Made by a program: the position numbers and the translations under genes. A DNA stretch of 60,054 nt, from positions 7,969-68,022 of the forward strand of contig MFDD01000015.1 of the NCBI GenBank assembly GCA_001776775.1. Direction: 5' to 3'. Within the stretch, counting starts at the first letter, position 1. The number at the start of each line of letters is the position of its first letter. A model generated the notes under the pieces. The model was not told the origin of the DNA. It did not search any database and was given only the letters and a program-made list of their open reading frames with translations. Of the stretch, positions 1 through 60,054 are shown piece by piece. The stretch is from Candidatus Daviesbacteria bacterium RIFCSPHIGHO2_02_FULL_43_12. Lineage in GTDB: Bacteria > Patescibacteriota > Microgenomatia > Daviesbacterales > UBA10151.

Positions 1-159
1 AAAGTTGACGGTTCGCTGGACTGTAACAACTCGGATCTGCTGACAGCCTGTGTCAATTACTGCCTGTATGCTAAATTGGAATTTGGTAAAGAGAGTTTTG
101 TCTCGATCTGTAACGAAACCCGACCTGAAGGTTATAATCTTGACCTAACGCAGCCTTAA
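1..159 (+). CDS. 3' end of an unidentified Cys-rich protein gene (partial, runs off the window)
   Basis: Frame 1 is open from nt 1 to TAA at 157-159 (...CNNSDLLTACVNYCLYAKLEFGKESFVSICNETRPEGYNLDLTQP*). No family recognised. Confidence 0.3.
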   Translation, partial: KVDGSLDCNNSDLLTACVNYCLYAKLEFGKESFVSICNETRPEGYNLDLTQP

Positions 160-189
160 ACACTCTCCTTGTTCGTGATACACTGATAT

Positions 190-284
190 TAGTTCGTAGT
201 TCATGGTTCGTGGTTCATAGTAAAAATTGCTTTATTTACTAACTACTAACTATTTACTATAAACCATTACTATAAACCATGAAC
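190..284. repeat. Heptamer-word imperfect palindrome upstream of the first pilin gene
   Basis: Left arm at 190-224 is TAGTTCG TAGTTCA TGGTTCG TGGTTCA TAGTAAA. Right arm at 237-284 is TACTAAC TACTAAC TATTTAC TATAAAC ..TATAAAC CATGAAC, whose words are complements of the left arm. The ATG at 279 lies inside the last word. Confidence 0.7.
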
Positions 285-914
285 CAATCCCGAGGCTTCA
301 CGCTCATCGAAATCCTGGTCACTATTGGAATCCTGGCCATGCTGAGTCTTTTTATCATCCCTAACTTTCGCCGATTTAATGATGAACAGATTCTGAGAAA
401 CTCCTCCTCTGATTTGCTTCAAGCCATCCGGAAAGCGCAAATTAATGCCCAAGCTCACGTCAGATGTCCGGATAATAACCCTTCCTTTAGTTGGGGTGTA
501 ACTATCGACCCCAGTGAGGCATCCTATAAGTTGGTAGCAGAGTGTCAAGATCCGACTGTTAACTACACTACTTATGATTTCTCGGAGGCAGGGACCTCCT
601 TGCCCAGCGGAGTTAGTATTAATACCATAACAAATTTGGACAAGACGCCCCCGATGATCGAGCCTTCCCTTTTTTCTCCCAATTGCGTCATTGACGCGTC
701 TTTACTACCCTTTACTATTCGTTTTAATACTTCAGAAAATGTGGCCACCTTTACCAGTGGACAAACAGCAGATAGTACTTTAACGCAAGTTATCTGCGGA
801 TCATCAGCTAGTCAATCTGAAACTTTGAAGTTTATGCTGGTTAGCTCTGGAACTAATTTAACTTCAACTGTTATGATTAACAGAGGGGGATATATTGGAG
901 TTGAATATAAGTAA
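279..914 (+). CDS. Prepilin-type (type IV pilin/pseudopilin-like) protein
   Basis: N-terminal MNQSRG|FTLIEILVT class III signal (G-1, E+5) followed by a hydrophobic helix. Confidence 0.8.
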   Translation: MNQSRGFTLIEILVTIGILAMLSLFIIPNFRRFNDEQILRNSSSDLLQAIRKAQINAQAHVRCPDNNPSFSWGVTIDPSEASYKLVAECQDPTVNYTTYDFSEAGTSLPSGVSINTITNLDKTPPMIEPSLFSPNCVIDASLLPFTIRFNTSENVATFTSGQTADSTLTQVICGSSASQSETLKFMLVSSGTNLTSTVMINRGGYIGVEYK

Positions 915-1461
915 GTTCTTAGATCATAAAGGTCAATCTCTTTTGGAAATTACCATTACCTTGGGAGTATCCGTGGCGATCATTGTCGCCTTGACTATCA
1001 CGACTCTACAAGGCTTACAGAGCAGCCAGTTTGCTCAGAACCAAATTTTAGCCACAAAATATGCCCAAGAAGGACTGGAAAAAGTCCGTTTACTGAAAAT
1101 TACCAACACTCCAATTGAAACCCCTCTTGATTCGGGCGCTTTATACTACTGGTTTTCCAATGATTCTTTGATCTGGAGCAGTGCTCCCCTTGATCCCCAA
1201 GGATATACAGCCACAGGGGAACCGATTAATTCTAACTCTAGATTTGCCTTTGGGAGTTGTCTGGAAACTACCCCTTGTGTGCCCGAGAATAACCCATCAG
1301 GTCCGGGTGAAAAAATATCGACACAGTTTTACCGGTCAATATATCTGGAAAAGGAAGGTTCCGGTAGCAATGCGGTTCAAGTTACATCCCGGGTGACTTG
1401 GGTAGATTTCTCGGGAACTCATGAATCCAAGCTAATTACTATATTATCTAACCAAGAATGA
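895..1461 (+). CDS. Pilin-like protein with a degenerate prepilin signal
   Basis: ...DHKG|QSLLEITITLGV (G then E at +5) plus a hydrophobic helix. Overlaps its neighbours as expected in an operon. Confidence 0.6.
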   Translation: MELNISKFLDHKGQSLLEITITLGVSVAIIVALTITTLQGLQSSQFAQNQILATKYAQEGLEKVRLLKITNTPIETPLDSGALYYWFSNDSLIWSSAPLDPQGYTATGEPINSNSRFAFGSCLETTPCVPENNPSGPGEKISTQFYRSIYLEKEGSGSNAVQVTSRVTWVDFSGTHESKLITILSNQE

Positions 1462-2090
1462 AAATGAATGCAGAATTGAGAATTAAGAATTCAGAATTCG
1501 GATTTACTCTCATTGAAGCCTTGGTTACCATCAGTATTATTGGGGTGGTTGGTTTTATTCTGGGGGACTTGTTACTCCGAACATTTCAAGGCAATAATAA
1601 AACCCAGTTGATTAGTTTAATAAAACAAAACGGACAGTCAGCTTTAAACATCATCGATCAAACCTTAAGGTTTGCCTCCCCAATTATGTGTACCACCTAT
1701 GACACCGACAGTCGTTCGATTGTAGTTGTGCAAACCCAGACTAATCAATTTGTCCGCTTTAGCTTTATTCCGCCAACGGCCTCTACCAATGGTTACATCC
1801 AGGAAGATTATCCATCGCAGTTTGAATTTGAAGGAGATGCAAGTGCTCTTTGTAAACCAGATGTAATTCCCTTTACCAACGCTCTAATTATTACCAATAG
1901 AGATCCCGTGACCGGAATATCTATCGTCAACAATGCAGAAACCATCAAAAGAACGAGCTCTTACGGAGCAAAAGATATTATAACCATCAAGTTTAATGTC
2001 CAGCCGGGGGTAAATATCGGACAAGGTTTTCAAAATGACATTGGAGAGGGCGAAGGAGTTCCGTTTGAAACATCGGTCGTGTTAAGATAA
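1458..2090 (+). CDS. Prepilin-type pseudopilin
   Basis: NSEFG|FTLIEALVT cleavage/methylation motif. ATGA overlap with the upstream gene. Confidence 0.8.
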   Translation: MKMNAELRIKNSEFGFTLIEALVTISIIGVVGFILGDLLLRTFQGNNKTQLISLIKQNGQSALNIIDQTLRFASPIMCTTYDTDSRSIVVVQTQTNQFVRFSFIPPTASTNGYIQEDYPSQFEFEGDASALCKPDVIPFTNALIITNRDPVTGISIVNNAETIKRTSSYGAKDIITIKFNVQPGVNIGQGFQNDIGEGEGVPFETSVVLR

Positions 2091-2094
2091 ATCT

Positions 2095-3108
2095 ATGAAA
2101 AAACTAGTTCACAGCAAGTCAAAAAATAAGACAGTAGCTTCCGTGAACCCCGATTATATCGGGGTGAACCATGAACCGAGAACTATCAACCAACATGGGC
2201 AGGTAGTAATTGTATTGACCTTGATTATGTTAGTTGCCTTGACCGTTGGGGTAGCTATTTCACAGCGTTCGATAAATGATATCTCCGTTTCTACTAAAAC
2301 AGAGCAAGCTAGCCGTGCTTTCTCGGCAGCTGAGGCTGGTTTAGAAAAAGCTATTGCTGAAAATGGTATCACTACAGTTAGCTTATCTGATAATCAATCG
2401 AGAGCAGATGTTCAGGCTTCGGGTGAGATGCCGGTTTACAAACAAGCATTAGAATATCCGCCAATTAGCAAAGCTGAATTTGCTCAGTTTTGGCTGGCTA
2501 GACCAAGCGATTTGAGCCGTTTTTATAACCAAGAAACGATCTCTTTATATTTTGGAAATGCAGGCCCCGAGGCGGATGATAGGGTTGAAATAGGTGATGA
2601 GCCAGCTATAGAGGTCAACTTAGTTACGCGTAGTTCCGCTGGTAACTACCTTTCCAAGAGGTATTATTTTGATTCAAAATCAACCAGACGAGCGTCCAAT
2701 AACTTTGCGGCAACCGATGATTCTTGCGATTCGTCTATTAAGTACAAAATTAATACCTCCAGCTCTCGGAGTTTTACTGCCCCACCGGATCGGTATTTTT
2801 ACTGTAAGGTAACAATTTCTACCAGCATTGATCCTTCTGATAATAAAGAAGTACCAATTTTAATGAGAATGCGTCTGCTCTACAGTAGTAAAAAGCAGCG
2901 AATCGCTCTTGAGCCAAAAACAGACCCCGAATGTATTAGCTTTACCGGAGATTTAAATTGTATCTCCCTCCCCCCTCAAGCCAATATCTATACCTCAACC
3001 GGAATAGCCGGAGAGTCAGAGAGGAGGTTACAAGTCTTCCAGATGAAATACGTTGCACCACAATTTCTGGATTTTGCCTTATTCTCCAATAGTGACATTA
3101 CAAAATAA
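2095..3108 (+). CDS. PilX-N-like pilus-associated protein
   Basis: HGQVVIVLTLIMLVALTVGVAIS... followed by ...RAFSAAEAGLEKAI, the pattern of PilX N-terminal domains. Located in the pilin operon. Confidence 0.55.
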   Translation: MKKLVHSKSKNKTVASVNPDYIGVNHEPRTINQHGQVVIVLTLIMLVALTVGVAISQRSINDISVSTKTEQASRAFSAAEAGLEKAIAENGITTVSLSDNQSRADVQASGEMPVYKQALEYPPISKAEFAQFWLARPSDLSRFYNQETISLYFGNAGPEADDRVEIGDEPAIEVNLVTRSSAGNYLSKRYYFDSKSTRRASNNFAATDDSCDSSIKYKINTSSSRSFTAPPDRYFYCKVTISTSIDPSDNKEVPILMRMRLLYSSKKQRIALEPKTDPECISFTGDLNCISLPPQANIYTSTGIAGESERRLQVFQMKYVAPQFLDFALFSNSDITK

Positions 3109-3517
3109 AAAAACTTATCTTAAAAATAACCGTGGACTTTCTTTAATAGAGATAGTTCTGGTGATAATGCTGGTGGGATTTTTAGGATTGCTGCTAAATA
3201 ACCTACCCTCGTCACTTCGACTAATCAGTATTAGCAATCAAACTAGTATAGCTAAGGAAATTTTGCTCAAAAAGATCGAAGATCTAAGAACTACCCCCTT
3301 TGCTAATCTAGCTAATGGAGCAACCTCCTTTACCGATCCCAAGCTGGTCAATCTTTCAGCCGGAGAAGCCTCATTGGTCATCCAGGACTGTCCTATTAGC
3401 ATCTGTACTTTGGGGGAAGTAGTGAAACAAGTTGACCTTACGGTAACCTGGAAGGACTCTACCAGCCATATCCGGTCGACAGCACTGACTACTTTGATTA
3501 CGAATGGAGGGCTCTAA
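3053..3517 (+). CDS. Prepilin-type pseudopilin (start uncertain: TTG 3053 or GTG 3092)
   Basis: NNRG|LSLIEIVLV motif. The long ORF overlaps the upstream gene by 56 nt, so the GTG at 3092 is a plausible real start. Confidence 0.7.
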   Translation: MHHNFWILPYSPIVTLQNKKTYLKNNRGLSLIEIVLVIMLVGFLGLLLNNLPSSLRLISISNQTSIAKEILLKKIEDLRTTPFANLANGATSFTDPKLVNLSAGEASLVIQDCPISICTLGEVVKQVDLTVTWKDSTSHIRSTALTTLITNGGL

Positions 3518-4109
3518 ATTGAACATTTCATCTTCCAGAAAACAAAGAGGCATGACTTTATTTGAAATTTTGGTTGGAGTAACTATTTCTGCCATTGCCG
3601 GGGTGCTTTTGCTTTTGATACTTGTTTCGAATAATGGCCTGTTCGTATCGCAAACAAGTAAGATTGCTCAAGGTCTTGGGTTAAATGATGCCACCACTTT
3701 AATCAGCGATGATTTAAGATTTGCCGCAAGTATTATAAATAGCTTTACCTATCAGGGTCAAACATATTTAAGCGGTGCGACAACCCTGATACTAAAGGTT
3801 CCATCAGTTGATTCATCGGGTAATATTATAGATCAGGAATTTGATACTTTTATTTATGCTCTTGAAACTAGCAATCCGGCAATTTTTAGACGCCTGGTTG
3901 TGCCGAGCGAGTCAAGTAGTCGACTGGCTACGAATCGGGTGGTTATGACCGATGTTTCGACAATTAGTTTTGTTTATTTAGATAATAGTGGAGCGCCGGT
4001 CAGCCCAACCAATGCTACTAAAATAAATTTTTCGCTTACCTTCAAAAAAAGTCCATTTAGCACAACTGCTAATACCGCTGCCGGAGAGGTTAGGCTGAGG
4101 AATAATTGA
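3504..4109 (+). CDS. Prepilin-type pseudopilin
   Basis: KQRG|MTLFEILVGV motif plus a hydrophobic helix. Confidence 0.75.
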   Translation: MEGSKLNISSSRKQRGMTLFEILVGVTISAIAGVLLLLILVSNNGLFVSQTSKIAQGLGLNDATTLISDDLRFAASIINSFTYQGQTYLSGATTLILKVPSVDSSGNIIDQEFDTFIYALETSNPAIFRRLVVPSESSSRLATNRVVMTDVSTISFVYLDNSGAPVSPTNATKINFSLTFKKSPFSTTANTAAGEVRLRNN

Positions 4110-5896
4110 ATAAAGTTATGAACCAATCAGGACAGATAGTAATCCTAGCGCTGATAGCAGTCGCAGTTGTTTTAGTGAATGTATTGATTATTATTGGTGG
4201 CGGGCTTCTAGTCACCCAAAGTTCAACTAACTCTATTTCTCAGTCTCAGGCGATCAACTTAGCTGAGGCGGGTATTGATAAAGCCGTGGCTACACTTAAT
4301 GCTACTGCCGGCGCCTATACCGGAGAAGAAGAGATTCCGCTGGGTAATGGATCTTATTCGGTAACGATAACTTCTTTAAACCCGACTACAAAATCAATTC
4401 AGGCTACTGGATATATCCCAAGTAAAACTAATCCGGAGGCCCAAAAAACAGTTAAGATACAGGTTTCAAAGGGTATGGGGGCTGCCTTTAATTATGGGTT
4501 GCAAATTGGAGACGGTGGTTTAAGTATGTCTAATAATGCTGTAGTTAATGGTTCTGTTTATGCCAATTCCAATATTTCGATGTCCAATAATGCTCAGATT
4601 ACCGGGGACGCTTATGTCGGAGGGGGAATACAACCTACCGCTGATCAAACAAGCGACTGCTCAGAGTTAAACTGTGGAGATTTTCAGTTCGGAAGAACAG
4701 CAGGAGGGCAGCTGGATATAGCCCAGGGATTTAAGCCGAGTGAAACGACAGTCTTAAACAAGATCCTCCTAAAATTAAAAAAAGTTGGCACACCGCCTGA
4801 CCTGACAGTCAGGATACTTGGCGATCAAAATGGTACTCCAAATAAAAATTCAGTTTTAGCGTCAGCTACTTTAACTGCCGCTCTGACAACAACGGAGTAT
4901 GGCTTTGTCGATGTGATTTTTTCACCGGCGCCATCTCTGACTGTGGACACGCTTTATTGGATAGTGATAGACACCTCAGTAAATTCCACTAATTACTGGA
5001 ATTGGTCGATGGATACCCTGCAAGGTTACACCAGAGATAACCCATATTCTCCTCGGTGGTCTCCTAACTGGCAAGCATCTTCACCAACCTGGAGTCCTAT
5101 CCCCGGTGATTTAGGGTTTCAAACTTTTATGGGTGGAGTGACCACTTCTTTAATTGGGGCAAATAATGTTGTCATTGGTGGCAATGCCCATGCCAACACC
5201 CTGCAAGACCTGATCGTAACTGGTGGTGCTTATTATCAGACAGCTTCAAATGTTACAGCCGGGTCGATGCATCCTAATTCACCAGACCCAATTGCCCAAT
5301 CGATGTCCTTATCGGCTGCTAATATCCAGGAATGGAAAGATACTGCCACGGCCCTGAACGTATACACCGGAGACATTACCAACTGTCCAGCTGCTTTAGC
5401 TGCCGGTAAATATGTCGGAAATATATCACTTCCCTCTAACTGTATGGTGGTAGTTGACTCCCCGATCTATGTTACTGGAAACTTAACATTAGATGGAAAT
5501 GATGTTATTCAACTTAATCCGAGCTACGGAGTTTCGAGTGGAACTTTTATTGTTGATCAAATAATCACTTTTAATAGTGGGTCCGGAAACAAGATTTTAG
5601 GTACTTCATCTAACGGTAGTTATCTGATCTTAATCTCTGAATTTAACTCCCGCGAGATCTCGGATCATAAATCAGCCGTGGTTATTAATAATAATGGTAA
5701 TATCGGTATCCTTTATAGTAATCTAGGAGCGATTGATGTTTCTAATAATAATACCTTTACGAGTATTTCGGCCTGGAAACTAAATCTGGAGAATAATGTA
5801 ATCATCAACTATGACCAGGGCTTAGCCTCTGCGTTTTTTTCTTCAGGACCAAGCGGATCATATACAGTGGTTAAGGGAACATACCAGCTAAAGTAG
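4106..5896 (+). CDS. Large pilus-associated protein (PilX-N-like anchor plus beta-helix-like repeats)
   Basis: N-terminus SGQIVILALIAVAVVLV...QAINLAEAGIDKAV. Internal NNAVVNGSVYANSNISMSNNAQITGDAYVGG repeats are bactofilin/beta-helix-like. Last gene before pilM. Confidence 0.55.
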   Translation: MNKVMNQSGQIVILALIAVAVVLVNVLIIIGGGLLVTQSSTNSISQSQAINLAEAGIDKAVATLNATAGAYTGEEEIPLGNGSYSVTITSLNPTTKSIQATGYIPSKTNPEAQKTVKIQVSKGMGAAFNYGLQIGDGGLSMSNNAVVNGSVYANSNISMSNNAQITGDAYVGGGIQPTADQTSDCSELNCGDFQFGRTAGGQLDIAQGFKPSETTVLNKILLKLKKVGTPPDLTVRILGDQNGTPNKNSVLASATLTAALTTTEYGFVDVIFSPAPSLTVDTLYWIVIDTSVNSTNYWNWSMDTLQGYTRDNPYSPRWSPNWQASSPTWSPIPGDLGFQTFMGGVTTSLIGANNVVIGGNAHANTLQDLIVTGGAYYQTASNVTAGSMHPNSPDPIAQSMSLSAANIQEWKDTATALNVYTGDITNCPAALAAGKYVGNISLPSNCMVVVDSPIYVTGNLTLDGNDVIQLNPSYGVSSGTFIVDQIITFNSGSGNKILGTSSNGSYLILISEFNSREISDHKSAVVINNNGNIGILYSNLGAIDVSNNNTFTSISAWKLNLENNVIINYDQGLASAFFSSGPSGSYTVVKGTYQLK

Positions 5897-5928
5897 TTCA
5901 TGGTTGATGGTTCTTAGTTAATGCTTTA
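5894..5928. repeat. Heptamer-word array (same word family as 190-224)
   Basis: TAGTTCA TGGTTGA TGGTTCT TAGTTAA TGCTTTA immediately after the stop codon at 5896. Confidence 0.55.
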
Positions 5929-5954
5929 GAATGAATTAAGATTAGTTATTAAAT

Positions 5955-6995
5955 ATGGCTGCCCGAGAATTAATTGGTTTAGATATTGGATCAACTGCTA
6001 TTAAGGCAGTTATTTTAGCTCACGAGTCTAACCCTCCGAGACTTTTATCGTTGGGTCAGGTGGCGACTCCCCAGCCAGGGTTTCTTTCTGACAATGATCA
6101 AGATCTGGAAAACCTGGCAGGTGCTATTAAGCAGCTTGTATCTGGGATGCAGTCGCCTACAAAAGAGGTTGCGGTCTCTCTTCCGGAGGCCAGAGTCTTT
6201 ACCAGGGTTATCTATGACCTCCCCTTTCTGACTGATGAAGAGTTATCCCAGGCGATCCGGTATGCTGCTGAAGAGTTCGTGCCGATGCCGATGCAAGACG
6301 TTAACCTAAACTATCAAGTTCTGGCCAGGTCCGCCTCAAAAGGTCCTAATAGTCGCACCGTTGTGCTAGTAGTTGCTACACCAAAGCCGATACTGGATAA
6401 ATATCTCCGAGTTTTGAATATGGCTGACTTACGCCCAGTCTCTGTCGAAACAGAGATTGTGGCCAGTAGTCGGAGTTTAGTGGGGGCGAACCCCTTTTCA
6501 CCGACTACCCTGATAATTCAGCTGGGGGCGATGACTACAGACTATGCTGTTATCCATGAGGGTCTAATACTCATCACCCGCTCTATCTCCACAGGAGGGA
6601 TAGCTTTAACGCGAGCTATAACTCAACTTTTTAACTTTGAAATTTCTCAGGCTGAGGAGTATAAAAAAGTTTATGGGTTGCTAGAAGATCAGTTGGAGGG
6701 AAAACTAGTTCAAGCAATCCGCCCGATTGTAACTGTGATTACTTCCGAGGCAAAAAAAGTTATTCAGGCTTACGAGGCTCAAAATAAAGAGCGTCCAGTC
6801 AAACGGGTAATCCTGACAGGTGGAGGGGCTAGTTTACCGGGTTTAGTTATTTTTTTTGCCAACAGCTTGGGGCTCGAAATCCAAGAAGGCGACCCCTGGT
6901 TTGCGATAGCCAAGGATCCGAAGCTTCTTAACAAACTTTCGGCAGAGGCTTCAACGTATGCAGTTGCGGCAGGTTTAGCCCTCTGGGAAAGATAA
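5955..6995 (+). CDS. pilM: Type IV pilus assembly protein PilM (actin-like ATPase fold)
   Basis: LIGLDIGSTAIKAV N-terminus, ...ILTGGGASLPGL... near the C-terminus, about 346 aa, followed by PilN/PilO-like genes. Confidence 0.85.
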   Translation: MAARELIGLDIGSTAIKAVILAHESNPPRLLSLGQVATPQPGFLSDNDQDLENLAGAIKQLVSGMQSPTKEVAVSLPEARVFTRVIYDLPFLTDEELSQAIRYAAEEFVPMPMQDVNLNYQVLARSASKGPNSRTVVLVVATPKPILDKYLRVLNMADLRPVSVETEIVASSRSLVGANPFSPTTLIIQLGAMTTDYAVIHEGLILITRSISTGGIALTRAITQLFNFEISQAEEYKKVYGLLEDQLEGKLVQAIRPIVTVITSEAKKVIQAYEAQNKERPVKRVILTGGGASLPGLVIFFANSLGLEIQEGDPWFAIAKDPKLLNKLSAEASTYAVAAGLALWER

Positions 6996-7002
6996 AAAAC
7001 CA

Positions 7003-7578
7003 ATGCCCACTACTCAAAAGCTCAAACGAAAAAAAACTTTTAGCCTAAATCTTTTACCTCATGAAATTATTATCGAGGAACAGACTCAGATTAGGGTTAA
7101 TTTTGCGCGTAAAATGAGTATCATCATAGTCTTTATCTTTATTACGATATCTTTGATGATTACGATTTTTGGTTTGATCTTAAATTCCAGGGTTAAAGCC
7201 ATTCAAGCTCGTTATTCAGTTGCTGAGGCCCGCATAGAGTCCTTTAAAACGAAGGAGGGTCTCGTCTTAGCCCTAAAAAAGAGGATGGAGAAGATTGCTG
7301 TACTGTGGAATCAACCTTCCGGTGTGTCAGATTCTTTTAATTTGGTGGCTGCCCTAATTCCTGACGGCATCAAGACCTATCTTTTTTCCATCAATCAAGG
7401 CAATAAAATAACCCTCTCCGCTGAGGCTCCGGAAGTAGGCACTTTAAAAGGTTTTTTGGATAAGCTGATAGACCCTGTTGTCACTAGAGAAAGAATTAGC
7501 AAAGTTAGCCTGGAGGGTGTGACCCAGGGGCCTGATGGAAAGCTCCGTTTTGAAGTTGGGGTAACGCTAAAAAACTGA
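7003..7578 (+). CDS. pilN: PilN-like pilus assembly protein
   Basis: FSLNLLPHE motif (INLLP-type), then a single TM helix. Sits immediately after pilM. Confidence 0.7.
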   Translation: MPTTQKLKRKKTFSLNLLPHEIIIEEQTQIRVNFARKMSIIIVFIFITISLMITIFGLILNSRVKAIQARYSVAEARIESFKTKEGLVLALKKRMEKIAVLWNQPSGVSDSFNLVAALIPDGIKTYLFSINQGNKITLSAEAPEVGTLKGFLDKLIDPVVTRERISKVSLEGVTQGPDGKLRFEVGVTLKN

Positions 7579-8271
7579 ATGATAGAAATTAAAAGATTTG
7601 TTAACCAATATCAGCTATACATTTGGCCATTTTTTGGGTTGGTTTTGGTAATTTTACTCTGTTTTTTTGTGATGGTACCGCAAATAAAAGCCCTGCTTAA
7701 AGCCAGAGAGGTCTTTGTAGATATCTCTCAAAAAGCAGTCATTTTAGAACAAAAAGCTGATGACCTTCAACTAATTGATGAACAGGAGGTGAAAAACGAT
7801 CTGCAAATTGCTTTAAGCTCGCTACCGGCTCAGAAAGAATTGATATCTGCAGTCAGTCAGGTTCAGTTGCTGACTGCCACCAGTAATCTGGATCTCAAAG
7901 ATGTTTCCTTTGGCTCAGTCAGCAGCAATCAAGAGGCTGATGGTTTTGTCATCAAAGCTTCTGTTGAAGGCACGATTGAAAGTTTCAAGAATTTTATTGC
8001 TTTGCTTAAAGTTGCGCCACTGACTATGAGTTTAGAGGGAATAGAGCTTAGCAAGACCAAGACCGAAGGGGTGTTCCAAACAGTTTTTGCCTTGAAAAGC
8101 TATTATCAAAATATCCCGATCTCTTTGGGTGATGTGTCTATCCCCCTGGCATTACTTAGTGATAGCGAAAAAGAACAGCTGAAAAAAATTGGTGATTATT
8201 ACCGGAATATTCCCATAACTACGATTGACAATGCTGAGGGAGTTAAAGGCAAACTGGATCCATTTCATTAA
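7579..8271 (+). CDS. PilO-like pilus assembly protein
   Basis: N-terminal TM helix plus coiled-coil. Called from its position after pilN; sequence support is weak. Confidence 0.45.
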   Translation: MIEIKRFVNQYQLYIWPFFGLVLVILLCFFVMVPQIKALLKAREVFVDISQKAVILEQKADDLQLIDEQEVKNDLQIALSSLPAQKELISAVSQVQLLTATSNLDLKDVSFGSVSSNQEADGFVIKASVEGTIESFKNFIALLKVAPLTMSLEGIELSKTKTEGVFQTVFALKSYYQNIPISLGDVSIPLALLSDSEKEQLKKIGDYYRNIPITTIDNAEGVKGKLDPFH

Positions 8272-8936
8272 CTCAAGTCGGGGCGAATTTTTTTAGTTTT
8301 TTGCCTTGATTTTTCTTCCCGCCATTTTTTAACCATACCATGATCTCCGGAAAGCAGCACAGTTGGGGTGGGGATATCTTCGAATATTTCCGGACGGGTG
8401 TAATGAGGGTATTCGAGCAGTCCTGCCGTAAAGCTTTCATCAATAGTAGCCTCTGTCTTTTGCAATACTCCCGGCAGCAACCTAGTGATGGCATCAGTGA
8501 TCACTAAAGCTGGTAATTCACCACCCGTTAAAACAAAATCGCCAATAGAGACTTCTTCGTCACAAAATTTATCAATAAAACGCTGATCAATTCCCTCGTA
8601 ATGACCACAAACGATGATTAATTCAGAAAGCTTAGCATACTCTCGGGCTGACTGCTGGTTGAAGACTTTCCCCGATGCGGAGGTGACAATTACCCGGGAC
8701 ATTTTGTGTTTAGGGATTGACTTAAGGGCAGCTGCGAGTACGTCAGCTTTTAAAATCATGCCGGCTCCTCCACCGTAAGGTCGGGCATCGACTATTCTTC
8801 GAGCACCCAATCCAAAATCCCGAATATTGATTAACTGAAAATCTACTAAGCCCTTTTTCTGAGCTCGTCCTAAAATACTTGTCTTTAGGATTGGAGCAAG
8901 CATTTCTGGAAAGAGAGTGAGAATAAAAATTTTCAT
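8268..8936 (-). CDS. trmD: tRNA (guanine37-N1)-methyltransferase
   Basis: MKIFILTLFPEM..., ...RPYGGGAGM..., ...GHYEGIDQR..., ...GDFVLTGGELPA... are canonical TrmD motifs. Confidence 0.95.
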   Translation of the reverse strand: MKIFILTLFPEMLAPILKTSILGRAQKKGLVDFQLINIRDFGLGARRIVDARPYGGGAGMILKADVLAAALKSIPKHKMSRVIVTSASGKVFNQQSAREYAKLSELIIVCGHYEGIDQRFIDKFCDEEVSIGDFVLTGGELPALVITDAITRLLPGVLQKTEATIDESFTAGLLEYPHYTRPEIFEDIPTPTVLLSGDHGMVKKWREEKSRQKTKKIRPDLS

Positions 8937-8948
8937 CAGCGAAGTTAT

Positions 8949-9224
8949 TTAAGCTGGCTCAGGGGTTGGCCCCGATTCAATCTGGGTCGGGACTGATTCT
9001 TCTAAATATAGCGAAACTCGGACATTATCAGCCATCGCCCTCACAGTTAGAAGTTTACGGATGGCTTTGATCATTTGACCACCTTTACCGATCACGAGTC
9101 CCATATCCTGGGGGTCAACCCGGAGTGATAGTTGAACATTACCATCTTCGCTCTGTTCTGAGACTACCACTGCTTCAGGATTAGTAACTAAGCTTTTAAC
9201 AATATATTCGACTAGCTCTTGCAT
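8949..9224 (-). CDS. KH-domain RNA-binding protein (YlqC-like)
   Basis: VIGKGGQMIKAIR GXXG KH motif. Conserved position between rpsP and trmD. Confidence 0.85.
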   Translation of the reverse strand: MQELVEYIVKSLVTNPEAVVVSEQSEDGNVQLSLRVDPQDMGLVIGKGGQMIKAIRKLLTVRAMADNVRVSLYLEESVPTQIESGPTPEPA

Positions 9225-9227
9225 GGT

Positions 9228-9731
9228 TTATTTGGTCTCTCCTTCAGCCGGAGTCTCTGTTGTCGTGTCTTCGTCGACTGCCTCAGCTTCTGCTGCTACA
9301 TCCTCTACTGCTTCTTCTGTGGCAGCGGGTGTTTCTTCAGGTGCTACTTCTTCGGTTGATGCTGGAGTTGTAACTTCGATATTTTCCTCGGAAACTGTTT
9401 TTGCTGTTCCCTCACCTTCTGTTGAGGCTTCTTCTGTCTCAGGAGCGGTGGTGACCTTTTTTTCTTCTTTAACCTTTTTTGGCTTGCGGGGTGGTTTTTG
9501 AGGGGCTTTACCAACTATTCGTAAAAAACCATGACTCATTTGGGCACCCTTTTTAGTCCAATCAGTAATTTTAGTTTGATCCAGAATAATCTCTTTGGGG
9601 TTAGTTAAAGGATTATAGGTTCCCAAAAGGTCAATATAGCTGCCGGTTCTCTTGCTGCGCTCGTCAACAACGACCACTCTATAAAAAGGCCGCTTTTTAG
9701 TTCCTATGCGCATCAGGCGTATCTTCAACAT
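9228..9731 (-). CDS. rpsP: 30S ribosomal protein S16 with an ~85-aa acidic low-complexity C-terminal tail
   Basis: MLKIRLMRIGTKKRPFYRVVVVD... is canonical S16. The tail is rich in E/T/A/P. Confidence 0.95.
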   Translation of the reverse strand: MLKIRLMRIGTKKRPFYRVVVVDERSKRTGSYIDLLGTYNPLTNPKEIILDQTKITDWTKKGAQMSHGFLRIVGKAPQKPPRKPKKVKEEKKVTTAPETEEASTEGEGTAKTVSEENIEVTTPASTEEVAPEETPAATEEAVEDVAAEAEAVDEDTTTETPAEGETK

Positions 9732-9781
9732 AACCTGACAAGTATATGCTACGCCTGGGTTTTTAGCAAGAAGGATATCTC

Positions 9782-10477
9782 TTAAAGGTCGATGGACTCA
9801 AGGGCGTTGGTAGCGGCAGCGTCTTCGGCGATCTGTTTAGAGAGACCGGTACCAGAACCTAACTGGTTATTTTGTAAGAATACTCCGACAGTGAAGCTCC
9901 TCGCATGGTCAGGACCGGTAGTTTTTAGAATCTTATATTGAGGGGATTTCTTATACTTCTCCTGAAGAGTCTCTTGAAGCTGAGATTTTGCGTCTTTTGG
10001 CGGGCCATTTTTAATCTCCTCACTAAAGAGAGGTATTAAATTTTCTTCAATAAATTGATGGGCTTTTTCTAAGCCCTGGTCTAGGTAAATTGCCCCAAGT
10101 ACTGCCTCAAAGGTGTTAGCTAGAAGCTGTACATTTTCCCTGCCTCCAGAAAGTTCTTCTCCCTTGGACATCCTGAGATAAGTTCCCAGCTTGAGCCTAT
10201 TCGCAGCTTTAGCTAAAGATGTAGTTTTTACTAAATAGGATCGTAAATTAGTAAGATCTCCTTCGCTGTCTCCAGGCCTTAACTTAAAAAGGATCTCGGA
10301 GGTGATAAACGAAAGAATTGCGTCTCCTAAAAACTCCATTCTTTCGTTTGATTCGATCTTTTCCGAGGTTTCATTTAAGTAGGATCTATGAGTAAATGCA
10401 GTTTGAAAGTATGGCCTGGCGATTGTTGTAGAATCTAGCAAAATCATACGATTATTCGAGCAATGAATCTTCGACAA
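9782..10477 (-). CDS. rnc: Ribonuclease III (the real start may be the internal Met at 10447)
   Basis: FTHRSY...NERMEFLGDAIL signature plus a C-terminal dsRBD (...AEDAAATNALE). Confidence 0.93.
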   Translation of the reverse strand: MSKIHCSNNRMILLDSTTIARPYFQTAFTHRSYLNETSEKIESNERMEFLGDAILSFITSEILFKLRPGDSEGDLTNLRSYLVKTTSLAKAANRLKLGTYLRMSKGEELSGGRENVQLLANTFEAVLGAIYLDQGLEKAHQFIEENLIPLFSEEIKNGPPKDAKSQLQETLQEKYKKSPQYKILKTTGPDHARSFTVGVFLQNNQLGSGTGLSKQIAEDAAATNALESIDL

Positions 10478-10688
10478 TAGCCACTAAATCCTCAACTGTC
10501 TCGATACCTTCTACCTCGGTCGGGCGGAAAGCAGTCTTGTACTTATTTGCCAAAAAAGCAATTAAATCTGATCTCTCGATTGGGCCAAGCCCAAGATCGT
10601 CAGAAAGTGAAGCCATTGAATCAATATCAGCAGGAGAAACCCCTAAATGTTGAGCAATCTCTTCGATAATTTCAGTTTGTTGTTCCAT
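10452..10688 (-). CDS. Acyl-carrier-protein-like protein lacking the phosphopantetheine-attachment serine
   Basis: Aligns by eye to ACP helix II, but DLGADSLD is replaced by DLGLGPIE. acp-rnc adjacency as in Bacillus. Confidence 0.7.
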   Translation of the reverse strand: MEQQTEIIEEIAQHLGVSPADIDSMASLSDDLGLGPIERSDLIAFLANKYKTAFRPTEVEGIETVEDLVAIVEDSLLE

Positions 10689-10722
10689 CTTAAGGGTTCT
10701 TTGTTCGCTTTTCTACTATAAC

Positions 10723-11088
10723 TCATGTAGTTATATTATTGTCAATTATCAGTTTGCCTAAAACTCCATTAACAAATCCAGGCGAAGAATCTGACCCAAA
10801 AGCTTTAGCAAGCTCTACGGCCTCGTCAATAATTACTTTGACGGGTATCTTTGAGGAGTGGGTTAGCTCAAAAGTGGCCTGGCGAACGATGGCCAAATCT
10901 ATCTTGTTGATTTTGTTAATTGGCCAGGCCGGAGCTGCTTTTTCGATCATGGCATCAATTGAGGGCAAGTTGTCTAAGATTTGTTCAATCTGAGACAGGG
11001 GCTTTTTTTCCTGGTGAAAGTCCCAAGCAAAAAGCTCCTGCATGATCTCGGTCCTTTTGATGTGTCTGGGGTCTTGAGCAGTTTTCAT
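10723..11088 (-). CDS. nusB: Transcription antitermination factor NusB-like
   Basis: Length about 121 aa, ...DLAIVRQATFEL..., ...VIIDEAVELAKAFG...FVNGVLGK NusB signature. Confidence 0.85.
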   Translation of the reverse strand: MKTAQDPRHIKRTEIMQELFAWDFHQEKKPLSQIEQILDNLPSIDAMIEKAAPAWPINKINKIDLAIVRQATFELTHSSKIPVKVIIDEAVELAKAFGSDSSPGFVNGVLGKLIIDNNITT

Positions 11089-11091
11089 GAG

Positions 11092-11172
11092 TAGTTCGAA
11101 TGATCGTTATCTGTTCACTGTTCTCGGTTCACGGATTGAAAATCTATAGACTGTGAACTGTCAACCGTGAAC
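11092..11172. repeat. Heptamer-word hairpin between nusB and rpmF
   Basis: TAGTTCG...TGTTCAC TGTTCTC GGTTCAC at 11112-11132 faces TGTGAAC TGTCAAC CGTGAAC at 11152-11172 (complementary words). Confidence 0.7.
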
Positions 11173-11177
11173 TAATT

Positions 11178-11381
11178 TTAGGCTTTGGTTACTTTGATGG
11201 CTGTTTTTGCTTTTTGCACCAAAGCTCCGCTATAAAAACCACATGAGCGACAGACCATATGTGAAGGTGTCTTGTCGCCACATTTAGCACAAGCGATAAG
11301 TTTTAAAGAGGTGAGCTTAATCGATGCCCTCCTCACTCTTTTGGCTGCTTTAGAATGTCTTTTTTTAGGTTCTTGAGGCAT
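11178..11381 (-). CDS. rpmF: 50S ribosomal protein L32
   Basis: MPQEPKKRHSKAAKRVRRA..., ...CAKCG...CRSCGFY zinc-ribbon pattern of L32. Confidence 0.9.
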   Translation of the reverse strand: MPQEPKKRHSKAAKRVRRASIKLTSLKLIACAKCGDKTPSHMVCRSCGFYSGALVQKAKTAIKVTKA

Positions 11382-11406
11382 ATAAATTTTGGGTTGTTAT
11401 TCACAA

Positions 11407-13551
11407 CTAATCTGGCATTACGCCTGATTGACCTGCTAATTTTCCCTTATAGTATGGGTATTTGTCAAGCTCAGGACTGGCTTTGAGCATTTCTTTGGCC
11501 ACACTCTTGGTTTTTTCTATCAGGGGTACATCTGATAATGAGGCTATTTTTAGATCCCACCGACCGGCTTGTTTAGTTCCAAAAAGCTGCCCTGAACCTC
11601 TGATTTTTAGATCAATTTCGGATAATTTCAGCCCGTCTGAGGAGTTTTCTAAATTTTTGAGTCTTTGGATCACAAAAGGGTCTTCTTGCTCGGTAAATAA
11701 TAAACAAAAAGATTCTTTCCCCCCTCTTCCAATCCGCCCCCTTAATTGATGAAGCTGGGCCAGACCAAACCGCTCAGCTCCCTCGATAACCATGATTGTA
11801 GCATTGGGCACATCCACCCCTACTTCTACAACCGATGTAGAGACCAATAAATCTATTTTACCTGCTTTAAATCTAGTGATGACCTCCTCTTTTTCCTTGG
11901 GCCTAAGCTTACCGTGCAAAAGTCCAAGCCGAAACTGGGGAAATATTTGGGCTTGAAGCTTCTCAAACTCCGCTTTGGCAGCTTTGGCGCTAACCAGAGT
12001 TTCTGATTCCTCGATAAGAGGAGTTACCAGATAGACCTGATCCCCTCCAGCGATTTTTTTAGTCATAAAAGCATACGCGTCAAGTCGTTTATGAGAAGGT
12101 ACATAATGAGTCTTAATAGGCTTTCGCCCTTTGGGTAGCTCCCCTATGACTGAGACATCTAAGTCGCCGTAGATAGTTAATGCCACAGTCCGCGGAATTG
12201 GAGTGGCGGTCATCGTGAGGAAATGAGGGGCTAGATTTTTAAGATTATTATTTTGTTGACGAAGGATGGTGCGCTGTTTGACCCCGAAACGCTGCTGTTC
12301 ATCGATGACCACCAAACCAACATTTTCTTTCAGTAGTTTTTCGGATAATAAAGCATGAGTTCCGACAATAACATTGGGATAGCTATTAGCTATTAGCTCG
12401 CCTCGCTTCGCGGTCGAAGCGGGCTGGGGGTCTCTAGCTTCAGAATCATTTGGACTGTCTTCTTGTTTGACTAATAGCTCCTGGCTAATAACTCCCGACT
12501 TCTGTTTATTGAATTTACTGCTCCCTGTATACAGCCCAACACTCATTCCGAGAGGTTCAAGCAACTTCTTTAAGCTAGAATAATGCTGCATGGCTAGTAT
12601 CTCGGTTGGAGCCATCAGCAGACTTCTTAAGTGATTTCTAAAAGAGAGATAAATAGCAATGGCCGCAACAACTGTTTTTCCTGATCCGACTTCGCCCTGA
12701 ATCAAGCGGTTCATCGCTTGAGGTTTTTGCAGATCTTCAATAATTTCCGCCAAAACTGTTTTCTGTCCGTGGGTTAGCTCAAAAGGCAGGGATGATGTAA
12801 AGGTAGTGAGATCTGACTCATTGATCTTAAAACCCTTGGCGCTTTGTTTTTGCTTCCAGTCAGCACGCCTTTTTTGGGTAGAGAGTTGAATTTCCAGTAG
12901 TTCATCAAAACCCAGACGCGTCTTGGCCAGGTTAATTTCGGTAAATGACCTGGGAAAATGAATAGTCTGCAACGCTTTGCCAAGAGAAAACATCGCTTCT
13001 TTATACTCCAGAGGCAGTGGATCGACCAGAGATCCGAGTACCAGCGGTAGTAATGAATTAATTTTATCTCTCAGCCACTTTGAGTTAACCCCAAATGTTT
13101 CAGGATACACTGGCACCAGCCGACCGGTATGGAGTCCGATGGAGTTTTCGATGATTTTTTCCCAAGTAGGAGAAACCATAGTCAGTTTATTTTGCCGGCG
13201 GTCAACCTTACCGGATACATGTAAAGTATCCCCGGAGAGGATATTTTTAATCAGCCATGCCTGATTAAACCAGACTAACTCAACTGAACCGGATCCATCA
13301 TTTAAAATTGCTCGGGTTAAAGTTTTACCATATCGGCTACTAGAATTTTGGATATTCCAGACCTGACCCTTGATCGTCACCTCTTGATCAATCGGTGCTT
13401 CGGAGATTCTAATGATCTTTGAGTAATCGTCATAGCGAAAGGGAAAGTGGTAGATTAAATCCAAAGCAGTCATGAGTCCTAACTTTTCGAGCCTTTTAGC
13501 AAAACTTGGACCGACCCCTTTTAACCTTGAAAGCGGTATTTGCAAATCCAT
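11407..13551 (-). CDS. recG: ATP-dependent DNA helicase RecG (carries an in-frame repeat insertion)
   Basis: Wedge/OB N-terminus, Walker A GEVGSGKT, DEQQRFG (DEQH-type box), TATPIPRT, ...QLRGRIGRG. Confidence 0.93.
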   Translation of the reverse strand: MDLQIPLSRLKGVGPSFAKRLEKLGLMTALDLIYHFPFRYDDYSKIIRISEAPIDQEVTIKGQVWNIQNSSSRYGKTLTRAILNDGSGSVELVWFNQAWLIKNILSGDTLHVSGKVDRRQNKLTMVSPTWEKIIENSIGLHTGRLVPVYPETFGVNSKWLRDKINSLLPLVLGSLVDPLPLEYKEAMFSLGKALQTIHFPRSFTEINLAKTRLGFDELLEIQLSTQKRRADWKQKQSAKGFKINESDLTTFTSSLPFELTHGQKTVLAEIIEDLQKPQAMNRLIQGEVGSGKTVVAAIAIYLSFRNHLRSLLMAPTEILAMQHYSSLKKLLEPLGMSVGLYTGSSKFNKQKSGVISQELLVKQEDSPNDSEARDPQPASTAKRGELIANSYPNVIVGTHALLSEKLLKENVGLVVIDEQQRFGVKQRTILRQQNNNLKNLAPHFLTMTATPIPRTVALTIYGDLDVSVIGELPKGRKPIKTHYVPSHKRLDAYAFMTKKIAGGDQVYLVTPLIEESETLVSAKAAKAEFEKLQAQIFPQFRLGLLHGKLRPKEKEEVITRFKAGKIDLLVSTSVVEVGVDVPNATIMVIEGAERFGLAQLHQLRGRIGRGGKESFCLLFTEQEDPFVIQRLKNLENSSDGLKLSEIDLKIRGSGQLFGTKQAGRWDLKIASLSDVPLIEKTKSVAKEMLKASPELDKYPYYKGKLAGQSGVMPD
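12381..12493. repeat. In-frame palindromic insertion element, copy 1 (inside recG)
   Basis: Ends are AGCTATT AGCTATT AGCT ... CTAATAGCT CCTGGCTAATA. GC-rich hairpin at 12402-12423. The 32-nt core 12395-12426 is identical to 21898-21929. Confidence 0.8.
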
Positions 13552-13590
13552 TTACCGAGATTATACACTTAAAGGGAGGTTAAAATTTAA

Positions 13591-13689
13591 AAGTTCAAAG
13601 TCAAAAGTAAATGTTGAAGTTGAAAAGTAAGGACCCTTTTGACTTTTGAATTGTATTTTTGACTTTTGAGTTTCGACTTTTAGCTTGCC
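13591..13689. repeat. Heptamer-word palindrome in the recG / 13690 divergent spacer
   Basis: AGTTCAA AGTCAAA AGTAAAT GTTGAAG TTGAAAA... faces ...TTTTGAC TTTTGAA ... TTTGACT TTTGAGT TTCGACT. Centre is near 13632. Confidence 0.65.
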
Positions 13690-14382
13690 ATGATTAATAA
13701 CGGACTTCTTTTAACAGGACTTTTCATAGTTGAGCTAATCTTTCTCTTTTTATTATCCCGGGGCATCACTACTTCTCTTTCGGCTATCTTCTATAAATTA
13801 AGCCATAATCAAATTTTTACTATTAACGCCTTGGCCCTCCTATTCTTACCAGGAACTGTTGTACATGAGCTGTCCCATATTTTTATGGCCGGGATGCTGA
13901 TGGTCCATGTTGGAGAGATGGAATTTATGCCCCAGGTAACCGCTGATGGAGTGAAGCTGGGTAGCGCAGAAATTGGACTGACGGATCCTTTTAGGAGAGC
14001 TTTAATCGGAGTCGCTCCTCTGATCTTTGGTACCTCCTTGATCTTAGCTATTTTGTGGTTTTTTAGTTCCTATCAGAACATCTATCTTCAAGTTTTAACT
14101 TTATTTATGATTTTCCAGATTGGAAATACGATGTTTTCCAGCAAGAAAGATCTCGAAGGTTTACTGGCTTTGTGTTTAACTCTGGGTATTTTTGGACTTT
14201 TGGGCTTTGGGGTAATTTACTTTTTACACCTATCTATCCCTTTTGGATTAATGGCCCAAAAGATCTTTACTCCTGGATATAGCGATTTTTTATTGCGCTG
14301 TGCAAAATATCTGCTTATCCCAATCGGCATAGATTTGGGGATTTTTGCAGTAGCGAGACTACTGCACAGTAAAGTCTCTTAG
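13690..14382 (+). CDS. Polytopic membrane protein with an HExxH motif (putative membrane metalloprotease)
   Basis: VVHELSHIFMAG next to a TM helix, and about 6 predicted hydrophobic segments. Family not identified. Confidence 0.5.
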   Translation: MINNGLLLTGLFIVELIFLFLLSRGITTSLSAIFYKLSHNQIFTINALALLFLPGTVVHELSHIFMAGMLMVHVGEMEFMPQVTADGVKLGSAEIGLTDPFRRALIGVAPLIFGTSLILAILWFFSSYQNIYLQVLTLFMIFQIGNTMFSSKKDLEGLLALCLTLGIFGLLGFGVIYFLHLSIPFGLMAQKIFTPGYSDFLLRCAKYLLIPIGIDLGIFAVARLLHSKVS

Positions 14383-14476
14383 TATATAAAAAGCGGCAGA
14401 ATAGAAGCCGCAATCATGCCTATACCAGCAATAATGGAGAGCGTGACCCAGATCCAGCGATATTTTTTTGTCATGG

Positions 14477-15625
14477 TTATTTAGAGAACTTACTACTTGT
14501 TAAGCTTTCCAGCTCATCTAAAGAAGCTTGTTTAATCGGATCTTCGAAACAAACCCTAACAGGTTTTAGTGTTTCGATTAACCAGTCCGCAACGGACGCC
14601 TTCAGATCCATCGGATGGAGTTTTTTCTTAGCGTAATCTTCTTCTAAATCTTCAAAAACAGAGTAAGCGATATCCCCTCCGAATTTTTCCGGACGGGTCA
14701 CAGAGAAAGTCGAATGCGAAGAATTAAAGATCAGATATTTAGTCCAATTTAAGAGAGGATTATTTTGAGTCACCCCTTCGGGGGCAAAGGCTTGGTTGAT
14801 CTTTTGTTTGATATCCTGCGGACTGTCATGCACAGAGACCGAACTATTAGCCTTGGATTTACTCATTTTGGTTCTCATCGCTACTTCATCTCTTTCCAGC
14901 GACCCATCGTCATGATTAGCAGACTCCTGGAAATCGAGACCAAGCAGAATCGGAGTATGGATGGCAATAGGTTTTAGCTGATTTCCCCGAGCATCTTTGA
15001 GCGGATAGGTTTTGATCTGCATCGCGGCGTCCCTGGCCACCACATGGACTTTTCGTTGGTCTATTCCCGCTTGGGCGATATTGGTTTGGAGCAAAAAAAT
15101 ATCGGCCGCTTGCATGATCGGATACATAATCTTGGCTGTTTCGATAGAGTCTTCAGCTGCTTCTCTGCCCATAATAGTGATTGATCTTTTGGAACGGGCC
15201 AGTGAGGTTGCTTTGGCTGTTTCAATAAAAGTCATCCAAAAATCCGGATGAGAAGCGTATTCCTCGGAGCAGAGTTTAAAAATTAATTTATTCGGATCTC
15301 CGCCGATAGATTCGAAAAGCACTTTCATGGCCGGAATAAAATAATTCTTAGCAACTCTTTTGATAGTTTCCAGGTTTCCCCCGAGTTTGTCATTTACTGC
15401 GGAGTGGTAGTCAGCCAACCAGATAATTGTCTCTGCCCCGGCTGCTTGAAGATCTTTAACCTTCATTAACTGGTAGAAATGGCCAATATGCAACTTTCCG
15501 GAAATTTCAAAACCAATGTAGTGTTTAAGGGGTGTACCGGAGTTAATTAATGAACGAAGCTCCTCTACTGTTAACGTTTCGGCTAAGTTTTTGGTGATCA
15601 AAGAGATTTTTTCATCGGTTGTCAT
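14477..15625 (-). CDS. tyrS: Tyrosyl-tRNA synthetase, archaeal/eukaryotic type (no C-terminal S4-like domain)
   Basis: HIGH box (LHIGH), KMSKS box, and blocks close to M. jannaschii TyrRS as I recall it: IGFE(I/P)SGK(L/I)H(I/L)GH, RPEKFGGD, LHPMDLK. The start is set at the Met matching the archaeal N-terminus; the ORF-track extension to 15766 is unlikely. Confidence 0.88.
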   Translation of the reverse strand: MTTDEKISLITKNLAETLTVEELRSLINSGTPLKHYIGFEISGKLHIGHFYQLMKVKDLQAAGAETIIWLADYHSAVNDKLGGNLETIKRVAKNYFIPAMKVLFESIGGDPNKLIFKLCSEEYASHPDFWMTFIETAKATSLARSKRSITIMGREAAEDSIETAKIMYPIMQAADIFLLQTNIAQAGIDQRKVHVVARDAAMQIKTYPLKDARGNQLKPIAIHTPILLGLDFQESANHDDGSLERDEVAMRTKMSKSKANSSVSVHDSPQDIKQKINQAFAPEGVTQNNPLLNWTKYLIFNSSHSTFSVTRPEKFGGDIAYSVFEDLEEDYAKKKLHPMDLKASVADWLIETLKPVRVCFEDPIKQASLDELESLTSSKFSK

Positions 15626-15747
15626 ACCTTCCGAATATATCATATAAAGAGACCCCCGAACAACGACAGCTTTAAGTTTTGGCGGCTTTGTCAAAGCTGG
15701 ACGAACTATTGACAACGAGCGCCTATCGTAGTAATCATGCAAGAGAT

Positions 15748-17319
15748 ATGAGCCAACTTTCACCAATCGCAGAGATGCTGATAACCGCCACCGATATCAC
15801 GGAGAAAAAAACTTACGCAGAAAATGTCTCTGTCAACCCTGTGGTAGCGGAAGTTGCTTCTTGGTATGAAAAGTTACGTAATGCCATGATTTATAAAGAA
15901 GACGAGGTTATTTTACGAACGGCCATCGAGCGAATCTTAAACAGGCGGCTGCTACTGGGAGGTAACACTGGCGAGGCTGTGGCCCGACCTTTGGTTAGAG
16001 AGCTAGTTTGGGCTCGCTATTTTCCAGACAGTAGCGTACCAGAGACTTTGGTAAAAAAAGTAGAGCTTTCAATTGATCTTCATCTGCATTTACAAAGGCT
16101 GATTCTACACTATCATAATTATAATCCCTCATCTGTTTATGAATGGATCCTCCAACTGCTGTCTTCTGACATTGAGAACATCTTGAGTTTGAAAAAAGAC
16201 CGAGAATTATTATCCAATTTTATGTTTCAGATTTTGAAAAGTAATGTCAGTATTATTGATGACCTTGAAGAAACAAAAGATGCCCAGGTTTTTATTAGTA
16301 TCCGCCGAGCTTTTGCCAAAGAAGATCTGGCTCTGCTGCGCTACCACCTGTTTGTTCAATTTTTTGGTCCCCTTTCAGAAATAAATGTGGAAAAAGTTGC
16401 TCAGGTCTTTGTCAAGTTAGTTAAGAAAATTGACGGACAGATAAAATATACGCTAAAGGAGCGGATTTACTCATACGTCAAAAACCAAAATGCCCCTTTT
16501 TTTATCCTTGAGGATTTGATTAAGCAGTACAGAGGAGAACTTCGGGAGCTGGTTCTGGATAAAGACCGCTTTGAAGCAGCTGTATTAGCAGCCTGTGCAA
16601 ATCGCTATAAAGATATTTTATCCAAGGTATCCAGAGCTATTTTTCGTTCGGTGATCTTTATTTTTATCACCAAAGTTTTTTTTGCCCTGGTTTTGGAAAG
16701 TACTTTTGAGAATTTAATCTTTGGTTCAATATCTTGGTCAGCTATTGCCATCAATACCCTGATGTCTCCCCTACTCATGATAATTGCCTCCTTGTTTATC
16801 CGTACTCCAGACAAGGATAATTCAAAGCGAATATTAGAGATGGTGAATGAACTGATGTTTGAGGCTGACCCGCACTTAACCGAGCCGCTTACTCTTGCGG
16901 TGCGTCCTAAAAATAGCCGGCCCTGGTTGCTGTTTATTTTCGGCTTACTTTGGTTTTTTGCGCTTGTCCTAGGAGTTCTGGGAATCAATACATTTTTAAG
17001 TGTCTTGCATTTTAATGTCTTAAGTAAAATAATCTTTATTTTGTTTTTAATGATTGTATCTTTCCTGTCTTATCGGATTAATCAAACTGCCAGGATGTAT
17101 ACGGTTAAGCAGGACAAAGAGAGCTTTATTTCAGTGCTTTTTGATTTCTTCCTGATGCCTTTTATTTGGATTGGCAAACAACTAACTCTAGGTATGTCTC
17201 AAATAAATATCATGCTTTTTATCTTCGACTTTTTGATCGAAACCCCATTTAAGTCACTGTTTGCCTTTTTTGAACATTGGTTTTTGTACCTTAAAACCCA
17301 GCGGGAAACACTGGACTAG
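15748..17319 (+). CDS. Unknown protein: soluble N-terminal half plus a multi-TM C-terminal half (start ATG 15748 or TTG 15679)
   Basis: Long ORF with several hydrophobic helices after about aa 320. No motif recognised. Confidence 0.5.
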   Translation: MSQLSPIAEMLITATDITEKKTYAENVSVNPVVAEVASWYEKLRNAMIYKEDEVILRTAIERILNRRLLLGGNTGEAVARPLVRELVWARYFPDSSVPETLVKKVELSIDLHLHLQRLILHYHNYNPSSVYEWILQLLSSDIENILSLKKDRELLSNFMFQILKSNVSIIDDLEETKDAQVFISIRRAFAKEDLALLRYHLFVQFFGPLSEINVEKVAQVFVKLVKKIDGQIKYTLKERIYSYVKNQNAPFFILEDLIKQYRGELRELVLDKDRFEAAVLAACANRYKDILSKVSRAIFRSVIFIFITKVFFALVLESTFENLIFGSISWSAIAINTLMSPLLMIIASLFIRTPDKDNSKRILEMVNELMFEADPHLTEPLTLAVRPKNSRPWLLFIFGLLWFFALVLGVLGINTFLSVLHFNVLSKIIFILFLMIVSFLSYRINQTARMYTVKQDKESFISVLFDFFLMPFIWIGKQLTLGMSQINIMLFIFDFLIETPFKSLFAFFEHWFLYLKTQRETLD

Positions 17320-17373
17320 TAACCGATTCACGACTAGCCGATCCGCCAATTAACTGATACAATTCTTCTCGTT

Positions 17374-18258
17374 ATGGAACATATATCTTTAGCCGCTGAA
17401 AAAATTGGCCAAGTTGGTTTCTTACCGATTACCAATACGCTGATCGTCAGTTGGATTATTGTAATAGTCTTGGCGGTTTTGGGATACATGGCTGGTAAAA
17501 ATGTCCACATGGTCCCATCCGGTCTGCAGAATCTTTTTGAGTCTATTTTGGAACCCTTATGGGATATGACCCGTGAGATGGCTCATGCTAGGGCCCGAAC
17601 CTTCTTTCCGATTATTGCTACTTTTTTTCTGTATATTCTGCTAGCTAATTGGTTTGGACTTTTTCCGGGGTTTGGCACCATCGGTTTCTGGGAGACGAAG
17701 AAAGTTGAGCCGAAAGCTATTAGTCAGGAGCAGTTAGCTACTGGTCAGCCAGGTGCTGAAAGTAAAGAAGCTGGGACATCGGCTCAGCAAAATTTGGCTG
17801 GGTCTGCAGTCACCCAGACCTCGATAGCAGAAGCTCCTCACACCGAGAGAACCTTTGTTCCTTTTTTCCGCTCACTTAATGCCGATTTAAATATGACACT
17901 GGGTTTGGCTTTAGCCTCGGTAGTGATAACCCATATTCTCGCTCTTCGTTTTTTAGGTTTCTGGGGTTATATTAGTAAATGGATCTCTTTAAATCCAATC
18001 ATGTTATTTGTAGGTTTGTTGGAGCTTGTGTCCGAGGGAACAAAAGTCCTCTCGCTAAGTTTGCGACTTTTTGGTAATATATTCGCGGGCGAGGTAGTTT
18101 TATCAACTATCTCTAATTTGTTAGCATTTATAGCCCCGTTGCCGTTTTACTTTCTGGAAATAATTGTTGGAGTTGTTCAGGCAGCAGTATTTATGTTACT
18201 AACCTTGGTTTTTATGACACTTTTATCAGAAAAGCATGTCGGAGCAGAGGAACATTAA
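17374..18258 (+). CDS. atpB: F-type ATP synthase subunit a, with a ~45-55 aa hydrophilic insertion
   Basis: ...LSLRLFGNIFAGE... conserved Arg motif. Position is first in the atp operon. Confidence 0.9.
   Translation: MEHISLAAEKIGQVGFLPITNTLIVSWIIVIVLAVLGYMAGKNVHMVPSGLQNLFESILEPLWDMTREMAHARARTFFPIIATFFLYILLANWFGLFPGFGTIGFWETKKVEPKAISQEQLATGQPGAESKEAGTSAQQNLAGSAVTQTSIAEAPHTERTFVPFFRSLNADLNMTLGLALASVVITHILALRFLGFWGYISKWISLNPIMLFVGLLELVSEGTKVLSLSLRLFGNIFAGEVVLSTISNLLAFIAPLPFYFLEIIVGVVQAAVFMLLTLVFMTLLSEKHVGAEEH
17715..17842. repeat. Degenerate copy of the in-frame palindromic element (inside atpB, opposite genomic orientation)
   Basis: AGCTATTAGTCAGGAGCAGTTAGCT encodes AISQEQLA..QP.., paralleling ISQELLV..QPA (recG) and NSQELLA..QPA (murE). 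TCAGGAGC at 17724-17731 and GCTCCTCA at 17833-17840 form its inverted ends. Confidence 0.45.
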
Positions 18259-18261
18259 GCT

Positions 18262-18345
18262 TAGTTGAGGAGTTGGTTGTTGGTAGTTCGTAGCGAGAAC
18301 AGAAATATTGTTTTCACACCGAACTCCGAACAACTAACTAATGAC
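18262..18345. repeat. Heptamer-word palindrome between atpB and atpE
   Basis: TAGTTGA GGAGTTG GTTGTTG GTAGTTC GTAGCGA ... ACCGAAC TCCGAAC AACTAAC TAATGAC. Confidence 0.6.
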
Positions 18346-18350
18346 TATAA

Positions 18351-18573
<223 letters not shown>

Positions 18574-18575
<2 letters not shown>

Positions 18576-18660
18576 TCAACAGCTATCAGTCATCAGTCGT
18601 CAGCAAGATCATCAGGATGCTTGTTTGTTTTAAAAGTCTGACAGCTGATAGCTGAAGACT
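18574..18660. repeat. Heptamer-word hairpin between atpE and atpF
   Basis: AGTCAACAGCTATCAG TCATCAG TCGTCAGC faces GTCTGACAGCTGATAGCTGAAGACT, with a 10-bp perfect CAGCTATCAG/CTGATAGCTG core. It shares the AGCTATCAG word with the murE element end. Confidence 0.7.
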
Positions 18661-18672
18661 AAAATCTTTAAC

Positions 18673-19167
18673 ATGGAGACAGTCATTAAAACATTTGGGG
18701 TTCAACCAATCTTGCTGGCCGCACAAGTGGTCAACTTCTTGGTTCTTCTTTTTCTGCTCAAAAAATTTGCCTATAAACCAATTCTCAAAATGCTAGATGC
18801 CCGCCGAGAAAAAATTGCCTTAAGCCTAAAGCAGGCCGAACAGATCGAAAACAGACTTCAGGCGATTGAAGCAGAAAAAGATCAAAGGCTGAAAGCTGCG
18901 GCAAAAGAAGCTCAGGCGATTATTAGTGAAGCGACCAAATCTGGTGCGCAGCTCATTGAGGAAGCTCGTCAAAAGGCGTCTGAAGACATTAAAGTTTTAT
19001 TGAAAAAAAATGAGGAAGCAATGGCCAGAGAACACGATCTCTTGCAAAAGCAGATCAAAGCAGAGCTGTCAGAGATGATAGTGATTGGTCTGACCAAAGT
19101 AGCAAAAAAAGTTTTGACCGAAAAAGATAAAAACATGCTGGTTTCCGAGACTATTCGAAGCATTTAA
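18673..19167 (+). CDS. atpF: F-type ATP synthase subunit b
   Basis: N-terminal TM helix plus a long charged coiled coil (...ARREKIALSLKQAEQ...). Operon position. Confidence 0.85.
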   Translation: METVIKTFGVQPILLAAQVVNFLVLLFLLKKFAYKPILKMLDARREKIALSLKQAEQIENRLQAIEAEKDQRLKAAAKEAQAIISEATKSGAQLIEEARQKASEDIKVLLKKNEEAMAREHDLLQKQIKAELSEMIVIGLTKVAKKVLTEKDKNMLVSETIRSI

Positions 19168-19172
19168 TTTAT

Positions 19173-19568
19173 ATGACTAAAACACCAAAGGTCTTAAATA
19201 TTATTTATCAGGCTGTAGAAGACAGCTTTGTTAATCAAACTCTTTCCGAAAAAAAAGTTCACCAGTTTTTTAAGATTTTTGCGGAACTACGTTCAGCAGA
19301 CGCGATTTACTGTCTACGGATATATTTGCAGGGCCTCAAAAAGTATATCCAAAAACGAACCTTGGTTATTGAGTCTCCGGTCTCCTTATCTCTTGTCGAC
19401 CAAAACAATATTAGGGATAATTTAAGTAAGTCTTATTCAATAACGAAGAGTTTGGTGAAACTGGATAGCTCTCTTCTGGGAGGACTACGCATTAAAATTG
19501 GTGACGTGATCCTGGATGATTCAGTAAAATCGAGAATTAGTCAGTTAGGGGAAGCAATTAGAAACTAG
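19173..19568 (+). CDS. atpH: F-type ATP synthase subunit delta, short form (131 aa)
   Basis: C-terminal ...LLGGLRIKIGDVILDDSVKSRISQL matches the delta/OSCP C-terminus. About 50 aa shorter than typical. Confidence 0.7.
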   Translation: MTKTPKVLNIIYQAVEDSFVNQTLSEKKVHQFFKIFAELRSADAIYCLRIYLQGLKKYIQKRTLVIESPVSLSLVDQNNIRDNLSKSYSITKSLVKLDSSLLGGLRIKIGDVILDDSVKSRISQLGEAIRN

Positions 19569-19592
19569 TGACAAATAACTAGTAACAAACAT

Positions 19593-21086
19593 ATGGCAGA
19601 TTTAATTTCAACAATTGAGAAACAGATTAAACAGCTGGAGACCAAGGCCATCAGGCAAAATGTGGGTGTGGTGACCGAAATCGGTGACGGAATTGCGCGT
19701 ATTGAAGGTTTATCCGAAGCCAGAGCTTCGGAATTGCTCAAATTTAAAGATGGAATTTATGGCCTAGCGCTTAATCTTGAAAAATATAACGTGGGTGCGG
19801 TTATCCTAGGCGACTTTACTCAGGTTAAGGAAGGTGACGAGGTCCAAACTACCGGAGAGGTGCTGGAGATACCTGTCGGAGAGGCTTTAGTAGGCCGGGT
19901 GGTTGATCCTTTGGGTAATCCGCTTGATGGTAAGGGTAAAGTCATAACCAAACAAAAAAATCCCCTGGAAAAGGTTGCCCCTGGAGTGATCACTCGTCAA
20001 GGCGTGACCGTACCGTTGCAAACTGGTATCAAGGCCATCGATGCTATGATTCCAGTGGGTAGAGGTCAACGGGAGCTGATTATTGGTGACCGGAACACTG
20101 GTAAAACGACAATTGCCATCGACACCATCGTGAACCAAAAGGACGTCATATGTATCTATGTGGCCATTGGCCAAAAAGTTTCTAAGATCGCTCAACTTGT
20201 GGCAAAATTAGAAGAGTTAGGCGCCATGAATCATACCATTATCGTCAATGCTTCGGCTTCCGACCCGGCTTCGATGCAGTATATCGCCCCTTATGCTGGG
20301 TGTGCGATCGGCGAATATTTTATGGAGCAAGGGAAAGATGCCTTGATTATCTATGATGATTTATCCAAGCATGCTTGGGCCTATCGGCAGATGTCTTTGC
20401 TTCTTCGTCGACCTTCTGGGCGTGAAGCATATCCGGGAGATGTGTTTTATCTGCATTCGCGTCTTTTAGAAAGAGCGGCCAGGTTAAATAAAGATTCCGG
20501 AGGAGGGTCTCTAACTGCCTTGCCTATTATTGAAACTCAGGCTGGAGACGTTTCCGCTTATATCCCTACCAATGTGATCTCTATTACCGATGGTCAGATA
20601 TATCTGGAATCCGATCTCTTCTATGCCGGGATGAGGCCCGCCATCAACGCCGGACTATCTGTATCAAGGGTAGGTGGTTCTGCCCAAACAAAAGCGATGA
20701 AAGCAGTCGCTGGCAAACTTCGGCTGGATCTGGCTCAATTTAGAGAACTGCAGGCTTTTTCTCAATTCAGTTCCGACCTTGATCCGCAAACCAGGTCTCT
20801 GATTGAAAGAGGTCGCCGGGTTACTGAGGTCTTAAAGCAGCCTCCTTTTGCCCCGGTCCCGCTAGCGCAGCAAGTGGTCACTCTGTGGGTGGCAACTCAA
20901 GGGTATCTTGATGAAATTGAGTTGACCAAAGTTAATAGCTATATCGAAGATCTGCTCCAATTTATCAAAACTAAGCCTAAAAAAACTAATCCTTTAGTCA
21001 AAATCGACGAGGAAAAGGTTTTATCAGAAGAGACTATCAAAGTACTAAAAGAATTAGTTGCCTCTTTCCAAAAAACCCTTTCCTAG
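19593..21086 (+). CDS. atpA: F-type ATP synthase subunit alpha
   Basis: GDRNTGKT Walker A, ...[12 protein letters not shown]..., ...[21 protein letters not shown]... Confidence 0.97.
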
Positions 21087-21117
21087 ATCCGGGAAAATCT
21101 GGTATCCTTAAGTAGAG

Positions 21118-21714
21118 ATGAAAATTATTCGCAGGATCGGAGCACTTTATTTTTTACTAATCGGCAGCTTTGAGGTCTATGCCCAGTTTCGGAATACTAT
21201 TTTTACCTCTTTAGGGAATGAATTAATATCTCAGGTGATCTATTTAAGTTTAGGTTTGGTTCTAGTTTATACAGCCTTTTGCTTATGGAAAAACCGGCGA
21301 AATTTTTTACCTTTTGTGTTTGGGCTCCTCTGTTTGGTCGGAACATACTCTCTCTTTAGTGTTTATATTTTAACCTATAACACGTCCGAGCTTTTAACGA
21401 CACAGCTCCAGCAGGTTATTTACTACCTGACGCCGATTTTACTGCTTTTTGGGATCTTAAGAAATCAGGCTAACGAGCATGACGGCCCATTGGTCAGAAA
21501 GTTTGTCAATATTTCTCTAGTGAACGGGCGGGCTCTGGTCTATCTGATCTATCTTTCCGGGGTGATCCTGATTCTAACTGGGATAATCACTGTGGAAGTT
21601 TTTCATGCTCCTCTGGCCGTTACCAATAAGACGCTAAATTCAATTTTACTCTTAGGGATAGGATTTTTGATATATCTCTACTTAAATTTTCACCGGAAAA
21701 GAAGTCAGTCTTGA
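21118..21714 (+). CDS. Unknown multi-TM membrane protein inserted after atpA
   Basis: About 6 hydrophobic segments. No motif recognised. Confidence 0.5.
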   Translation: MKIIRRIGALYFLLIGSFEVYAQFRNTIFTSLGNELISQVIYLSLGLVLVYTAFCLWKNRRNFLPFVFGLLCLVGTYSLFSVYILTYNTSELLTTQLQQVIYYLTPILLLFGILRNQANEHDGPLVRKFVNISLVNGRALVYLIYLSGVILILTGIITVEVFHAPLAVTNKTLNSILLLGIGFLIYLYLNFHRKRSQS

Positions 21715-22997
21715 GGTAGATATTTTTTGACCACTTTGACATCGCTCCAGGGAACTTCTCCCTGTCCTAAGTTCATGGACTGCTCATGTCCTTTACCGGT
21801 AATAACGATAAAGTCTCCCCGCTCGGCCATGGAGAGAGCAAATTTAATCGCTTCTTCCCTGTCGGGAATTTCAAACAATAGCTTGCCTTTAGCTATCAGC
21901 TCGCCTCGCTTCGCGGTCGAAGCGGGCTGATGGCTGTTAGCTTTTATAATATTTTTTTGCTGGCTAATAGCTAATAGCTCCTGACTGTTGACTAATTCTT
22001 TGAATTCTTTAGTCACCCCTGACCTTATATCCTTGTTGATCTTACTAACACTCTCATGGCGAGGATCCTCGGCAGTTAAAATAATAATATCGGAGTATTT
22101 AGAAGAAGCCTTACCCATAAAGGGACGTTTAGAGGAGTCCCGCTCACCCGCTGAACCGAAGACATGGATTAAACGAGCTTTAGTCTTTCTTTTAAGATCG
22201 GATAATATCTGCAAAAAAGCCTGGGGAGTATGGGCAAAATCCACCATGACGGAAAAATTCTTATTATAAAGCATCTCTTGTCTACCAATCGGGGCGCTAA
22301 AGCTTAAAAGAGCCCTTCTGATGTCCTGATCCGCTATTTTTAATCTCTTGGCCACCGCGATTGCTGCCAGTGAATTAGCGCGATTAAAGTGACCTAAAAG
22401 CCTAGTGTTAAAGGGGTACTTGCGAGGAGTAAAACTGGCTTTTTGGTTAGTTAGTGAATATGTATAAACAATCTTTTTTTGCAGTGACCTTTTAACTAAT
22501 CCAAAGGACTTATCGTCCATATTCAGGACTGCGACCTTGGCTTTTTTAAGCAGTTTTAATTTGGCCGCCAGATACTTGTTGTACGTTTTATGGTAATCCA
22601 GATGTTCATGGGTGATATTGGTCAGTACGGCGATATCAAAAGAAATCCCGGCAACTCTATTTTGATCAAGAGCATGAGACGTTGTTTCTAAAACGAGATA
22701 CTGCATTCCAGCTTTTTTGGCTCGACTGATATATTTATTCAAAGCCATGCTACTAGGTGTAGTAACATGAAAGCCAGTGTCAATAGCCTTGTCTCCAAGA
22801 TAGGCGCCGATGGTGGTAATCATGGCGACTTTAAGGCCTGCCTCATTGAGGATGTGATAGATTAAACTGGATGTAGTAGTTTTGCCATCAGTTCCGGTCA
22901 CTCCAATCACGGTCATTTGGCGGGAGGGAAAACCATAGCGAGTATTAGCGATAAGCGCTCTTCCCAGATGATAAGTGTTTTTTAATGTACGTAACAT
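21705..22997 (-). CDS. murE: UDP-MurNAc-tripeptide synthetase MurE (carries an in-frame repeat insertion)
   Basis: VIGVTGTDGKTTT P-loop, DFAHTP, FGSAGERD..KRP.MG, TAEDPR, ITGKGHE. The start is set at MLRTLKN...; the ORF-track start at 23162 would overlap murD by 100 nt. Confidence 0.85.
   Translation of the reverse strand: MLRTLKNTYHLGRALIANTRYGFPSRQMTVIGVTGTDGKTTTSSLIYHILNEAGLKVAMITTIGAYLGDKAIDTGFHVTTPSSMALNKYISRAKKAGMQYLVLETTSHALDQNRVAGISFDIAVLTNITHEHLDYHKTYNKYLAAKLKLLKKAKVAVLNMDDKSFGLVKRSLQKKIVYTYSLTNQKASFTPRKYPFNTRLLGHFNRANSLAAIAVAKRLKIADQDIRRALLSFSAPIGRQEMLYNKNFSVMVDFAHTPQAFLQILSDLKRKTKARLIHVFGSAGERDSSKRPFMGKASSKYSDIIILTAEDPRHESVSKINKDIRSGVTKEFKELVNSQELLAISQQKNIIKANSHQPASTAKRGELIAKGKLLFEIPDREEAIKFALSMAERGDFIVITGKGHEQSMNLGQGEVPWSDVKVVKKYLPQD
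21891..21986. repeat. In-frame palindromic insertion element, copy 2 (inside murE)
   Basis: AGCTATCAGCT...core 21898-21929 is identical to recG 12395-12426...TGGCTAA TAGCTAA TAGCTCC TGAC. Encodes SQELLAISQQKNIIKANSHQPASTAKRGELIA. Confidence 0.8.
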
Positions 22998-23061
22998 ATT
23001 ACTCTGTGGATTCACGATACATGATACAAGATTCATGAATCCTGTATCTTCAATCTTGAAT

Positions 23062-24441
23062 CTAGTTAAGCTTTCGGACTCTTTCTTTGAACTGGTCTCC
23101 CCTGTCTTTGTAGTTTTTAAACATATCAAAACTAGCACACGCCGGAGAAAGGATGACCACATCCCCAGGCTCGGCTATCTCGGCAGCTTTACTAACGATC
23201 TCCTCCATATTCTTACAACCTTCAATAATCCTAATTCTTAACCCTGCATTCTGAATTCTTAATTTGATCTGTGGCCATTCGATCCCAATCCCGATAATGG
23301 CTTTGATTGTTGAATCGTGACTAATCAGTTCTCCTAACTCACTAAAATCACTCTTTTTAGGAGATCCACCGAGAATTAAAATCTTGGGAGCCTTAAAGGC
23401 TTTGATAGCAGCGATAGATGGTGAGGGAGCCGTGGCAAATGAATCGTCGTAATATTTAACTCCCTTTAAATTCCGGACTAGCTCTAATCGATGTGGTAAG
23501 CCTTTAAAGTTTTTAACCGCCTCCCGAATTGCTTCGGTAGAGATTCCGATAATTTTAGCTGCCATAACCGCTGCGCAGACATTTTCCCAGTTATGTTTAC
23601 CGGGGATAAAGACCTCCGAGACATCGATTATATCTTCTCCCTCGCAGATGATTTTTTGGTTAGAAACATAACATCCCCTGGTCACTTCTCTTGAGCTGCT
23701 TATTTCGAATAGCTTGGCCTTGGACCCGGCAATCACTTGGCTGGTGTTAGCATAATCCGTATTGGCTATCAGATAATCCTGGTCTGTTTGCCAGGTAGTT
23801 ATCGCTCGTTTCGCCTCGGTGTAGCTATCAATTGATTTATGAACCTCCAGATGGTCTTCGGTGACCATTAAAACTACGGCGATATGGGGGCTTAGTTTCA
23901 AGTCCTGCAGCTGGAAACTAGACAGCTCTAACACCACCAGTGATGCAGGATTAAGCTTGTCCAAAAAACTTAAAGGCGAGTTACCGATATTGCCCCCCAA
24001 AAAAACATCGTCTTCTTCCATTTTGATAATCTCATAAATTAAAGTGCTGGTCGTGCCCTTACCCTTGGTTCCTGTTACTCCGATAATCGGACATGGACAA
24101 AGGTCAAAGAAGATTTGGGTAGTAGAGGTGATCTTAATCCCCAGCTGTTTTGCTTGTTTAATAGGTTGGCTATCTATGGGTACTCCTGGAGAGCGGACAA
24201 GTAATTCAAAAGATGAATCAATCTTTTGAGACTCAAATTCAAACACCACCCCCCTTTTCTCCAACCTTTTGATGGTTTGAGACTCAAAACCTTGACGAGG
24301 TTTAAGATCGAAGACGACAATTTTGGAAGCCTTCTGCAGAAGTGAAAATTCTATAGCCGACTCACCTTCTATGCCAAACCCAAGCACGCCCACTTTTTTA
24401 TCTTTGAAACTATCAAGTTCCATAAGGCTATTATACGTCAT
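23062..24441 (-). CDS. murD: UDP-MurNAc-L-Ala--D-Glu ligase MurD
   Basis: N-terminal Rossmann GVLGFGIEG, IIGVTGTKGKGTT P-loop, ...GLPHRLE..., typical MurD length. Confidence 0.9.
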   Translation of the reverse strand: MTYNSLMELDSFKDKKVGVLGFGIEGESAIEFSLLQKASKIVVFDLKPRQGFESQTIKRLEKRGVVFEFESQKIDSSFELLVRSPGVPIDSQPIKQAKQLGIKITSTTQIFFDLCPCPIIGVTGTKGKGTTSTLIYEIIKMEEDDVFLGGNIGNSPLSFLDKLNPASLVVLELSSFQLQDLKLSPHIAVVLMVTEDHLEVHKSIDSYTEAKRAITTWQTDQDYLIANTDYANTSQVIAGSKAKLFEISSSREVTRGCYVSNQKIICEGEDIIDVSEVFIPGKHNWENVCAAVMAAKIIGISTEAIREAVKNFKGLPHRLELVRNLKGVKYYDDSFATAPSPSIAAIKAFKAPKILILGGSPKKSDFSELGELISHDSTIKAIIGIGIEWPQIKLRIQNAGLRIRIIEGCKNMEEIVSKAAEIAEPGDVVILSPACASFDMFKNYKDRGDQFKERVRKLN

Positions 24442-24494
24442 CGAGAATCCTCATTGTCTAAATGGGGTCCTTTAGGATAAAATCTAATCGCTTT

Positions 24495-25361
24495 ATGGCC
24501 AATACCCGAGAACTAAGACGCCGAATTAAATCCGTTAAAAATACCGCTCAGATAACCAAAGCGATGCAAATGGTGGCCGCCACCAAAATGCGTCGGGCGG
24601 AGGCGCAGGCGATGGCCGGCAGACCCTATTTACAGGTTGTGGCAAAATCTTTACAGAAGCTATTTAGATCCCCACAAGCCAGATCTTATCAAAACCCCTT
24701 ACTCAATTCCACAGAAAAAGGGGCGACAGGAATACTGCTTCTCTCAACAGACAAGAGCTTATGCGGAGCTTTGAATGCTAACTTGCTTCGTTTTACTCAT
24801 AAGTTTATGCAAAATATCGAGCATCCGGTTTTTTATACGGTTGGTAAAAAAGGACGAAATTTTGTAGTTAAAATGTCGCAAGAATTATTTGCCGATTTCG
24901 AAAACAATGATTCTGTCAGTTTTCAGGAAGGTGCACAAATGGCAAAGATGATGGCAGCCAGTTTTTTGAAAGGTGAGTTAAAAAACGCTTTTATTATCTA
25001 CCCTCATTTTATCTCGGCCTTGACCCAAGAACCGCGGGCATCTCAGCTACTCCCTCTCGACAAAAAGGCTTTTACCGAAGTAGAGCTTGAAAATGAAGGT
25101 AGCGAAGACTATCTCCTGGAACCAAAGGCTCAAGACCTCCTGGACTATTTAATCACCCATTTCTACGAAACAACAACCTATCAGGCCTTATTGGAAACTA
25201 AAGCCTCAGAACATTCAGCTAGGATGCTTGCCATGCAAAATGCCACAGATAACGCCAAGGAGCTTGCCGGAGACCTAAACCTTTTGTATAATCAAACACG
25301 TCAAGCTTCAATTACTAATGAGCTTTTGGAGATAACCTCAGCTGTGGCAGCACTAGAATAG
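24495..25361 (+). CDS. atpG: F-type ATP synthase subunit gamma
   Basis: MANTRELRRRIKSVKNTAQITKAMQMVAATKMRRA canonical N-terminus and ...ITNELLEI..GA.AL C-terminus. Confidence 0.93.
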   Translation: MANTRELRRRIKSVKNTAQITKAMQMVAATKMRRAEAQAMAGRPYLQVVAKSLQKLFRSPQARSYQNPLLNSTEKGATGILLLSTDKSLCGALNANLLRFTHKFMQNIEHPVFYTVGKKGRNFVVKMSQELFADFENNDSVSFQEGAQMAKMMAASFLKGELKNAFIIYPHFISALTQEPRASQLLPLDKKAFTEVELENEGSEDYLLEPKAQDLLDYLITHFYETTTYQALLETKASEHSARMLAMQNATDNAKELAGDLNLLYNQTRQASITNELLEITSAVAALE

Positions 25362-25367
25362 AATTAA

Positions 25368-26789
<1,422 letters not shown>

Positions 26790-26801
26790 TCTTTCTAATT
26801 T

Positions 26802-26830
26802 TTGCTTCTTCTCTTTAGATTGTGTATAAT
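26802..26830 (+). promoter_or_regulatory. Sigma70-like promoter for the wHTH regulator gene
   Basis: TTGCTT (26802-26807), a 17-nt spacer, then TATAAT (26825-26830). The ATG is at 26847. Confidence 0.35.
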
Positions 26831-26846
26831 CTCCACTATAGGTTAT

Positions 26847-27917
26847 ATGAAAGTATTCCATAAACAGATAATAACCCCGACTGATCTTAAGGTGATTAAC
26901 GCAGCGGTTCAAGATGTACTAGCCGCTGAACCAACAGCTGTAATCTCGATGATTTCGAATGGAAAGGGATCCTTATACAGATATTTAGTTGAGGAGTGTT
27001 TACTAAAGGATTTCCCCTTCGCCGTAATTTACTTAAATGCCATCAAAGAAGAACAGCTCGACCCATTTTTGAAGGTAATTAGAAAACAGAAGGGTCCAAC
27101 TCTAGTTGTTGCGCATCTCACGGTGGGGAAAGATATTTCTTGGTTTATCAATGAACTCGAAGCTTTAAGAAAAGAGAAAGCAAAGAAATTCACTACTTTG
27201 ATTTTTGCAAACCTCAGAGAAACCTGGGATGCGCTGGCATTACAAAGAAAATTATTATCTGGTTCTCTGTATATCATGAAACCCCTAAATTTGGAGGAAG
27301 CGGATTATCTGTTAACTAGATTCGAGACTATTTTCCAAACGACTCTGCCGAAGGCTCAAAAACAAGCTATTATTGAGCTAAGTGGCGGTCACAGAGGCTT
27401 AATTAAGGCGATATTTTTAGGCTTAAAAAACAATCCTGATTTAAAATTAGCACTCCCCAGTCTGTTAAATTGCGATAGCGTGGTCTTCCGTCTTCAAGAA
27501 ATTGCTGAAGAATTAGGCGAAGAAAGATTAGAGCAACTTTTAAGAATTACCTCTGCTAGTCACTATCTTGAAAGATATGGATATATCAAAAATGGAGCTA
27601 TCTTTACCAGTCTCCTCACAGAATATATCAGGATATATAGTCCGCATTTAATAGAGAGAGTCTTGCGGGACAAAACCTTAAACTTTACACCACAAGAGAT
27701 GATAGTCTTTAATTTGTTAAAGCAAAATATAAACAAAGTGGTTAAAAGAGAGGTAATAGCTCAAGCTATTTGGGAGCAAGATTGGGAAGAGAAGTATTCT
27801 GATTGGGCTATCGATATGTTGATCTATCGGATCAGATCGAAAATTAAATCCTTCTTCCCGGAGTACAGGCTACAAACTAAAAGAGGATCTGGCTTTATTT
27901 TACTTTCTAGTAATTAA
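26847..27917 (+). CDS. OmpR/PhoB-type winged-helix regulator fused to a non-receiver, degenerate P-loop-NTPase-like N-terminal domain
   Basis: The C-terminus ...LTPQEMIVFNLL...VVKREVIAQAIW......AIDMLIYRIRSKI.....LQTKRGSGFIL is the trans_reg_C pattern. The N-terminus has SNGKGS (imperfect Walker A) and ELSGGHRGLI, reminiscent of STAND/ORC-like ATPases. Confidence 0.6.
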   Translation: MKVFHKQIITPTDLKVINAAVQDVLAAEPTAVISMISNGKGSLYRYLVEECLLKDFPFAVIYLNAIKEEQLDPFLKVIRKQKGPTLVVAHLTVGKDISWFINELEALRKEKAKKFTTLIFANLRETWDALALQRKLLSGSLYIMKPLNLEEADYLLTRFETIFQTTLPKAQKQAIIELSGGHRGLIKAIFLGLKNNPDLKLALPSLLNCDSVVFRLQEIAEELGEERLEQLLRITSASHYLERYGYIKNGAIFTSLLTEYIRIYSPHLIERVLRDKTLNFTPQEMIVFNLLKQNINKVVKREVIAQAIWEQDWEEKYSDWAIDMLIYRIRSKIKSFFPEYRLQTKRGSGFILLSSN

Positions 27918-29557
27918 AGTGTCGCGAGTCCAAAGGCGACTTCAAGATCCGATTTTGATGACTTAGCTGTACCATTTGCCGATCTTAGCCCCATAACTCT
28001 TAGGATATTTACTAACCCATTTGAATTAAGCTGATAGGCTTTAGCTTTTTCAAAATCTGGTTCATGTAACTGAGCCCGCATCTTTCTTCTATCTATGAGT
28101 TGATTGACAGTATCTGCCAATGCTCCCCAATTAGGGAAATATCTTTCAAGGCCAGCAGCCTCTCCAATTAAAATGTATTCTCTGGGACCATAAAGCATAG
28201 AGGTTATTGCCTCACAAGTCACAGCAATCTCCCATCTGCTAGGTCTAGTTTTACCTTTCCTTGAATTTACTTTCTCGGCAAAATTTGAGCTGGCTATCAA
28301 AGCGAAAGCTTGTCGAGTTGCCTCAGCGTCTGCAAATGTTCCATAGCGGATAACTTTACGAGTTGATCTCATGAATTCCTGAAAAGTTTCCTCAGGTGCT
28401 CTGTTTTGAAATTCCGGTCCAAACTCCAGAGGTGCAGATAAGGTATCTACTGTTTCTGGAGGTAGGTAAACAAAACTCTCCCTTGTATCAAATGATGGTC
28501 CAGAAAAAGGGTCAGTGAAGTTAGGATCCTTACCTAGAGGTTTAGCTTCTGGTATGAGATAAAAGCTTTGTCCATTTTCGCTAATCCACCCTCCCACTGT
28601 CTTGGGTGTAATTAAACCAGACTCATAAATCTCCATACCCCCAGTCGCTCTGTATTGCGTATTAAGAATAGGCTTTGTTTGACCAGCTAGAGCTTGAGTA
28701 GGTACTGCGTCTACAAGCTGTCCCCATGTCCTATCCCAGCTATTGGCGATTCCAGAAATTCGAGTATCTTTGTTGCGAATACTCTTAGGCATAGATCTAG
28801 CAGAAGGGCCGACCGAAAGTGCGCTTAAAATAATGTCACGTCTGCGAGGGTTTGTATGTCTTCCGAGAAGTTCATAATCACAAAATGGCAATCCACTATT
28901 TTGTCGATGTCCAAACTTCACTCTAGCAATTAAATCTCTATATTCCAACCCAAGATTGAGTAAATAGCTTTTATACATATTCCACATCATCCAAATGGGG
29001 TTATCTCTGGGCAAGACATCAATTCTACCGATCCTCATATCAAATAACTGATCTCCGCGGTCATCAACTAACCGTTTAACTCCACTTTTGGGTAGGTTAT
29101 ACACATCCCGAGCCCGGCTGATCATTTGATCTGCTAAATCTCTGAACTGAGAGAGTTTAGCAACGTCAATCATAAAGTCATAATCTGAACCTCCAAGAAG
29201 TCTGCCAATAATATAGTTCATATCGGCTGCAGAATATCTTCCCACAGGCTGAGGTCTTGCAAGATGTACTGGGAAAGTAGTCGGCAGTGCTCCCTTTAAA
29301 GCAATTCTAGTAGAATGGTCATGTAGTACCATTTCCATAATGTCAGCAGGAGTGCTGCCTCTCAGAGTAGCTCTACGCTGAGCCAAGATTTCTAAAGGAA
29401 CTTGGACATGCGGCATAATTTTATGGGGTAAAGAGAGACCCCACATATTTGTATCTAGACCTACCAATCTCGAAAAAGGCATATAAACTTCTTTAGGAAT
29501 AGGTGCCCCAAGTTGCCTAAATCCTTCGAGCTCTTTGAAAGGTATATCTGGTATCAT
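27914..29557 (-). CDS. 547-aa orphan protein (no TM, no signal peptide, no recognised motif)
   Basis: Long uninterrupted ORF with TATAAT at 29571-29566, 8 nt before the ATG. R/W/P/G-richer than its neighbours. Confidence 0.6.
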   Translation of the reverse strand: MIPDIPFKELEGFRQLGAPIPKEVYMPFSRLVGLDTNMWGLSLPHKIMPHVQVPLEILAQRRATLRGSTPADIMEMVLHDHSTRIALKGALPTTFPVHLARPQPVGRYSAADMNYIIGRLLGGSDYDFMIDVAKLSQFRDLADQMISRARDVYNLPKSGVKRLVDDRGDQLFDMRIGRIDVLPRDNPIWMMWNMYKSYLLNLGLEYRDLIARVKFGHRQNSGLPFCDYELLGRHTNPRRRDIILSALSVGPSARSMPKSIRNKDTRISGIANSWDRTWGQLVDAVPTQALAGQTKPILNTQYRATGGMEIYESGLITPKTVGGWISENGQSFYLIPEAKPLGKDPNFTDPFSGPSFDTRESFVYLPPETVDTLSAPLEFGPEFQNRAPEETFQEFMRSTRKVIRYGTFADAEATRQAFALIASSNFAEKVNSRKGKTRPSRWEIAVTCEAITSMLYGPREYILIGEAAGLERYFPNWGALADTVNQLIDRRKMRAQLHEPDFEKAKAYQLNSNGLVNILRVMGLRSANGTAKSSKSDLEVAFGLATL

Positions 29558-29682
29558 GAGTGGTGATTATACTATGAGATGGTTGTACTAGTCCACCTAT
29601 AGTTGACTTTAGTTAGAGAGCTGTTAGATTTTAGTCAAGCAGACCTTTGCGAGATCGTGTTATAAATCCTTTATCTCTGAAT

Positions 29683-29970
29683 ATGAATATCAAATCCCAA
29701 GAATCTATTTTGACCCAACTAAAGGTTGGATTAGAGAAGATTTTAACTAAAGAATTACTAGGCATTAGACCAGATATTAATTGGTTTTCGTACGCTAAAC
29801 TTCATCAGCAGGGTTTTAAAGTAAAGATGAATTCGTCCAAAAAGTACGTCCTTTTACATAAAGTTGCTAACAAAGCCGCAAGCAGATATCCAGGAATTAG
29901 CAAAGGAAGGATCGCACATTTTTTAAGCGAGTTAGTGCTTCGTGATCGGGATTCTAAGCGACGCTCTTAG
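29683..29970 (+). CDS. Small basic protein, possible HTH (95 aa from ATG 29683)
   Basis: ORF. ...PGISKGRIAHFLSELV... looks like an HTH recognition helix. Support is weak. Confidence 0.35.
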   Translation: MNIKSQESILTQLKVGLEKILTKELLGIRPDINWFSYAKLHQQGFKVKMNSSKKYVLLHKVANKAASRYPGISKGRIAHFLSELVLRDRDSKRRS

Positions 29971-30401
29971 ATCGATATATTTTGTCCACTCGCCTGCAAA
30001 GAGGGAGCCGTTTCGAGCCACTGGCTTTCACTTAAACTGACTGGTTCAAACTCTCCATCCAGATGCAAGTAGTATGTTTCTATGTCCAGATCTGGGTAAA
30101 GTTCCTTAATTTTTGTTTTGGTCTCCAATAAATCATGGGCGTGTTTTTCGGGAGTATCTGCCTCGGCGTATGCGCCGCAATTCTCGTGGTTTATTAGAAT
30201 GACTTTTTCGATATGATGCATGTCATGCGAGATTTTAATCTGGCTTAGGATAACGCCTAAATTTTTGACTCCTCCACCCAGAGCAACTCTGTCAAAGTCC
30301 CTGGGGGTAAAATGTTTCTCTAACCACTGATCTATAAAGTCCTGAAAGCGAAAATCTATACAAGTTATAACAACTGCTTTACAAGTATGTAGTGTTTGCA
30401 T
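29967..30401 (-). CDS. Minimal beta-class carbonic-anhydrase-like protein (Cab-type)
   Basis: CxDxR (VVITCIDFRF), GGGVKN, and HxxCG (INHENCGA), with spacing like M. thermautotrophicus Cab as I recall it. Confidence 0.6.
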   Translation of the reverse strand: MQTLHTCKAVVITCIDFRFQDFIDQWLEKHFTPRDFDRVALGGGVKNLGVILSQIKISHDMHHIEKVILINHENCGAYAEADTPEKHAHDLLETKTKIKELYPDLDIETYYLHLDGEFEPVSLSESQWLETAPSLQASGQNISI

Positions 30402-30536
30402 ATACAAAAATAAATCTTACACTAATCTTTCCGAATTCTCAAGATCCAAATTAACAATATCCATACATTAAGCTAACAAAATGCTGACAAAACTGACAAT
30501 TAATGTTAAAATGCTCACTGATTTATTATAAAGAAC

Positions 30537-31223
30537 ATGCTAATACGCTCAGAATTAACAATGCCCGAAGATTTCGATCCCCTTCTAGCCCGGGATATCC
30601 TTCAAGCAAGAAAACATAACTGGCAAGTAGAGATAGTGAAGGCTTCCAACACCGAGCAGGGTCAAGTCCACCCGGGAGCAGCTTTGGAATGTGGTGATGT
30701 ACGATTTGATTGGCTTGAGGGTCGAACATGTTGGGGCTATAGAATTTTGGGCCAAGTTAATGCTGTAGCCGCCCTGAAAACAGGAGGCAATATAGTCGGT
30801 TTTAATCAAGCTAACGCCGAGGTTAGGCGATGTGGGTGCACTCCGGGAACTCATGGCCCAAGTTGTGCATTCTTTGAGCTATGGACTACGGGTAGATTAA
30901 AAGAAGTGCCCTTCCGATATGATGTACCAATGCAAAGAATGAGAGACAGACTAACCGGAACGGGCAATCCAATTAAGAGAAAAATGCAATTAGCTGGAGG
31001 TGTGCACTTTGTTTTAGAAGATCGAGGGTCTCATGCGCGGCACTTAGATTTTAATGCCCTGGTGGGCATGACTGATTGCAGTGGTAGTGGAGATGCCTAT
31101 AGACAAAATGATGCTCCATTAGCCCAGCTGCAGATCCCCTTGAGAACGAGAATGGCTTATGCTGCAGAAGTAGTGGAGTTAGCCAGACCTGAGATTATAA
31201 AAGCGCGGATTATAATTCCTTAG
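30537..31223 (+). CDS. Orphan protein with a possible divergent beta-CA-like core
   Basis: LECGDVRF (CxDxR), KTGGNIVG (compare Cab KNAGNIV), GTHGPSCA (H-x3-C instead of HxxC). Local GC looks higher than the surroundings. Confidence 0.4.
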   Translation: MLIRSELTMPEDFDPLLARDILQARKHNWQVEIVKASNTEQGQVHPGAALECGDVRFDWLEGRTCWGYRILGQVNAVAALKTGGNIVGFNQANAEVRRCGCTPGTHGPSCAFFELWTTGRLKEVPFRYDVPMQRMRDRLTGTGNPIKRKMQLAGGVHFVLEDRGSHARHLDFNALVGMTDCSGSGDAYRQNDAPLAQLQIPLRTRMAYAAEVVELARPEIIKARIIIP

Positions 31224-31265
31224 CTGCTCTTTACACGACCCTTTTGGATATACGATAATAGCCCT

Positions 31266-31679
31266 ATGGCGGATCAAGTTCATTTAAAAATAATTACCCC
31301 AGAGAAACAGGTTTTTGAGGGTGAGGGTGATATGGTCACAGTCCCGGCTCCTCAGGGACCAGTTGGAATACTGCCCCATCATGCCCACTTAATGTCTAAA
31401 GTTATCCCTGGAGAATTGATAATTACTAAAGGTAGCAAAAGGGATTATCTCGCAGTTGGTGAAGGTATGGTCGAAGTTGCCAATGGACAAGTAACTATTA
31501 CCACTGATCTTGCCAAATCCCATGAAGAGATTGATGAAAAAATAGCCGAAGAAGCTCGGATCAGAGCCCAAGAGGCCCTAACGCAGACGCTATCCGATGA
31601 AGAATACGCCACGACTTTTGCCTCTTTGCAGAAAGCCCTGGCCCAACTTCATGTTAAACGCCGCCGAAGAAATATTTAA
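31266..31679 (+). CDS. atpC: F-type ATP synthase subunit epsilon
   Basis: ...LKIITPEKQVFEGE...V.VPA..G..GILP.HA.L......G.L... beta-sandwich plus a C-terminal helical hairpin, 137 aa. Confidence 0.9.
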   Translation: MADQVHLKIITPEKQVFEGEGDMVTVPAPQGPVGILPHHAHLMSKVIPGELIITKGSKRDYLAVGEGMVEVANGQVTITTDLAKSHEEIDEKIAEEARIRAQEALTQTLSDEEYATTFASLQKALAQLHVKRRRRNI

Positions 31680-31893
31680 TTCACGCATTATATAAGTACC
31701 TCTTTATAAGTAGAGTCCATCTTATTGAATACATCATTTTTAAAATCATTAAATTCATCTCTGGATGGAAGATCCTCTATATCTTGTTTTGTTGCAAGAA
31801 TTTGAGTTAGTTTATTAATATCATCTAATGTAAGCATGCTTTGAGTATACAACAGTGGAAGTAACGGGTGTCAATTGGTATAATCTAGCTTAT

Positions 31894-31966
31894 CCTGCGG
31901 AGGCTGAACAGTTTAGGCGTTGGTCTGTAAAACCAATTTAAGTAGGTGCGACTCCTACCCGCAGGA
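31894..31966 (+). tRNA. tRNA-Tyr(GUA) candidate of archaeal/eukaryal design (C1:G72, A73, 5-nt variable loop), with atypical D and T loops
   Basis: Acceptor CCTGCGG/CCGCAGG. Anticodon arm TTGGT-CTGTAAA-ACCAA. T arm GTAGG-TGCGACT-CCTAC. Extended -10 TGgTATAAT at 31876-31884, ending 9 nt before the 5' end. The D loop lacks GG and T-loop position 55 is G. No encoded CCA. Confidence 0.55.
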
Positions 31967-31967
31967 C

Positions 31968-32004
31968 TTGACAGAATATATAAAAACTATATACTAAGTA
32001 TATA
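31968..32004 (+). promoter_or_regulatory. Promoter plus palindromic operator of the toxin-antitoxin operon
   Basis: TTGACA (31968-31973), a 16-nt spacer, then TATACT (31990-31995). Inverted repeat TATATACT-A-AGTATATA at 31988-32004 overlaps the -10 and the ATG (32004). Confidence 0.5.
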
Positions 32005-32312
32005 TGAATACAGCCTCAATTCTAATTAAAACAGATCCACAGTTAAAAGCGAAAGCCCAGAAAACCGCTGAAAAAATGGGCTTAAGTTTAACAAGTGTGA
32101 TCAACTGTTACCTGAAACATTTTATTAGTAGCGAAACTATTACTTTTAGCACAAGAGATGAAGTGCCAAGCCAATATCTTATAAACGCGCTTAAAGAATC
32201 TGAGGATGATGTTAAAGCAGGAAGAGTCATCAGGTTCAAAAATGCTCAAGAAGAACTTGACTATTTAGATAAAGAAATTGCTAATGAGAGACAAAGAGTT
32301 TCCTCACATTGA
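32004..32312 (+). CDS. RelB/DinJ-family antitoxin
   Basis: N-terminal beta-strand/RHH pattern ...ASILIKTDPQLKAKAQKTAEKMGLSLTSVINCYLK... resembles DinJ. Overlaps the toxin gene. Confidence 0.7.
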   Translation: MNTASILIKTDPQLKAKAQKTAEKMGLSLTSVINCYLKHFISSETITFSTRDEVPSQYLINALKESEDDVKAGRVIRFKNAQEELDYLDKEIANERQRVSSH

Positions 32313-32583
32313 ATATACAGCTTTATTTAACAGGCAATTAAAGAAAGCACCGCTTGATATTAAAATTGCATTTAAAGAATCCCGGGAGTTATTTATTGAT
32401 AATCCAAATCACCCCAACTTAAGGAACCATGCTCTTCAAGAAAAATATGCAGGTTACAGAAGTATTGATGTCACTGGTGATTATAGAGCGCTTTTTAAAA
32501 TTAAGGAGAGCAAAACACAAATAGTCATTACCTTTCATATCCTTGGAACTCATACCCAGCTATACAATATTGATAGGTTCTAA
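32284..32583 (+). CDS. RelE/YafQ-family mRNA interferase toxin
   Basis: About 100 aa, ...HPNLRNHAL...YAGYRSIDVTGDYRALFK...ILGTHTQLY, a typical RelE/ParE-superfamily pattern. 29-nt overlap with the antitoxin gene. Confidence 0.7.
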   Translation: MRDKEFPHIEYTALFNRQLKKAPLDIKIAFKESRELFIDNPNHPNLRNHALQEKYAGYRSIDVTGDYRALFKIKESKTQIVITFHILGTHTQLYNIDRF

Positions 32584-32610
32584 TATCTTCCAGTCATCTG
32601 AACCAGGGCT

Positions 32611-33096
32611 TTATTGAAAATTTTTGCTTAGGAGCTTTTTAAAATCTTCATCAGACAAGTCTAATAATCTTGAATCACGCGATAAGGGGGTATCTGATAT
32701 TTCTTTACCGAACCAATCAGGTGCTTTGAATGCTTGAGCCTTTTCTTCAGAGGGAAATTCTACTTCAGCTCTTATTAAACCCTCAAAACGACCATGATAG
32801 ATTTTAATAGTACCATTTGGAATGTCCTTAATTTGATAGCCTTCTCTAATAATTACCTCGGAAGCCTGTTGTTTAAGAGATTCAAACTCTCCTTTTGTTA
32901 AGGTAGTTTTATGTTTCTTACGTGCTAATGATGATACACTTTCTAATATTTCCCTTTCATACTTGCCTCCTTTAAGTTGAATTCTATCTTCAACATCATC
33001 TCCTCGTCTTAAGTAATAACGCTCATACAAAATTGGAGTCTGATCAGATAAATCTGGAAGTTTCTTAATCAGAAATTTTCTTTCAATCTCGTCCAT
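32611..33096 (-). CDS. CYTH-domain (triphosphate tunnel metalloenzyme) protein
   Basis: N-terminal EIERKFLI (ExExK) signature, about 160 aa, ...RAEVEF... Confidence 0.8.
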   Translation of the reverse strand: MDEIERKFLIKKLPDLSDQTPILYERYYLRRGDDVEDRIQLKGGKYEREILESVSSLARKKHKTTLTKGEFESLKQQASEVIIREGYQIKDIPNGTIKIYHGRFEGLIRAEVEFPSEEKAQAFKAPDWFGKEISDTPLSRDSRLLDLSDEDFKKLLSKNFQ

Positions 33097-33104
33097 AGGC
33101 TGAT

Positions 33105-33293
33105 TTATGGGTAGACTAGCACTTTTCCAGGAAAATCTAATGTATCTTTAGACATCTCCATAACAATTTGCGGCAGTTCATCTAAAGCAATATGTTTTGA
33201 GATAAGTTTTTCTAGTGGAAACTCGTCCATAAAGCTAGAATACCAGAAGTACAAGAGCAAGAAAAGTATCCGTATATGCCATTTACTTAGCAT
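33105..33293 (-). pseudogene. Possible C-terminal remnant of a medium-chain (zinc-type) dehydrogenase
   Basis: ...FPLEKLISKHIALDELPQIVMEMSKD...GKVLVYP resembles MDR C-termini. The rest of the gene is absent. Confidence 0.25.
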
Positions 33294-33298
33294 AGGAC

Positions 33299-33859
33299 CT
33301 ATCCTCCATTGAGGTGTTCGATTAGAATCTTGATCCCCAGACCTATGAGAATAATTCCTCCTACTAGCTCGGCCTTCTCACTAAACATCTTTCCGATTTT
33401 ATTTCCGGTCATAAAACCGATCATAGTCAGGCAAAATGCGACACTGCCCATAATTACCCCTGCCAAAAATATCGAAATCTCCACGAAAGCCAGTGTTATC
33501 CCAATCGCCAAGGTGTCGACACTGGTTGCGATACCGAGCAAAAGTAAAGTTTGCTTTTGAATATGCTTCCGGTGTACTTGTTTTTTGGAAGATAAAGCTT
33601 CTTTGACCATCTTTATTCCGATAAAGCTCAGTAATCCAAAGGCAATCCAATGATCAATCTGAGAAACAAATATTCGTAAACTTTGCCCAATCACCCACCC
33701 TAAAATAGGCATGGAAAGATGAAACAGTCCAAAAGTAATAGCCAACTTCAACCCATTTCTTAGTCGATGCTGATGAAAATGTAACCCTTGAGCTGTACCG
33801 ACACTAAGGGTATCCAAAGAGAGGCTGATGGCTAATACAAACAAAGAGAAGATATCCAT
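33299..33859 (-). CDS. mntP: Manganese efflux pump MntP
   Basis: Two DUF204-type repeats (...SLSLDTLSVG..., ...ATSVDTLAIG...), 6 TM, 186 aa. Confidence 0.85.
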   Translation of the reverse strand: MDIFSLFVLAISLSLDTLSVGTAQGLHFHQHRLRNGLKLAITFGLFHLSMPILGWVIGQSLRIFVSQIDHWIAFGLLSFIGIKMVKEALSSKKQVHRKHIQKQTLLLLGIATSVDTLAIGITLAFVEISIFLAGVIMGSVAFCLTMIGFMTGNKIGKMFSEKAELVGGIILIGLGIKILIEHLNGG

Positions 33860-33912
33860 CTAAAATTCATTGTACTCTTGTAAACTGCTAATTTCGAGAA
33901 TATGATAAATTT

Positions 33913-34335
33913 ATGCAGTGGCTTATTTATGCACTACTCTCTGCTCTTTTTGCCGCACTTACCGCCATACTAGCTAAGATCGGAGTTAAAGATGTTAATT
34001 CAAATCTGGCAACCGCTATTCGAACCATCGTTATCTTACTCTTTGCCTGGGGAATTGTTTTTGGACAGGGTTTACAGACTCAGTTGACTCAAATTTCTCG
34101 ATTTTCACTGATCCTTCTAGTTTTATCAGGCGTAGCGACTGGATTGTCCTGGCTTTTTTATTTCCGGGCTCTGCAGCTTGGTAACGTATCTCAAGTTGCT
34201 CCGGTCGATAAGCTAAGCCTGGTCATTACCATTGTTCTGGCTGCCTTTATTCTGAAAGAAAAAGTTACTCTAGGAACCATGTTTGGAGCAGGCCTGATGA
34301 CTGCCGGAGCGATCGTGATTGCTTTAGTCAAGTAA
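33913..34335 (+). CDS. Small EamA/DMT-superfamily half-transporter
   Basis: 140 aa, 4-5 TM, ...LSALFAALTAILAKIGV... typical EamA repeat. Confidence 0.65.
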   Translation: MQWLIYALLSALFAALTAILAKIGVKDVNSNLATAIRTIVILLFAWGIVFGQGLQTQLTQISRFSLILLVLSGVATGLSWLFYFRALQLGNVSQVAPVDKLSLVITIVLAAFILKEKVTLGTMFGAGLMTAGAIVIALVK

Positions 34336-34368
34336 TATCACGTAATAATCGCGCAAAAAATCGTGCAG

Positions 34369-34755
34369 CTATGTCTGTAGAGGCTTAAAATCTAAAGCTA
34401 AGGAGTTGAGACAATATCTCTTTCCAGTGACGGTTGGACCATCATTAAAAACATGTCCCAGATGGGCTCCACATTTAGCGCACATTACTTCGATTCGATG
34501 CATCCCAAATGAATAATCATCTTCGGTTTTTAAATTCTTGTTTGCGACAGGTTTATCAAAAGAAGGCCAACCGGTTCCGCTATCAAACTTAGCATCCGAT
34601 GAAAAAAGCTCTTGTCCGCAGGAAACACAATGATACATCCCCTCTTTGTGATTATCGGTATATTTACCACTAAAGGGCGGCTCGGTCCCCTTTAAGAAGC
34701 AGATATTGTATTGTTCTGGAGTTAGCTTAAGTTTTTTATCATTCATAGAGGTCAT
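34369..34755 (-). CDS. msrB: Peptide-methionine (R)-S-oxide reductase MsrB
   Basis: CxxC...GWPSF...CxxC..HLGHVF.DGP....RYC.NS signature. Confidence 0.93.
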
Positions 34756-34786
34756 TTTACTATATAATAGGCTATAATCTAAAAGT

Positions 34787-37348
34787 ATGCCTTTTAAAAG
34801 AATTCGCCGGCGAAGTGACTATGGAGGCCTCCGTAGAATCAAGCTACTATCTGTTTTTACCAAAGCGACTCTTTTTATAGTTATAATCGGCATTACCAGT
34901 GTCATTGGCTTATTAATCTTTTTACTCTCTCAGATTCCTGCTCCTGATCAGCTGCAAAATCGAACCATTGCCGAGTCGACCAAAATCTTTGACCGAAACG
35001 GCGAGCTTTTATATGATATTTTCCAAAACCAAAACAGGACTCCGGTCAAGCTTTCCGAGATCCCCCTTACCGTCAGGCAGGCGACCATCGCCATTGAAGA
35101 CAAAGATTTTTATAAACACAAAGGGTTCTCTCCTTGGGGTATTGCTCGGTCTTTCTTTAATCTGGTGCTTCATCGCAAGATTGAAGGTGGCGGATCAACC
35201 CTGACTCAGCAGCTAGTCAAGAACGCGCTGTTAACAGGTGAGCAGTCGCTTATCCGCAAGCTCAAAGAATTTATTCTGTCGATAGAAGTAGAACAGACTT
35301 ATTCCAAAGATCAAATATTAGAGATGTATTTAAACGAGATTCCTTATGGAGGTACTGCTTATGGGATTGAAGCAGCAGCCAATCTTTATTTCGGCAAACA
35401 TGTTAAGGAGCTGACTTTAGGTGAAGCGGCCTACCTGGCCGGTCTCCCGCAGCGGCCATCTGTTTATAGTCACTATGGTTCCAATCCTGAGCTGGGACTG
35501 GAGCGTAAGGCTGATGTGTTACGGCGGATGATGGAAGATGGATATATCAGTAAATCTCAATCCGAAGAAGCCAAAAAACAGGAGTTTTCGTACCGAACTT
35601 CGCAACAAGAGGCTGGAATTAAAGCTCCTCATTTTGTGCTTTATGTCAAGCAAAAATTAATTGAGCAGTACGGAGACAAGCTGGTTGAACAGGGCGGCTT
35701 AAGAGTGACGACTACCCTTGACTACAAACTCCAAGAACAAACCCAAAAAATCGTCAGAGACGAGGTTGAAAAGCTGAAGGATTATAAAGTTGGCAATGCC
35801 GCCTCCGTTGTGCTGGACGCCCAAAATGGTCAGATTAAGGCGATGGTCGGTTCAAAAGATTACTTTGGCAAATCAGAACCCGAAGGCTGCACCAGTGGAC
35901 AAACATGTGTCTTCGAGCCCAATTTTAACGCCTCTGTTAACCCCCGTCAGCCTGGATCTGCTACTAAACCGATCAATTACGCTGCCGGATTTATCAAAGG
36001 TTACACCCCTGCCTCCGTGTTAATGGATGTTAAAACAGAATTTCCGGGTGGTGATCGAGAAGATTATATCCCGGTCAACTACGATGGACAGTTCCATGGT
36101 CCGGTTGAGATACGTTATGCCTTAGCTAATTCTTATAACATTCCGGCAGTCAAAATGTTGGCGATTAATGGAGTGAAGAATGTCATGGATCTAGGATTCA
36201 GGATGGGTCTTTCTACCTGGGAACCTACCGAAGAAAACGTCAATAATGCCGGGCTTTCACTCACTCTGGGAGGTAGAGAGGTTCGCTTGCTGGATCTTAC
36301 TTCGGCTTTTGGAGTTTTTGCCAGTGGCGGCAAACGCCATGACCCGGTCTCTATCTTGAAAGTAGCTGATTCTAAGGGCAAAGCTCTGTATGAGTTTCGT
36401 GATCAAGAAGGAACGCGGATCTTAGACGAAGGGGTAGCTTTTCTGATCTCCAATATCCTGTCTGATAATGGGGCTAGGTCTGCCGCTTTTGGCACCAACT
36501 CTATCTTAAATATTACGGGCAAAACTGTGTCGGTGAAGACTGGAACAACTGATGAAAAACGCGACAACTGGGCAGTTGGTTTTACTCCTTCTGTAGTTGC
36601 AGGTGTGTGGGTCGGTAATAACGACAATTCAGTAATGAACCCGGCTATCGCCTCAGGTATTACCGGAGCTTCACCTATTTGGCAAAAAATTATGGTAGCC
36701 GTCCTAAAGGATAAGCCGGACGAAAAACCTCATCAACCGGATAATATTGAGCAACTTGAGGTTGATGGCTTGATGGGAGGTAAGCCAAAAGATGGCTCGC
36801 CGACCCGTAAAGAGTATTTTGTTAAGGGGACCGAACCAAAAGATATAGCCTGGGGTTACCAGTCACAGAAAGTCTGCAAAAGTAATCCTCATCGCCTGGC
36901 CAATGATGGAGAAGATGCTGACCAAAAAGACGTAATCGTATTAAAAGAAGATGATCCGACTGGAGCCAATAAGTGGCAAACAGGTATTGATCAGTGGGTG
37001 CTGACTTCTGCTGATGCTCGTTTAGTAGGTGTGACGAGAGGTTGTAGCGGAATCCCCGGCTTTTCCGGAGGTGGAACCAGTGGGGTCATTTCGATTGTGA
37101 ATATTAATAACGGAGCTAATGTGCCGAGGGTCTTTGATGTATTGGCCCGAGCAAACTCACCCAAAGGAGTCAAGAAAGTTGTTTGGCAGATTGACGGAGC
37201 TCAAAAGAATGTCCAGACAGCCGAGCCATATGCCCAGCATGTTGAGTTTGCCCCAGGTGATAAGGGGTCGCATACTATTACTGTGACCCTAGAGGATAAT
37301 GATGGGGCAACCTTTTCCAGCTCAGTAGGAGTGACCGTCTCACTTTAA
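34787..37348 (+). CDS. Class A penicillin-binding protein (glycosyltransferase plus transpeptidase) with a C-terminal Ig-like extension
   Basis: GT51 motifs [22 protein letters not shown]. TPase motifs SATKP, SYN, KTGTT. Confidence 0.9.
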
Positions 37349-39025
37349 CTCTAGCTCTAACTCAATGATCGCGATTCTTTTGTCGCTGCCAAATTTATTG
37401 ATTACTCTTGGGTGAACTTCAGCCAAGATGCCACTTGAAAACTTTCCTGACTGAATCCGCTGCTGTCTAGCAGGATGGAAGTAGTCTTGTTTTTCCCTGC
37501 TTTCTACCTTAAAGCCGATATAGAGCATCTCGAGTGCTTTTTTAATTAGCTGGTAGAGTTCTTCTGTGGGATTATCTGTATCATTAGAAAGAGCAATACT
37601 TAAAAAGTAGCTCTCTTTGGGTAACTCCCCTGGCTGCAAGTTAAAGACTTTACCTATTTCAAATATAGCTACATCTTTGAAATGTTTCAGGTTAAAGCTG
37701 ACGACCTCTAAGAGATTTGGCCATAAAGCGTTACGCAGATATGCTGTCTCCGCAGATATGGGATTGAGAATTTTGACTAATTGCCGCTGATCTGTCCCCA
37801 AACTACCTAAAACCTGAGTAGAGAAGAACGAATAGGTTTGAACCTCTTTTAATCCAACTGTCGCAAGAGATTTTTTTAGTTGATGGATAAATTCAAATTT
37901 AGATTGATCTATTTTGGACGGGGGGCTACCTGGCAATGGTGACTTTGGGATTTTTTCATATCCGTAAAGCCTGGCTATTTCTTCAATAATATCTTCTTCC
38001 TGCTGGCAGTCTAGCCTAAAATATGGAGGACTAACTTGCCAGGTATTTTCATCCACTGTTTTGACAGTAAACTGCAACCTGCCAAGAATTGATTCGATCT
38101 CTTTTTTGCTTAATACTGTGCCGATCAAATTATTTATCTTTGAATAATGAAGAATCAAGTTAATCGGGACTGTCTGAAAGTCTCCCTTGAGGGATAGGGC
38201 GGTTACTTTTCCTCCAATGGCCTGATACATTTTAATAGCCGCACTATATGCCTGCAGCAAGCCTTGCATCGTTAATCCATGCTGGAATCTACGGCTGGCT
38301 TCAGAATGTAAATTCAATCGAGAAGCAGTCCTACGCACATGTTGTGGGTTAAACATTGAGGCGGAAAGCAGGATAGTGGTAGTTGACGGCTTGATCTCTG
38401 TGTCCTTACCACCCATAATTCCAGCGACATCCAAAGCCTTTTCGTCATCGGATAAAACAATATCTGCATCAGTCAATACTCTCCTTTTATCATCCAGAGT
38501 GGTGAGAACCTCTCCTTTTCGGGCCAGCCTAACATTAATAGTATGGTCTTTGACTGCCTGGGCATCAAAAGCATGTAAAGGTTGGCCATATTCCAGCATG
38601 ATCAGATTGGTAATATCCACAAGGTTATTAATTGATCTAATCCCGGAATCGTGTAATTTTTTAACCCAATTAGCGGGAGAAGCCTGCACTGTCAAGCCTT
38701 CTATTCGGGTAACGCACTGAACAGGAGAGAGTTGTAAATCTTCGATACCGATCGGTGTAGTCTCAAACTTGTTTTTGCTCCAAATAAAGTCCTCCTGGCT
38801 TGACCCTTGACCTTTGACCCTTGATACAGTGATCGCCGCTATCTCCTGAGCTACTCCTCTAAGGGAAAGAAGATCAGCCCGGTTGTATCCTTTCATATCC
38901 AGCTCAAAAAAGTCTTTGGTGACTTCCTTGATGCCAATTGTCCGCTTTGGAAGCAGGTCCATGACCTCGTCCACCGGCCTGTCCAGGTCTATTAATTCTT
39001 TTAGCCAATCTTTAGATACTTTCAT
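37340..39025 (-). CDS. pheT: Phenylalanyl-tRNA synthetase beta subunit, reduced (561 aa)
   Basis: MKVSKDWLKELIDL N-terminus, B3/4 and B5 blocks (...GIMGG...), catalytic-like domain. Follows pheS. Confidence 0.9.
   Translation of the reverse strand: MKVSKDWLKELIDLDRPVDEVMDLLPKRTIGIKEVTKDFFELDMKGYNRADLLSLRGVAQEIAAITVSRVKGQGSSQEDFIWSKNKFETTPIGIEDLQLSPVQCVTRIEGLTVQASPANWVKKLHDSGIRSINNLVDITNLIMLEYGQPLHAFDAQAVKDHTINVRLARKGEVLTTLDDKRRVLTDADIVLSDDEKALDVAGIMGGKDTEIKPSTTTILLSASMFNPQHVRRTASRLNLHSEASRRFQHGLTMQGLLQAYSAAIKMYQAIGGKVTALSLKGDFQTVPINLILHYSKINNLIGTVLSKKEIESILGRLQFTVKTVDENTWQVSPPYFRLDCQQEEDIIEEIARLYGYEKIPKSPLPGSPPSKIDQSKFEFIHQLKKSLATVGLKEVQTYSFFSTQVLGSLGTDQRQLVKILNPISAETAYLRNALWPNLLEVVSFNLKHFKDVAIFEIGKVFNLQPGELPKESYFLSIALSNDTDNPTEELYQLIKKALEMLYIGFKVESREKQDYFHPARQQRIQSGKFSSGILAEVHPRVINKFGSDKRIAIIELELELK
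38799..38826. repeat. 4 x 7-nt tandem repeat inside pheT
   Basis: CTTGACC CTTGACC TTTGACC CTTGATA on the + strand. Encodes ...SRVKGQGSS... on the minus strand. Confidence 0.75.
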
Positions 39026-39110
39026 GTTCAGTTACGAGTTGCTAGTGACCAGAGTCTAGGTCTCTGTTTTTTCTTGACTCTAGACTTTGACACTTGATCC
39101 TAGACTCTCA
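39026..39110. repeat. Heptamer-word palindrome spanning the pheS-pheT spacer and the pheS 3' end
   Basis: GTTCAGT TACGAGT TGCTAGT GACCAGA GTCTAGG ... CTTGACT CTAGACT TTGACAC TTGATCC TAGACTC. GAGTCTAGG is complementary to CCTAGACTC. The last ~10 pheS codons are encoded by it. Confidence 0.6.
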
Positions 39111-40162
39111 AAGAGCCTCAGGTCGCCATTTCTCAGCTGGCGCATATCCGAGATTCCCTGTTTTAGCATCGTCATTCTCTCTGGAGAGCATCCCCAGGCG
39201 ATCCCAGAATACTCATTAGGATTAATCCCCCCCGCTCGCAAGACGTTGGGATGAATCATCCCCGCCCCACCCAGCTCTAACCACCCCACCCCTCCACAGA
39301 TATTGCACCCCTTACCACTACAAAAAATACACAGTCCATCAACGCCCGCTCCTGGTTCAACAAAGGGGTAATATTTAGGACGAAGCCTGGCCTTGATCTC
39401 GGGTCCAAAAACGGCCTTTAGGAAATATTCTGACAAGTAGAGCAGATTGGCCAGGCTTAAGCCTTTATCAATATATACCAGTTCAAATTGGTCAAAGGTA
39501 TGCTCATGGCGGGCATCGGTACTTTCATTGCGAAAACATCTTCCGATATTCATAAACCGTACCGGAGCCGGATATTCTGTCATAATCCGGATTTGAGAGT
39601 TAGAAGTGTGTGTTCTCATCAGAATTCGACCAGGTTCAATCCCAAAGTTGGTTGAATCGATGTAAAAGGTATCCTGTAAGTCTCTAGCCGGATGGTTTTC
39701 GGGAATATTAAGAACCTGGAAGTTGTTAATATCGGTATCGATCTGAGGTGCGTCATATTGCTGGAAGCCAAGTTTAGAAAAAACCTGCACAATATGGTTT
39801 TCAAATTCGGTTAAAGGATTCAAGGCGCCTTGGCGTTTTTTAATTTCAACTGGACTGCTTAGGTCTAGCGACTCTCTTTCTAACAGCGAGTAACCTGTCT
39901 CGCGAATTGTCAGTCGCTTATTGCTTATCGCTTTTTCTAGCTCGAACTTTACGCCATTAAACAGCGGACTAACAAGTTGAAGCTGGTCTTTGGAGAGTTT
40001 AGAAAATTCCTTAGGAAGTTTGGTAACAGCTCCTTTTTTGCCAAATAGGGCCAGAAAATGCTCGTCTAGCTCTTTGAGAGAGCTGGCTTGTTTAATCTTT
40101 TTTAAATATGTATTTTTAATATCCGCTATCTTGTCCTGCATATTATTGCTTGATTCTAGCAT
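39080..40162 (-). CDS. pheS: Phenylalanyl-tRNA synthetase alpha subunit (start possibly Met at 40141)
   Basis: Class II motifs ...HPARD.QDTFY..., ...RTHTS..Q.R., ...GRCFRNE..D..H...F.Q.E..., ...GAGMIHP.VL... Confidence 0.95.
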   Translation of the reverse strand: MLESSNNMQDKIADIKNTYLKKIKQASSLKELDEHFLALFGKKGAVTKLPKEFSKLSKDQLQLVSPLFNGVKFELEKAISNKRLTIRETGYSLLERESLDLSSPVEIKKRQGALNPLTEFENHIVQVFSKLGFQQYDAPQIDTDINNFQVLNIPENHPARDLQDTFYIDSTNFGIEPGRILMRTHTSNSQIRIMTEYPAPVRFMNIGRCFRNESTDARHEHTFDQFELVYIDKGLSLANLLYLSEYFLKAVFGPEIKARLRPKYYPFVEPGAGVDGLCIFCSGKGCNICGGVGWLELGGAGMIHPNVLRAGGINPNEYSGIAWGCSPERMTMLKQGISDMRQLRNGDLRLFESLGSSVKV

Positions 40163-40201
40163 AAGCTTACCCGATCGTAAAAGAGAGAGGAGGTTTGATA
40201 T

Positions 40202-40483
40202 TTATAAGTTACTACGTAAACCCTTGTAATCTTCGGAGAAATTTTCGGGACCCAGCATCTCTGAAACTTCTTTAAGATTAGTCGCTGAATCGATCACTAC
40301 TTTGGGTGTGGGAACGGGCGAAGGCCCGGTGCTAGCCGGTGCAGGGCTGGACTTGGCTGCGTCTATAATTTGAGGGGTAGCGAGAGGCTCAGATGAAGTA
40401 GCATTTCTTAAAATCAAAATTCCAATGGTCGCAATTAATACGAGCCCGATACCGAGAATTAATTTATTTCTCATTTTTAACAA
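40202..40483 (-). CDS. Small protein with an N-terminal TM/signal anchor, unknown function
   Basis: ORF with a hydrophobic N-terminus (LILGIGLVLIATIGILIL) and a P/S/A-rich linker. Confidence 0.4.
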   Translation of the reverse strand: MLKMRNKLILGIGLVLIATIGILILRNATSSEPLATPQIIDAAKSSPAPASTGPSPVPTPKVVIDSATNLKEVSEMLGPENFSEDYKGLRSNL

Positions 40484-41015
40484 CTCCCTTAAGTAAATTT
40501 AGGGCATAAATAGTTTTGGCCCTGGCGTATTCTAAATTAGACTGAAAAAGATTAATGGTTGAGGAAGCGTCACTTTTTAAGTTGCCCTCGGAAGTTAGGT
40601 TGAAGATATAAATTTTCCCAGCCTGAAAAGCAATTGCTTCATGAGCGAAAGTGATCCAGTATCTGGCATTGCCGACAGCATCTTGTTCACGCTCGTAAGC
40701 TGGCCTCTTCTCGTCCCCCATTCGAGCTTGGTACTCGTCTAAGACCTCCCCCATGGTTAAAGTTAGCTGTTCTAGCTCGTCAGTCCGCTTTTTATTGATC
40801 CCGACTATTTTTTGGGAAAGACTTTCTAATTTAAACTTATTTTCCGCTGAATATCCAGCAACTTTTTGAGCATAGTTCTCTTTCTGGGAATTAACTATAT
40901 CTTCTTGACTAACTCGGGCGTAGATAGTTATGAGTTGTGAGTTCAGAGTGACAAGTAAAGCAAAAGCCAGAAAGAAGACTGAATTAATGAGAGAAATCCT
41001 ACGCAGTAGCTTCAT
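40464..41015 (-). CDS. Secreted/anchored protein of unknown function
   Basis: ORF with a signal-like N-terminus (SLINSVFFLAFALLVTL). 17-nt overlap with the rplT 3' end. Confidence 0.45.
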   Translation of the reverse strand: MKLLRRISLINSVFFLAFALLVTLNSQLITIYARVSQEDIVNSQKENYAQKVAGYSAENKFKLESLSQKIVGINKKRTDELEQLTLTMGEVLDEYQARMGDEKRPAYEREQDAVGNARYWITFAHEAIAFQAGKIYIFNLTSEGNLKSDASSTINLFQSNLEYARAKTIYALNLLKGVVKNEK

Positions 41016-41346
41016 TGATCACTTTAGTAAAAGCTTCTGGGTTATGCACAGCTAGTTCAGCTAAAATCTTGCGATCAACCAGAATCTCTTTGGTTTTAAG
41101 CTGAGCCATCACTTTAGCGTAAGTTAAGCCTTGGTTGCGTAGAGCAATATTAATCTGAGTAATCCAAAGCTTGCGCATATCCCGGCGTCTCTGTCGACGT
41201 CCGGCAAAAGCGTACTGCCCAGCATGCAACATGGATTCTTTAGCTTGTCTGACTAGTTTAGAGCGACCACCGCGGTAACCCTTGGTTAGTTGATGTAGTT
41301 TATTATGTTTAGCTTTAGAGGTAACTCCTCTTTTGACTCTTGGCAT
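40999..41346 (-). CDS. rplT: 50S ribosomal protein L20
   Basis: MPRVKRGVTSKAKHNK...GYRGGRSKL.R.AKE....A..YAF..RR.RRRD.R.LWI..IN.A.R canonical L20. Confidence 0.95.
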   Translation of the reverse strand: MPRVKRGVTSKAKHNKLHQLTKGYRGGRSKLVRQAKESMLHAGQYAFAGRRQRRRDMRKLWITQINIALRNQGLTYAKVMAQLKTKEILVDRKILAELAVHNPEAFTKVINEATA

Positions 41347-41535
41347 ATTTCTTTATCGTTTATCGATATACAATTAACGATCTACGATACACTAGCCTTT
41401 CCTCTGACTTTCAAAAATCTTAGAACTTTTACATGCCAGCCTTCGCTGCGATTTACTGGAGCAAAGCTCCTGGCACCTGTGTCGCCATTCATCGAGCGTT
41501 TTGACTGCTTAAAATTTCTAGTATTTTTTCCCATA

Positions 41536-41736
41536 CTATATTCCCAGCATGATCTTAATCTGCTTTGCGTCGCCTTTAGATACTTGTGCTGGCACTGCAT
41601 GTCGGCGCAGCGCTGACTTTGATTTATGGCGCCTTAAATGGTTAGCTCTCAGCTGATGAGAACGCATAATTTTACCGGTACCTGTGATTTTAATTCGTTT
41701 AATAACCGACTTTTTGGTTTTATGTTTATATTTCAT
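41536..41736 (-). CDS. rpmI: 50S ribosomal protein L35
   Basis: MKYKHKTKKSVIKRIKITGTGKIMR...H......K canonical L35, 66 aa. Confidence 0.93.
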   Translation of the reverse strand: MKYKHKTKKSVIKRIKITGTGKIMRSHQLRANHLRRHKSKSALRRHAVPAQVSKGDAKQIKIMLGI

Positions 41737-41793
41737 AACTTACGCTCCTTTAGACATAGGTGATTATACTAAACAGTCTGAGGAATAGCAATC

Positions 41794-42348
41794 TTAGGAT
41801 GGAGTTAAATTTTGTTTATTCTTGCCGATGATAGCAGTGATACTCCGGCCTTCTAACTTAGCAGCTCTCTCAAAAGAAACCTTATCTCCCAAAAAGGCCA
41901 TGATCCGCTTGAGGGTTTCAAAACCTAGCTCGGTATGGGCCATCTCCCGACCTTTAAACTTGATCCGGATCATAATTTTGTTACCATCCTTTAAGAATTC
42001 ATCAACCCGGCGGAGACGAGTATGGAGGTCGTGATCGGCGGTTCGGGGGGTAAACCAAAGTTCTTTTAGCTCGACATCTTTAGCATTCTTTTTGGCAGCC
42101 TGATCTTTTTTGCTCTCTTCGTAGAGAAACTTTTTGTAATCAAGGATTCTGACGACTGGAGGCTGGGCTGATCCAGCGATCTCTACTAAATCCTCACCTG
42201 CTTCGCGGGCTTTTTGCAAAGCTTCCTCTCTACTTAAAACACCAATTTGTTTCCCTTCGCTATTGATAACTCGAAGGGTAGGAGCACTGATACGTTCGTT
42301 GATGCGGTGAAGAGGTTGGCGGTTATACGGTCTGTAAAAGATAGCTAT
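41794..42348 (-). CDS. infC: Translation initiation factor IF-3, probably initiating at a rare ATA codon
   Basis: ...INERISAPTLRVINSEGKQIGV..., ...DLVEI...A.PPV.RI.DY.KF.YE..., C-domain ...KGRE..H...G. GGAGGA at 42363-42358 lies 9 nt upstream of ATA 42348-42346. The only earlier in-frame start (TTG 42375) has no SD. Confidence 0.85.
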   Translation of the reverse strand: MAIFYRPYNRQPLHRINERISAPTLRVINSEGKQIGVLSREEALQKAREAGEDLVEIAGSAQPPVVRILDYKKFLYEESKKDQAAKKNAKDVELKELWFTPRTADHDLHTRLRRVDEFLKDGNKIMIRIKFKGREMAHTELGFETLKRIMAFLGDKVSFERAAKLEGRSITAIIGKNKQNLTPS

Positions 42349-42409
42349 GTTTCTTGATCCTCCGGGACTTAGCAAATTTTAGCAAAAGTTAGATCTTTAA
42401 GCAATAAGC

Positions 42410-44164
42410 TTAAAGCCTTTGTTCGGTCTGTTCGCTAATTTGCTTGATAAAATCGGCAACCGGAGTAGCCCCGCGGTCTTCCCCATCTCTTGTCCGAACG
42501 GCAATAGCATTTGCTTCTTGTTCCCTATCTCCGATAATTAGCATATAGGGAATTTTATGCATTTGGGCTTCGCGGATCTTGGCTTGCATTTTTTCTCCCC
42601 TACTATCAATCTCTACCCGTATGTTCGCGTTCTTTAATTGTTCGAGTACTTTTTGGGCATATTCAATATGTCGATCCGTAATGGGTATAATTTTTACTTG
42701 AACAGGAGATAGCCAAACCGGAAAATTTCCGGCGGTATGTTCTATATATACCGACAAAAATCGTTCAATTGAACCCATCAGGGCAAAGTGAATCATCACC
42801 GGAGTTTGCTCCTTACCTTCTACATCAATATATTTCAGTTTAAAACGTTGAGGCTGGACAAAATCCAACTGAGGAGTAGCGAGCTGCCACTCTCTGCCAA
42901 TGGCATCCATAACCATAAAGTCTATCTTTGGACCATAAAAAGCTGCTTCTCCTTCGGCGACATAATAATCCAGCTGATGCTCGTTGGCTATCTTGAGTAA
43001 TATATCCTGAGCCTTGTCCCACAACTTGACATCTCCTAGATATTTTTCTGTCTGGGCGGGATCTCTAAAAGATAGACGGGCTTTGTAGGTCATCCCGAGA
43101 GTGCCATAAAACTCTTTGACAATCTCGATCAGTTCGGTATAAATAGCCTCGATCTGCTCGGGGGTACAAAAAATATGTGAGTCATCTTGGGTGACGGAGC
43201 GAACTCGAGACAAACCCAACAGTTCCCCCGCCTTCTCATCTCGGTAAATGGTTGTGGTTTCTAAATATTTAATCGGTAAATCTTTGTAGCTTCTCGTTTG
43301 GGAGGCAAAAATTTGCTGATGATGTGGACAGTTCATCGGCTTCACGACTAGCTGTTCGGTAGTTTCTTGGCTGGTTACTAAAAATAGCTCTTTTCCAAAT
43401 TTAGCCCAATGTCCGGATGTTTCATAAAGCTTTTTATTAGTAATATGCGGAATCCATACTTTCTGAAAACCTTTATCTATCCGAAGTTCTTGGGAAAAGT
43501 TATTTAAAGCTTCGCGAAGAACTGTTCCTTTGGGGGTAAAAAGAGGCAGGCCCTTGCCAACTAAATCTGAAAATACAAACAGATCCAGCTCCTTACCCAG
43601 TTTTCGATGATCCCGTTTTTTGGCCTGTTCCAGCTGCCAAAGATATTTGTCGAGCTCCTCTTGGGTTGGAAAGGCTGTGCCGTAAATTCGAGTTAGCATC
43701 TTATTTTTTTCATCCCCGTGCCAATAGGCTCCAGCCAGAGAGAGTAGTTTAAATGGTCCAACCTTTCCAGTCGACTCAACATGCGGACCTTTACAAATGT
43801 CAACAAAAGACTCTGAAGCATCTTTTCCTTGGATAGTATAAATACTGACCTGCTCGCCTCGCTTATCTGCCTCTTGGGCCCATTCAAGCTTATATGAGTT
43901 ATGAGCAAAAGCTTTTTTGACCTCATCTACCGACATGGTACTATGTAAAATGGGCAGGTCAAGCTCAATAATCCGCTGCATCTCTTGTTCTATTTTTGGA
44001 AAATCCTCCTCGGATATCTTTCCAGAGAAGTCAAAATCGAAGTAAAAGCCCTCCTCGGTTGCTGGGCCCATGGCGGCCAGTAAACCAGGAAAGAGCTTGA
44101 TCATTACCATAGTTAAGATATGCTCACAACTATGGCGCATTGGTTCTAATTTTTTACTGTTCAT
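42410..44164 (-). CDS. thrS: Threonyl-tRNA synthetase lacking the N-terminal TGS domain
   Basis: Begins at the editing-domain HSCEH motif. Class II core (...RVRSVTQDDSHIF...), C-terminal anticodon-binding domain. 584 aa. Confidence 0.95.
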   Translation of the reverse strand: MNSKKLEPMRHSCEHILTMVMIKLFPGLLAAMGPATEEGFYFDFDFSGKISEEDFPKIEQEMQRIIELDLPILHSTMSVDEVKKAFAHNSYKLEWAQEADKRGEQVSIYTIQGKDASESFVDICKGPHVESTGKVGPFKLLSLAGAYWHGDEKNKMLTRIYGTAFPTQEELDKYLWQLEQAKKRDHRKLGKELDLFVFSDLVGKGLPLFTPKGTVLREALNNFSQELRIDKGFQKVWIPHITNKKLYETSGHWAKFGKELFLVTSQETTEQLVVKPMNCPHHQQIFASQTRSYKDLPIKYLETTTIYRDEKAGELLGLSRVRSVTQDDSHIFCTPEQIEAIYTELIEIVKEFYGTLGMTYKARLSFRDPAQTEKYLGDVKLWDKAQDILLKIANEHQLDYYVAEGEAAFYGPKIDFMVMDAIGREWQLATPQLDFVQPQRFKLKYIDVEGKEQTPVMIHFALMGSIERFLSVYIEHTAGNFPVWLSPVQVKIIPITDRHIEYAQKVLEQLKNANIRVEIDSRGEKMQAKIREAQMHKIPYMLIIGDREQEANAIAVRTRDGEDRGATPVADFIKQISEQTEQRL

Positions 44165-44235
44165 AGTTTCAATATATCAGAAAGATCTTACTTTGTAGAG
44201 TAAGACAGCTAGCTTCCGTCAAACTCTACGCTTAG

Positions 44236-44412
44236 TTAAGGATGATTTTCGTATCCTCTCCTAATAACCTCGGGTCCTGAGCGAGCAACAAACTCGCGCC
44301 ACTCTTGGTTAAAACGAGCTTTCTCAGCTATTTTAAAGGCCTTTCTTTCTAATCTAGACCTCTTCCTCTCGGGTTGACCTGATTGATAGCCCGCGCTTAC
44401 TCCTTCTGGCAT
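44236..44412 (-). CDS. 58-aa basic protein (below the ORF-track cutoff) with a strong SD, between the T-box-like leader and thrS
   Basis: AAAGGAGGTGA, then 6 nt, then ATG (44412). Translates as MPEGVSAGYQSGQPERKRSRLERKAFKIAEKARFNQEWREFVARSGPEVIRRGYENHP*. Stop at 44236-44238. Confidence 0.5.
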   Translation of the reverse strand: MPEGVSAGYQSGQPERKRSRLERKAFKIAEKARFNQEWREFVARSGPEVIRRGYENHP

Positions 44413-44430
44413 TAACTATCACCTCCTTTC

Positions 44431-44454
44431 AAAAAGACCTCCTTGCGGAGGTCT
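44431..44454 (-). terminator. Intrinsic-terminator-like hairpin immediately upstream of the 58-aa ORF's SD
   Basis: Minus-sense AGACCUCC-GCAA-GGAGGUCU followed by UUUU. Two upstream CCUCC copies could form an alternative pairing. Confidence 0.5.
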
Positions 44455-44543
44455 ACTCTGTGGAGGTTTTGTCAAACCACTACAAAGTACGCCCCCGGAA
44501 GGGTGTAGTAGTGGTAGTAGTTTTTCTATTAACTTTAAGCATT

Positions 44544-44713
44544 AAAAAATCCCTCCATTCATCAATCTGATGAATTTCGGGACCGGTTAAGGTGGTTCCA
44601 CCCGTAATTATTCTCTTTGACTTTAACGGAAGTTCTACCGAGAAGCTCCTAAGTTGGTGAGGCTTAATCAACACTTCTGAAAGAATTATACGAGGAGCTT
44701 ACCTTAAAGTCAA
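44544..44713 (-). promoter_or_regulatory. T-box-like riboswitch leader (promoter, short specifier hairpin, antiterminator, terminator)
   Basis: Read on the minus strand. Promoter: TTGACT (44713-44708), 17-nt spacer, TATAAT (44690-44685). ACC-A at 44658-44655. AAUUAC-GGGUGGAACCACC. Antiterminator: CGGG (44604-01) / 7-nt bulge UGGAACC (44600-44594) / ACC-UUAACC-GGU / CCCG (44581-78). The competing terminator 44581-44551 (8-bp AUUCAUCA/UGAUGAAU core) is followed by a U6 tract at 44549-44544. Confidence 0.6.
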
Positions 44714-44741
44714 CTTGAGTATAGGAATATTACACTCGATA

Positions 44742-45257
44742 TTATTTAGTGGCGGGGCTGTTTAGTAATCTCTTCATAAGACCTAAGCTAACGCCTAGCT
44801 GACCGGGTGATGCTAGACCAGTATAGGGCATATAAGAGCCGCCCCAATTTTTACTATGAAATCTAAAATTTGCAGCCCCTCCATGAGGAAGCCAGCACTC
44901 GTAAACATACCGTTGTCCGTCGGTAGGATATTTTGCGAATGCGACCACCTCGACCTTGGGTCCCCTCCTTGTGGTAGAGACATCAAATGCTCCAGAATAT
45001 CTTTCTGGATTATTTGATAAATCGACAAGTCGAGTGAAGGCACCAAAACTTTCTGTCCAGTCCTTATTCATAAGATCACTCCAGTCCAAAATTTCTTGAC
45101 CTGTTAAGGCAAATGAATGTGGATCTCCAGCAAGCCACCTGAGCGGTCTAGGCCAACGCATCCCCCTACCGGTAGCCCTGAGGTCTCTTATTGTAGTCTC
45201 GAGGGCTGATCTTACTTGGGGATCATCTACTTGGGGTAAGTCTTTACCACGTTTCAT
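44742..45257 (-). CDS. 171-aa orphan protein
   Basis: ORF. TGgTATAAT at 45274-45266 lies 8 nt before the ATG. W/R/G-rich. No motif recognised. Confidence 0.5.
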   Translation of the reverse strand: MKRGKDLPQVDDPQVRSALETTIRDLRATGRGMRWPRPLRWLAGDPHSFALTGQEILDWSDLMNKDWTESFGAFTRLVDLSNNPERYSGAFDVSTTRRGPKVEVVAFAKYPTDGQRYVYECWLPHGGAANFRFHSKNWGGSYMPYTGLASPGQLGVSLGLMKRLLNSPATK

Positions 45258-45310
45258 TAAAAAGCATTATACCAGATCTAAAATCAAGATCAAGTTTTGT
45301 AAGCTCCATT

Positions 45311-45556
45311 TTATGGGCCGGTTTTGGGTCGACTGATCGACTGGTTAATTGTCTGACTAATACTGGTCGCGATATTACCAAGAAAAGGAATATTGTTTAG
45401 GGTACTCAGAATCGCCAGCAGTAGAGCAATTAATAATGTAGCTCCGATCACCGAACCCACACCCCAGGCAACCCCCCCAAAAAAACTTCTGACCATAATA
45501 CTGCGTTTCGAGAAAACGCCATTTCCGGCTAGAATCTTACGAATCTCCGCATCCAT
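45311..45556 (-). CDS. Small membrane protein (DUF5665-like pattern)
   Basis: ...RSFFGGVAWGVGSVIGATLLIALLLAIL... single hydrophobic hairpin, 81 aa. Confidence 0.45.
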   Translation of the reverse strand: MDAEIRKILAGNGVFSKRSIMVRSFFGGVAWGVGSVIGATLLIALLLAILSTLNNIPFLGNIATSISQTINQSISRPKTGP

Positions 45557-45593
45557 TAAATAAAATATAACACAGAAAATATATTTTAGAAAC

Positions 45594-46622
45594 TTAAATT
45601 TTTAGAGGAAGAGAGAAATAAAAGGTGCTTCCTTTTCCTGGCTGAGATTCTATCCAAATTTTTCCGTGATGGTGTTTTATTATCTGGTTGGTAATATACA
45701 AACCAAGTCCTAAACCCTCGGATCTTTTCTTTTGAACATTTTTTGTCCGATAATAGCGGTCAAAAATCCGCGACTGCTCATCTTTGGAGATACCTAGACC
45801 ATGGTCACTGATACTGACAAGTATTGCCGCTCTTTGCCTTTTTAACTTTATCGTTACTTTTTGGGAATCAGGCGAATACTTTAAGGCATTGGTCAGTAAA
45901 TTAACTATGACTTGGCGAATCCGGTATTGATCTGCAGAGATAGTTTTTTTCGTCGACCCTATCAATTGAATCGTCCGGTTTGGTGTAATCAGTTTCTGGT
46001 GTAAAACAACCTCCTTTACCAGATCGTCAATCTCGAAGATATCCTTTTTATAAGTGAACTTACCAATCTCTATTTTGGTAATATCCAGTAGGTCGTTAAT
46101 AAGTTCTAAAATTCTGTCGGATTGGATATTTATTTGTTCGCCATATGTCCTTGTGCGTGCTTGTTGGTTGGCCTGTTTTTTATTTAAAATAGTAAGTTCG
46201 GCGAACCCTTTAATTGTGGCTAATGGATTTTTTAACTCATGCGAGACAAAGCCGATAAATTCATCTTTTTGATTTTCCATCTCATATCTAGCTTCACTGA
46301 CAATACTTATAATCGCCCCCTCAAGCACAAATATAGTGAGCATAATAAAATCTTTGGTAAAGAGAAAATATACTATCAAAGCCGATAAGGCAGTGGCAAA
46401 AATACCCGGACCTAACCCCCCGTACCAGGAACTAGCGACAATTAAAAACGATGTCAGTAAAAATGTAGAATTTTCTCCAAAAAAGTTATGAAAATAGTGT
46501 TTGAATAAAAATACAGCAATAGTCAAAAGAAGAGGAAGCCCGTATCTTTTTATCCGGTTCCTTTTTTGAAAGTGAGCCAACCGTACGAGGATTACTTTTG
46601 TCTTGTCCCATAAATCCTGCAC
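45594..46622 (-). CDS. Membrane sensor histidine kinase (orphan; no response regulator adjacent)
   Basis: H box FVSHELKNPLATI, N box ...NLLTNALKYSP, G boxes DHGLGI / GLGLGLYI. N-terminal TM helices. GTG start. Confidence 0.85.
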   Translation of the reverse strand: MQDLWDKTKVILVRLAHFQKRNRIKRYGLPLLLTIAVFLFKHYFHNFFGENSTFLLTSFLIVASSWYGGLGPGIFATALSALIVYFLFTKDFIMLTIFVLEGAIISIVSEARYEMENQKDEFIGFVSHELKNPLATIKGFAELTILNKKQANQQARTRTYGEQINIQSDRILELINDLLDITKIEIGKFTYKKDIFEIDDLVKEVVLHQKLITPNRTIQLIGSTKKTISADQYRIRQVIVNLLTNALKYSPDSQKVTIKLKRQRAAILVSISDHGLGISKDEQSRIFDRYYRTKNVQKKRSEGLGLGLYITNQIIKHHHGKIWIESQPGKGSTFYFSLPLKI

Positions 46623-46672
46623 AAATTATGCTACTACAGATTTAAACATAATGCTGTGATTTTGCTAACAAC

Positions 46673-46701
46673 TTGACATATACCCCAGGGGGGTGTATCA
46701 T
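46673..46701 (+). promoter_or_regulatory. csoR promoter with an embedded CsoR-type operator
   Basis: TTGACA (46673-78), 17-nt spacer, TATCAT (46696-46701). The spacer holds ATATACCCC-AGG-GGGGTGTAT (46678-46698), matching the GC-tract inverted repeat known for CsoR operators. Confidence 0.6.
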
Positions 46702-46708
46702 GGGTTTT

Positions 46709-46987
46709 ATGAAATCGCACTACGCCAATGTAAAAGAGAAAGCCCAAAAGCGTATTAATATCATTATTGGTCAGTTAGCTGGCTTGCAAAGAATGATCGA
46801 TAATGATGAATACTGTATTGATCTTCTCAATCAAAGCCTAGCAATCCAGAACTCTCTTCGAAGTTTAGATGCAGTACTTTTTGAAAGGCATTTAAAGACT
46901 CATGTTGCTCATCAGTTTGTAAACAAAGAAGAAAAAGCTGTCAGTGAGCTGATAACTCTATTTAAAAGGTTGTATGACACTAGATAA
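46709..46987 (+). CDS. csoR: CsoR-family copper-sensing repressor (ATG 46709 if leaderless; ATG 46700 is the alternative)
   Basis: ...INIIIGQLAGLQRMI.....C.DLL.Q..A....L.......HL..HV pattern with the conserved Cys/His. Confidence 0.85.
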   Translation: MKSHYANVKEKAQKRINIIIGQLAGLQRMIDNDEYCIDLLNQSLAIQNSLRSLDAVLFERHLKTHVAHQFVNKEEKAVSELITLFKRLYDTR

Positions 46988-47336
46988 AATCTTGGTTTTA
47001 ATAGGTTCTGTTTTAGGGATTGGCCTGACATATTGGTTTTTCTTAATGAAAAAAGAAAAAACAGTAGAAGTAATTTCTGATTCCGTGGATATTGTAGCGG
47101 AGGGAGGCTATCAGCCAGAAGTTATCTCCATTAAAAAGGGGAAAACGACTAAGTTGAATTTTTTAAGAAAAGATTCGAGCAGCTGCTTAGAAGAAGTTAT
47201 GTTATCAGATTTTAAAATCCGTAGATACCTGCCGTTAAATGAAACGGTTACTGTCGAGATTAGCCCACAAAAAACCGGTGAGTATAAATTTGCCTGCGGC
47301 ATGAATATGTTTCATGGAAAGATAAAGGTCGTTTGA
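46974..47336 (+). CDS. Membrane-anchored cupredoxin-like domain protein
   Basis: N-terminal TM helix, then ...[24 protein letters not shown]......F......L......[21 protein letters not shown]. Paralogous to the C-terminus of 49569-50585. Confidence 0.6.
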
Positions 47337-47337
47337 T

Positions 47338-49566
47338 ATGACAGAGGTTAAACAGATATTTCCAATTAAAGGAATGCACTGTGCATCGTGTGTCGGACTA
47401 ATCGAAAAGTCTTTGACCCAAATGCCCGGAGTAAAAAAAGCTATGGTTAATTTAGCTACTGAACAAGCTACTGTGACCTTTGATTCAGATCTTTGCAAAG
47501 AAGAGCAGATTGTTTCAGCAGTAGCCAGTGTTGGTTATCAAGCGATGCTTGAACAAGATATGGTTTCAGAAGATCAGGAGAGAATCGAAAAAACCAAAGA
47601 GCTAAAAAAGCTAGGGATTAAGGTAGCAAGTAGTCTATTTCTCGGGGGACTTATTCTATGGGGCAGTTTTCCGGGACTGACCAATACTGCGCCAGGCATC
47701 TTAAAAATTTTTTGGGTACAACTACTTCTGGCTACTCCTGTCCAGTTTTGGGCTGGCTGGGATTTTTACAGAGCAACTATTCCTGCACTCAAACATAGAA
47801 CAGCGAATATGGATACGCTGGTGGCTTTGGGTACAACCGTGGCCTACCTCTATTCTGCATTTGTGACAGCATTTCCTAATGTGGTTATGGATTTAGGGTT
47901 AGAAGCGATGCCGTATTTTGACGTAGCAACCATCGTGATCGGTCTGATTCTTTTAGGGCGCTACTTTGAGGCTAAGGCAAAAGGGCAGACATCGGAAGCG
48001 ATTAGAAAACTAATTGGCCTTCAGGCTAAAACAGCCAGGGTGATAAGGGAGGATAGAGAGATTGATATTCCCATTGACCAGGTTAGTGTTGGAGAGATTA
48101 TCCGGGTGCGTCCGGGGGAAAAGATTCCGGTTGATGGAATCATTGTGGAAGGAGAGTCTTCGGTTGATGATTCAATGATCACAGGGGAAAGTATTCCGGT
48201 TGATAAAGCTAAAGGGGATATCGTTATTGGGGCTACTATTAATAAATCTGGCACATTCATCTATAAAGCTACTAAAATTGGGTCGGGAACCATGCTTTCT
48301 CAAATTATAAAGTTAGTTCAGGAAGCTCAGGGTTCTAAAGCTCCTATTCAGCGAATAGCGGATATGATCTCTGCTTATTTCGTGCCAATTGTTATCATGT
48401 TGGCATTTGCAACTTTTGCCACTTGGTACATCTTTGGACCAATCCCCACACTTCTTTATGCACTACTCAATACCGTGGCTGTTTTAATTATTGCTTGTCC
48501 CTGTGCCATGGGACTGGCTACCCCAACTGCTATTATGGTTGGTACAGGCAAAGGAGCAGAACGCGGCATTCTGATTAAAGACGCGGAAAGTTTAGAAATC
48601 GCTCACAAGATTAAGACTGTAATCTTTGATAAAACGGGTACTTTAACTAAAGGAAAACCCGAAGTAACAGATATTATCGCCCTAGGTCAGGTTACCGAAA
48701 ACGAAGTCCTTGCTCTGGCTGCCTCTGTAGAAAAAGGCTCTGAACATTCGCTGGCAGAATCTATTGTTCAGGAGGCGGACAAACGTGAGTTGAAATTGAC
48801 CCAGGTCACAAAGTTTAAGGCTATTGCCGGGCACGGCGTGGAAGGCGTTTTGGATAAAGCCCAAGTATATTTAGGAAACCGAAGGCTCATGGATCAAGAA
48901 AAGGTTTCTTTTTCGTCTGATCTTGCACAGATCGAAAAGTTAGAAACAGAGGGTAAAACAGTCATGATGTTGTCAGTAGATCACAAGCTCTCGGGGCTCA
49001 TCGCTGTGGCAGATACCATTAAAGAATCGGCTCATGCTGGCATAGAAGCCCTGGAAAAGCTGGGAATAGAAGTTGTAATGTTGACAGGAGATAACCAAAG
49101 GACTGCAAACGCGATAGCCAGAAAGCTAGGAATCACTAGAGTTTTAGCCGAGGTATTACCTGATACAAAAGCTTCTGAAGTCAGAAAAATTCAGGAAGAG
49201 GGAAAAGTGGTGGCCATGGTTGGCGATGGCATCAATGACGCCCCGGCCTTGGTTCAGGCTAATATTGGCATTGCCATGGGAACTGGTACGGATATTGCCA
49301 TCGAAGCTGCCGATATCACCTTGATAAATAAAGATCTAACTTCTGTGGCCTCAGCAATTCAACTCTCGAAAAAAACGATGCGTACAATTAAACTAAATCT
49401 TTTTTGGGCATTTGCCTATAACATTGTGTTAATCCCAGTCGCGATGGGAATGCTCTATCCATTCTTCAAAATACTGCTAAGTCCAATCCTGGCTTCGGTA
49501 GCTATGGCAACCTCTTCAATCTCCGTTGTCTCCAACTCGCTCTTGTTAAAAAGGAGTAGAATTTAG
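47338..49566 (+). CDS. copA: Copper-translocating P1B-type ATPase
   Basis: N-terminal HMA GMHCASC, TGES, CPC ([12 protein letters not shown]), [15 protein letters not shown]. Confidence 0.95.
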
Positions 49567-49568
49567 AT

Positions 49569-50585
49569 ATGAATCTTTGGGTGATATTTTTAACCGGTTT
49601 AACCGTGGGCGGACTGACTTGTCTAGCAGTGCAGGGCGGCCTTTTGGCTTCTGTCATCGCTGCGCGCGAAGAAGATACTACAAGTAACACCAGAAGACAT
49701 GCGCTATATGCCACCGGAGTCTTTTTGGTCTCTAAGTTTATTGCCTATGTTGTATTAGGATTCATCCTCGGGGCTTTTGGCGGAGTTTTAAATATTTCTG
49801 GAAGTATACAGACCTATATGCAGCTGGCAGCAGGATTATACATGATCGCGGTTGCACTTAACCTTTTGAATATTCATCCTATTTTCCGCTATGTCATAAT
49901 TCAGCCTCCGCGCTTCTTGACACGTTTGGTCCGAAGCCAATCTAAATCAAAGGATATTTTCGCACCAGCCATACTGGGAGCAATGACTATATTTATTCCT
50001 TGCGGAACAACCCTGGCTATGGAGGCGCTAGCTATCAGTAGTGCAAATGCCTTTGTTGGAGCGTCCATTATGATCGCCTTTATACTTGGCACAGTCCCCC
50101 TTTTCTTTGGAGTTGGTTTCGTAACCTCTATTTTAGGAGACGCTTTTAGGTCTAAGTTCCTAAAGCTGGCAGCTGTTGCTGTAATTTATTTAGGGATTAC
50201 ATCGGTGAACGGTTCACTGATTGCTCTAGGCTCTCCTCTGACACTGCAATCTATTGCGGAGAATTTTCCAATTACCTTGGGCTCCGGGGACGGCAATACT
50301 CAAACCACAGCTTTTGTGACAACGCAAAATTCCGAGATTGTGATCACTGCCCGAGGCTATTCGCCAAATTACATTAAAGTTAAAAGAGGATTACCGGTAA
50401 CCCTAACACTCAGGAGCAAGGATGCCTTTAGCTGTGCTTCTGCCTTTAGAATCCCAAGTCTGGGAATAAGTAAAAATTTACAACCTAATGGGGTAGAAAC
50501 AATCTCTTTTACCCCTCAAAAGACTGGAAAAATTCCCTTTTCTTGCTCGATGGGTATGTATCGGGGGGTGATTGAAGTTATATGA
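49569..50585 (+). CDS. Polytopic membrane protein (DsbD_2/TauE-like, conserved Cys in TM1 and a PCG motif) fused to a C-terminal cupredoxin-like domain
   Basis: GGLTCLAVQGG and IFIPCGTT motifs. The C-terminus ...GYSPNYIKVKRGLPVTLTL.SKDAFSC...F.I........L.P.....ISFTPQKTGKIPFSCSMGMYRGVIEV parallels ORF 46974. Confidence 0.55.
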   Translation: MNLWVIFLTGLTVGGLTCLAVQGGLLASVIAAREEDTTSNTRRHALYATGVFLVSKFIAYVVLGFILGAFGGVLNISGSIQTYMQLAAGLYMIAVALNLLNIHPIFRYVIIQPPRFLTRLVRSQSKSKDIFAPAILGAMTIFIPCGTTLAMEALAISSANAFVGASIMIAFILGTVPLFFGVGFVTSILGDAFRSKFLKLAAVAVIYLGITSVNGSLIALGSPLTLQSIAENFPITLGSGDGNTQTTAFVTTQNSEIVITARGYSPNYIKVKRGLPVTLTLRSKDAFSCASAFRIPSLGISKNLQPNGVETISFTPQKTGKIPFSCSMGMYRGVIEVI

Positions 50586-50803
50586 GTAAAATAGTAAAAA
50601 AGAAGTTAAAAATAAAAGATATGCATTGTAGCTCATGTGCCATGAGTATAGATTTTGACTTAGAGGACCTGGAAGGTGTAAAAGTAGCCCAAACTAACTT
50701 TGCCAAGCAAGAAACAGAAGTGGAAGTCGATACGGAAAAAGTCACGGATAAAGATATTATAGAAACTATTAAAAAAACGGGTTATACAGCCATACTCGTA
50801 TGA
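50582..50803 (+). CDS. copZ: Copper chaperone CopZ (HMA domain)
   Basis: MHCSSCAMSI MxCxxC motif, 73 aa, ferredoxin-like length. Confidence 0.85.
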   Translation: MSKIVKKKLKIKDMHCSSCAMSIDFDLEDLEGVKVAQTNFAKQETEVEVDTEKVTDKDIIETIKKTGYTAILV

Positions 50804-50807
50804 AATG

Positions 50808-50880
50808 TGGGCGGTACAGGATTTGAACATGTGACCTTCTTCACGTCAAGAAGACGCTCTACCAACTGAGCTAACCGCCC
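50808..50880 (-). tRNA. tRNA-Val(GAC)
   Basis: The reverse complement folds as GGGCGGT-TA-GCTC-AGTTGGTA-GAGC-G-TCTTC-TTGACGT-GAAGA-AGGTC-ACATG-TTCAAAT-CCTGT-ACCGCCC-A. One T-stem mismatch. No CCA. Confidence 0.9.
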
Positions 50881-50929
50881 GATAGTCCAATGCAAATTCT
50901 AATCGAAAAAGGAAGCTATTGCAACAAAG

Positions 50930-51787
50930 TTATCCTACCCGATTCATCACATTATTAGCGTCTTCCATAGCCCCCCGTTGATTATTATGATCTACTTTGC
51001 CTTTGCCGCTTCCCGGCAGCACTACCGCCTCCTGTTTAACCTGCTTGCGAGGATCCTCTTTTGAGGCACTAAAGATAATCGTGGAAATATTTCTGACTTC
51101 TCCTCCAACCACGCCGGTTCTGTCTGCCATTGCTTGTTCGTTGACAACTCCACCCAAAATCCTGGCGCTATCCTTTTGAAAAGCCGCGTACTTTTGGTTT
51201 TCCAGTCTCGCCCGATCTGCTTCCTGCTGGGTAATATTCTGTTTTATAATTGCTGCCTTAGCTTTGACTTCCGTCTGCTTTTCAGTTGGAGGAGATACTT
51301 TTTTCTCCCCAATACCAAAGATCTGATAGACCAAGTCCATCGCTGCCTCTGATGTGGCCATAACCGCATTTCCAGCACCCGTCATAACTTTTTCGCCAGC
51401 TTTAGCCGAGACTGCTAAGCCCTCTAATATTTTAGCTCTTTTAAAAATATTCATGCGCTCTTGGTTAGCAGTTGAACCGTCAGAGAATCCAGCCAGAGAC
51501 CCCATCGATCTCATGGGGTGTTTTTCTAACATGACAGAGACCTCCGTCTTAGCTGCAGATAAATTAGCCGGGTCAGTTGACCATTCACTAGAGCTACTAG
51601 ATCCTAAGGGTTTAGCCTCGAAGGCGTTAGCAGGAGAGGCTGATGGGTTCCATGGTTCATTGGACCATCCGGAATTTGTAACATTTGAGCTGCTGGTACT
51701 AGCTTGAGTCAGACTGGTATTTTTTTCCCATTCCGAACCGTACTGATCCGACTTAGCCCAAGGTGTTGCTGGTAGTGACGTAGCCAT
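50930..51787 (-). CDS. 285-aa orphan protein with an S/W-rich N-terminal region
   Basis: ORF with recurrent (S/G)(E/N)(P)W tryptophan motifs (SEW, GWSNEPW, SEWSTDP), then a charged helical region. Confidence 0.45.
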   Translation of the reverse strand: MATSLPATPWAKSDQYGSEWEKNTSLTQASTSSSNVTNSGWSNEPWNPSASPANAFEAKPLGSSSSSEWSTDPANLSAAKTEVSVMLEKHPMRSMGSLAGFSDGSTANQERMNIFKRAKILEGLAVSAKAGEKVMTGAGNAVMATSEAAMDLVYQIFGIGEKKVSPPTEKQTEVKAKAAIIKQNITQQEADRARLENQKYAAFQKDSARILGGVVNEQAMADRTGVVGGEVRNISTIIFSASKEDPRKQVKQEAVVLPGSGKGKVDHNNQRGAMEDANNVMNRVG

Positions 51788-51867
51788 AGATTACTTCGTT
51801 TGTATCCGATAGTATATTGATATTTTACCTCTTTATGCTCTAAAGTCAAATGAAACAAGCTTTCTCT

Positions 51868-52602
51868 TTACTGACCACCTTCTTTGGTGAATAAAAGTTC
51901 TGCAATCGGTACTCCTGAGTTAGTAGGTTTGCCGCAAATTAAAACTCGCAAACAGCTTTCTTGCATAAGTTGCACCATTGTCTGCAGATCTTCTGGAAAT
52001 CCGTCAACCACCCTCATAATACCTATCCCCCCATCTCTTAAAATACGAGAGTACGCTAGAATTGCTTCTAAGGGTCGATGAAAGGCTACGCCAAAACTAT
52101 CAAAGATAAAGTCAAATCTATCCGGAGTCGTCAGACTATATGTACCAAGGTCCCCCACCACTATTTTGTCCATTTGAAACCTTGGATCTGTATTTTGCGC
52201 TTCGGTAGCATGTGCCTGAGTAAGTGTGATGCCCGATGTAGTAATCGCGTTACCTAAACCTTCGAGGGTTTGGCCATCTAAGGATCGTCTCCACGCTCTT
52301 ACTTCCGATGGTTCAAATTTATTTAGCATTGTTGGATCAAACCTAAATTTAATACCTCTTTTCAGATCTCCTGACGCTCTTCCCTGACCACATCCCCCCT
52401 CGAAGACATCGATAACTCTTCCGGGATTTTGTAGTGTGGCTTGAGATAAATGGGCAAAGTGGTTAAATGGGAGATACCCTTCGTTTAGAGCATGACTAAT
52501 GCCACGATCTACCCGATAGGATGTTCCCTCGGGAGTATGGTCTAAAGCTTGTAACCTAGAATATGCTTGGGGGTTTCTTAAAGCTATTTCTTCAATAAGC
52601 AT
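51868..52602 (-). CDS. Class I SAM-methyltransferase-like orphan (start at the ATG 7 nt after a consensus promoter)
   Basis: VIDVFEGGCGQG (motif I-like), ...FDFIFDSFG..., ...LRDGGIGIM... (motifs II/III-like). Confidence 0.5.
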   Translation of the reverse strand: MLIEEIALRNPQAYSRLQALDHTPEGTSYRVDRGISHALNEGYLPFNHFAHLSQATLQNPGRVIDVFEGGCGQGRASGDLKRGIKFRFDPTMLNKFEPSEVRAWRRSLDGQTLEGLGNAITTSGITLTQAHATEAQNTDPRFQMDKIVVGDLGTYSLTTPDRFDFIFDSFGVAFHRPLEAILAYSRILRDGGIGIMRVVDGFPEDLQTMVQLMQESCLRVLICGKPTNSGVPIAELLFTKEGGQ

Positions 52603-52609
52603 AAAGCTA

Positions 52610-52638
52610 ATTATAGATAAATGCTGATCGCATGTCAA
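52610..52638 (-). promoter_or_regulatory. Consensus sigma70 promoter implying a leaderless mRNA
   Basis: TTGACA (52638-33), 17-nt spacer, TATAAT (52615-10), then 7 nt to ATG (52602). Confidence 0.55.
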
Positions 52639-52678
52639 CCTACTATAGGATATAAAAAATTGTTACAGAGTCAAAAAG

Positions 52679-52761
52679 TGCCCAAGAGAGGACTTGAACC
52701 TCCACGCCCTTACGGGCACATGATCCTAAATCATGCGTGTATACCATTTCACCACTTGGGC
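52679..52761 (-). tRNA. tRNA-Leu(UAG)
   Basis: Class II tRNA: GCCCAAG acceptor, anticodon arm CATGA-TTTAGGA-TCATG, long variable arm GCCCGTAAGGGCGT, T loop TTCAAGT, discriminator A. Confidence 0.9.
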
Positions 52762-52834
52762 CTGTTTATTATGCATCCCAAGTGTTGAAACAAGTTTCTC
52801 CTTGGGCTTGCCGTATTTTATCAGAAAAAAGATA

Positions 52835-53557
52835 TTAACTAAATAAGTCGATTGCTGTTTGGTGAGCTTTAGTCTCCAGTTCGTCATCTAAAGGATCAAG
52901 GCTGTGGTCTTTTTTATATCTAATATCCAGTGCGGTTTTGAGCAGCCAGTCGGCTAAATGGGTGTTTTTTGGAAGGAGCGATCCATGCATATAACAGCCA
53001 ATGGCATTTTTGTAGATACAGCCTTCAAGCTTGTCTTCGCCGTTATTACCAAAGCCAACACTGACCGTCCCCAGGGGCAGAGCCCCTTTTTTAAGATATG
53101 TCTTTCCAGAGTGATTCTCAAAGCCCACCAGGTCTCCAAATTGAGTACTGATGACCAGGTTTCCAATCATGCGGTCAAAGCTGGCTTTGGTAAAGGCTGG
53201 AAAGATGCCTGCACCTGGTAGCTTAGGACCTTGATGGGGCTGATAATAGTCGCCCAAAAGCTGATAGCCACCACAGATTGAGAGTACTGGCACTCCCCGC
53301 TCAACTTCTATCTTTAATATCTTACCCTTACCACTTGATTCTAAGTCTCTGGCAACTGAAATTTGTGATTCGTCCTGGCCCCCACCAAAGAAAAATAGGT
53401 CAAACTCCCCTGGCTTTATCTTGTCGCCTAAGGAAACATTTTTTACTACCATAGAAATCCCTCTCCACTCTGCCCTCTTTTTGAGAGTCAGGATATTGCC
53501 GTTATCCCCATAGGTATTCATGCAATCTCCGTAAAGATGTCCAACTATAAGTTTCAT
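52835..53557 (-). CDS. gatD: Lipid II isoglutaminyl synthase, glutaminase subunit GatD (CobQ-type GATase)
   Basis: MKLIVGHLYGDCMNTYGDNGN..., catalytic ...ICGGYQLLG..., ...H.G... . ATGA overlap with the murT stop. SD AAGGAG. Confidence 0.85.
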   Translation of the reverse strand: MKLIVGHLYGDCMNTYGDNGNILTLKKRAEWRGISMVVKNVSLGDKIKPGEFDLFFFGGGQDESQISVARDLESSGKGKILKIEVERGVPVLSICGGYQLLGDYYQPHQGPKLPGAGIFPAFTKASFDRMIGNLVISTQFGDLVGFENHSGKTYLKKGALPLGTVSVGFGNNGEDKLEGCIYKNAIGCYMHGSLLPKNTHLADWLLKTALDIRYKKDHSLDPLDDELETKAHQTAIDLFS

Positions 53558-54879
53558 ACACTCTCCTTCCAATAGGCTTTTTTCAGTCCAGCCTGGGCTA
53601 GTATATTTTGTAAACTAAGTAGGGCGGTATAGGTAGGAAGAATAAAGACCCGGCTATTTTTAAGGTTTTTTTGGGATTTGGTAAATGCATCTTTTAGATC
53701 AGGTATAACCTCAATTTGGCTGGTATCGATTCCGGCATATTTCAGGCGAACTGCTAAATCATCTGCCCGTTTACCCGAGCAGATTAGCTTTGGACCTACG
53801 AGGTCCCGTGCGTCCGACCTCGACCTCGTAGGTCGGGGTGCAGCTGCTAACTTCTCAAATTCGGCGTCCCAGATCCAAGAAACATCGGTTCCATCGGCAA
53901 AATTGTCATTTAAAGCAATCAGTAGTCGGTCTCCTTTTTTTAACTCGCTGGCTATTGTTTCAAAAACTGCAGTTGCTCCGGCCGGATTTTTGATTAAAAA
54001 GATATAGCCCTCTCCCTTACCCAAGCGTAATTTTTCTACCCTGCCAAAAGCCGGGCTGTAATCTTGAATAATCTTATTAACATTTTGTAAAGGCAGATTA
54101 AGGGAGTAATAGACAGACAGGGCGGCTAAAAAATCATAAATGTGATATAGGCCTGGCATCGGCAGGTCAAAGTTCAAAATTGCTTGACCCAAGAATACTT
54201 TAATCCGACTTCCTTTTAGACCTAGGTTTTTGACAATTTTGGCAGTGATTAGTTTTTTTGAATCGGACTTTTTGACCACTTTTTCCCACTTGAGCCCGTA
54301 ATTTTGAACGAAAAAGCTCTCGGCATGCTCTGTTTCATCGACCAACGGTACCAGATGGCCGTCATTGCCATTGATCAACACCAGAGGTTCCCAGCCTATT
54401 TTAAAGAGGGTCTCTTTCCATTTTTTAACGATGGTATCCACTTCACCGTAACGGTCCAACTGATCTCGAAAGACATTCAAAAAAACAATGATTTGAGGTT
54501 TAAGAGAAAAAATAACATTATTAAAAGCAGCTTCGTCTAGTTCCCAAATTCCAATATCTTTTTGAATCTTTCCTGACAGACTAGCCTGTCCAATTAAAGT
54601 AGAAGCGATACCTCTTTCTAGGTTGGAGCCCGTTGAATTGCTCATGACAGAAAGCCCCTGAGCGGTCAGGAGCTGAGTCAGGATTCGACTAGTGGTGGTT
54701 TTGCCGTTTGTACCAGTAATAACTATATTCTGGGGAATTTGCCCAGCCAATTTGGAGACTAAATTAGGATCAATTTGCAGCGAATAAAGCCCCGGAGCAG
54801 CGCTTCCGCCACCTCTTTGCAGAATTTTAGAGGCCTTTAAAATTATTTTCCCAGCCAGTAGGGCTAGCTTTTTTCTCAT
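53554..54879 (-). CDS. murT: Lipid II isoglutaminyl synthase, Mur-ligase-like subunit MurT (carries an in-frame GC-rich palindrome)
   Basis: ITGTNGKTTTSRIL P-loop, Mur ligase middle domain, C-terminal ...DGTDVSWIWDAEFE... (DUF1727-type). Confidence 0.85.
   Translation of the reverse strand: MRKKLALLAGKIILKASKILQRGGGSAAPGLYSLQIDPNLVSKLAGQIPQNIVITGTNGKTTTSRILTQLLTAQGLSVMSNSTGSNLERGIASTLIGQASLSGKIQKDIGIWELDEAAFNNVIFSLKPQIIVFLNVFRDQLDRYGEVDTIVKKWKETLFKIGWEPLVLINGNDGHLVPLVDETEHAESFFVQNYGLKWEKVVKKSDSKKLITAKIVKNLGLKGSRIKVFLGQAILNFDLPMPGLYHIYDFLAALSVYYSLNLPLQNVNKIIQDYSPAFGRVEKLRLGKGEGYIFLIKNPAGATAVFETIASELKKGDRLLIALNDNFADGTDVSWIWDAEFEKLAAAPRPTRSRSDARDLVGPKLICSGKRADDLAVRLKYAGIDTSQIEVIPDLKDAFTKSQKNLKNSRVFILPTYTALLSLQNILAQAGLKKAYWKESV
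53792..53833. repeat. Perfect 13-bp-arm palindrome inside murT
   Basis: GACCTACGAGGTC (53792-53804), a 16-nt spacer, then GACCTCGTAGGTC (53821-53833). Encodes ...PRPTRSRSDARDLVGP... in frame. Confidence 0.8.
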
Positions 54880-54915
54880 GGGATTATTTTAATATAAAGC
54901 CGAATTGATTCCTAT

Positions 54916-55599
54916 CTATGGGATTCGTAAAGCAAGCTTGGCTGAAATCCCGGCAGTTTTGTTTTCGACATTGGCATGGATAACAGGAAGTTTATCGGCA
55001 GCTGGAGTTGCAGCTTCCATGGAAAAATGATTGTAGCTTGCGGCAAACTCGTTTAAATCCCTTAAAAAGAACTCGACATGACCTCCCCAGGCCTTGGAAG
55101 CAGCATACTTAGGATTGATAGTAAAAGGAGTGGTCAATCCCTTATCAATGTAATTTTTCTTTAAGCCCTCGGCCACTGTAAAAATACCTTCTCGCCAAGA
55201 CTTAAAGTAGATCGCCTGGGTACCGTAAACTCCCCACCCCCAACCGTTATGTGAGGTAAAGTTTGGATCAGTTCCCCCCGGCACAAATTTCCCGAAAGTA
55301 GATTCAACACCGGTAATAGCTGGAATTAGTTTCCAGTCAAGCTGATAGGTATCCGCAGCATCGATAAAGTCCATCGCATGAGCCTGGAGTGGTGAATTGA
55401 ACTTAGCGAAGTAATCACGAAGAATCAGAGCCCGCTGGTCTATTTCTTTTACTTCAACACGCATCTCTTGAGTTGGTTGTTGGATACGATGAGCCTCGGC
55501 GACCACCTTGGTCGTATTAAAAAGAAAAGGGATAACTAATCCTAAAAAAAGGAATCTATGAAAAATGGAGACTTTCAGGGCTTTGTTAATTTTTAACAT
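54916..55599 (-). CDS. Secreted peptidoglycan-hydrolase-like protein (lytic transglycosylase/glucosaminidase-like)
   Basis: Signal anchor. ...LIPAITGVESTFGKF... resembles the catalytic-Glu block of MltB/SLT_2-type enzymes. Confidence 0.45.
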   Translation of the reverse strand: MLKINKALKVSIFHRFLFLGLVIPFLFNTTKVVAEAHRIQQPTQEMRVEVKEIDQRALILRDYFAKFNSPLQAHAMDFIDAADTYQLDWKLIPAITGVESTFGKFVPGGTDPNFTSHNGWGWGVYGTQAIYFKSWREGIFTVAEGLKKNYIDKGLTTPFTINPKYAASKAWGGHVEFFLRDLNEFAASYNHFSMEAATPAADKLPVIHANVENKTAGISAKLALRIP

Positions 55600-55711
55600 A
55601 TTTTGTCGGCTTTTGGGCCTAAAAAAATCCTGGAGCTTTATGTTCCAGGATAGATCTTGCTGAATTCGTATTATAGGCTATATACGCACAAAAGTCAAAT
55701 CAGAGAACAGA

Positions 55712-56719
55712 TTAAAGGCTGAGAATGGTTTTGGCGAGGAGCTTACTATCATGACGTAATAAATGGGCATTATTGAGGTATTTAGCCAGGGGTTTCTGGA
55801 TAATCTTTATAGATGGAACAATTTCCAGGCAACGGTCACGATCTATCTCGACTGGTTCCTGACCGTCCTCGTGGTAAATTTTTAGAACTTTAGGATTCAA
55901 ATCGTTGCTACTTGCGATCATTACATCCAACCGATTATGGTCTACCAGATAGTCTAAGAAACTTTCCAAATGGTTTGAAGCTTTATAAAAGTCTGTCTCT
56001 CCCCTTTTAGTCATTAGGTTTAAAACAAGAATCACCTTGGCCTTACTTTTGGCGATCGCCTCTTGAACGCCCTCTATCAATAGATGCGGGAGGATACTGG
56101 TGTACAGGTCGCCTGCTGAAAAGATAATTTTTTGGGCCTCCAGGATCTTTTTGACCACTTCCTGGTTGGCCTTGGCCTGAGTATTGAAAAAAATACGTAC
56201 AATAGGGTCTTTGGGGTTAAAATCTTTGCGCAGCCTACGGTTATCAATATTAGTTTCTCCCTGGATCTCCAGGCCGCCTTGAGTCCGAGCAATTAGTCGA
56301 AGGTCGGTCAAAGTGGCCGGAAGTATGTTTACCTGCACCCGAAACAGCTTTCGGGCAGCCTCCAAACCTCTATCCTGACCGGCAAAAAGCCTCTCTAGGC
56401 GTGCAGTAATCAGATTTCCGACACTATGTCCCTTGAAGGGACCTTCGATATCGGCTAGTCGATCGTCAAACAGCTTTTGGGCCACTTCTTTTTGTTCTGC
56501 GCTTTCCATGCAGGCGAGTAAACACTGCCTGGCGTCTCCGGGAGGCAGAGTCCCCATCTCATCTCTGAGCCTACCGGAGCTTCCTCCGTCATCCCAGCCA
56601 CTGGGTACAGCAGTGATCATTGAGGGTTGGTTGAACTGGATTAGTCCACGGAGCAGATTAGATAATCCTGTTCCTCCCCCAAAAACTACTAACTTCTGAC
56701 TAGCTTTTGGTAATTTCAC
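55712..56719 (-). CDS. yvcK: YvcK/CofD-family (UPF0052) protein
   Basis: VVFGGGTGLSNLLRGL N-terminus, ...DDGGSSGRLR..., ...GPGSLYTSI-like (AGDLYTSILP). Confidence 0.85.
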   Translation of the reverse strand: MKLPKASQKLVVFGGGTGLSNLLRGLIQFNQPSMITAVPSGWDDGGSSGRLRDEMGTLPPGDARQCLLACMESAEQKEVAQKLFDDRLADIEGPFKGHSVGNLITARLERLFAGQDRGLEAARKLFRVQVNILPATLTDLRLIARTQGGLEIQGETNIDNRRLRKDFNPKDPIVRIFFNTQAKANQEVVKKILEAQKIIFSAGDLYTSILPHLLIEGVQEAIAKSKAKVILVLNLMTKRGETDFYKASNHLESFLDYLVDHNRLDVMIASSNDLNPKVLKIYHEDGQEPVEIDRDRCLEIVPSIKIIQKPLAKYLNNAHLLRHDSKLLAKTILSL

Positions 56720-56782
56720 TACCTTATTCTACACCTTTATTACTGATTGTGAGTAGTCTGACTTATGGGCTATAATGCCTCA

Positions 56783-58522
56783 ATGTGTGGAATCTTTGGG
56801 GTTATCACTACCAAATCAGACGCACCTTCGCAAGTCTTTTCTGGGCTATCAGATATCGAATATCGAGGCTATGATTCATGGGGCATCGCTAGTTTTATTG
56901 GAAATAGCTTTCAAGTTGTCAAAAATATTGGCTTTCTACCGAAAAAACTTACCCTGCCAAAAGCTAATTTAAGTATTGGGCATACTCGCTGGGCAACTCA
57001 TGGAGGTGTGACGGTGGCCAATGCCCACCCACACTTAGATTGCACCAAGAAACTGACTATCGTTCACAACGGTATTGTCGAAAACTATCAGGATCTCCAG
57101 AAAAAGCTTAAGGGGCATACCTTTGTTTCAGAAACAGATACAGAGGTGATAATTCATTTGATCGAAGAAAGGATGAAGACTGAAAAGAGCTTGTTACGAG
57201 CTGTAGCAGTAACTTTCCGGAGCCTAAAGGGTCTAAATGCGATCGTAGTTAGCGATGGTAAGTCGATTGTAGTCGCCAAAAAGGGCTCTCCGCTGGTAGT
57301 GGGTAAATCGAAGGATGGCTTTTTGGTAGCTTCTGATCCGAATGCCCTGCTTCCTTATACAAAAGAACTGCTTTTCTTAGAAGATGAAACGATTCTGGAA
57401 ATGAATGAGGGTTTATCTACCTATGGGGTTTTAGACCTTAAACCATTTAAACCAAGTTTTCAGACTGTTGATTGGGACTATTCTGCCTCAACTCTTAAAA
57501 ATTATCCCCATTTTATGCTTAAAGAGATGTATGAGCAGCCTCAGGTACTGCGTAATGTCTTGCAAAACTTAGACGGAATTAAAGATTTGGCAAAGGTTGT
57601 AAAAAAGGCTTATGGAACCTATTTAATCGGCTGCGGCACAGCTTCATATGCTTGTTTGCTTGGAGTTTATCTTTTTTCAGCTATTGCTAAAAAACATGTT
57701 AACTACTCTATTGGCTCAGAGTTCGACTATATCGAAGACTATCTAACGGATAAAAGCTTACTGATTGCTGTATCTCAAAGTGGTGAAACAATTGATGTCA
57801 TTGAGCCTGTTACCCATGCTAAGGTAAAGAAAACTACAATCGTGGCCTTGACAAATACATTAGGATCTACGCTTTATCGGATGGCTGATATTAAGTTACT
57901 GCTTCAGGCTGGTCCAGAAAAGGCGGTAGCTTCAACTAAAGCATATATTGCCATGCAGGCGAATATTCTACTGCTGAGTTTTGCCGTAGCCGGGAGACTG
58001 GAAGAAGGAGCCAGAATTGTCGAGAAGAGTGCAAAAGAAGTGGAGTCAGTGCTCAAGAAAATTCCTCAGATCAAAAAATTAGCCAACCGGATCTCTGCTG
58101 CTGATCATATGTACATACTTGGACGAGGTTTATCTTTTCCGATCGCCCTAGAGTCGGCGCTTAAAATCAAAGAAACTTCGTATATTCATGCCGAGGGCTT
58201 TGCCGGTGGTGAGCTCAAACACGGGGCCTTAGCCTTGATAACCACAGGAACTCCGGTCATTGTGTATGTTCCAAATGACGAAACAAAAGAAGCTGTTTTA
58301 GCTAATGCCACGGAAGTTAAGGCTAGAGGAGCTTTTGTAATTGGCGTATCTTTCCAAAATAATTCGGCTTTTGACTATTTTTTTGAAGTTAAAGACACCG
58401 GGGCTAGTTCGGTTATCCCGCATGTCGTTTTTGCCCAACTTTTGGGGTATCAGCTGTCGCTTAAACGAAAGATAAATCCGGATAAACCTCGGAATCTCGC
58501 CAAAAGTGTAGTGGTTAAATGA
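56783..58522 (+). CDS. glmS: Glutamine--fructose-6-phosphate aminotransferase
   Basis: MCGIFG (Cys must follow the initiator Met), ...GHTRWATHG..., two SIS domains, C-terminal ...NLAKSVVVK. TATAAT at 56771-56776 lies 6 nt before the ATG. Confidence 0.95.
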   Translation: MCGIFGVITTKSDAPSQVFSGLSDIEYRGYDSWGIASFIGNSFQVVKNIGFLPKKLTLPKANLSIGHTRWATHGGVTVANAHPHLDCTKKLTIVHNGIVENYQDLQKKLKGHTFVSETDTEVIIHLIEERMKTEKSLLRAVAVTFRSLKGLNAIVVSDGKSIVVAKKGSPLVVGKSKDGFLVASDPNALLPYTKELLFLEDETILEMNEGLSTYGVLDLKPFKPSFQTVDWDYSASTLKNYPHFMLKEMYEQPQVLRNVLQNLDGIKDLAKVVKKAYGTYLIGCGTASYACLLGVYLFSAIAKKHVNYSIGSEFDYIEDYLTDKSLLIAVSQSGETIDVIEPVTHAKVKKTTIVALTNTLGSTLYRMADIKLLLQAGPEKAVASTKAYIAMQANILLLSFAVAGRLEEGARIVEKSAKEVESVLKKIPQIKKLANRISAADHMYILGRGLSFPIALESALKIKETSYIHAEGFAGGELKHGALALITTGTPVIVYVPNDETKEAVLANATEVKARGAFVIGVSFQNNSAFDYFFEVKDTGASSVIPHVVFAQLLGYQLSLKRKINPDKPRNLAKSVVVK

Positions 58523-58548
58523 TTTAATACTTCTGGTACAATTGTTCA

Positions 58549-59760
58549 ATGGAAAATATCTCTTTAGTCATATTAGCTGGTGGTCTGGGTACAAGATTCC
58601 TGCCCCTTACCGAAACGACTCCGAAGCCTCTGATCAGGATAGCCAATAAACCGGCCTTAGAACATAACCTGGAAAAAGTCGCCCAACATTTTTCCGAGAT
58701 AGTCCTGCTGATTGGGTATCTTAAAGAAGAGGTTCAAAAGTATTTTGGAGATTCCTATAAAGGAGTACCTATTCGTTACATAGACCAAATTGAATATCTG
58801 GGAACAGGACACGCTTTAAACAGTGTCAAAGAATATATTACCTATGATGATTTTATCCTAATGTATGGAGATGACCTCTACGCCCCCATTTTTGTAGAAA
58901 AGTTATTAAAGATCCCCACCAGTGCAGTAATAGGAAAAGTGGTCGAGAATTGGCAGCAGTTTGGAGTCTTCAAATTAAAAGACGGCAATTTGCTGGATTC
59001 TATTGTCGAAAAACCAACTGAATACGTTGGTAATTTGGTAAATATCGGACTCTATAAACTAAATAAAAAAATCCTGCCTCTTTATGACCAAATAACCAAA
59101 TCTCCTCGAGGAGAATTTGAATTTACAGATATGCTGTCTCTTTTTGCCAAAGATAATCCGGTTGAGGTGATCCAGGTAGAATCTGGCTGGATTCCGCTAA
59201 GCTATCCTTGGGACATCCTCAAAGCTAATAAAGAACTACTCTCGGTAATTACTACTAATATTGAGGGAACTGTTGAGGCAGGGGTAACTGTTAAAGGTGA
59301 ATTAGTGCTGGGTAAGGGTTCGACTATTAAAAATGGAGCATACCTAGAAGGGAATTTTGTCATTGGTGAGAATTGTATTATTGGCCCTAACTGTTTTCTT
59401 AAAGAATACGCATCTATCGGCAATGACTGCGTAATCGGTAATGCCGTCGAGATCACCAGATCTATAATCGGTAATAAAACCTATATTCGCCATCTATCCT
59501 ATGTAGCGGACAGTATTATTGGTAATAATGTTAACTTAGCTGGCGGAACGATTGTCTCTACCTTGAAGCATACGGAGACGGGGGTAAAAATGATGATTAA
59601 TGGCAGCTTAGTCGATACTGGTCTGAAGAAGCTAGGAACAATTATTGGAGATAATGCTAAGACCGGAATCAATACTTCGATCTACCCAGGTCGGAAAATA
59701 GCCTCTGGTGCTTGGACTCTTCCGGGAGAGGTTGTTGATAAAGATAAAGAGGCAGAGTAA
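58549..59760 (+). CDS. GlmU-like bifunctional sugar-1-phosphate nucleotidyltransferase / left-handed beta-helix acyltransferase
   Basis: LAGGLGTRFLPLT..TPKPL nucleotidyltransferase signature plus C-terminal hexapeptide repeats (IGENCIIGPN..., IGNDCVIGN..., IGNNVNLAGG...). Confidence 0.75.
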   Translation: MENISLVILAGGLGTRFLPLTETTPKPLIRIANKPALEHNLEKVAQHFSEIVLLIGYLKEEVQKYFGDSYKGVPIRYIDQIEYLGTGHALNSVKEYITYDDFILMYGDDLYAPIFVEKLLKIPTSAVIGKVVENWQQFGVFKLKDGNLLDSIVEKPTEYVGNLVNIGLYKLNKKILPLYDQITKSPRGEFEFTDMLSLFAKDNPVEVIQVESGWIPLSYPWDILKANKELLSVITTNIEGTVEAGVTVKGELVLGKGSTIKNGAYLEGNFVIGENCIIGPNCFLKEYASIGNDCVIGNAVEITRSIIGNKTYIRHLSYVADSIIGNNVNLAGGTIVSTLKHTETGVKMMINGSLVDTGLKKLGTIIGDNAKTGINTSIYPGRKIASGAWTLPGEVVDKDKEAE

Positions 59761-59937
59761 AATTAGCCAAGTTTTGTTAGCCCAACTGGGTTGAACTATC
59801 TAAATGATAGTTCAACGGGTTAACTACCATTTTGACTCCGGTCAGCATAGTAGTTAAAGTTCACCCCGGAGGAATGGTGCCGAAGGCGAAAAAGAAATAT
59901 TGAGATCTAGGCGAAGGTTTAAAGGACACTTTTAAAA

Positions 59938-60020
59938 GCCCAAGTGGTGGAATGGTAGACACGTACGCTTCAGGTGCGTATGACCGTAAGGTTGTGGAGG
60001 TTCAACTCCTCTCTTGGGCA
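59938..60020 (+). tRNA. tRNA-Leu(CAG)
   Basis: GCCCAAG acceptor, anticodon arm TACGC-TTCAGGT-GCGTA, long variable arm, T loop TTCAACT, discriminator A. Confidence 0.9.
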
Positions 60021-60054
60021 CATTATCAATCTTGTAATTCGGTAAATATTCGGG

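Follow-up and report, generated by a model that had tools for sequence, protein, structure and literature searches.

The recG gene of the groundwater CPR ("candidate phyla") bacterium Candidatus Daviesbacteria bacterium RIFCSPHIGHO2_02_FULL_43_12 contains, in frame, a palindromic segment of about 110 nt, part of which recurs base for base in the unrelated gene murE. This raises the question of what such a segment is, whether the two copies are a local matter or belong to something more widespread, and by which route it may have come to lie inside protein-coding DNA. The 60,054-nt stretch that was analysed, from which both genes come, is referred to below as the window.

In-frame insertions in recG and murE

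The host genes and their inserts are as follows.

11407..13551, minus strand: recG host gene, 714 aa (open reading frame with Pfam RecG_wedge, DEAD, Helicase_C and RecG_dom3_C)
12388..12498, minus strand: in-frame insertion in recG, 111 nt / 37 aa, residues S352-A388, SGVISQELLVKQEDSPNDSEARDPQPASTAKRGELIA (orthologue comparison; ends +/- few nt)
21705..22997, minus strand: murE-type Mur ligase host gene, 430-aa product in the public assembly, with the frame open to 23162 (open reading frame, best PDB matches)
21891..21998, minus strand: in-frame insertion in murE, ~108 nt / ~36 aa, ELVNSQELLAISQQKNIIKANSHQPASTAKRGELIA (comparison with a MurE structure and proteins)

The closest named homologues of the recG product are RecG proteins of Candidatus Daviesbacteria, and the Mur ligase was judged to be of the MurE type by its best PDB matches. 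Among 119 Daviesbacteria-type RecG proteins, the minimal orthologues do not have the segment, the shortest running from YTGSKK to xVIVGTHAL without extra linker, and no homologous segment was found at this position; the alignment with T. maritima RecG (1gm5) breaks exactly there. The murE insert is unaligned against 4bub, with query residues 333-376 facing chain residues 423-428, and is missing from four further MurE proteins, whose alignments break at the murE copy. By comparison with these orthologues and solved structures, both ~110-nt segments are insertions, as an earlier note on this DNA had proposed for RecG. That note had bounded the element at 12381-12493; an insert does lie there, but the insertion itself is placed at 12388-12498, with ends that may shift by a few nucleotides. 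It had also expected a short linker at this site, which is true of the minimal orthologues but not of about half of the Daviesbacteria orthologues among the 119, which carry other, unrelated inserts. At least two of the latter are heptamer arrays at the DNA level, without the 27-nt module described below.

When mapped onto an AlphaFold2 model, as had been suggested, the RecG insert forms a loop predicted to be disordered (residues 348-389, pLDDT 31-37, no secondary structure). It is not an assembly artefact: 21 contigs that were assembled independently, in NCBI, ENA and JGI assemblies, code for an identical RecG protein with the insert in it.

A composite of two palindromic layers

Within the window, the 32-nt sequence AGCTCGCCTCGCTTCGCGGTCGAAGCGGGCTG has exactly two copies (12395-12426 and 21898-21929), and because dinucleotide-preserving shuffles gave 0 matches, this identity, already reported in the earlier note, is not expected by chance. 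The likeness between recG and murE reaches 55 nt at 87% identity (12386-12440 vs 21889-21943), and a second block of 23 nt is 83% identical (12471-12493 vs 21971-21993). As described previously, the two copies are read in one common frame, giving QPASTAKRGELIA. Their parts are listed below; no strand is assigned to the arms.

12381..12398: recG heptamer arm, (AGCTATT)x2.6 (12380-12398 as repeat tract), abutting the module (TRF, pattern search, outer stem in the fold)
12397..12423, minus strand: module copy 1, a 27-nt hairpin encoding PASTAKRGE (covariance-model match, 49.6 bits)
12471..12493: recG opposite arm, CTAATAGCTCCTGGCTAATAACT (repeat family D14, fold)
21889..21901: murE heptamer arm, TTAGCTATCAGCT, abutting module copy 2 (sequence, repeat and pattern search)
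21900..21926, minus strand: module copy 2, a 27-nt hairpin identical to copy 1 (exact repeat, covariance model)
21960..21985: murE opposite arm, CTGGCTAATAGCTAATAGCTCCTGAC (TRF, fold)

Inspection of the sequence, TRF and pattern search bear out the reading of 12381-12493 as an element with inverted heptamer arms: CTAATAGCT at 12471-12479 is the inverted heptamer arm in recG, and in murE TRF reports (GCTAATA)x2.4 at 21963-21979. The recG and murE composites each fold as one long imperfect hairpin (z = -4.1 and -5.7). The ~110-nt insert consists of two layers, an outer heptamer palindrome (AGCTATT / CTAATAG) and a 27-nt module nested against one of its arms. The outer palindrome is specific to the present genome and belongs to the type of heptamer palindrome that also occurs in its spacers and in other genes; the 7-nt word architecture that had been seen in both the element ends and the spacer palindromes is correctly described. 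Because heptamer word and flanks are common to recG and murE, the ~110-nt palindrome-plus-module was most likely copied between the two genes as one unit.

The repeat noticed at the outset is real, but the recurring unit is the 27-nt module, neither the 113-nt element nor the 32-nt identity, which exceeds the 27-mer because the extra CAG and CT belong to the local heptamer context. In the 60-kb window the module has 2 copies, in the same orientation and 9.5 kb apart, and a covariance model detected no decayed ones.

Sequence and structure of the module

In the module, CCCGCTTCGACCGCGAAGCGAGGCGAG, the stem has 9 bp and a single bulged A; a loop of 4 nt caps it, and CGAG follows as the tail. Viewed as an element, the module consists of inverted termini of 9 nt each, an apex of 4 nt and a tail of 4 nt. 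Its hairpin CTCGCTTCG-CGGT-CGAAGCGGG, present at 12402-12423 as the GC-rich hairpin of the earlier note, folds at -15.7 kcal/mol (z = -4.3). In module variants picked without selection for the hairpin, changes fall in the loop or bulge only, or on both sides of a stem pair, and in longer variants the apex varies and the termini CCCGCTTCG...CGAAGCGAGGCGAG are kept, which suggests that the structure matters. As all loci were picked by an exact 22-mer, constancy within these 22 nt is partly a matter of construction; the 5 nt beyond the query, GCGAG, are intact in 169 of 183 instances. The module amounts to nine codons and is stop-free in all six frames, as are 51% of same-composition shuffles, so genes that it entered would not have been broken.

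Distribution across genomes and metagenomes

Exact matches to the 22-nt hairpin were found on at least 118 metagenome contigs and in 48 stretches of species-representative genomes, with 1-3 exact copies per genome. The MAG labels of the carriers include Patescibacteria, Planctomycetota, Ignavibacteria and others; none of the 48 genome matches bears a cyanobacterial label, and no exact match was found on viral contigs. Two loci (L147, L166) were considered as possibly archaeal, but Pfam searches of their adjacent genes gave nothing informative. The loci fall into 120 independent groups and ~96 site families with unrelated flanks, the latter carrying the 27-mer in exact copy. The earlier note would have taken a core without copies beyond recG and murE as speaking against its reading; the matches show the core to be far more widespread. 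Two copies in the window, in the same orientation and 9.5 kb apart, would by themselves fit a local duplication or gene conversion without wider meaning, or an artefact of assembly. Over 160 additional exact copies, from unrelated contexts and projects, and the 21 contigs mentioned above make this hardly conceivable and refute it as a full explanation.

More than half of the site families (56 of 96, 58%) are situated deep within long ORFs; each of the six frames is represented, and the sense:antisense ratio is 40:16 (p = 0.0018). Host genes include those of aminoacyl-tRNA synthetases, Mur ligases, P-type ATPases and TsaD. The remaining sites include gaps between heptamer repeat units, loops of other REP-like palindromes and intergenic DNA; gtcattcccgcga-module-aagcgggaatcc is among the nested examples. 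A C occupies position +1 in 65 of 95 sites, and enrichment of C at -7 and +8 follows the heptamer phase. In the flanks, direct repeats of at least 6 nt are present at 34% of sites vs 7% of controls, and inverted repeats at 19% vs 6%. A recurrent intergenic context (L156, L130, L165, L015 and others) was considered as tRNA-like, but Rfam gave no match, nor did ARAGORN, even when introns were allowed or the 27 nt had been taken out.

These contexts bear on the size of the mobile unit. It is possible, if somewhat doubtful, that this unit is the whole ~110-nt palindrome, an RPE-like MITE in which the 27-mer is the best-conserved part. The window copies share a heptamer word, a 13-nt left arm and, on and beside the core, the 55 nt that are 87% identical, and multi-copy genomes elsewhere also carry the module inside genome-specific larger repeats (L129/L148/L152, L146/L157, L168, and a ~100-nt repeat in L156/L083). 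However, the 27-mer can also stand by itself: in ATPases, aminoacyl-tRNA synthetases and elsewhere, exactly 27 nt have been added. The flanks in one genome are not related to those in another, and no other 14-mer recurs in as many as 6 of the 120 locus groups. The composite therefore accounts for spread within the present genome and not for the family.

The P-type ATPase site

The ATPase genes at L173 and L176 are close relatives that differ by exactly 27 nt and form an empty/filled pair. Among the 120 closest ATPase homologues only 3 contain the module, and a short-peptide protein search around the insert returned only short fragments without it, which represent the canonical empty site. The same site is filled in diverged alleles, always after Ser-Asp-Gly with differing Ser codons, and in insert-bearing alleles the preceding residue has changed from R to S via different codons. 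Across ten alleles the flanks are 56-60% identical and the module is 99.3% identical. Simple random insertion would not lead one to expect a single site filled in diverged alleles, and the pattern may reflect nucleotide-level selection, recombinational spread or site-specific homing.

Constancy of the module next to such variable flanking codons, a compensatory change that preserves the stem and the sense bias of 40:16 are what might be seen if the 27-mer were not selfish but a host-useful signal under selection, such as a protein-binding DNA site, an RNA hairpin for mRNA stability or translation, or a DNA-uptake signal. This is nevertheless unlikely, as the module occurs at low copy number in arbitrary genes, frames, orientations and intergenic sites, is absent from most orthologues and is often nested in other selfish-looking palindromes. 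Less probable still is a very small intervening sequence removed after transcription, silent wherever it lands and constrained by a processing enzyme. It would explain both nucleotide constancy and tolerance in essential genes, but not why the module has exactly nine codons open in all frames (a feature of 51% of the shuffles, too), why 16 of 56 genic copies are antisense, or why the ATPase residue before the insert changes from R to S, as if the protein feels the insert. Nor is there a matching Rfam family: at gathering thresholds the window contains tRNAs only, and at E values up to 10 nothing was found at the element, one chance DnaX-like match lying outside it.

Comparison with known repeat systems

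Full-text literature searches for the module sequence or its peptides found no papers, and no paper tying CPR to REP, MITE or RAYT was found. Several known systems nevertheless resemble the module. Small dispersed repeats (SDR) of Nostoc and related cyanobacteria, occurring with heptameric tandem repeats (STRR), are said to have been described by Elhai et al. in 2008. They are reportedly 21-27 nt long and hairpin-forming, with near-identical copies in unrelated contexts, lie inside tandem heptamer arrays, are nested in other repeats and encode no protein. Judged against this description alone, the module agrees in length (27 nt), hairpin, near-identical copies in unrelated contexts, location within tandem heptamers, nesting in other repeats and absence of an encoded protein; it differs in host phyla and presumably in sequence, one 27-mer being common to MAGs labelled as several phyla, and in that most copies are in frame inside housekeeping genes. 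The link between hairpin module and heptamer array matches SDR/STRR, so the two may, by analogy, share a mechanism.

With REPs the module has in common an imperfect palindrome of 20-40 nt forming a stem-loop with an unpaired tail. CGTC REPs have stems of 8-9 bp and loops of 4-5 nt, GTAG and CGTC being tag super-families (PMC3733652), whereas the module has neither tag and ends in CCCG... and ...CGAG (CTCG... on the other strand). It is low-copy and mostly genic (58% in long ORFs), unlike the high-copy extragenic REPs, although intragenic single REPs, many in replication or repair genes, have been described (Di Nocera et al. 2013, PMC3733652). RAYT-like genes occur in some CPR module loci, but in the ~4-7 kb covered around each copy no RAYT flanked by the module was found. 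REPIN-RAYT systems are described as mostly vertically inherited (PMC3116915; bioRxiv 10.1101/2022.05.22.493013), in contrast to a module that is identical across distant taxa.

Rickettsia palindromic elements (RPE) are in-frame palindromic repeats in unrelated housekeeping genes, where the added peptide is tolerated (PMC10969869), and the comparison drawn with them in the earlier note is apt as regards behaviour. The composite likewise lies in frame in protein genes, with which it would be translated, and its ~110 nt fall within the RPE size range. The hosts differ (an alphaproteobacterial endosymbiont vs CPR), as does the family unit (~100-150 nt vs 27 nt), and with RecG relatives that place the host in Candidatus Daviesbacteria, RPE membership is not claimed. 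The module also resembles MITEs in being non-autonomous, with 9-nt terminal inverted repeats (CCCGCTTCG / CGAAGCG(A)GG) and an interior that varies in longer variants; it is, however, much smaller, and the L173/L176 ATPase insertion has no target-site duplication.

Possible origin and mobilisation

Taken together, the feature is probably a composite non-autonomous REP/SDR-like mini mobile element, inserted in frame, translated and tolerated in disordered loops. The module is a member of a widely dispersed, near-invariant family of very small palindromic elements. Its insertion would add exactly 27 nt without target duplication, usually directly 5' of a C, and copies would survive where nine added residues are harmless, as in disordered protein loops, or in heptamer arrays, palindrome loops and intergenic DNA; the ribosome would read through the in-frame composite repeat. 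As the 27-nt core is near-unchanged at ~100 unrelated places in many uncultured microbes, the module would seem to rank among the smallest known mobile DNA elements. Insertion, in-frame position, family membership, nesting and an empty/filled pair are established, and that the element is mobile we infer; more tentatively, an HUH/Y1 (RAYT-like) transposase acting in trans might move it in the form of a single-stranded DNA hairpin.

Against this explanation stand the low copy number, the lack of a GTAG or CGTC tag, the near-identity across phyla, unlike that of vertically inherited REPIN-RAYT systems, the one ATPase site filled in diverged alleles, and the fact that no enzyme is linked to the module. 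RAYT-like Y1_Tnp genes are present at L016 and L064, with flanking palindromes of their own that differ from the module, and at 2 of 120 locus groups their frequency is about that of chance (~4-7 kb covered around each copy). A motif scan found no Y1_Tnp in the window, genes recurrently adjoining the module belong to housekeeping families only, and neither an autonomous insertion sequence with the module's ends nor another parent insertion sequence was seen among the loci examined.

It is tempting, though we would lean against it, to go further and regard the 27-mer as actively spreading minimal mobile DNA, a single hairpin holding all information for its propagation. It would be exchanged among CPR, Planctomycetota, Ignavibacteria and possibly DPANN archaea, kept near-invariant by shared trans-acting machinery or by copy-correction or homing, and targeted to heptamer arrays and hairpin loops. 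If true, the SDR/STRR system would have in the 27-mer an equivalent outside the cyanobacteria, through which the mechanism of that system would become testable.

Implications for CPR genomes

In the streamlined genomes of CPR bacteria, tiny palindromic repeats have colonised, in frame, such essential genes as recG, murE and those of aminoacyl-tRNA synthetases and P-type ATPases. One 27-nt sequence near-unchanged across phylum labels raises the questions of how so little DNA moves or persists and what exchanges it. Inserts of this kind enlarge and disorder protein loops and can mislead CPR orthology and structure prediction; they also provide a precise means of following gene flow between uncultured microbes of groundwater and sediment. 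At the protein level, the tryptic peptides predicted from the inserts are GELIANSYPNVIVGTHALLSEK and DPQPASTAK.

Composite in-frame inserts in RecG and MurE

The palindromic segment within recG is an in-frame insert of composite structure; the 27-nt hairpin module that it contains is a member of a widespread, almost invariant family of mini-elements. The earlier note had described a selfish-looking palindrome at 12381-12493, with a core common to murE and translated there in the same frame, and direct reading of the window bears this out: the 32-mer AGCTCGCCTCGCTTCGCGGTCGAAGCGGGCTG occurs exactly twice (12395-12426 and 21898-21929), has no match in dinucleotide-preserving shuffles, and encodes QPASTAKRGELIA in a common frame in both genes. 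Wider similarity detected by a repeat finder comprises a 55-nt block with 87% identity and a second, separate block of 23 nt with 83% identity. The features concerned are as follows.

11407-13551, minus strand: RecG open reading frame
12397-12423, minus strand: module copy in recG
12380-12398 opposite 12471-12493: arms of the recG insert, (AGCTATT)x2.6 opposite CTAATAGCT...CTAATAA
21705-23162, minus strand: open reading frame of a MurE-type Mur ligase
21900-21926, minus strand: module copy in murE
21889-21901 opposite ~21960-21985: arms of the murE insert, TTAGCTATCAGCT opposite (GCTAATA)x2.4

The window sequence matches NCBI MFDI01000035.1 (assembly GCA_001777105.1), and an identical RecG, insert included, is encoded by 21 contigs from NCBI, ENA and JGI assemblies, which rules out an assembly artefact. 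Named relatives of this RecG belong to Candidatus Daviesbacteria within the CPR/Microgenomates lineage. The murE frame spans 485 aa, the product called in the public assembly 430 aa; Pfam detects the Mur ligase middle and C-terminal domains in it and no N-terminal domain.

That the RecG segment is an insertion, as previously claimed, follows from an alignment of 119 relatives, the shortest of which join YTGSKK directly to xVIVGTHAL, while the window protein has 37 additional residues there (S352-A388, window 12388-12498); the alignment with T. maritima RecG (1gm5) is likewise interrupted, with just one position of the solved structure opposite query residues 354-385. The suggestion that the segment could be a surface loop was examined in an AlphaFold2 model using 55 homologues: residues 348-389 are modelled without secondary structure at pLDDT 31-37, the remainder of the helicase mostly at 70-90, and because of this low pLDDT and missing structure the model supports a disordered surface loop. 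In MurE, query residues 333-376 remain unpaired opposite five residues of the 4bub chain, and ~36 residues (window 21891-21998) are missing from four other MurE proteins.

The heptamer layer

Each composite folds as a single long imperfect hairpin (z = -4.1 for recG and -5.7 for murE), in which the heptamer arms pair as an outer stem and the GC-rich hairpin abuts one arm. Many further heptamer arrays in the window, some intergenic and some genic, are built from other words:

13579-13681: intergenic palindrome adjoining recG, ~7 GTTAAAA-like opposite ~7 CTTTTGA-like heptamers
23232-23264, 38799-38824, 39914-39933 and 23016-23063: arrays within long open frames, with the words TAATTCT, CTTGACC, TCGCTTA and GATACAT/TGAATCT

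The intergenic palindrome (-27.6 kcal/mol, z = -2.9) shares its word architecture with the arms found in the genic inserts, in agreement with the link to the 7-nt words of the spacers drawn from the sequence earlier. A MurD-like gene adjoining murE is among the hosts of in-gene arrays, and such arrays in further open frames indicate that in-gene heptamer repeats are common in this genome.

Some insert occupies the RecG linker in about half of the 119 orthologues, and in other Daviesbacteria the identical position holds inserts of 10-45 residues unrelated to this one. Two of these, checked as DNA in RecG genes of other Daviesbacteria (L178:201-2300 and L179:201-2297), are module-free arrays, (GAGTCAA)x4 and (TCATCAA)x4, each opposing an imperfect inverted copy. 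The arrays thus exist independently of the module, and the linker is a hot spot. Either the module is a secondary passenger, or the heptamer arrays are merely hospitable ground for it. Since the recG and murE composites have a common heptamer word and flanks, the whole ~110-nt unit was probably copied between the two genes inside this genome.

Extent and distribution of the 27-nt module

Metagenomes were scanned for exact matches to the 22-nt hairpin, by which the loci are therefore ascertained; it was found in at least 118 contigs from many environments, and in species-representative genomes 48 stretches matched. Assuming uniform base composition, we estimate the chance expectation for a 22-mer at ~0.07 in 596 Gb. 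All co-oriented matches contain CCCGCTTCGACCGCGAAGCGAG followed by GCGAG, with unrelated flanks, and GCGAG, which lies outside the query, is fully preserved in 169 of the 183 instances. Local context accounts for the CAG and CT by which the identity within the window reaches 32 nt. The element proposed in the earlier note accordingly stands as to insertion and in-frame status, but the widespread unit is the 27-nt module and the insert is composite; the observation is confirmed and its interpretation supported with this refinement. Module loci collapse to 120 independent groups and ~96 site families, and no other 14-mer is common to six or more of the 120 groups.

By depositors' labels, carriers include Patescibacteria/CPR (Buchanan-, Komeili-, Roizman-, Gottesman-, Staskawicz-, Falkow- and Kuenenbacteria, Microgenomates), Planctomycetota, Ignavibacteria, a Bacteroidetes MAG, "uncultured Gammaproteobacteria" and two MAGs labelled Nanoarchaeota. 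Some contexts under the label "Gammaproteobacteria" match CPR-like contigs exactly; a Sedimentisphaerales MAG (Planctomycetota) has the module three times, on contigs 0.7-0.9 Mb long. None of the viral contigs searched carries an exact copy of the module.

The module amounts to nine codons and is stop-free in all six frames, a property of 51% of same-composition shuffles and of only 5% of window 27-mers. Variants not selected through the hairpin (second copies within loci and an allele from a protein search) differ only at loop or bulge positions, or in both partners of a single stem pair. Searching the window with a covariance model revealed neither additional nor decayed copies (next best 13.5 bits, E = 0.29); in 1.1 Mb of loci the same model detected a few relatives of 22-61 nt that retain the termini CCCGCTTCG...CGAAGCGAGGCGAG and vary at the apex, several again within heptamer arrays. 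Inverted termini kept around a free interior are the pattern expected of a mobile element with recognised ends.

Genomic sites of the module

The count of genic and intergenic copies and their frames proposed earlier was run on the ~96 site families: 56 lie well within long open frames, 16 at ORF edges and 24 without a long ORF. All six frames are represented among the genic copies, PASTAKRG(E) being the commonest peptide (21), with a sense:antisense ratio of 40:16 (p = 0.0018). Hosts are mostly housekeeping genes, including class I aminoacyl-tRNA synthetases (at differing sites), Mur ligases, P-type ATPases, TsaD and PilB-type ATPases. In the MurE of a CPR locus (L065) the module, at 12473-12499, differs from the window murE copy in both frame (PLRPRSEAS) and site; a 61-nt relative that has identical termini lies next to it at 12512-12572, amid CAAAAGT heptamers.

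The base 3' of the module is C at 65 of 95 sites, and C is also enriched at -7 and +8, so that in heptamer-array flanks the module lies exactly between units. Flanking repeats of at least 6 nt are direct at 34% of sites (7% of controls) and inverted at 19% (6% of controls). Several copies occupy loops of other REP-like palindromes, e.g., gtcattcccgcga-module-aagcgggaatcc.

Another locus (L025:4529-4596) holds a tandem module pair with starts 41 nt apart, CTGAAGA-type heptamers between and around, within a ~300-aa open frame on the opposite strand. Several CPR genomes also contain a ~100-nt intergenic repeat, GTGATAYAYTTTGATAGG-[hairpin module]-TTCGAGCGAAGTACGGTTACCAGCTCC, whose hairpin is the 27-nt module in some cases and a 33-nt variant in others (L156:1170-1370, 1903-1935 and 2835-2867; also L083, L130, L165, L015 and L144). 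It is tRNA-like in places; tRNA identity was rejected, with no ARAGORN or Rfam match.

A recurrent site in P-type ATPases

At least ten distinct CopA-like P-type ATPase alleles from two diverged subfamilies (L136, L084, L086, L155, L036, L066, L078, L102, L173 and L174) carry the module at one position, reading ...ARVxSDG-SPRFAVEAG-(K/Q/E)E..., where canonical ATPases have ...ARVIRDGKEIDIP.... Of the 120 homologues closest to one filled allele, only 3 contain the insert; it is missing from relatives at ~80% identity, and filled L173 differs in DNA from its close empty relative L176 by exactly 27 nt, with no target duplication. Across the ten alleles the module is 99.3% identical, as against 56-60% for the flanks. 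The wobble base of the Gly codon touching the module varies freely; Ser-Asp-Gly always precedes the module, with Ser encoded by AGT, AGC, TCG or TCT, whereas empty alleles have Arg-Asn/Asp-Gly. This pattern may reflect repeated insertion at one tolerant site, loss of the insert, recombinational spread or nucleotide-level constraint.

Known repeats and candidate mobilising enzymes

Cyanobacterial small dispersed repeats, reportedly described by Elhai et al. in 2008, combine heptamer association with nesting at comparable size, and the module matches them in all three respects. The window inserts behave like Rickettsia palindromic elements (PMC10969869) and likewise like the intragenic REPs reported in repair genes (PMC3733652). 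Unlike REPs, the module is low-copy, with two copies in the window and one to three exact ones per representative genome, mostly genic and devoid of REP tags. REPIN-RAYT systems (PMC3116915; bioRxiv 10.1101/2022.05.22.493013) are reported to be inherited mostly vertically, whereas the module is common to taxa that are distant by depositors' labels. In the open literature we found no paper with the module sequence or its peptides, nor one tying CPR genomes to such repeats.

Other than housekeeping families, no gene recurs beside the module among the loci examined. RAYT-like Y1 transposase genes (Pfam Y1_Tnp) occur in 2 of 120 loci, about the chance expectation, both on CPR-type contigs:

L016, 5659-6378: Y1_Tnp gene
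L064, minus strand, 5396-6106 on that strand: Y1_Tnp gene

A distance of 153 nt separates one of them from a module that is itself nested within a REP-like palindrome, and each gene is flanked by its own palindrome (GGGATCATCCCGGATCGGGATGATCCC and TGACAGGTATCATACCTGTCA, respectively), different from the module. Given this chance-level occurrence and these other palindromes, it is the architecture, rather than a result, that suggests an HUH/Y1 enzyme could move the module in the form of a single-stranded hairpin. In L064 the flanking palindrome is apparently translated three times within the transposase ORF, as TGIIPV.

Follow-up and report, generated by a model that had tools for sequence, protein, structure and literature searches.

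The window analyzed here is a 60,054-nt stretch of the genome of a Microgenomates-type Patescibacterium. It encodes a RecG helicase of 714 aa (11407–13551, reverse strand) and a MurE-type Mur ligase of 430 aa (21705–22997, reverse strand). RecG contains Pfam domains RecG_wedge, DEAD, Helicase_C, and RecG_dom3_C and matches PDB 1GM5 (E = 7e-137). The ligase contains Mur_ligase_M and C domains, lacks the N-terminal Mur ligase domain, and has its best PDB matches to MurE (4BUB, E = 5e-61). Judged from sequence, the ligase most likely begins at Met56 within the ORF at 21705–23162 (position 22997), as does P0001, a 430-aa protein 99% identical to the window MurE. Both genes contain the 27-nt core CTCGCCTCGCTTCGCGGTCGAAGCGGG, on the forward strand at 21900–21926 in murE and at 12397–12423 in recG. 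The copies were detected as an exact repeat and with a covariance model (47.5 bits in murE). Each gene reads the reverse complement of the core as PASTAKRGE (P413–E421 in MurE and P377–E385 in RecG).

The initial annotation described the murE segment as the second in-frame copy of one repeated element with an identical 32-nt core, and comparison of the two loci bears this out far beyond chance. The 32-nt run is identical at 12395–12426 and 21898–21929, and consists of a 31-nt string, GCTCGCCTCGCTTCGCGGTCGAAGCGGGCTG, and the preceding A. The string occurs exactly twice (12396–12426 and 21899–21929), and the number of exact repeats expected by chance is 0 (100 dinucleotide shuffles). Similarity extends over 55 nt at 87% (12386–12440 vs 21889–21943), and a further block, CTAATAGCTCCTG, is common to both copies (12471–12493 vs 21971–21993, 83%). 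The hosts are, as had been stated, two single-copy housekeeping genes with identical strand, orientation, and frame, and both read ..SQELL..(variable)..Q-PASTAKRGE-LIA. Two details required revision. The 32-nt identity holds within the window, but in other genomes conservation is limited to a unit of 27 nt. The 7-nt words reported at the right end (TAGCTAT/TAGCTAA) are genuine according to TRF, but they are not an end of the element, which is nested within a heptamer microsatellite. No family members beyond these two copies were found elsewhere in the window, and its other GC-rich islands are ordinary coding sequence without the element.

The whole murE insertion comprises 117 nt (21885–22001, reverse strand) and encodes 39 codons, K388–G426 (KELVNSQELLAISQQKNIIKANSHQPASTAKRGELIAKG). 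The closest orthologues, L050 and L051, lack it, and this comparison corrects an earlier estimate of ~33 added residues. The core is bordered by a heptamer remnant (CTGATAGCTAAAGGC, LIAKG, 21885–21899, reverse strand) and an A/T-rich variable middle (QKNIIKANSHQ, 21927–21959, reverse strand). Beyond the middle lies a heptamer-derived arm (TTAGTCA ACAGTCA GGAGCTA TTAGCTA TTAGCCA, 21960–21998, reverse strand), translated as ELVNSQELLAISQ and containing a TRF period-7 array at 21963–21979. Removal of the core restores the period-7 register at ..CATCAG/CTGATAG.. (slash, junction). The arm at 21960–21998 pairs with the other arm in a predicted long hairpin (−41.4 kcal/mol, z = −4.1). Junction peptides expected from read-through translation include SHQPASTAK and DGSPRFAVEAGK. 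A 6–9-nt direct repeat at the insert borders did not fit the insert length and was set aside.

The alignment to 4BUB is interrupted at query 332/377 across this insertion. The closest orthologues and 4BUB have almost nothing in this loop, whose length is 17–45 aa across 72 orthologues vs 58 aa here. AlphaFold draws the insert as a low-confidence protrusion, a helical hairpin with pLDDT of 55–79 vs a model mean of 91.6. A sister strain (L049) is 99.981% identical to the window over 21,293 nt and carries both element copies. The mismatches are at 21935, 21941, 21944, and 28695, and three of the four fall in the variable middle. The RecG extra segment comprises 96 nt (32 codons, 12397–12492, reverse strand) and reads VISQELL, VKQEDSPNDSEARDPQ, and PASTAKRGE. 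It is absent from 1GM5, whose alignment is interrupted at query 353/386 with zero residues between. The region is 19 aa in the L051 orthologue vs 52 aa in the window, and a perfect TAGCTAT array of 2.7 units (TRF, 12380–12398) adjoins the segment.

The core has the layout 5′-CTCGC-CTCGCTTCG-CGGT-CGAAGCGGG-3′ and is predicted to form a hairpin with a 9-bp stem, a loop of 4 nt, and CTCGC as its 5′ tail (−12.4 kcal/mol). The CTCGC tag is kept in 49–50 of 51 copies, and conservation among aligned copies drops off abruptly beyond the 27 nt. Stem covariation is weak: a single pair has two compensatory changes, and 9 of 500 shuffles were equally good. The core has 9 codons and 74% G+C. All six of its frames are free of stops, a state half-expected from its base composition. 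With 9 codons and no stops, insertion in a tolerant loop leaves the host protein intact, and the element is simply translated. The "frame-constrained survival of insertions" offered in the initial annotation fits these properties and the position of both inserts in loops absent from homologous structures.

Family variants share termini, differ in their centers, and all fold as hairpins. Their lengths are 24, 27, 30, 33, 39, 42, 45, and 48 nt, plus one of 22 nt, and are multiples of three in 8/9, whereas no such bias is seen among chance matches to these termini (21/60). A 39-nt member lies in frame within a phage portal gene. A search of 1.2 Mb of loci turned up no long variant ending in these termini (the longest is 48 nt), and on this basis the idea that the element is a footprint of a larger transposon was rejected. 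An Rfam scan of the window and five related loci detected tRNAs only. Insertion in a tmRNA or tRNA T-loop was dropped as an explanation for a conserved intergenic site, where ARAGORN finds none with or without the core.

Matches to the element were found at 48 genome loci and >118 metagenome loci, which collapse to ~105 independent contexts. The canonical 27-mer is present in 87 of 118 metagenome matches. It is identical in Patescibacteria, Planctomycetota, Ignavibacteriota/Bacteroidota, and MAGs labelled Nanoarchaeota, a label for which the Pfam content of neighboring genes is not diagnostic. No cyanobacterial records are among the 48 genome loci. All copies except an ATPase set were found by matching the element sequence, so ascertainment accounts for part of their identity. 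No species-representative genome has more than three exact copies. This low copy number counts against a proliferating element.

Intragenic copies make up 48 of the 89 that could be judged (54%), and the rest are non-coding. The 27-mer is translated in all six frames (PASTAKRGE, PLRPRSEAS, RFDREARRA, SPRFAVEAG, LASLRGRSG, and RLASRSKR). Housekeeping hosts, including TsaD, class-I aaRS, Mur ligases, DnaX, and Alr, are struck at differing sites, and five TsaD loci have five different sites or frames. The ORFs of MurE, RecG, the ATPase, TsaD, aaRS, and DnaX are intact despite the element. The only doublet is direct (L074). No recurrent transposase or other non-host family was found within 2.5 kb of ~170 loci. 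The exact core has no match in IMG/VR, and PLSDB plasmids and GenBank phages gave chance-level matches only, in GC-rich DNA. At the protein level, a 40-aa query made from the insert retrieved no candidate with three words in common. A literature search that included the DNA string and the six peptides found no published description of the 27-nt element.

About a quarter of copies lie in register within heptamer tandem arrays. Flanks have period 7 in 21/121 copies vs 1 for other periods, and left and right flanking 7-mers agree within one mismatch in 19/121. Arrays are T-rich on the element strand in 25/27 cases, all 10 copies in loops of GGGAATGAC-type palindromes share one polarity, and orientation relative to the host gene is 33 vs 16 (p = 0.02). 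G is at position −1 in 33/51 sites and a pyrimidine at −4 in 44/51, and the insertion sites within arrays end in ..TTTG or ..YCAG. Nested inserts occur in L171 and L139. The window genome has 13 period-7 arrays vs 1.25 expected, a 10-fold enrichment; its heptamer arrays are mostly intergenic, some in inverted pairs. Core-free arrays exist, and one of them occupies this MurE loop in a different Microgenomate. The element lands preferentially in DNA able to be single-stranded or slipped, at heptamer unit boundaries and palindrome loops, where it has a fixed polarity.

Copper ATPases provide an empty and a filled site. The empty L173 reads ..GG/A AAA.. and the filled L152 reads ..GG[27 nt]A AAA... 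In this one pair, the filled site is longer by exactly 27 nt, and the target is not duplicated except for an ambiguous G(G). A 7-bp target duplication seeding the heptamer arrays was rejected because of this clean gain and the arrays without a core. Close orthologues are empty in 117/120 cases, and the filled ones are polyphyletic. One filled allele (L172) is decaying, with four substitutions, and another (L171) has a 21-nt nested insert. No near-identical genomes differing by the element alone were seen. One nucleotide position is reused in divergent ATPases, and every time Arg is replaced by Ser two codons upstream. Weakly specific transposition leaves this reuse and the Arg-to-Ser change unexplained.

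Our main reading, to which we give a probability of about 0.7, is that the murE segment does not belong to the enzyme's design but is composite selfish DNA whose 27-nt hairpin is mobilized in trans, inserts strand-specifically, and is tolerated in protein loops. The 27-mer is non-autonomous and occurs in many unrelated lineages.

Of the other explanations, a selected nucleic-acid signal is the most probable, though unlikely. The 27-mer would then serve as a DNA or RNA motif, such as a site recognized by a protein or nuclease, a hairpin that pauses or stabilizes mRNA, or a sequence of the uptake type, with selection keeping it identical and recombination spreading it. The 27/27 identity across phyla, the orientation bias relative to transcription, and L032 copies in 5′ leader-like composites upstream of genes agree with such a role. 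One site is also filled in two distant ATPase subfamilies with the coupled Ser coded by both AGY and TCN, which suggests long persistence. However, genomes have 1–3 copies in unrelated genes and positions with no common gene class, the hosts span phyla with differing machineries, and there are zero Rfam family matches. The element is also missing from 117 of the 120 close ATPase orthologues, and one copy is visibly decaying.

A purely local event, in which heptamers expanded independently in two loops and ~55 nt were copied by ectopic gene conversion with nothing transposon-like mobile, is quite improbable. It would account for the flanks shared past the core (55 nt, 87%) and the palindromic TAGCTA heptamer family of the window copies, and this genome has a 10-fold excess of period-7 arrays, which also occur in the same MurE loop elsewhere. 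It fails for the ~105 other contexts, with unrelated flanks and other phyla, and for the clean ATPase gain. Gene conversion may still be the last step behind the second window copy.

The initial annotation's other proposal, a functional peptide module in which QPASTAKRGELIA would give both MurE and RecG something useful at their surface, is already close to refuted and very improbable. The two window hosts use an identical frame, PASTAKRGE is read more often than any other frame (21/46 intragenic events), and the insert is modeled as a helical hairpin. However, the same DNA yields six peptides in other hosts and about half of copies are non-coding, which argues against a module. The MurE orthologue comparison suggested as a refutation test found the peptide in 0/72 orthologues, model confidence over the insert is low, and strains 99.98% identical have three non-synonymous differences.

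An element skipped or removed without being translated, like mitochondrial "byp" or T4 gene 60, would make frame irrelevant. This too has very little probability: a GC-rich hairpin within A/T-rich coding sequence is byp-like, but stop-free sequence and 3n lengths (8/9 variants) are needless for bypass, and the surroundings of the copies show no conserved take-off/landing codon pair. An artefact of assembly or sequencing, whether adapter or chimera, has negligible probability even with every source a metagenome assembly, as the copies are mid-contig and in frame across independent projects and assemblers, variant, decayed, and nested copies exist, and two independent assemblies of the window lineage carry the element.

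On the best reading, the element resembles the SDRs of cyanobacteria and the RPEs of Rickettsia and is a member of neither. SDR1–8 of Nostoc and relatives are reportedly 21–27-nt hairpins of one cyanobacterial subgroup, and are said to lie often in tandem heptamers or other small elements, to be nested, and to have no linked transposase. The present element is likewise a 27-nt hairpin, heptamer-embedded and nested, without a linked transposase. We know of no report of in-frame life in essential genes or 3n lengths as SDR features. SDR5 inserts into HIP1 (PMC4390886). The present element spans several phyla, and is set apart from SDRs by this host range rather than by sequence comparison.

RPEs are reportedly ~100–150 bp, Rickettsia-specific, and not linked to heptamer arrays. 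They are palindromic repeats in frame in functional housekeeping genes (PMC3733652). Common to both are in-frame palindromic insertion in such genes and a peptide tolerated at the protein surface. The unit here is 27 nt, only the window composite (96–117 nt) is RPE-sized, and the host is a Patescibacterium rather than Rickettsia.

REP/REPIN elements are 20–40-nt imperfect hairpins with a GTAG or CGTC tag and RAYT transposases (PMC3733652, PMC3116915), and REPs are occasionally intragenic, notably in replication and repair genes (PMC3733652). An imperfect hairpin, a conserved single-stranded 5′ tag, and no target duplication are shared, and by analogy ssDNA-specific handling is likely common to both. 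In contrast, the tag here is CTCGC, there are few copies per genome (at most three exact) rather than hundreds, 54% are intragenic, and REPIN inverted doublets are absent. RAYT/Y1 genes were not found within 2.5 kb of ~170 loci, and the element is identical across phyla, whereas REPs are lineage-specific.

The element differs from MITEs in having no target-site duplication and 27 nt rather than 50–500 bp. It is similar to ssDNA elements derived from IS200/IS605 in lacking target duplication, in strand-specific insertion (25/27, 10/10, 33/16), and in hairpin ends. Yeast mitochondrial GC clusters and "byp" elements are short mobile GC-rich hairpins in A/T-rich genomes, located in spacers and coding genes; byps are 27–55 nt, and the ribosome skips them. 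Both classes are organellar and have no sequence relationship to the element here, whose length and frame point instead to read-through translation. Heptameric microsatellites are over-represented in bacteria, including Nostoc STRR and Xanthomonas GGGAATC (PMC4692102). The mostly intergenic arrays of the window genome (13 vs 1.25 expected) are similar, but here arrays are also found within protein loops, in frame, and provide a second element with its landing site.

On the preferred reading of composite selfish DNA, a TTAGCTA-family heptamer microsatellite would have colonized a surface loop of MurE, and the 27-nt GC-rich hairpin element would have nested at a heptamer boundary in that array. 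The element would be mobilized in trans by strand-specific machinery acting on single-stranded nucleic acid. An HUH/Y1-type ssDNA nuclease, by analogy with REP/RAYT and IS200/IS605, is our first choice of mobilizer, held with clearly less than even confidence; an RNA intermediate, of the kind suggested for the SDRs of cyanobacteria, is a doubtful second. Phages or other transferred DNA probably ferry the element between phyla. The two window copies would reflect either movement of a 55-nt block or conversion between two TAGCTA arrays. Jointly, the data may describe a family of 24–48-nt coding-adapted hairpins, canonically 27 nt, with heptamer and hairpin-loop landing pads, mobilized in trans, crossing phyla (possibly Bacteria–DPANN), and partly on phages; this wider reading is tentative, at a little short of even odds.

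Proteins of CPR/Patescibacteria are rich in unexplained insertions, and some of these may be traced, concretely and testably, to a microsatellite with a nested hairpin. In annotation, inserts of this type should be masked before homology or structure inference. Smallest-mobile-element biology, so far known from a single group of cyanobacteria, is extended by the findings to several phyla and linked mechanistically to heptamer repeats. As a practical tracer, the 27-mer, identical from phylum to phylum, marks recent exchange of DNA within communities of groundwater and sediment. Its 3n, stop-free design would exemplify selfish DNA adapted to coding sequence. If the wider reading is true, no mobile element of broad distribution described to date would be smaller, and the family would be a general supplier of loop insertions to the proteins of reduced-genome microbes.

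The plus strand of the window carries two exact occurrences of GCTCGCCTCGCTTCGCGGTCGAAGCGGGCTG (12396–12426 and 21899–21929), and the string did not occur in any of 100 dinucleotide-preserving shuffles of the window. The identical run is 32 nt once the preceding A is counted, the copies are 87% similar across 55 nt, and CTAATAGCTCCTG is a second common block. Each copy lies in a minus-strand ORF, recG or murE, and both are read in the same frame (SQELL, a variable stretch, then Q-PASTAKRGE-LIA), confirming the second in-frame copy in murE and its 32-nt identity with recG reported in the initial annotation. Each includes a 27-nt GC-rich hairpin with a 5′ CTCGC tail, here called the core (12397–12423 in recG, 21900–21926 in murE). 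Read along the coding strand, the insert in murE starts with the heptamers TTAGTCA ACAGTCA GGAGCTA TTAGCTA TTAGCCA, followed by an A/T-rich stretch ending in CATCAG, the core, and CTGATAG CTAAAGG. Because TAGCTA is palindromic, the two heptamer arms pair. Folding energies are −29 to −30 kcal/mol for the 57 nt around the core (z −4.4 and −6.3) and −41 kcal/mol for 131 nt (z −4.1). In recG, the heptamer family and the junctions (TAG-core-CTG) match those in murE. The two elements are sister copies, produced either when a block of at least 55 nt moved or through conversion between arrays. Both are present in a sister strain (L049; L-numbers denote retrieved genome or metagenome loci) that is 99.981% identical to the window across 21.3 kb. 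Three of the four differences (21935, 21941, and 21944) cluster within 10 nt at the murE insert and each of them is non-synonymous (K to E, A to S, S to G), which suggests relaxed constraint or a single complex mutational event.

Both elements are insertions in tolerant loops. The first host is a Mur ligase with Mur_ligase_M and C domains, whose closest solved structures are MurE (4BUB, E = 5e-61); the second is RecG (1GM5, E = 7e-137). The MurE segment from I-x-x-G-I to IPDR spans 17–45 aa in 72 orthologues versus 58 aa in the window, and the peptide is shared by 0 of the 72. The closest orthologues (L050 and L051) have ~61–67% identity, show the same murD-murE-atp-recG synteny, and read GVSKDF-KQLHEIPDRE where window MurE has GVTKEF, 39 aa, and KLLFEIPDRE. 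Alignment to them delimits a 117-nt insert (21885–22001, minus strand). The 4BUB alignment is interrupted at window-MurE residues 332/377, where the structure has only 4 residues. Structure modelling, proposed in the initial annotation, was performed with AlphaFold from the 72-sequence alignment. Mean pLDDT is 91.6, with values of 55–79 exactly over residues ~333–371, and the insert is predicted to protrude as a helical hairpin, consistent with a tolerant loop. The RecG alignment to 1GM5 is interrupted at 353/386 with zero intervening residues; the extra segment is 32 aa (96 nt), and the syntenic RecG orthologue has 19 aa versus 52 aa at the corresponding stretch.

The MurE-type ligase (ORF 21705–23162) begins at the counterpart of residue 89 of T. 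maritima MurE, and the N-terminal Mur ligase domain is absent from this protein and its 390–430-aa orthologues. Translation probably begins downstream of the initial 55 codons of the ORF, which contain a heptamer array (23016–23063). In another MurE orthologue (P0028, L174:1001–2404), the loop that holds the window insert is home to a perfect (AAATTCG)x4 array (NSKFEIRNSK), and an unrelated ~49-aa insertion follows the FIKEAITD helix.

Scanning 185,579 species genomes for exact 22-mer matches identified 48 loci. By record title, many are Patescibacteria; others are Planctomycetota (including a Sedimentisphaerales MAG; contigs of 0.7–0.9 Mb), Ignavibacteriota, Bacteroidota, MAGs labelled Gammaproteobacteria and, by title label only, two Nanoarchaeota MAGs. 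Base counts around the matches define a 27-nt unit, with conservation confined to the stretch between CTCGC and GGG inclusive. G is preferred directly 5′ of the core (33/51), with a pyrimidine three bases upstream of that G position in 44/51. A degenerate metagenome scan gave at least 118 matches; among the matches listed, 87 are canonical 27-mer copies, and the remainder (118 minus 87) are mostly chance hits in GC-rich DNA. Merging related flanks left 105 independent contexts. The exact core was absent from IMG/VR, PLSDB, and GenBank phages, and a literature search found no paper with its sequence or its six peptides.

Long ORFs contain 48 of the 89 copies with enough flanking sequence. Frame is assignable in 46 of 49 independent intragenic events, and six of six frames are used: PASTAKRGE (21), SPRFAVEA (7), LASLRGRS (6), PLRPRSE (6), RFDREARR (5), and RLASRSKR (1). 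The core-bearing genes are housekeeping genes with different insertion positions. TsaD has the core at five loci, in five different sites or frames; further hosts are class-I aminoacyl-tRNA synthetases, Mur ligases, DnaX, alanine racemase, and TsaE. The core is stop-free in all frames, as are 50% of its shuffles and 5% of window 27-mers, a useful consequence of its GC-rich composition. Given the use of every frame and the position of nearly half of the copies outside long ORFs, the functional peptide module suggested earlier is not supported. Frame-constrained insertion, the other reading offered, is supported.

At least nine divergent Cu-ATPase genes have the core at a single shared codon. 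Cu P-type ATPase loci with the core are L012, L031, L042, L086, L089, L123, L128, L145, L152, L154, L171, and L172. A set of 120 close orthologues (73–87% identity), collected without reference to the element, includes 117 alleles lacking the core (empty; R-D-G-K-E) and three containing it (filled). Each filled allele is nearer many empty alleles than other filled ones (rank 37–112 of 119). The empty allele of L173 reads AGA GAG GG/A AAA and the filled allele of L152 reads AGT GAT GG-(27 nt)-A AAA, making the gain exactly 27 nt without any target duplication. The L172 copy has four substitutions, and the L171 copy has a 21-nt insertion within its loop. These alleles indicate that copies are gained, decay, and serve as targets. 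One nucleotide position is reused across filled alleles, and every filled allele has an Arg-to-Ser change two codons upstream of the core (AGY or TCN).

The core occupies the same ATPase Gly codon in two distant subfamilies, and further orthologues have different small inserts at that turn. These ATPases also carry in-frame GC-rich palindromic mini-elements with DNA ending in GGGAATGAC or CGCAATGAC (L152:614–3076 and L089:41–2422; also L005, L024, L028, L043, L048, L057, L062, L069, L114, and L126). Their loops often house the 27-nt core. Their peptides include VIPAKAGIQ and IARSEATKQS, and a literature search found no paper for such peptides.

Copies of the core prefer heptamer arrays and hairpin loops. 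In about one quarter of copies, removing the core puts a period-7 array back in register (e.g., AAATTTG-core-AAATTTG). Period-7 scores are ≥0.6 in 21/121 copies versus 1 for periods 5, 6, 8, and 9, and the left and right 7-mers have at most one mismatch in 19/121. L074 has two cores spaced two heptamers apart. As arrays occupy <1% of the window, the core is enriched ~35-fold in arrays. Polarity is fixed at landing sites: the T-rich strand is the element strand in 25/27 arrays, and copies in loops of GGGAATGAC-type palindromes have a single orientation (10/10). Intragenic copies also favor one orientation relative to the transcription of the host gene (33:16, p = 0.02).

The window contains 13 period-7 arrays versus 1.25 in dinucleotide shuffles, and other periods are not enriched. 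Arrays of many different units occupy almost every intergenic spacer and a few gene ends (190–280, 1466–1499, 5893–5921, 11111–11132, 13579–13681, 18262–18293, 18574–18603, 23016–23063, 23232–23264, 38799–38824, and 39914–39933). Between recG and its divergent neighbor (13579–13681), (GTCAAAA)n opposite (CTTTTGA)n jointly form a long heptamer-built inverted repeat. Arrays are independent of the core. Those of the window lie mostly in spacers, and one is also present, in frame, in the same MurE loop of another Microgenomate (the P0028 array above). Excess heptamer repeats in bacteria are known and scarcely studied (PMC4692102). A separate 95-nt inverted repeat, 81% complementary, is formed by tRNA genes on opposite strands (52667–52761 and 59938–60032), probably two related long-arm tRNAs.

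Variants of the element have conserved termini (CTCGCC..CG at one end, CG.AGCGGG at the other) and different centers. Lengths are 24, 27 (loop CAAG), 30, 33, 39, 42, 45, and 48 nt, with one 22-nt deletion form. Multiples of three make up 8/9 non-canonical lengths, intergenic variants included, versus 21/60 among chance terminus matches in GC-rich viral contigs. Every variant folds as a hairpin; the stem shows modest covariation (a single pair occurs as UA, AU, and CG; 9/500 shuffles equally good). An intergenic composite, GGAGCTGG-N10-GCTCGAA-element-CYTATCAAAGTATATCAC, is conserved and recurs 5′ of consecutive genes (L032:1220–1300, 1860–1960, and 2800–2900; also L006, L020, L041, L061, L071, and L124). 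In gene orientation, a TGnTATACT extended −10-like box is followed by the hairpin, ~60 nt, and ATG. No Rfam, tRNA, or tmRNA matches were detected for the L032-type composite.

Cyanobacterial small dispersed repeats (SDRs) are alike in size, heptamer association, and nesting but differ in host range. REP elements differ in tag and copy number, and no RAYT recurs near the ~170 loci. Rickettsia palindromic elements also exist in frame in essential genes but differ in size and host. The absence of target duplication sets the element apart from MITEs. Mobilization would be in trans and would act on single-stranded nucleic acid. Among ~170 loci, no recurrent transposase was found near the core, and exact copies per genome are few, which points to a mobilizer that is unlinked, external, or a host function. 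The leading guess is an HUH/Y1 nuclease, because 5′ tag plus hairpin architecture, lack of duplication, and polarity are as in REP/RAYT (PMC3733652). An SDR-like RNA route would be the second choice. Such a route has reportedly been put forward for cyanobacterial SDRs.

One phage portal gene, adjoining terminase and MuF-like genes, contains a 39-nt member in frame (L221:13061–13099). The contig is the low-GC phage contig IMGVR_UViG_3300007351_000082. This phage-borne member offers a route between hosts.

Follow-up and report, generated by a model that had tools for sequence, protein, structure and literature searches.

Upstream of thrS in an uncultured, ultra-small Candidatus Daviesbacteria bacterium, within a 60,054-nucleotide stretch of DNA (the window), we find a minimal T-box followed on the same strand by a leader-peptide attenuator rich in threonine codons. 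We lean towards reading the pair as two threonine sensors in series that would form a two-stage gate on tRNA-Thr charging, a function which is inferred and not shown. The sequence elements themselves, their conservation and covariation in relatives, and the bistable folding of the leader are shown. Three independently assembled contigs carry the identical leader, so this is real DNA and an assembly artefact is ruled against. The features and their coordinates are collected in Table 1.

Table 1. Features of the thrS leader and adjoining genes, in window positions.
Feature	Position	Strand	Sequence or structure	Remark
Promoter P1	44685..44713	(-)	TTGACT 44713-44708, 17-nt spacer, TATAAT 44690-44685	11/12 consensus matches
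Stem I, ultrashort	44642..44677	(-)	K-turn and 5-bp stem UUAAG/CUUAG, capped by specifier loop	direct reading and Rfam alignment
Specifier loop	44654..44662	(-)	CCUCACCAA, 9-nt terminal loop; Thr codon ACC 44658-44656, then purine A 44655	
Stem IIA/B-type pseudoknot	44620..44640	(-)	IIA CGG/CCG, loop UAGAACUU; IIB loop ACUU with AAGU 44623-44620	
Purine-rich linker	44605..44618	(-)	AAAGAGAAUAAUUA	where relatives have 'AAGnG - Stem III hairpin - AA'
Antiterminator	44578..44604	(-)	A1 CGGG/CCCG, 7-nt bulge UGGAACC 44600-44594, A2 ACC/GGU, 6-nt loop UUAACC	
Terminator 1	44544..44581	(-)	CCC-GAA-AUUCAUCA-GAU-UGAUGAAU-GGA-GGG, then A and U6 44549-44544	
Leader ORF	44480..44542	(-)	AUG 44542-44540, MLKVNRKTTTTTTPFRGRTL, stop UAG 44482-44480	20 codons
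Attenuator region 2	44476..44502	(-)	CCUUCCGGGGGCGUACUUUGUAGUGGU	partner is Thr-codon region 1 (ACCACUACUAC.ACCC) or region 3
Attenuator region 3	44441..44461	(-)	ACAGAGUAGACCUCCGCAAGG	antiterminator with region 2 (-35.4 kcal/mol); alternatively 5' strand of terminator 2
Terminator 2	44430..44454	(-)	AGACCUCC-GCAA-GGAGGUCU and U-run (five U in a row)	-14.5 kcal/mol
58-aa ORF with SD	44236..44429	(-)	ORF 44412-44236; strong SD AAAGGAGGUGAU 44429-44418	function unknown
Hairpin and promoter-like element	44171..44229	(-)	GUAGAGU..GACGGAAGCUAGCUGUC..ACUCUAC 44229-44195, overlapping TCTACA-17-TGATATATT 44199-44171	
thrS	42410..44164	(-)	584 aa	followed by infC, rpmI, rplT

An earlier note, made from the letters alone, had proposed a T-box upstream of thrS, and all of the sequence features that it listed are present on the minus strand at its coordinates. 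Its promoter (TTGACT-17-TATAAT, 44713-44685, 11/12) held, as did its ACC-A specifier (44658-44655), which lies in the 9-nt loop of the hairpin UUAAG/CUUAG, and its antiterminator (A1, UGGAACC, A2 and a 6-nt loop) with a strand-sharing terminator and U6. The proposal itself is supported on every point testable by sequence and comparison, and homologous elements occur in many lineages of the Candidate Phyla Radiation (CPR, Patescibacteria).

Transcription from P1 is inferred to start at about A44678/G44677, at the base of Stem I, without a start-site measurement. A K-turn (GA motif) is recognised at this base by sequence pattern only, with a C-stem GAAGU/GCUUC, a 3-nt bulge GUU and tandem G.A/A.G, and the Rfam alignment likewise puts the GA motif within Stem I. 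The distal Stem I platform (AG bulge and distal loop, which binds the tRNA elbow) is missing, and Stem I ends in the specifier loop; the Rfam alignment has only 9 nt where the model devotes 76 positions to distal Stem I. Stem II with its S-turn is missing too, the single nucleotide between Stem I and Stem IIA (U44641) replacing 27 model positions. The pseudoknot that follows holds an F-box-like CCGUUA (44629-44624), and the Rfam alignment matches CGG..CCGUUA. The Stem III purine string AAAGAGAAUAA is present and its hairpin is not: no hairpin fits, and the region consists of gaps in both covariance-model alignments, in contrast to relatives such as L001 and L056. Downstream lies the T-box core, AAUUACGGGUGGAACCACC. 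The element is thus inferred from its sequence to be a minimal T-box composed of K-turn, specifier hairpin, IIA/B pseudoknot, antiterminator and terminator, without distal Stem I, Stem II or a Stem III hairpin, the whole leader measuring ~135 nt against the 219 positions of the Rfam model.

The 5' strand of terminator 1 is the 3' strand of A1 (CCCG is common to both), making the two folds mutually exclusive, and folding gives -13.2 kcal/mol for terminator 1 versus -6.6 kcal/mol for the antiterminator. Moreover, the 3' strand of terminator 1 contains the Shine-Dalgarno (SD) sequence of the downstream leader ORF, GGAGGG (44556-44551), the GGG of which is paired in the terminator form. Termination at this site, together with binding of uncharged tRNA and the resulting antitermination, is inferred and no assay supports it.

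Covariance models were used to examine the identity of the element. Searching the whole window with Rfam RF00230 at its gathering score (93 bits) gave no match, and a local search with the same model placed its top match here, a weak one (26.9 bits, E=5.7e-4) over the full model span with distal Stem I, Stem II and Stem III deleted. The absence of a covariance-model hit, which the earlier note had named as grounds for refutation, is therefore half met; the score fell far short of the Rfam threshold, and none of the 11 CPR thrS T-box loci tested reached it either. A second model, R1, was built from 18 CPR thrS leaders with the window left out. Across both strands of the 60 kb its sole significant match was at 44574-44676(-), with 31.3 bits and E~2e-6, and across 160 relatives' loci every R1 match fell on the thrS strand, all of them upstream of thrS except a weak one in L106 (E=0.068).

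Among 134 non-redundant CPR thrS upstream regions, 32 (about a quarter) carry the core A1 + UGGNACC + A2, built on many different A1 sequences, and the bulge reads UGGA in 31 of these 32. ACCA and UGG.ACC do not vary when 18 CPR mini T-boxes are aligned, and among these 18 relatives all 13 antiterminator pairs of A1 and A2 show compensatory changes. RNAalifold on the MAFFT alignment recovered the antiterminator; Stem I was not recovered, because loop lengths differ. It is supported instead by hairpins detected in each sequence separately, with other codons and shuffled sequences as controls, an approach that is to some extent circular as regards the pairing. In 19 of the 31 T-box loci examined, this approach found a hairpin loop with ACC-A at its 3' end; the next unrelated triplet scored 9. 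Of 22 mini T-boxes, ~14 have the same H-type pseudoknot at a comparable offset, and in 21 the pseudoknot score exceeds that of shuffled linkers (mean 8.0 v 4.7). Most members of the class have a Stem III hairpin; L140 and L159 share its absence with the window, and there the T-box is the only visible regulator of thrS. Despite its weak Rfam score the element is a real T-box homologue, a conclusion supported by the comparative evidence of cores, ACC-A placement and R1.

The UGGA bulge predicts U73 as the tRNA-Thr discriminator, as the earlier note had also inferred. Neither the window nor 10-kb extensions on either side, taken from longer contigs of the same organism, yielded a tRNA-Thr gene of this genome, and the 160 relatives' loci gave only two such genes, in L150 (CGU) and L151 (GGU). 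Both have U73, and both loci are themselves without a T-box; the match between bulge and discriminator, inferred from sequence, thus rests on two CPR relatives.

Between leader and thrS the earlier note had seen only ~130 nt and a 58-aa ORF. That description was incomplete, having overlooked a ribosome-dependent threonine attenuator which alters the picture of how the leader acts: we infer from sequence and folding that the ~130 nt after U6 are a Thr-codon leader-peptide attenuator and not a spacer. The SD sequence lies 8 nt 5' of the leader AUG, and the ORF contains six consecutive Thr codons (ACU ACU ACC ACU ACU ACA, 44521-44504), the only run of at least five ACN triplets on either strand of the 60 kb. 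The attenuator region folds with z=-5.1. Its terminator and antiterminator conformers are almost equal in energy (-34.6 v -35.4 kcal/mol), and the nascent RNA takes the 1:2 pairing first.

Folding with a simulated ribosome block, which is computational evidence only, left terminator 2 with 0 pairs when the A site was on Thr codons 1 to 3 and with 7-8 pairs from Thr4 to the stop. Two caveats apply: in this model termination is relieved only when the ribosome stalls at one of Thr codons 1 to 3, out of six, and, being an equilibrium model, it also predicts loss of the terminator at early non-Thr positions. Ribosome stalling and termination at terminator 2 are accordingly inferences from computation alone. 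A terminator scanner run on the minus strand misses terminator 1 and terminator 2 alike, the former on account of its internal loop and the latter presumably by failing the rule of at least five T after the stem. Curated Rfam leader families gave no match beyond a chance-level resemblance to Phe_leader (44428-44498, 17.5 bits, E=3.8).

Comparable leader peptides were found in relatives. A short ORF with at least 4 consecutive Thr codons precedes thrS in 16 of the 134 CPR upstream regions, against 2 for Leu, the next amino acid, and 0 for Thr on the reverse strand. The relatives' Thr leader peptides show textbook 1:2 / 2:3 / 3:4 structures with U-run terminators, and automated ribosome-block folding gave a stall-dependent pattern in 6 of 12; the other results were confounded; in L007, for instance, the script mistook an earlier U-run for the terminator. 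Unlike the leader ORF here, which uses an SD sequence, those of the relatives look leaderless.

The 15 other CPR lineages with a Thr leader peptide upstream of thrS have it always without a T-box, and this window is the only one of the 134 upstream regions in which the two occur together. The arrangement is therefore without evolutionary replication. The nearest relative by ThrS identity, in the genome scan and the metagenome scan alike, is a Ca. Woykebacteria at 73%, and neither scan returned a closer one that might share the tandem. The leader AUG begins 2 nt past U6, and therefore no promoter fits between the T-box and the leader ORF.

In the mechanism that we propose, transcripts from P1 would pass two threonine checkpoints before the polymerase reaches the 58-aa ORF and thrS-infC-rpmI-rplT. 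Stage 1 would be a minimal transcriptional T-box. Here tRNA-Thr(GGU) would pair through its anticodon with ACC of the Stem I hairpin loop and, through its uncharged 3' end (U73-CCA), with UGGA of the bulge, the latter pairing stabilising the weak antiterminator at the expense of terminator 1. Read-through at this stage would also free the SD GGAGGG, otherwise partly locked in terminator 1. Stage 2 would be a classical ribosome-mediated attenuator: when Thr-tRNA is scarce, a ribosome is predicted to stall on the first Thr codons of MLKVNRKTTTTTT..., freeing region 2 for region 3 and blocking terminator 2. With Thr-tRNA plentiful, the ribosome would run through region 2 to the stop codon and terminator 2 would form; it would also form on an untranslated leader, where hairpin 1:2 is made first. 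Under standard decoding a GGU isoacceptor should read both ACU and ACC, that is 5 of the 6 leader Thr codons, and it is the same tRNA that the specifier calls for. If this decoding is assumed, the leader would therefore sample the uncharged and the charged forms of one tRNA. Binding of tRNA, both termination events, ribosome stalling and action as an AND gate all remain inferred.

How far thrS itself depends on the leader is less certain. The promoter-like element TCTACA-17-TGATATATT ends 7 nt before the thrS AUG and might be a second promoter, P2, giving a leaderless thrS mRNA; this possibility comes from sequence alone, with function untested. In the absence of expression data, it is possible that such a site leaves thrS expression largely independent of the leader. 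The hairpin together with the promoter-like element recurs upstream of thrS in L008. An E. coli-type ThrRS operator, mimicking the tRNA-Thr anticodon arm, was considered for this hairpin and rejected, its 7-nt loop AAGCUAG having GCU and not NGU at the anticodon positions. The 58-aa ORF is an orphan without a single Thr residue; it had no Pfam match, and a homologue search returned only the ORF itself.

A further objection concerns the missing modules. In transcriptional T-boxes an elbow-binding distal (long) Stem I is reported to be generally required or essential, Stem II with its S-turn is reported to be essential when Stem I is short, and an antiterminator without the Stem III hairpin showed no appreciable tRNA binding (PMC7583486). 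The window lacks all three of these modules, which the literature treats as needed, and this counts against the T-box stage. The rival that takes up this point holds that the locus is midway through a sensor replacement, with a working leader-peptide attenuator and a decaying T-box that no longer responds to tRNA, its Stem III lost after the lineage had lost Stem II and distal Stem I. In its favour, the Stem III hairpin is missing here and present in most class members, and the literature has the discriminator needing Stem III and a short Stem I needing Stem II. Moreover, CPR lineages alternate between T-box and leader peptide at thrS, and hisS is a documented case of this kind of switch from one species to another (PMC2965389). 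Against it, the only route to transcription of the leader ORF leads through terminator 1, which is intact, so that a dead T-box would silence the attenuator too; the core, specifier, K-turn and pseudoknot are free of decay, and L140 and L159 lack Stem III yet have the T-box as sole visible regulator of thrS. We therefore regard this rival as unlikely.

The converse, that only the T-box functions and that the Thr-rich ORF and second hairpin are a relic or coincidence, terminator 2 being leaky or a constitutive damper, appears very unlikely to us. The tandem is unique to this lineage, and the SD-led ORF, set beside leaderless-looking relatives, could be a non-orthologous accident. Such a view must nevertheless accommodate six Thr codons in a 20-codon SD-led ORF, the only such run in 60 kb, a z=-5.1 fold with two near-isoenergetic conformers and a geometry that depends on ribosome position, and the same device upstream of thrS in 15 other lineages. 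Finally, gene callers place a 64-aa protein across the region (44674-44480, GTG start), called in two NCBI MAG records, which would make the RNA motifs incidental. This is all but excluded: the protein belongs to no Pfam family, its start would fall inside Stem I, it would span an intrinsic terminator with U6, and it overlaps a covariance-model match whose homologues elsewhere are non-coding and vary by compensatory changes. The "hypothetical protein" annotation of 64 aa is probably spurious. We retain the two-stage gate as the preferred reading.

A bolder version of the two-stage gate can be formulated, which taken as one proposition we consider slightly more likely to fail than to stand. It would make this the first T-box in series with a leader-peptide attenuator, an AND gate on both charging states of tRNA-Thr(GGU), with the uncharged form sensed directly and the charged one by way of the ribosome, in which the T-box terminator doubles as sequestrator of the leader ribosome-binding site, and the T-box itself an undescribed minimal form widespread in Patescibacteria; alternatively or additionally, the tandem may be a living intermediate in a swap from T-box to leader peptide. 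We found no earlier report of a T-box paired with a Thr leader peptide. Furthermore, the literature searched contained no report of T-boxes in CPR/Patescibacteria, and the TBDB paper does not mention them; T-boxes thus appear to be unreported in the CPR, yet about a quarter of the sampled CPR thrS genes carry one. A terminator-coupled minimal T-box without the modules called essential is a natural experiment on the minimum for tRNA recognition and, if true, the minimal architecture would challenge current views of what T-boxes need for tRNA binding. The composite logic, in which one transcript carries two sensors of the same tRNA that differ in mechanism, also offers a testable model for the replacement of T-boxes and leader peptides by one another in evolution, a pattern long noted and unexplained (PMC2965389).

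Among known systems, the T-boxes of Bacillus subtilis thrS and thrZ (RF00230) regulate the same gene and share the Thr specifier with a following purine, the UGGN-ACC bulge between A1 and A2, a terminator using the A1 3' strand, the K-turn and the IIA/B pseudoknot with an F-box-like CCGUUA. They differ from the window element, which has no distal Stem I platform, Stem II or Stem III hairpin, falls below the Rfam threshold and presents its specifier in a terminal hairpin loop, not an internal loop. thrZ has tandem T-boxes, whereas the window pairs a T-box with a leader-peptide attenuator. As in glyQS T-boxes, Stem II is absent and the specifier-anticodon duplex is relatively strong (two G-C pairs in ACC:GGU, three in GGC:GCC); unlike the window, glyQS T-boxes keep a long Stem I with its platform and Stem III. 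The analogy which the earlier note had drawn with the ultrashort ileS T-boxes of actinobacteria (M. tuberculosis, N. farcinica) held in part. In these too Stem I is cut just above the specifier, without an elbow platform, and the K-turn and IIA/B pseudoknot are kept; however, they retain Stem III and a Stem II whose S-turn is essential for tRNA binding and act on translation through SD sequestration, whereas the window has neither stem and an intrinsic terminator (PMC7583486).

The second element resembles E. coli thrL, trpL and pheM (pheST) and Streptomyces thrL-thrS (PMC8079986) in its short ORF with regulatory codons, alternative 1:2 / 2:3 / 3:4 hairpins and intrinsic terminator, and pheM and Streptomyces thrL likewise precede aminoacyl-tRNA synthetase genes. 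Only two Thr codons occur in Streptomyces thrL, which lacks a clear terminator (PMC8079986). Unlike these leader peptides, with which it has no sequence relation, the CPR element has its ORF fed by T-box read-through and its SD inside the T-box terminator; Rfam leader families are lineage-specific. Placing two attenuators in series on one leader recalls tandem riboswitches. In the T-box/leader-peptide switches described previously (PMC2965389), one gene family likewise uses either a T-box or a leader peptide depending on the lineage, but there the two are alternatives in different genomes or paralogues, whereas in the window both sensor types lie on one transcript and are directed at the same tRNA species.

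The earlier note had proposed, from the sequence alone, a T-box-like riboswitch upstream of thrS, and all of the elements it listed are present. It overlooked a second element 3' of the T-box U6, a leader ORF with an attenuator.

Features of the thrS leader (window positions) and of inserts in relatives' leaders
Feature	Position	Strand	Detail
Promoter P1	44713-44685	minus	TTGACT-17-TATAAT
Specifier	44658-44655	minus	ACC-A
Antiterminator		minus	CGGG / UGGAACC / ACC-UUAACC-GGU / CCCG
Terminator 1 (T-box)	44581-44544 (U6 at 44549-44544)	minus	reuses CCCG, closes with U6
Leader SD	44556-44551	minus	GGAGGG, the 3' strand of terminator 1
Leader ORF	AUG 44542	minus	MLKVNRKTTTTTTPFRGRTL; 20 codons, two nt past U6
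Thr run	44521-44504	minus	six consecutive Thr codons
Terminator 2 (attenuator)	44454-44430	minus	AGACCUCC-GCAA-GGAGGUCU + U-run; -14.5 kcal/mol
Gene order	thrS 44164-42410	minus	171-aa ORF, promoter, leader, 58-aa ORF, thrS, infC, rpmI, rplT, two ORFs, pheS
Insert, locus L157	3967-4682		181-aa ORF, not characterised
Insert, locus L140			ORF of ~68 aa
Insert, locus L045			~700 nt

Stem I, at whose base the RNA probably begins, consists of a K-turn of canonical type (GAAGU/GCUUC, bulge GUU, tandem G.A), the helix UUAAG/CUUAG and the cap CCUCACCAA. A single nucleotide, U44641, separates Stem I from an H-type pseudoknot (CGG/CCG, loop ACUU paired with AAGU, F-box-like CCGUUA), followed 3' by the purine string AAAGAGAAUAA. 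No Stem III hairpin is present at this string in the window; L001, L056 and others among the relatives' CPR thrS loci have one there. Terminator 1 folds at -13.2 kcal/mol and the antiterminator, less stable, at -6.6 kcal/mol, as would be expected if the latter depends on a ligand for stabilisation.

The window T-box has no elbow-binding platform, no Stem II and no Stem III. A long Stem I is generally needed by transcriptional T-boxes, Stem II with its S-turn by T-boxes whose Stem I is short, and Stem III by the antiterminator (review, PMC7583486), and we regard the missing modules as both the chief evidence against T-box function and the chief structural novelty. The Infernal search with the Rfam T-box model, proposed in the earlier note as a check, was borne out in part: the gathering score of 93 bits was not reached in the window, yet the T-box was the top match in a local search (26.9 bits, E=5.7e-4). 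That alignment covers the whole model, with deletions reducing distal Stem I from 76 positions to 9 nt, Stem II from 27 to 1 nt and Stem III from 17 to 1 nt. Judged by family criteria, the window T-box has the core, specifier, K-turn, pseudoknot and terminator; it falls short of the Rfam threshold and lacks three structural modules. A CPR covariance model, built from an alignment of 18 short-Stem-I T-boxes with the window left out, gave a sole significant match in the window at 44574-44676 (minus; 31.3 bits, E~2e-6). In relatives its matches were confined to the thrS strand, loci outside the training set included, and all lay upstream of thrS except one weak match (L106, E=0.068). The Rfam threshold was reached by none of 11 CPR T-box loci tested, which is probably why no report of T-boxes in CPR was found in the literature searched.

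The best 160 ThrS relatives all belong to Patescibacteria/CPR, the closest (73% identity) being from Candidatus Woykebacteria, and many of the 160 loci carry GGGUGGAACC directly upstream of thrS. Removal of duplicates left 134 upstream regions, 32 of which contain the full core of helix A1, UGGNACC and helix A2, with highly diverse A1 sequences (CGGG, GCCCGG, UUGCGA, GUAGGA, AGUCGC and others) and a UGGA bulge in 31. Across the 18-sequence alignment, which excludes the window, ACCA and UGG.ACC are invariant, and RNAalifold recovered the antiterminator with compensatory changes at 13/13 pairs. Members of this "mini" class have a plain hairpin as Stem I, with ACC-A(A/C/G) at the 3' end of its 7-11-nt loop; ACC-A occupies that position in 19/31 T-box loci, against 9 for the top unrelated triplet. 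Of 22 class members, about 14 have an equivalent pseudoknot at much the same offset (class mean score 8.0 vs 4.7 for shuffled linkers).

In many CPR mini T-boxes (L056, L058, L071, L075, L082, L086, L141, L143, L159 and L028) the terminator 5' strand, located within Stem III or within the 3' strand of the pseudoknot, lies upstream of A1 and pairs with a repeat 3' of A1 that precedes a U-run. Competition in these is therefore between the terminator and Stem III or the pseudoknot, not A1. The window, unlike these, keeps the canonical shared-A1 design.

The UGGA bulge predicts U73 on tRNA-Thr, as the earlier note had stated. A search of the window and of 10 kb past either end found no tRNA-Thr, and the 160 loci yielded just two such genes, L150 (CGU) and L151 (GGU), both ending in U-CCA; this agrees with the prediction, though only indirectly. 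In L141 (~4886) the bulge is UGGG, predicting C73 (or a U73 wobble) in that lineage.

The leader Thr run is the sole run of at least five ACN triplets in 60 kb. Folding indicates that the GGG of the leader SD is paired in the terminator form of the T-box and free in the antiterminated form. Shuffled sequences fold far less well than the attenuator region (z=-5.1), which has two near-isoenergetic conformers: 1:2 (Thr codons with GUAGUGGU, ACCC with GGGG) plus terminator 2 at -34.6 kcal/mol, and 2:3 (CCUU.CGGGGG..UACUUUGU with ACAGAGUA..CCUCCG.AAGG), which uses up the terminator 5' strand, at -35.4 kcal/mol. According to folding, nascent RNA adopts 1:2 before region 3 exists. With a simulated ribosome footprint whose A site is on Thr1-3, terminator 2 retains 0 pairs, and from Thr4 through the stop codon it retains 7-8. 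Kinetics matter here, because the equilibrium model loses the terminator at early positions too.

Short ORFs with at least four consecutive Thr codons occur in 16/134 thrS upstream regions, the window included (controls: next amino acid, Leu, 2; reverse-strand Thr, 0). Textbook attenuators of the 1:2 / 2:3 / 3:4 kind, with terminators that carry a U-run, are seen in relatives, and the same ribosome-block simulation gave the expected stall-dependent pattern in 6/12. In relatives these ORFs (L007, L016, L022, L030, L042, L055, L068, L105 and L145) open 7-8 nt after a TATAAT-like -10 box and hence look leaderless, unlike the window ORF, whose SD is part of the T-box terminator. The P1 -10 region (GTATAATTCTTTCA) resembles that of L030 (GTATAATTCTTTTCA). 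Among the 134 regions, no other Thr-leader locus has a T-box and no other T-box locus a Thr leader; only the window combines them.

Three independently assembled contigs carry the identical leader sequence, which rules out an assembly artefact. The 64-aa hypothetical protein that gene callers place across the T-box, terminator 1 and leader ORF (44480-44674, minus) is probably a spurious call. Pfam and homologue searches found no homologue of the 58-aa ORF, despite its strong SD. Extra ORFs or inserts also lie between T-box and thrS in L157, L140 and L045, from other lineages, and passenger-gene insertion into the thrS leader is therefore recurrent.

A conserved hairpin (44171-44229, minus; core GACGGA[A/C]GCUAGCUGUC with palindrome AGCUAGCU; equivalent in L008 at ~4700-4800) overlaps an extended -10 promoter-like site, TCTACA-17-TGnTATATT, ending 7-8 nt before the thrS AUG. 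The pair is common to the window and L008 only, among 160 loci. The site may be a second promoter, P2, for a basal, leaderless thrS mRNA, or an operator, its function being inferred; the hairpin as a tRNA-Thr anticodon mimic was rejected.

Elsewhere in the window, tRNA-Tyr(GUA) (31894-31967, plus; 73-74 nt) combines a short variable arm with C1-G72 as its first pair. These features are archaeal/eukaryal-type; in bacteria, a long variable arm and G1-C72 are the norm for tRNA-Tyr. A tRNA-Leu(CAG) lies at the right edge (59938-60021). Beyond it, in longer contigs of the same organism (L169/L170, ~12150-16200), a further tRNA-Leu(GAG) and the end of a serine recombinase (resolvase) gene overlap, and farther out come a Replic_Relax-like gene and then a copper-oxidase cluster. 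This arrangement suggests an integrated mobile element and accounts for the contig break at the window edge.

We infer the following mechanism. Uncharged tRNA-Thr(GGU) would hold the antiterminator, and only then would P1 transcripts pass terminator 1, read-through also exposing the leader SD. The ribosome would then sense the supply of charged Thr-tRNA, the same GGU isoacceptor being expected to read 5/6 Thr codons under standard wobble decoding. Polymerase would get past terminator 2, and so reach the 58-aa ORF and thrS, only when the ribosome stalls on early codons of the Thr run, and untranslated leak-through of terminator 1 should end at terminator 2. As both terminators are intact, each blocking the other's output, P1 would be useless unless both are conditionally bypassed.

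No report of a T-box and a leader peptide on one transcript was found in the literature searched. Alternation of the two between species is already known (PMC2965389), and for Streptomyces there is a proposal of a weak thrL-thrS leader (PMC8079986). The window leader, as inferred here, would work as a transcriptional T-box with an attenuator of the thrL/pheM type 3' of it.
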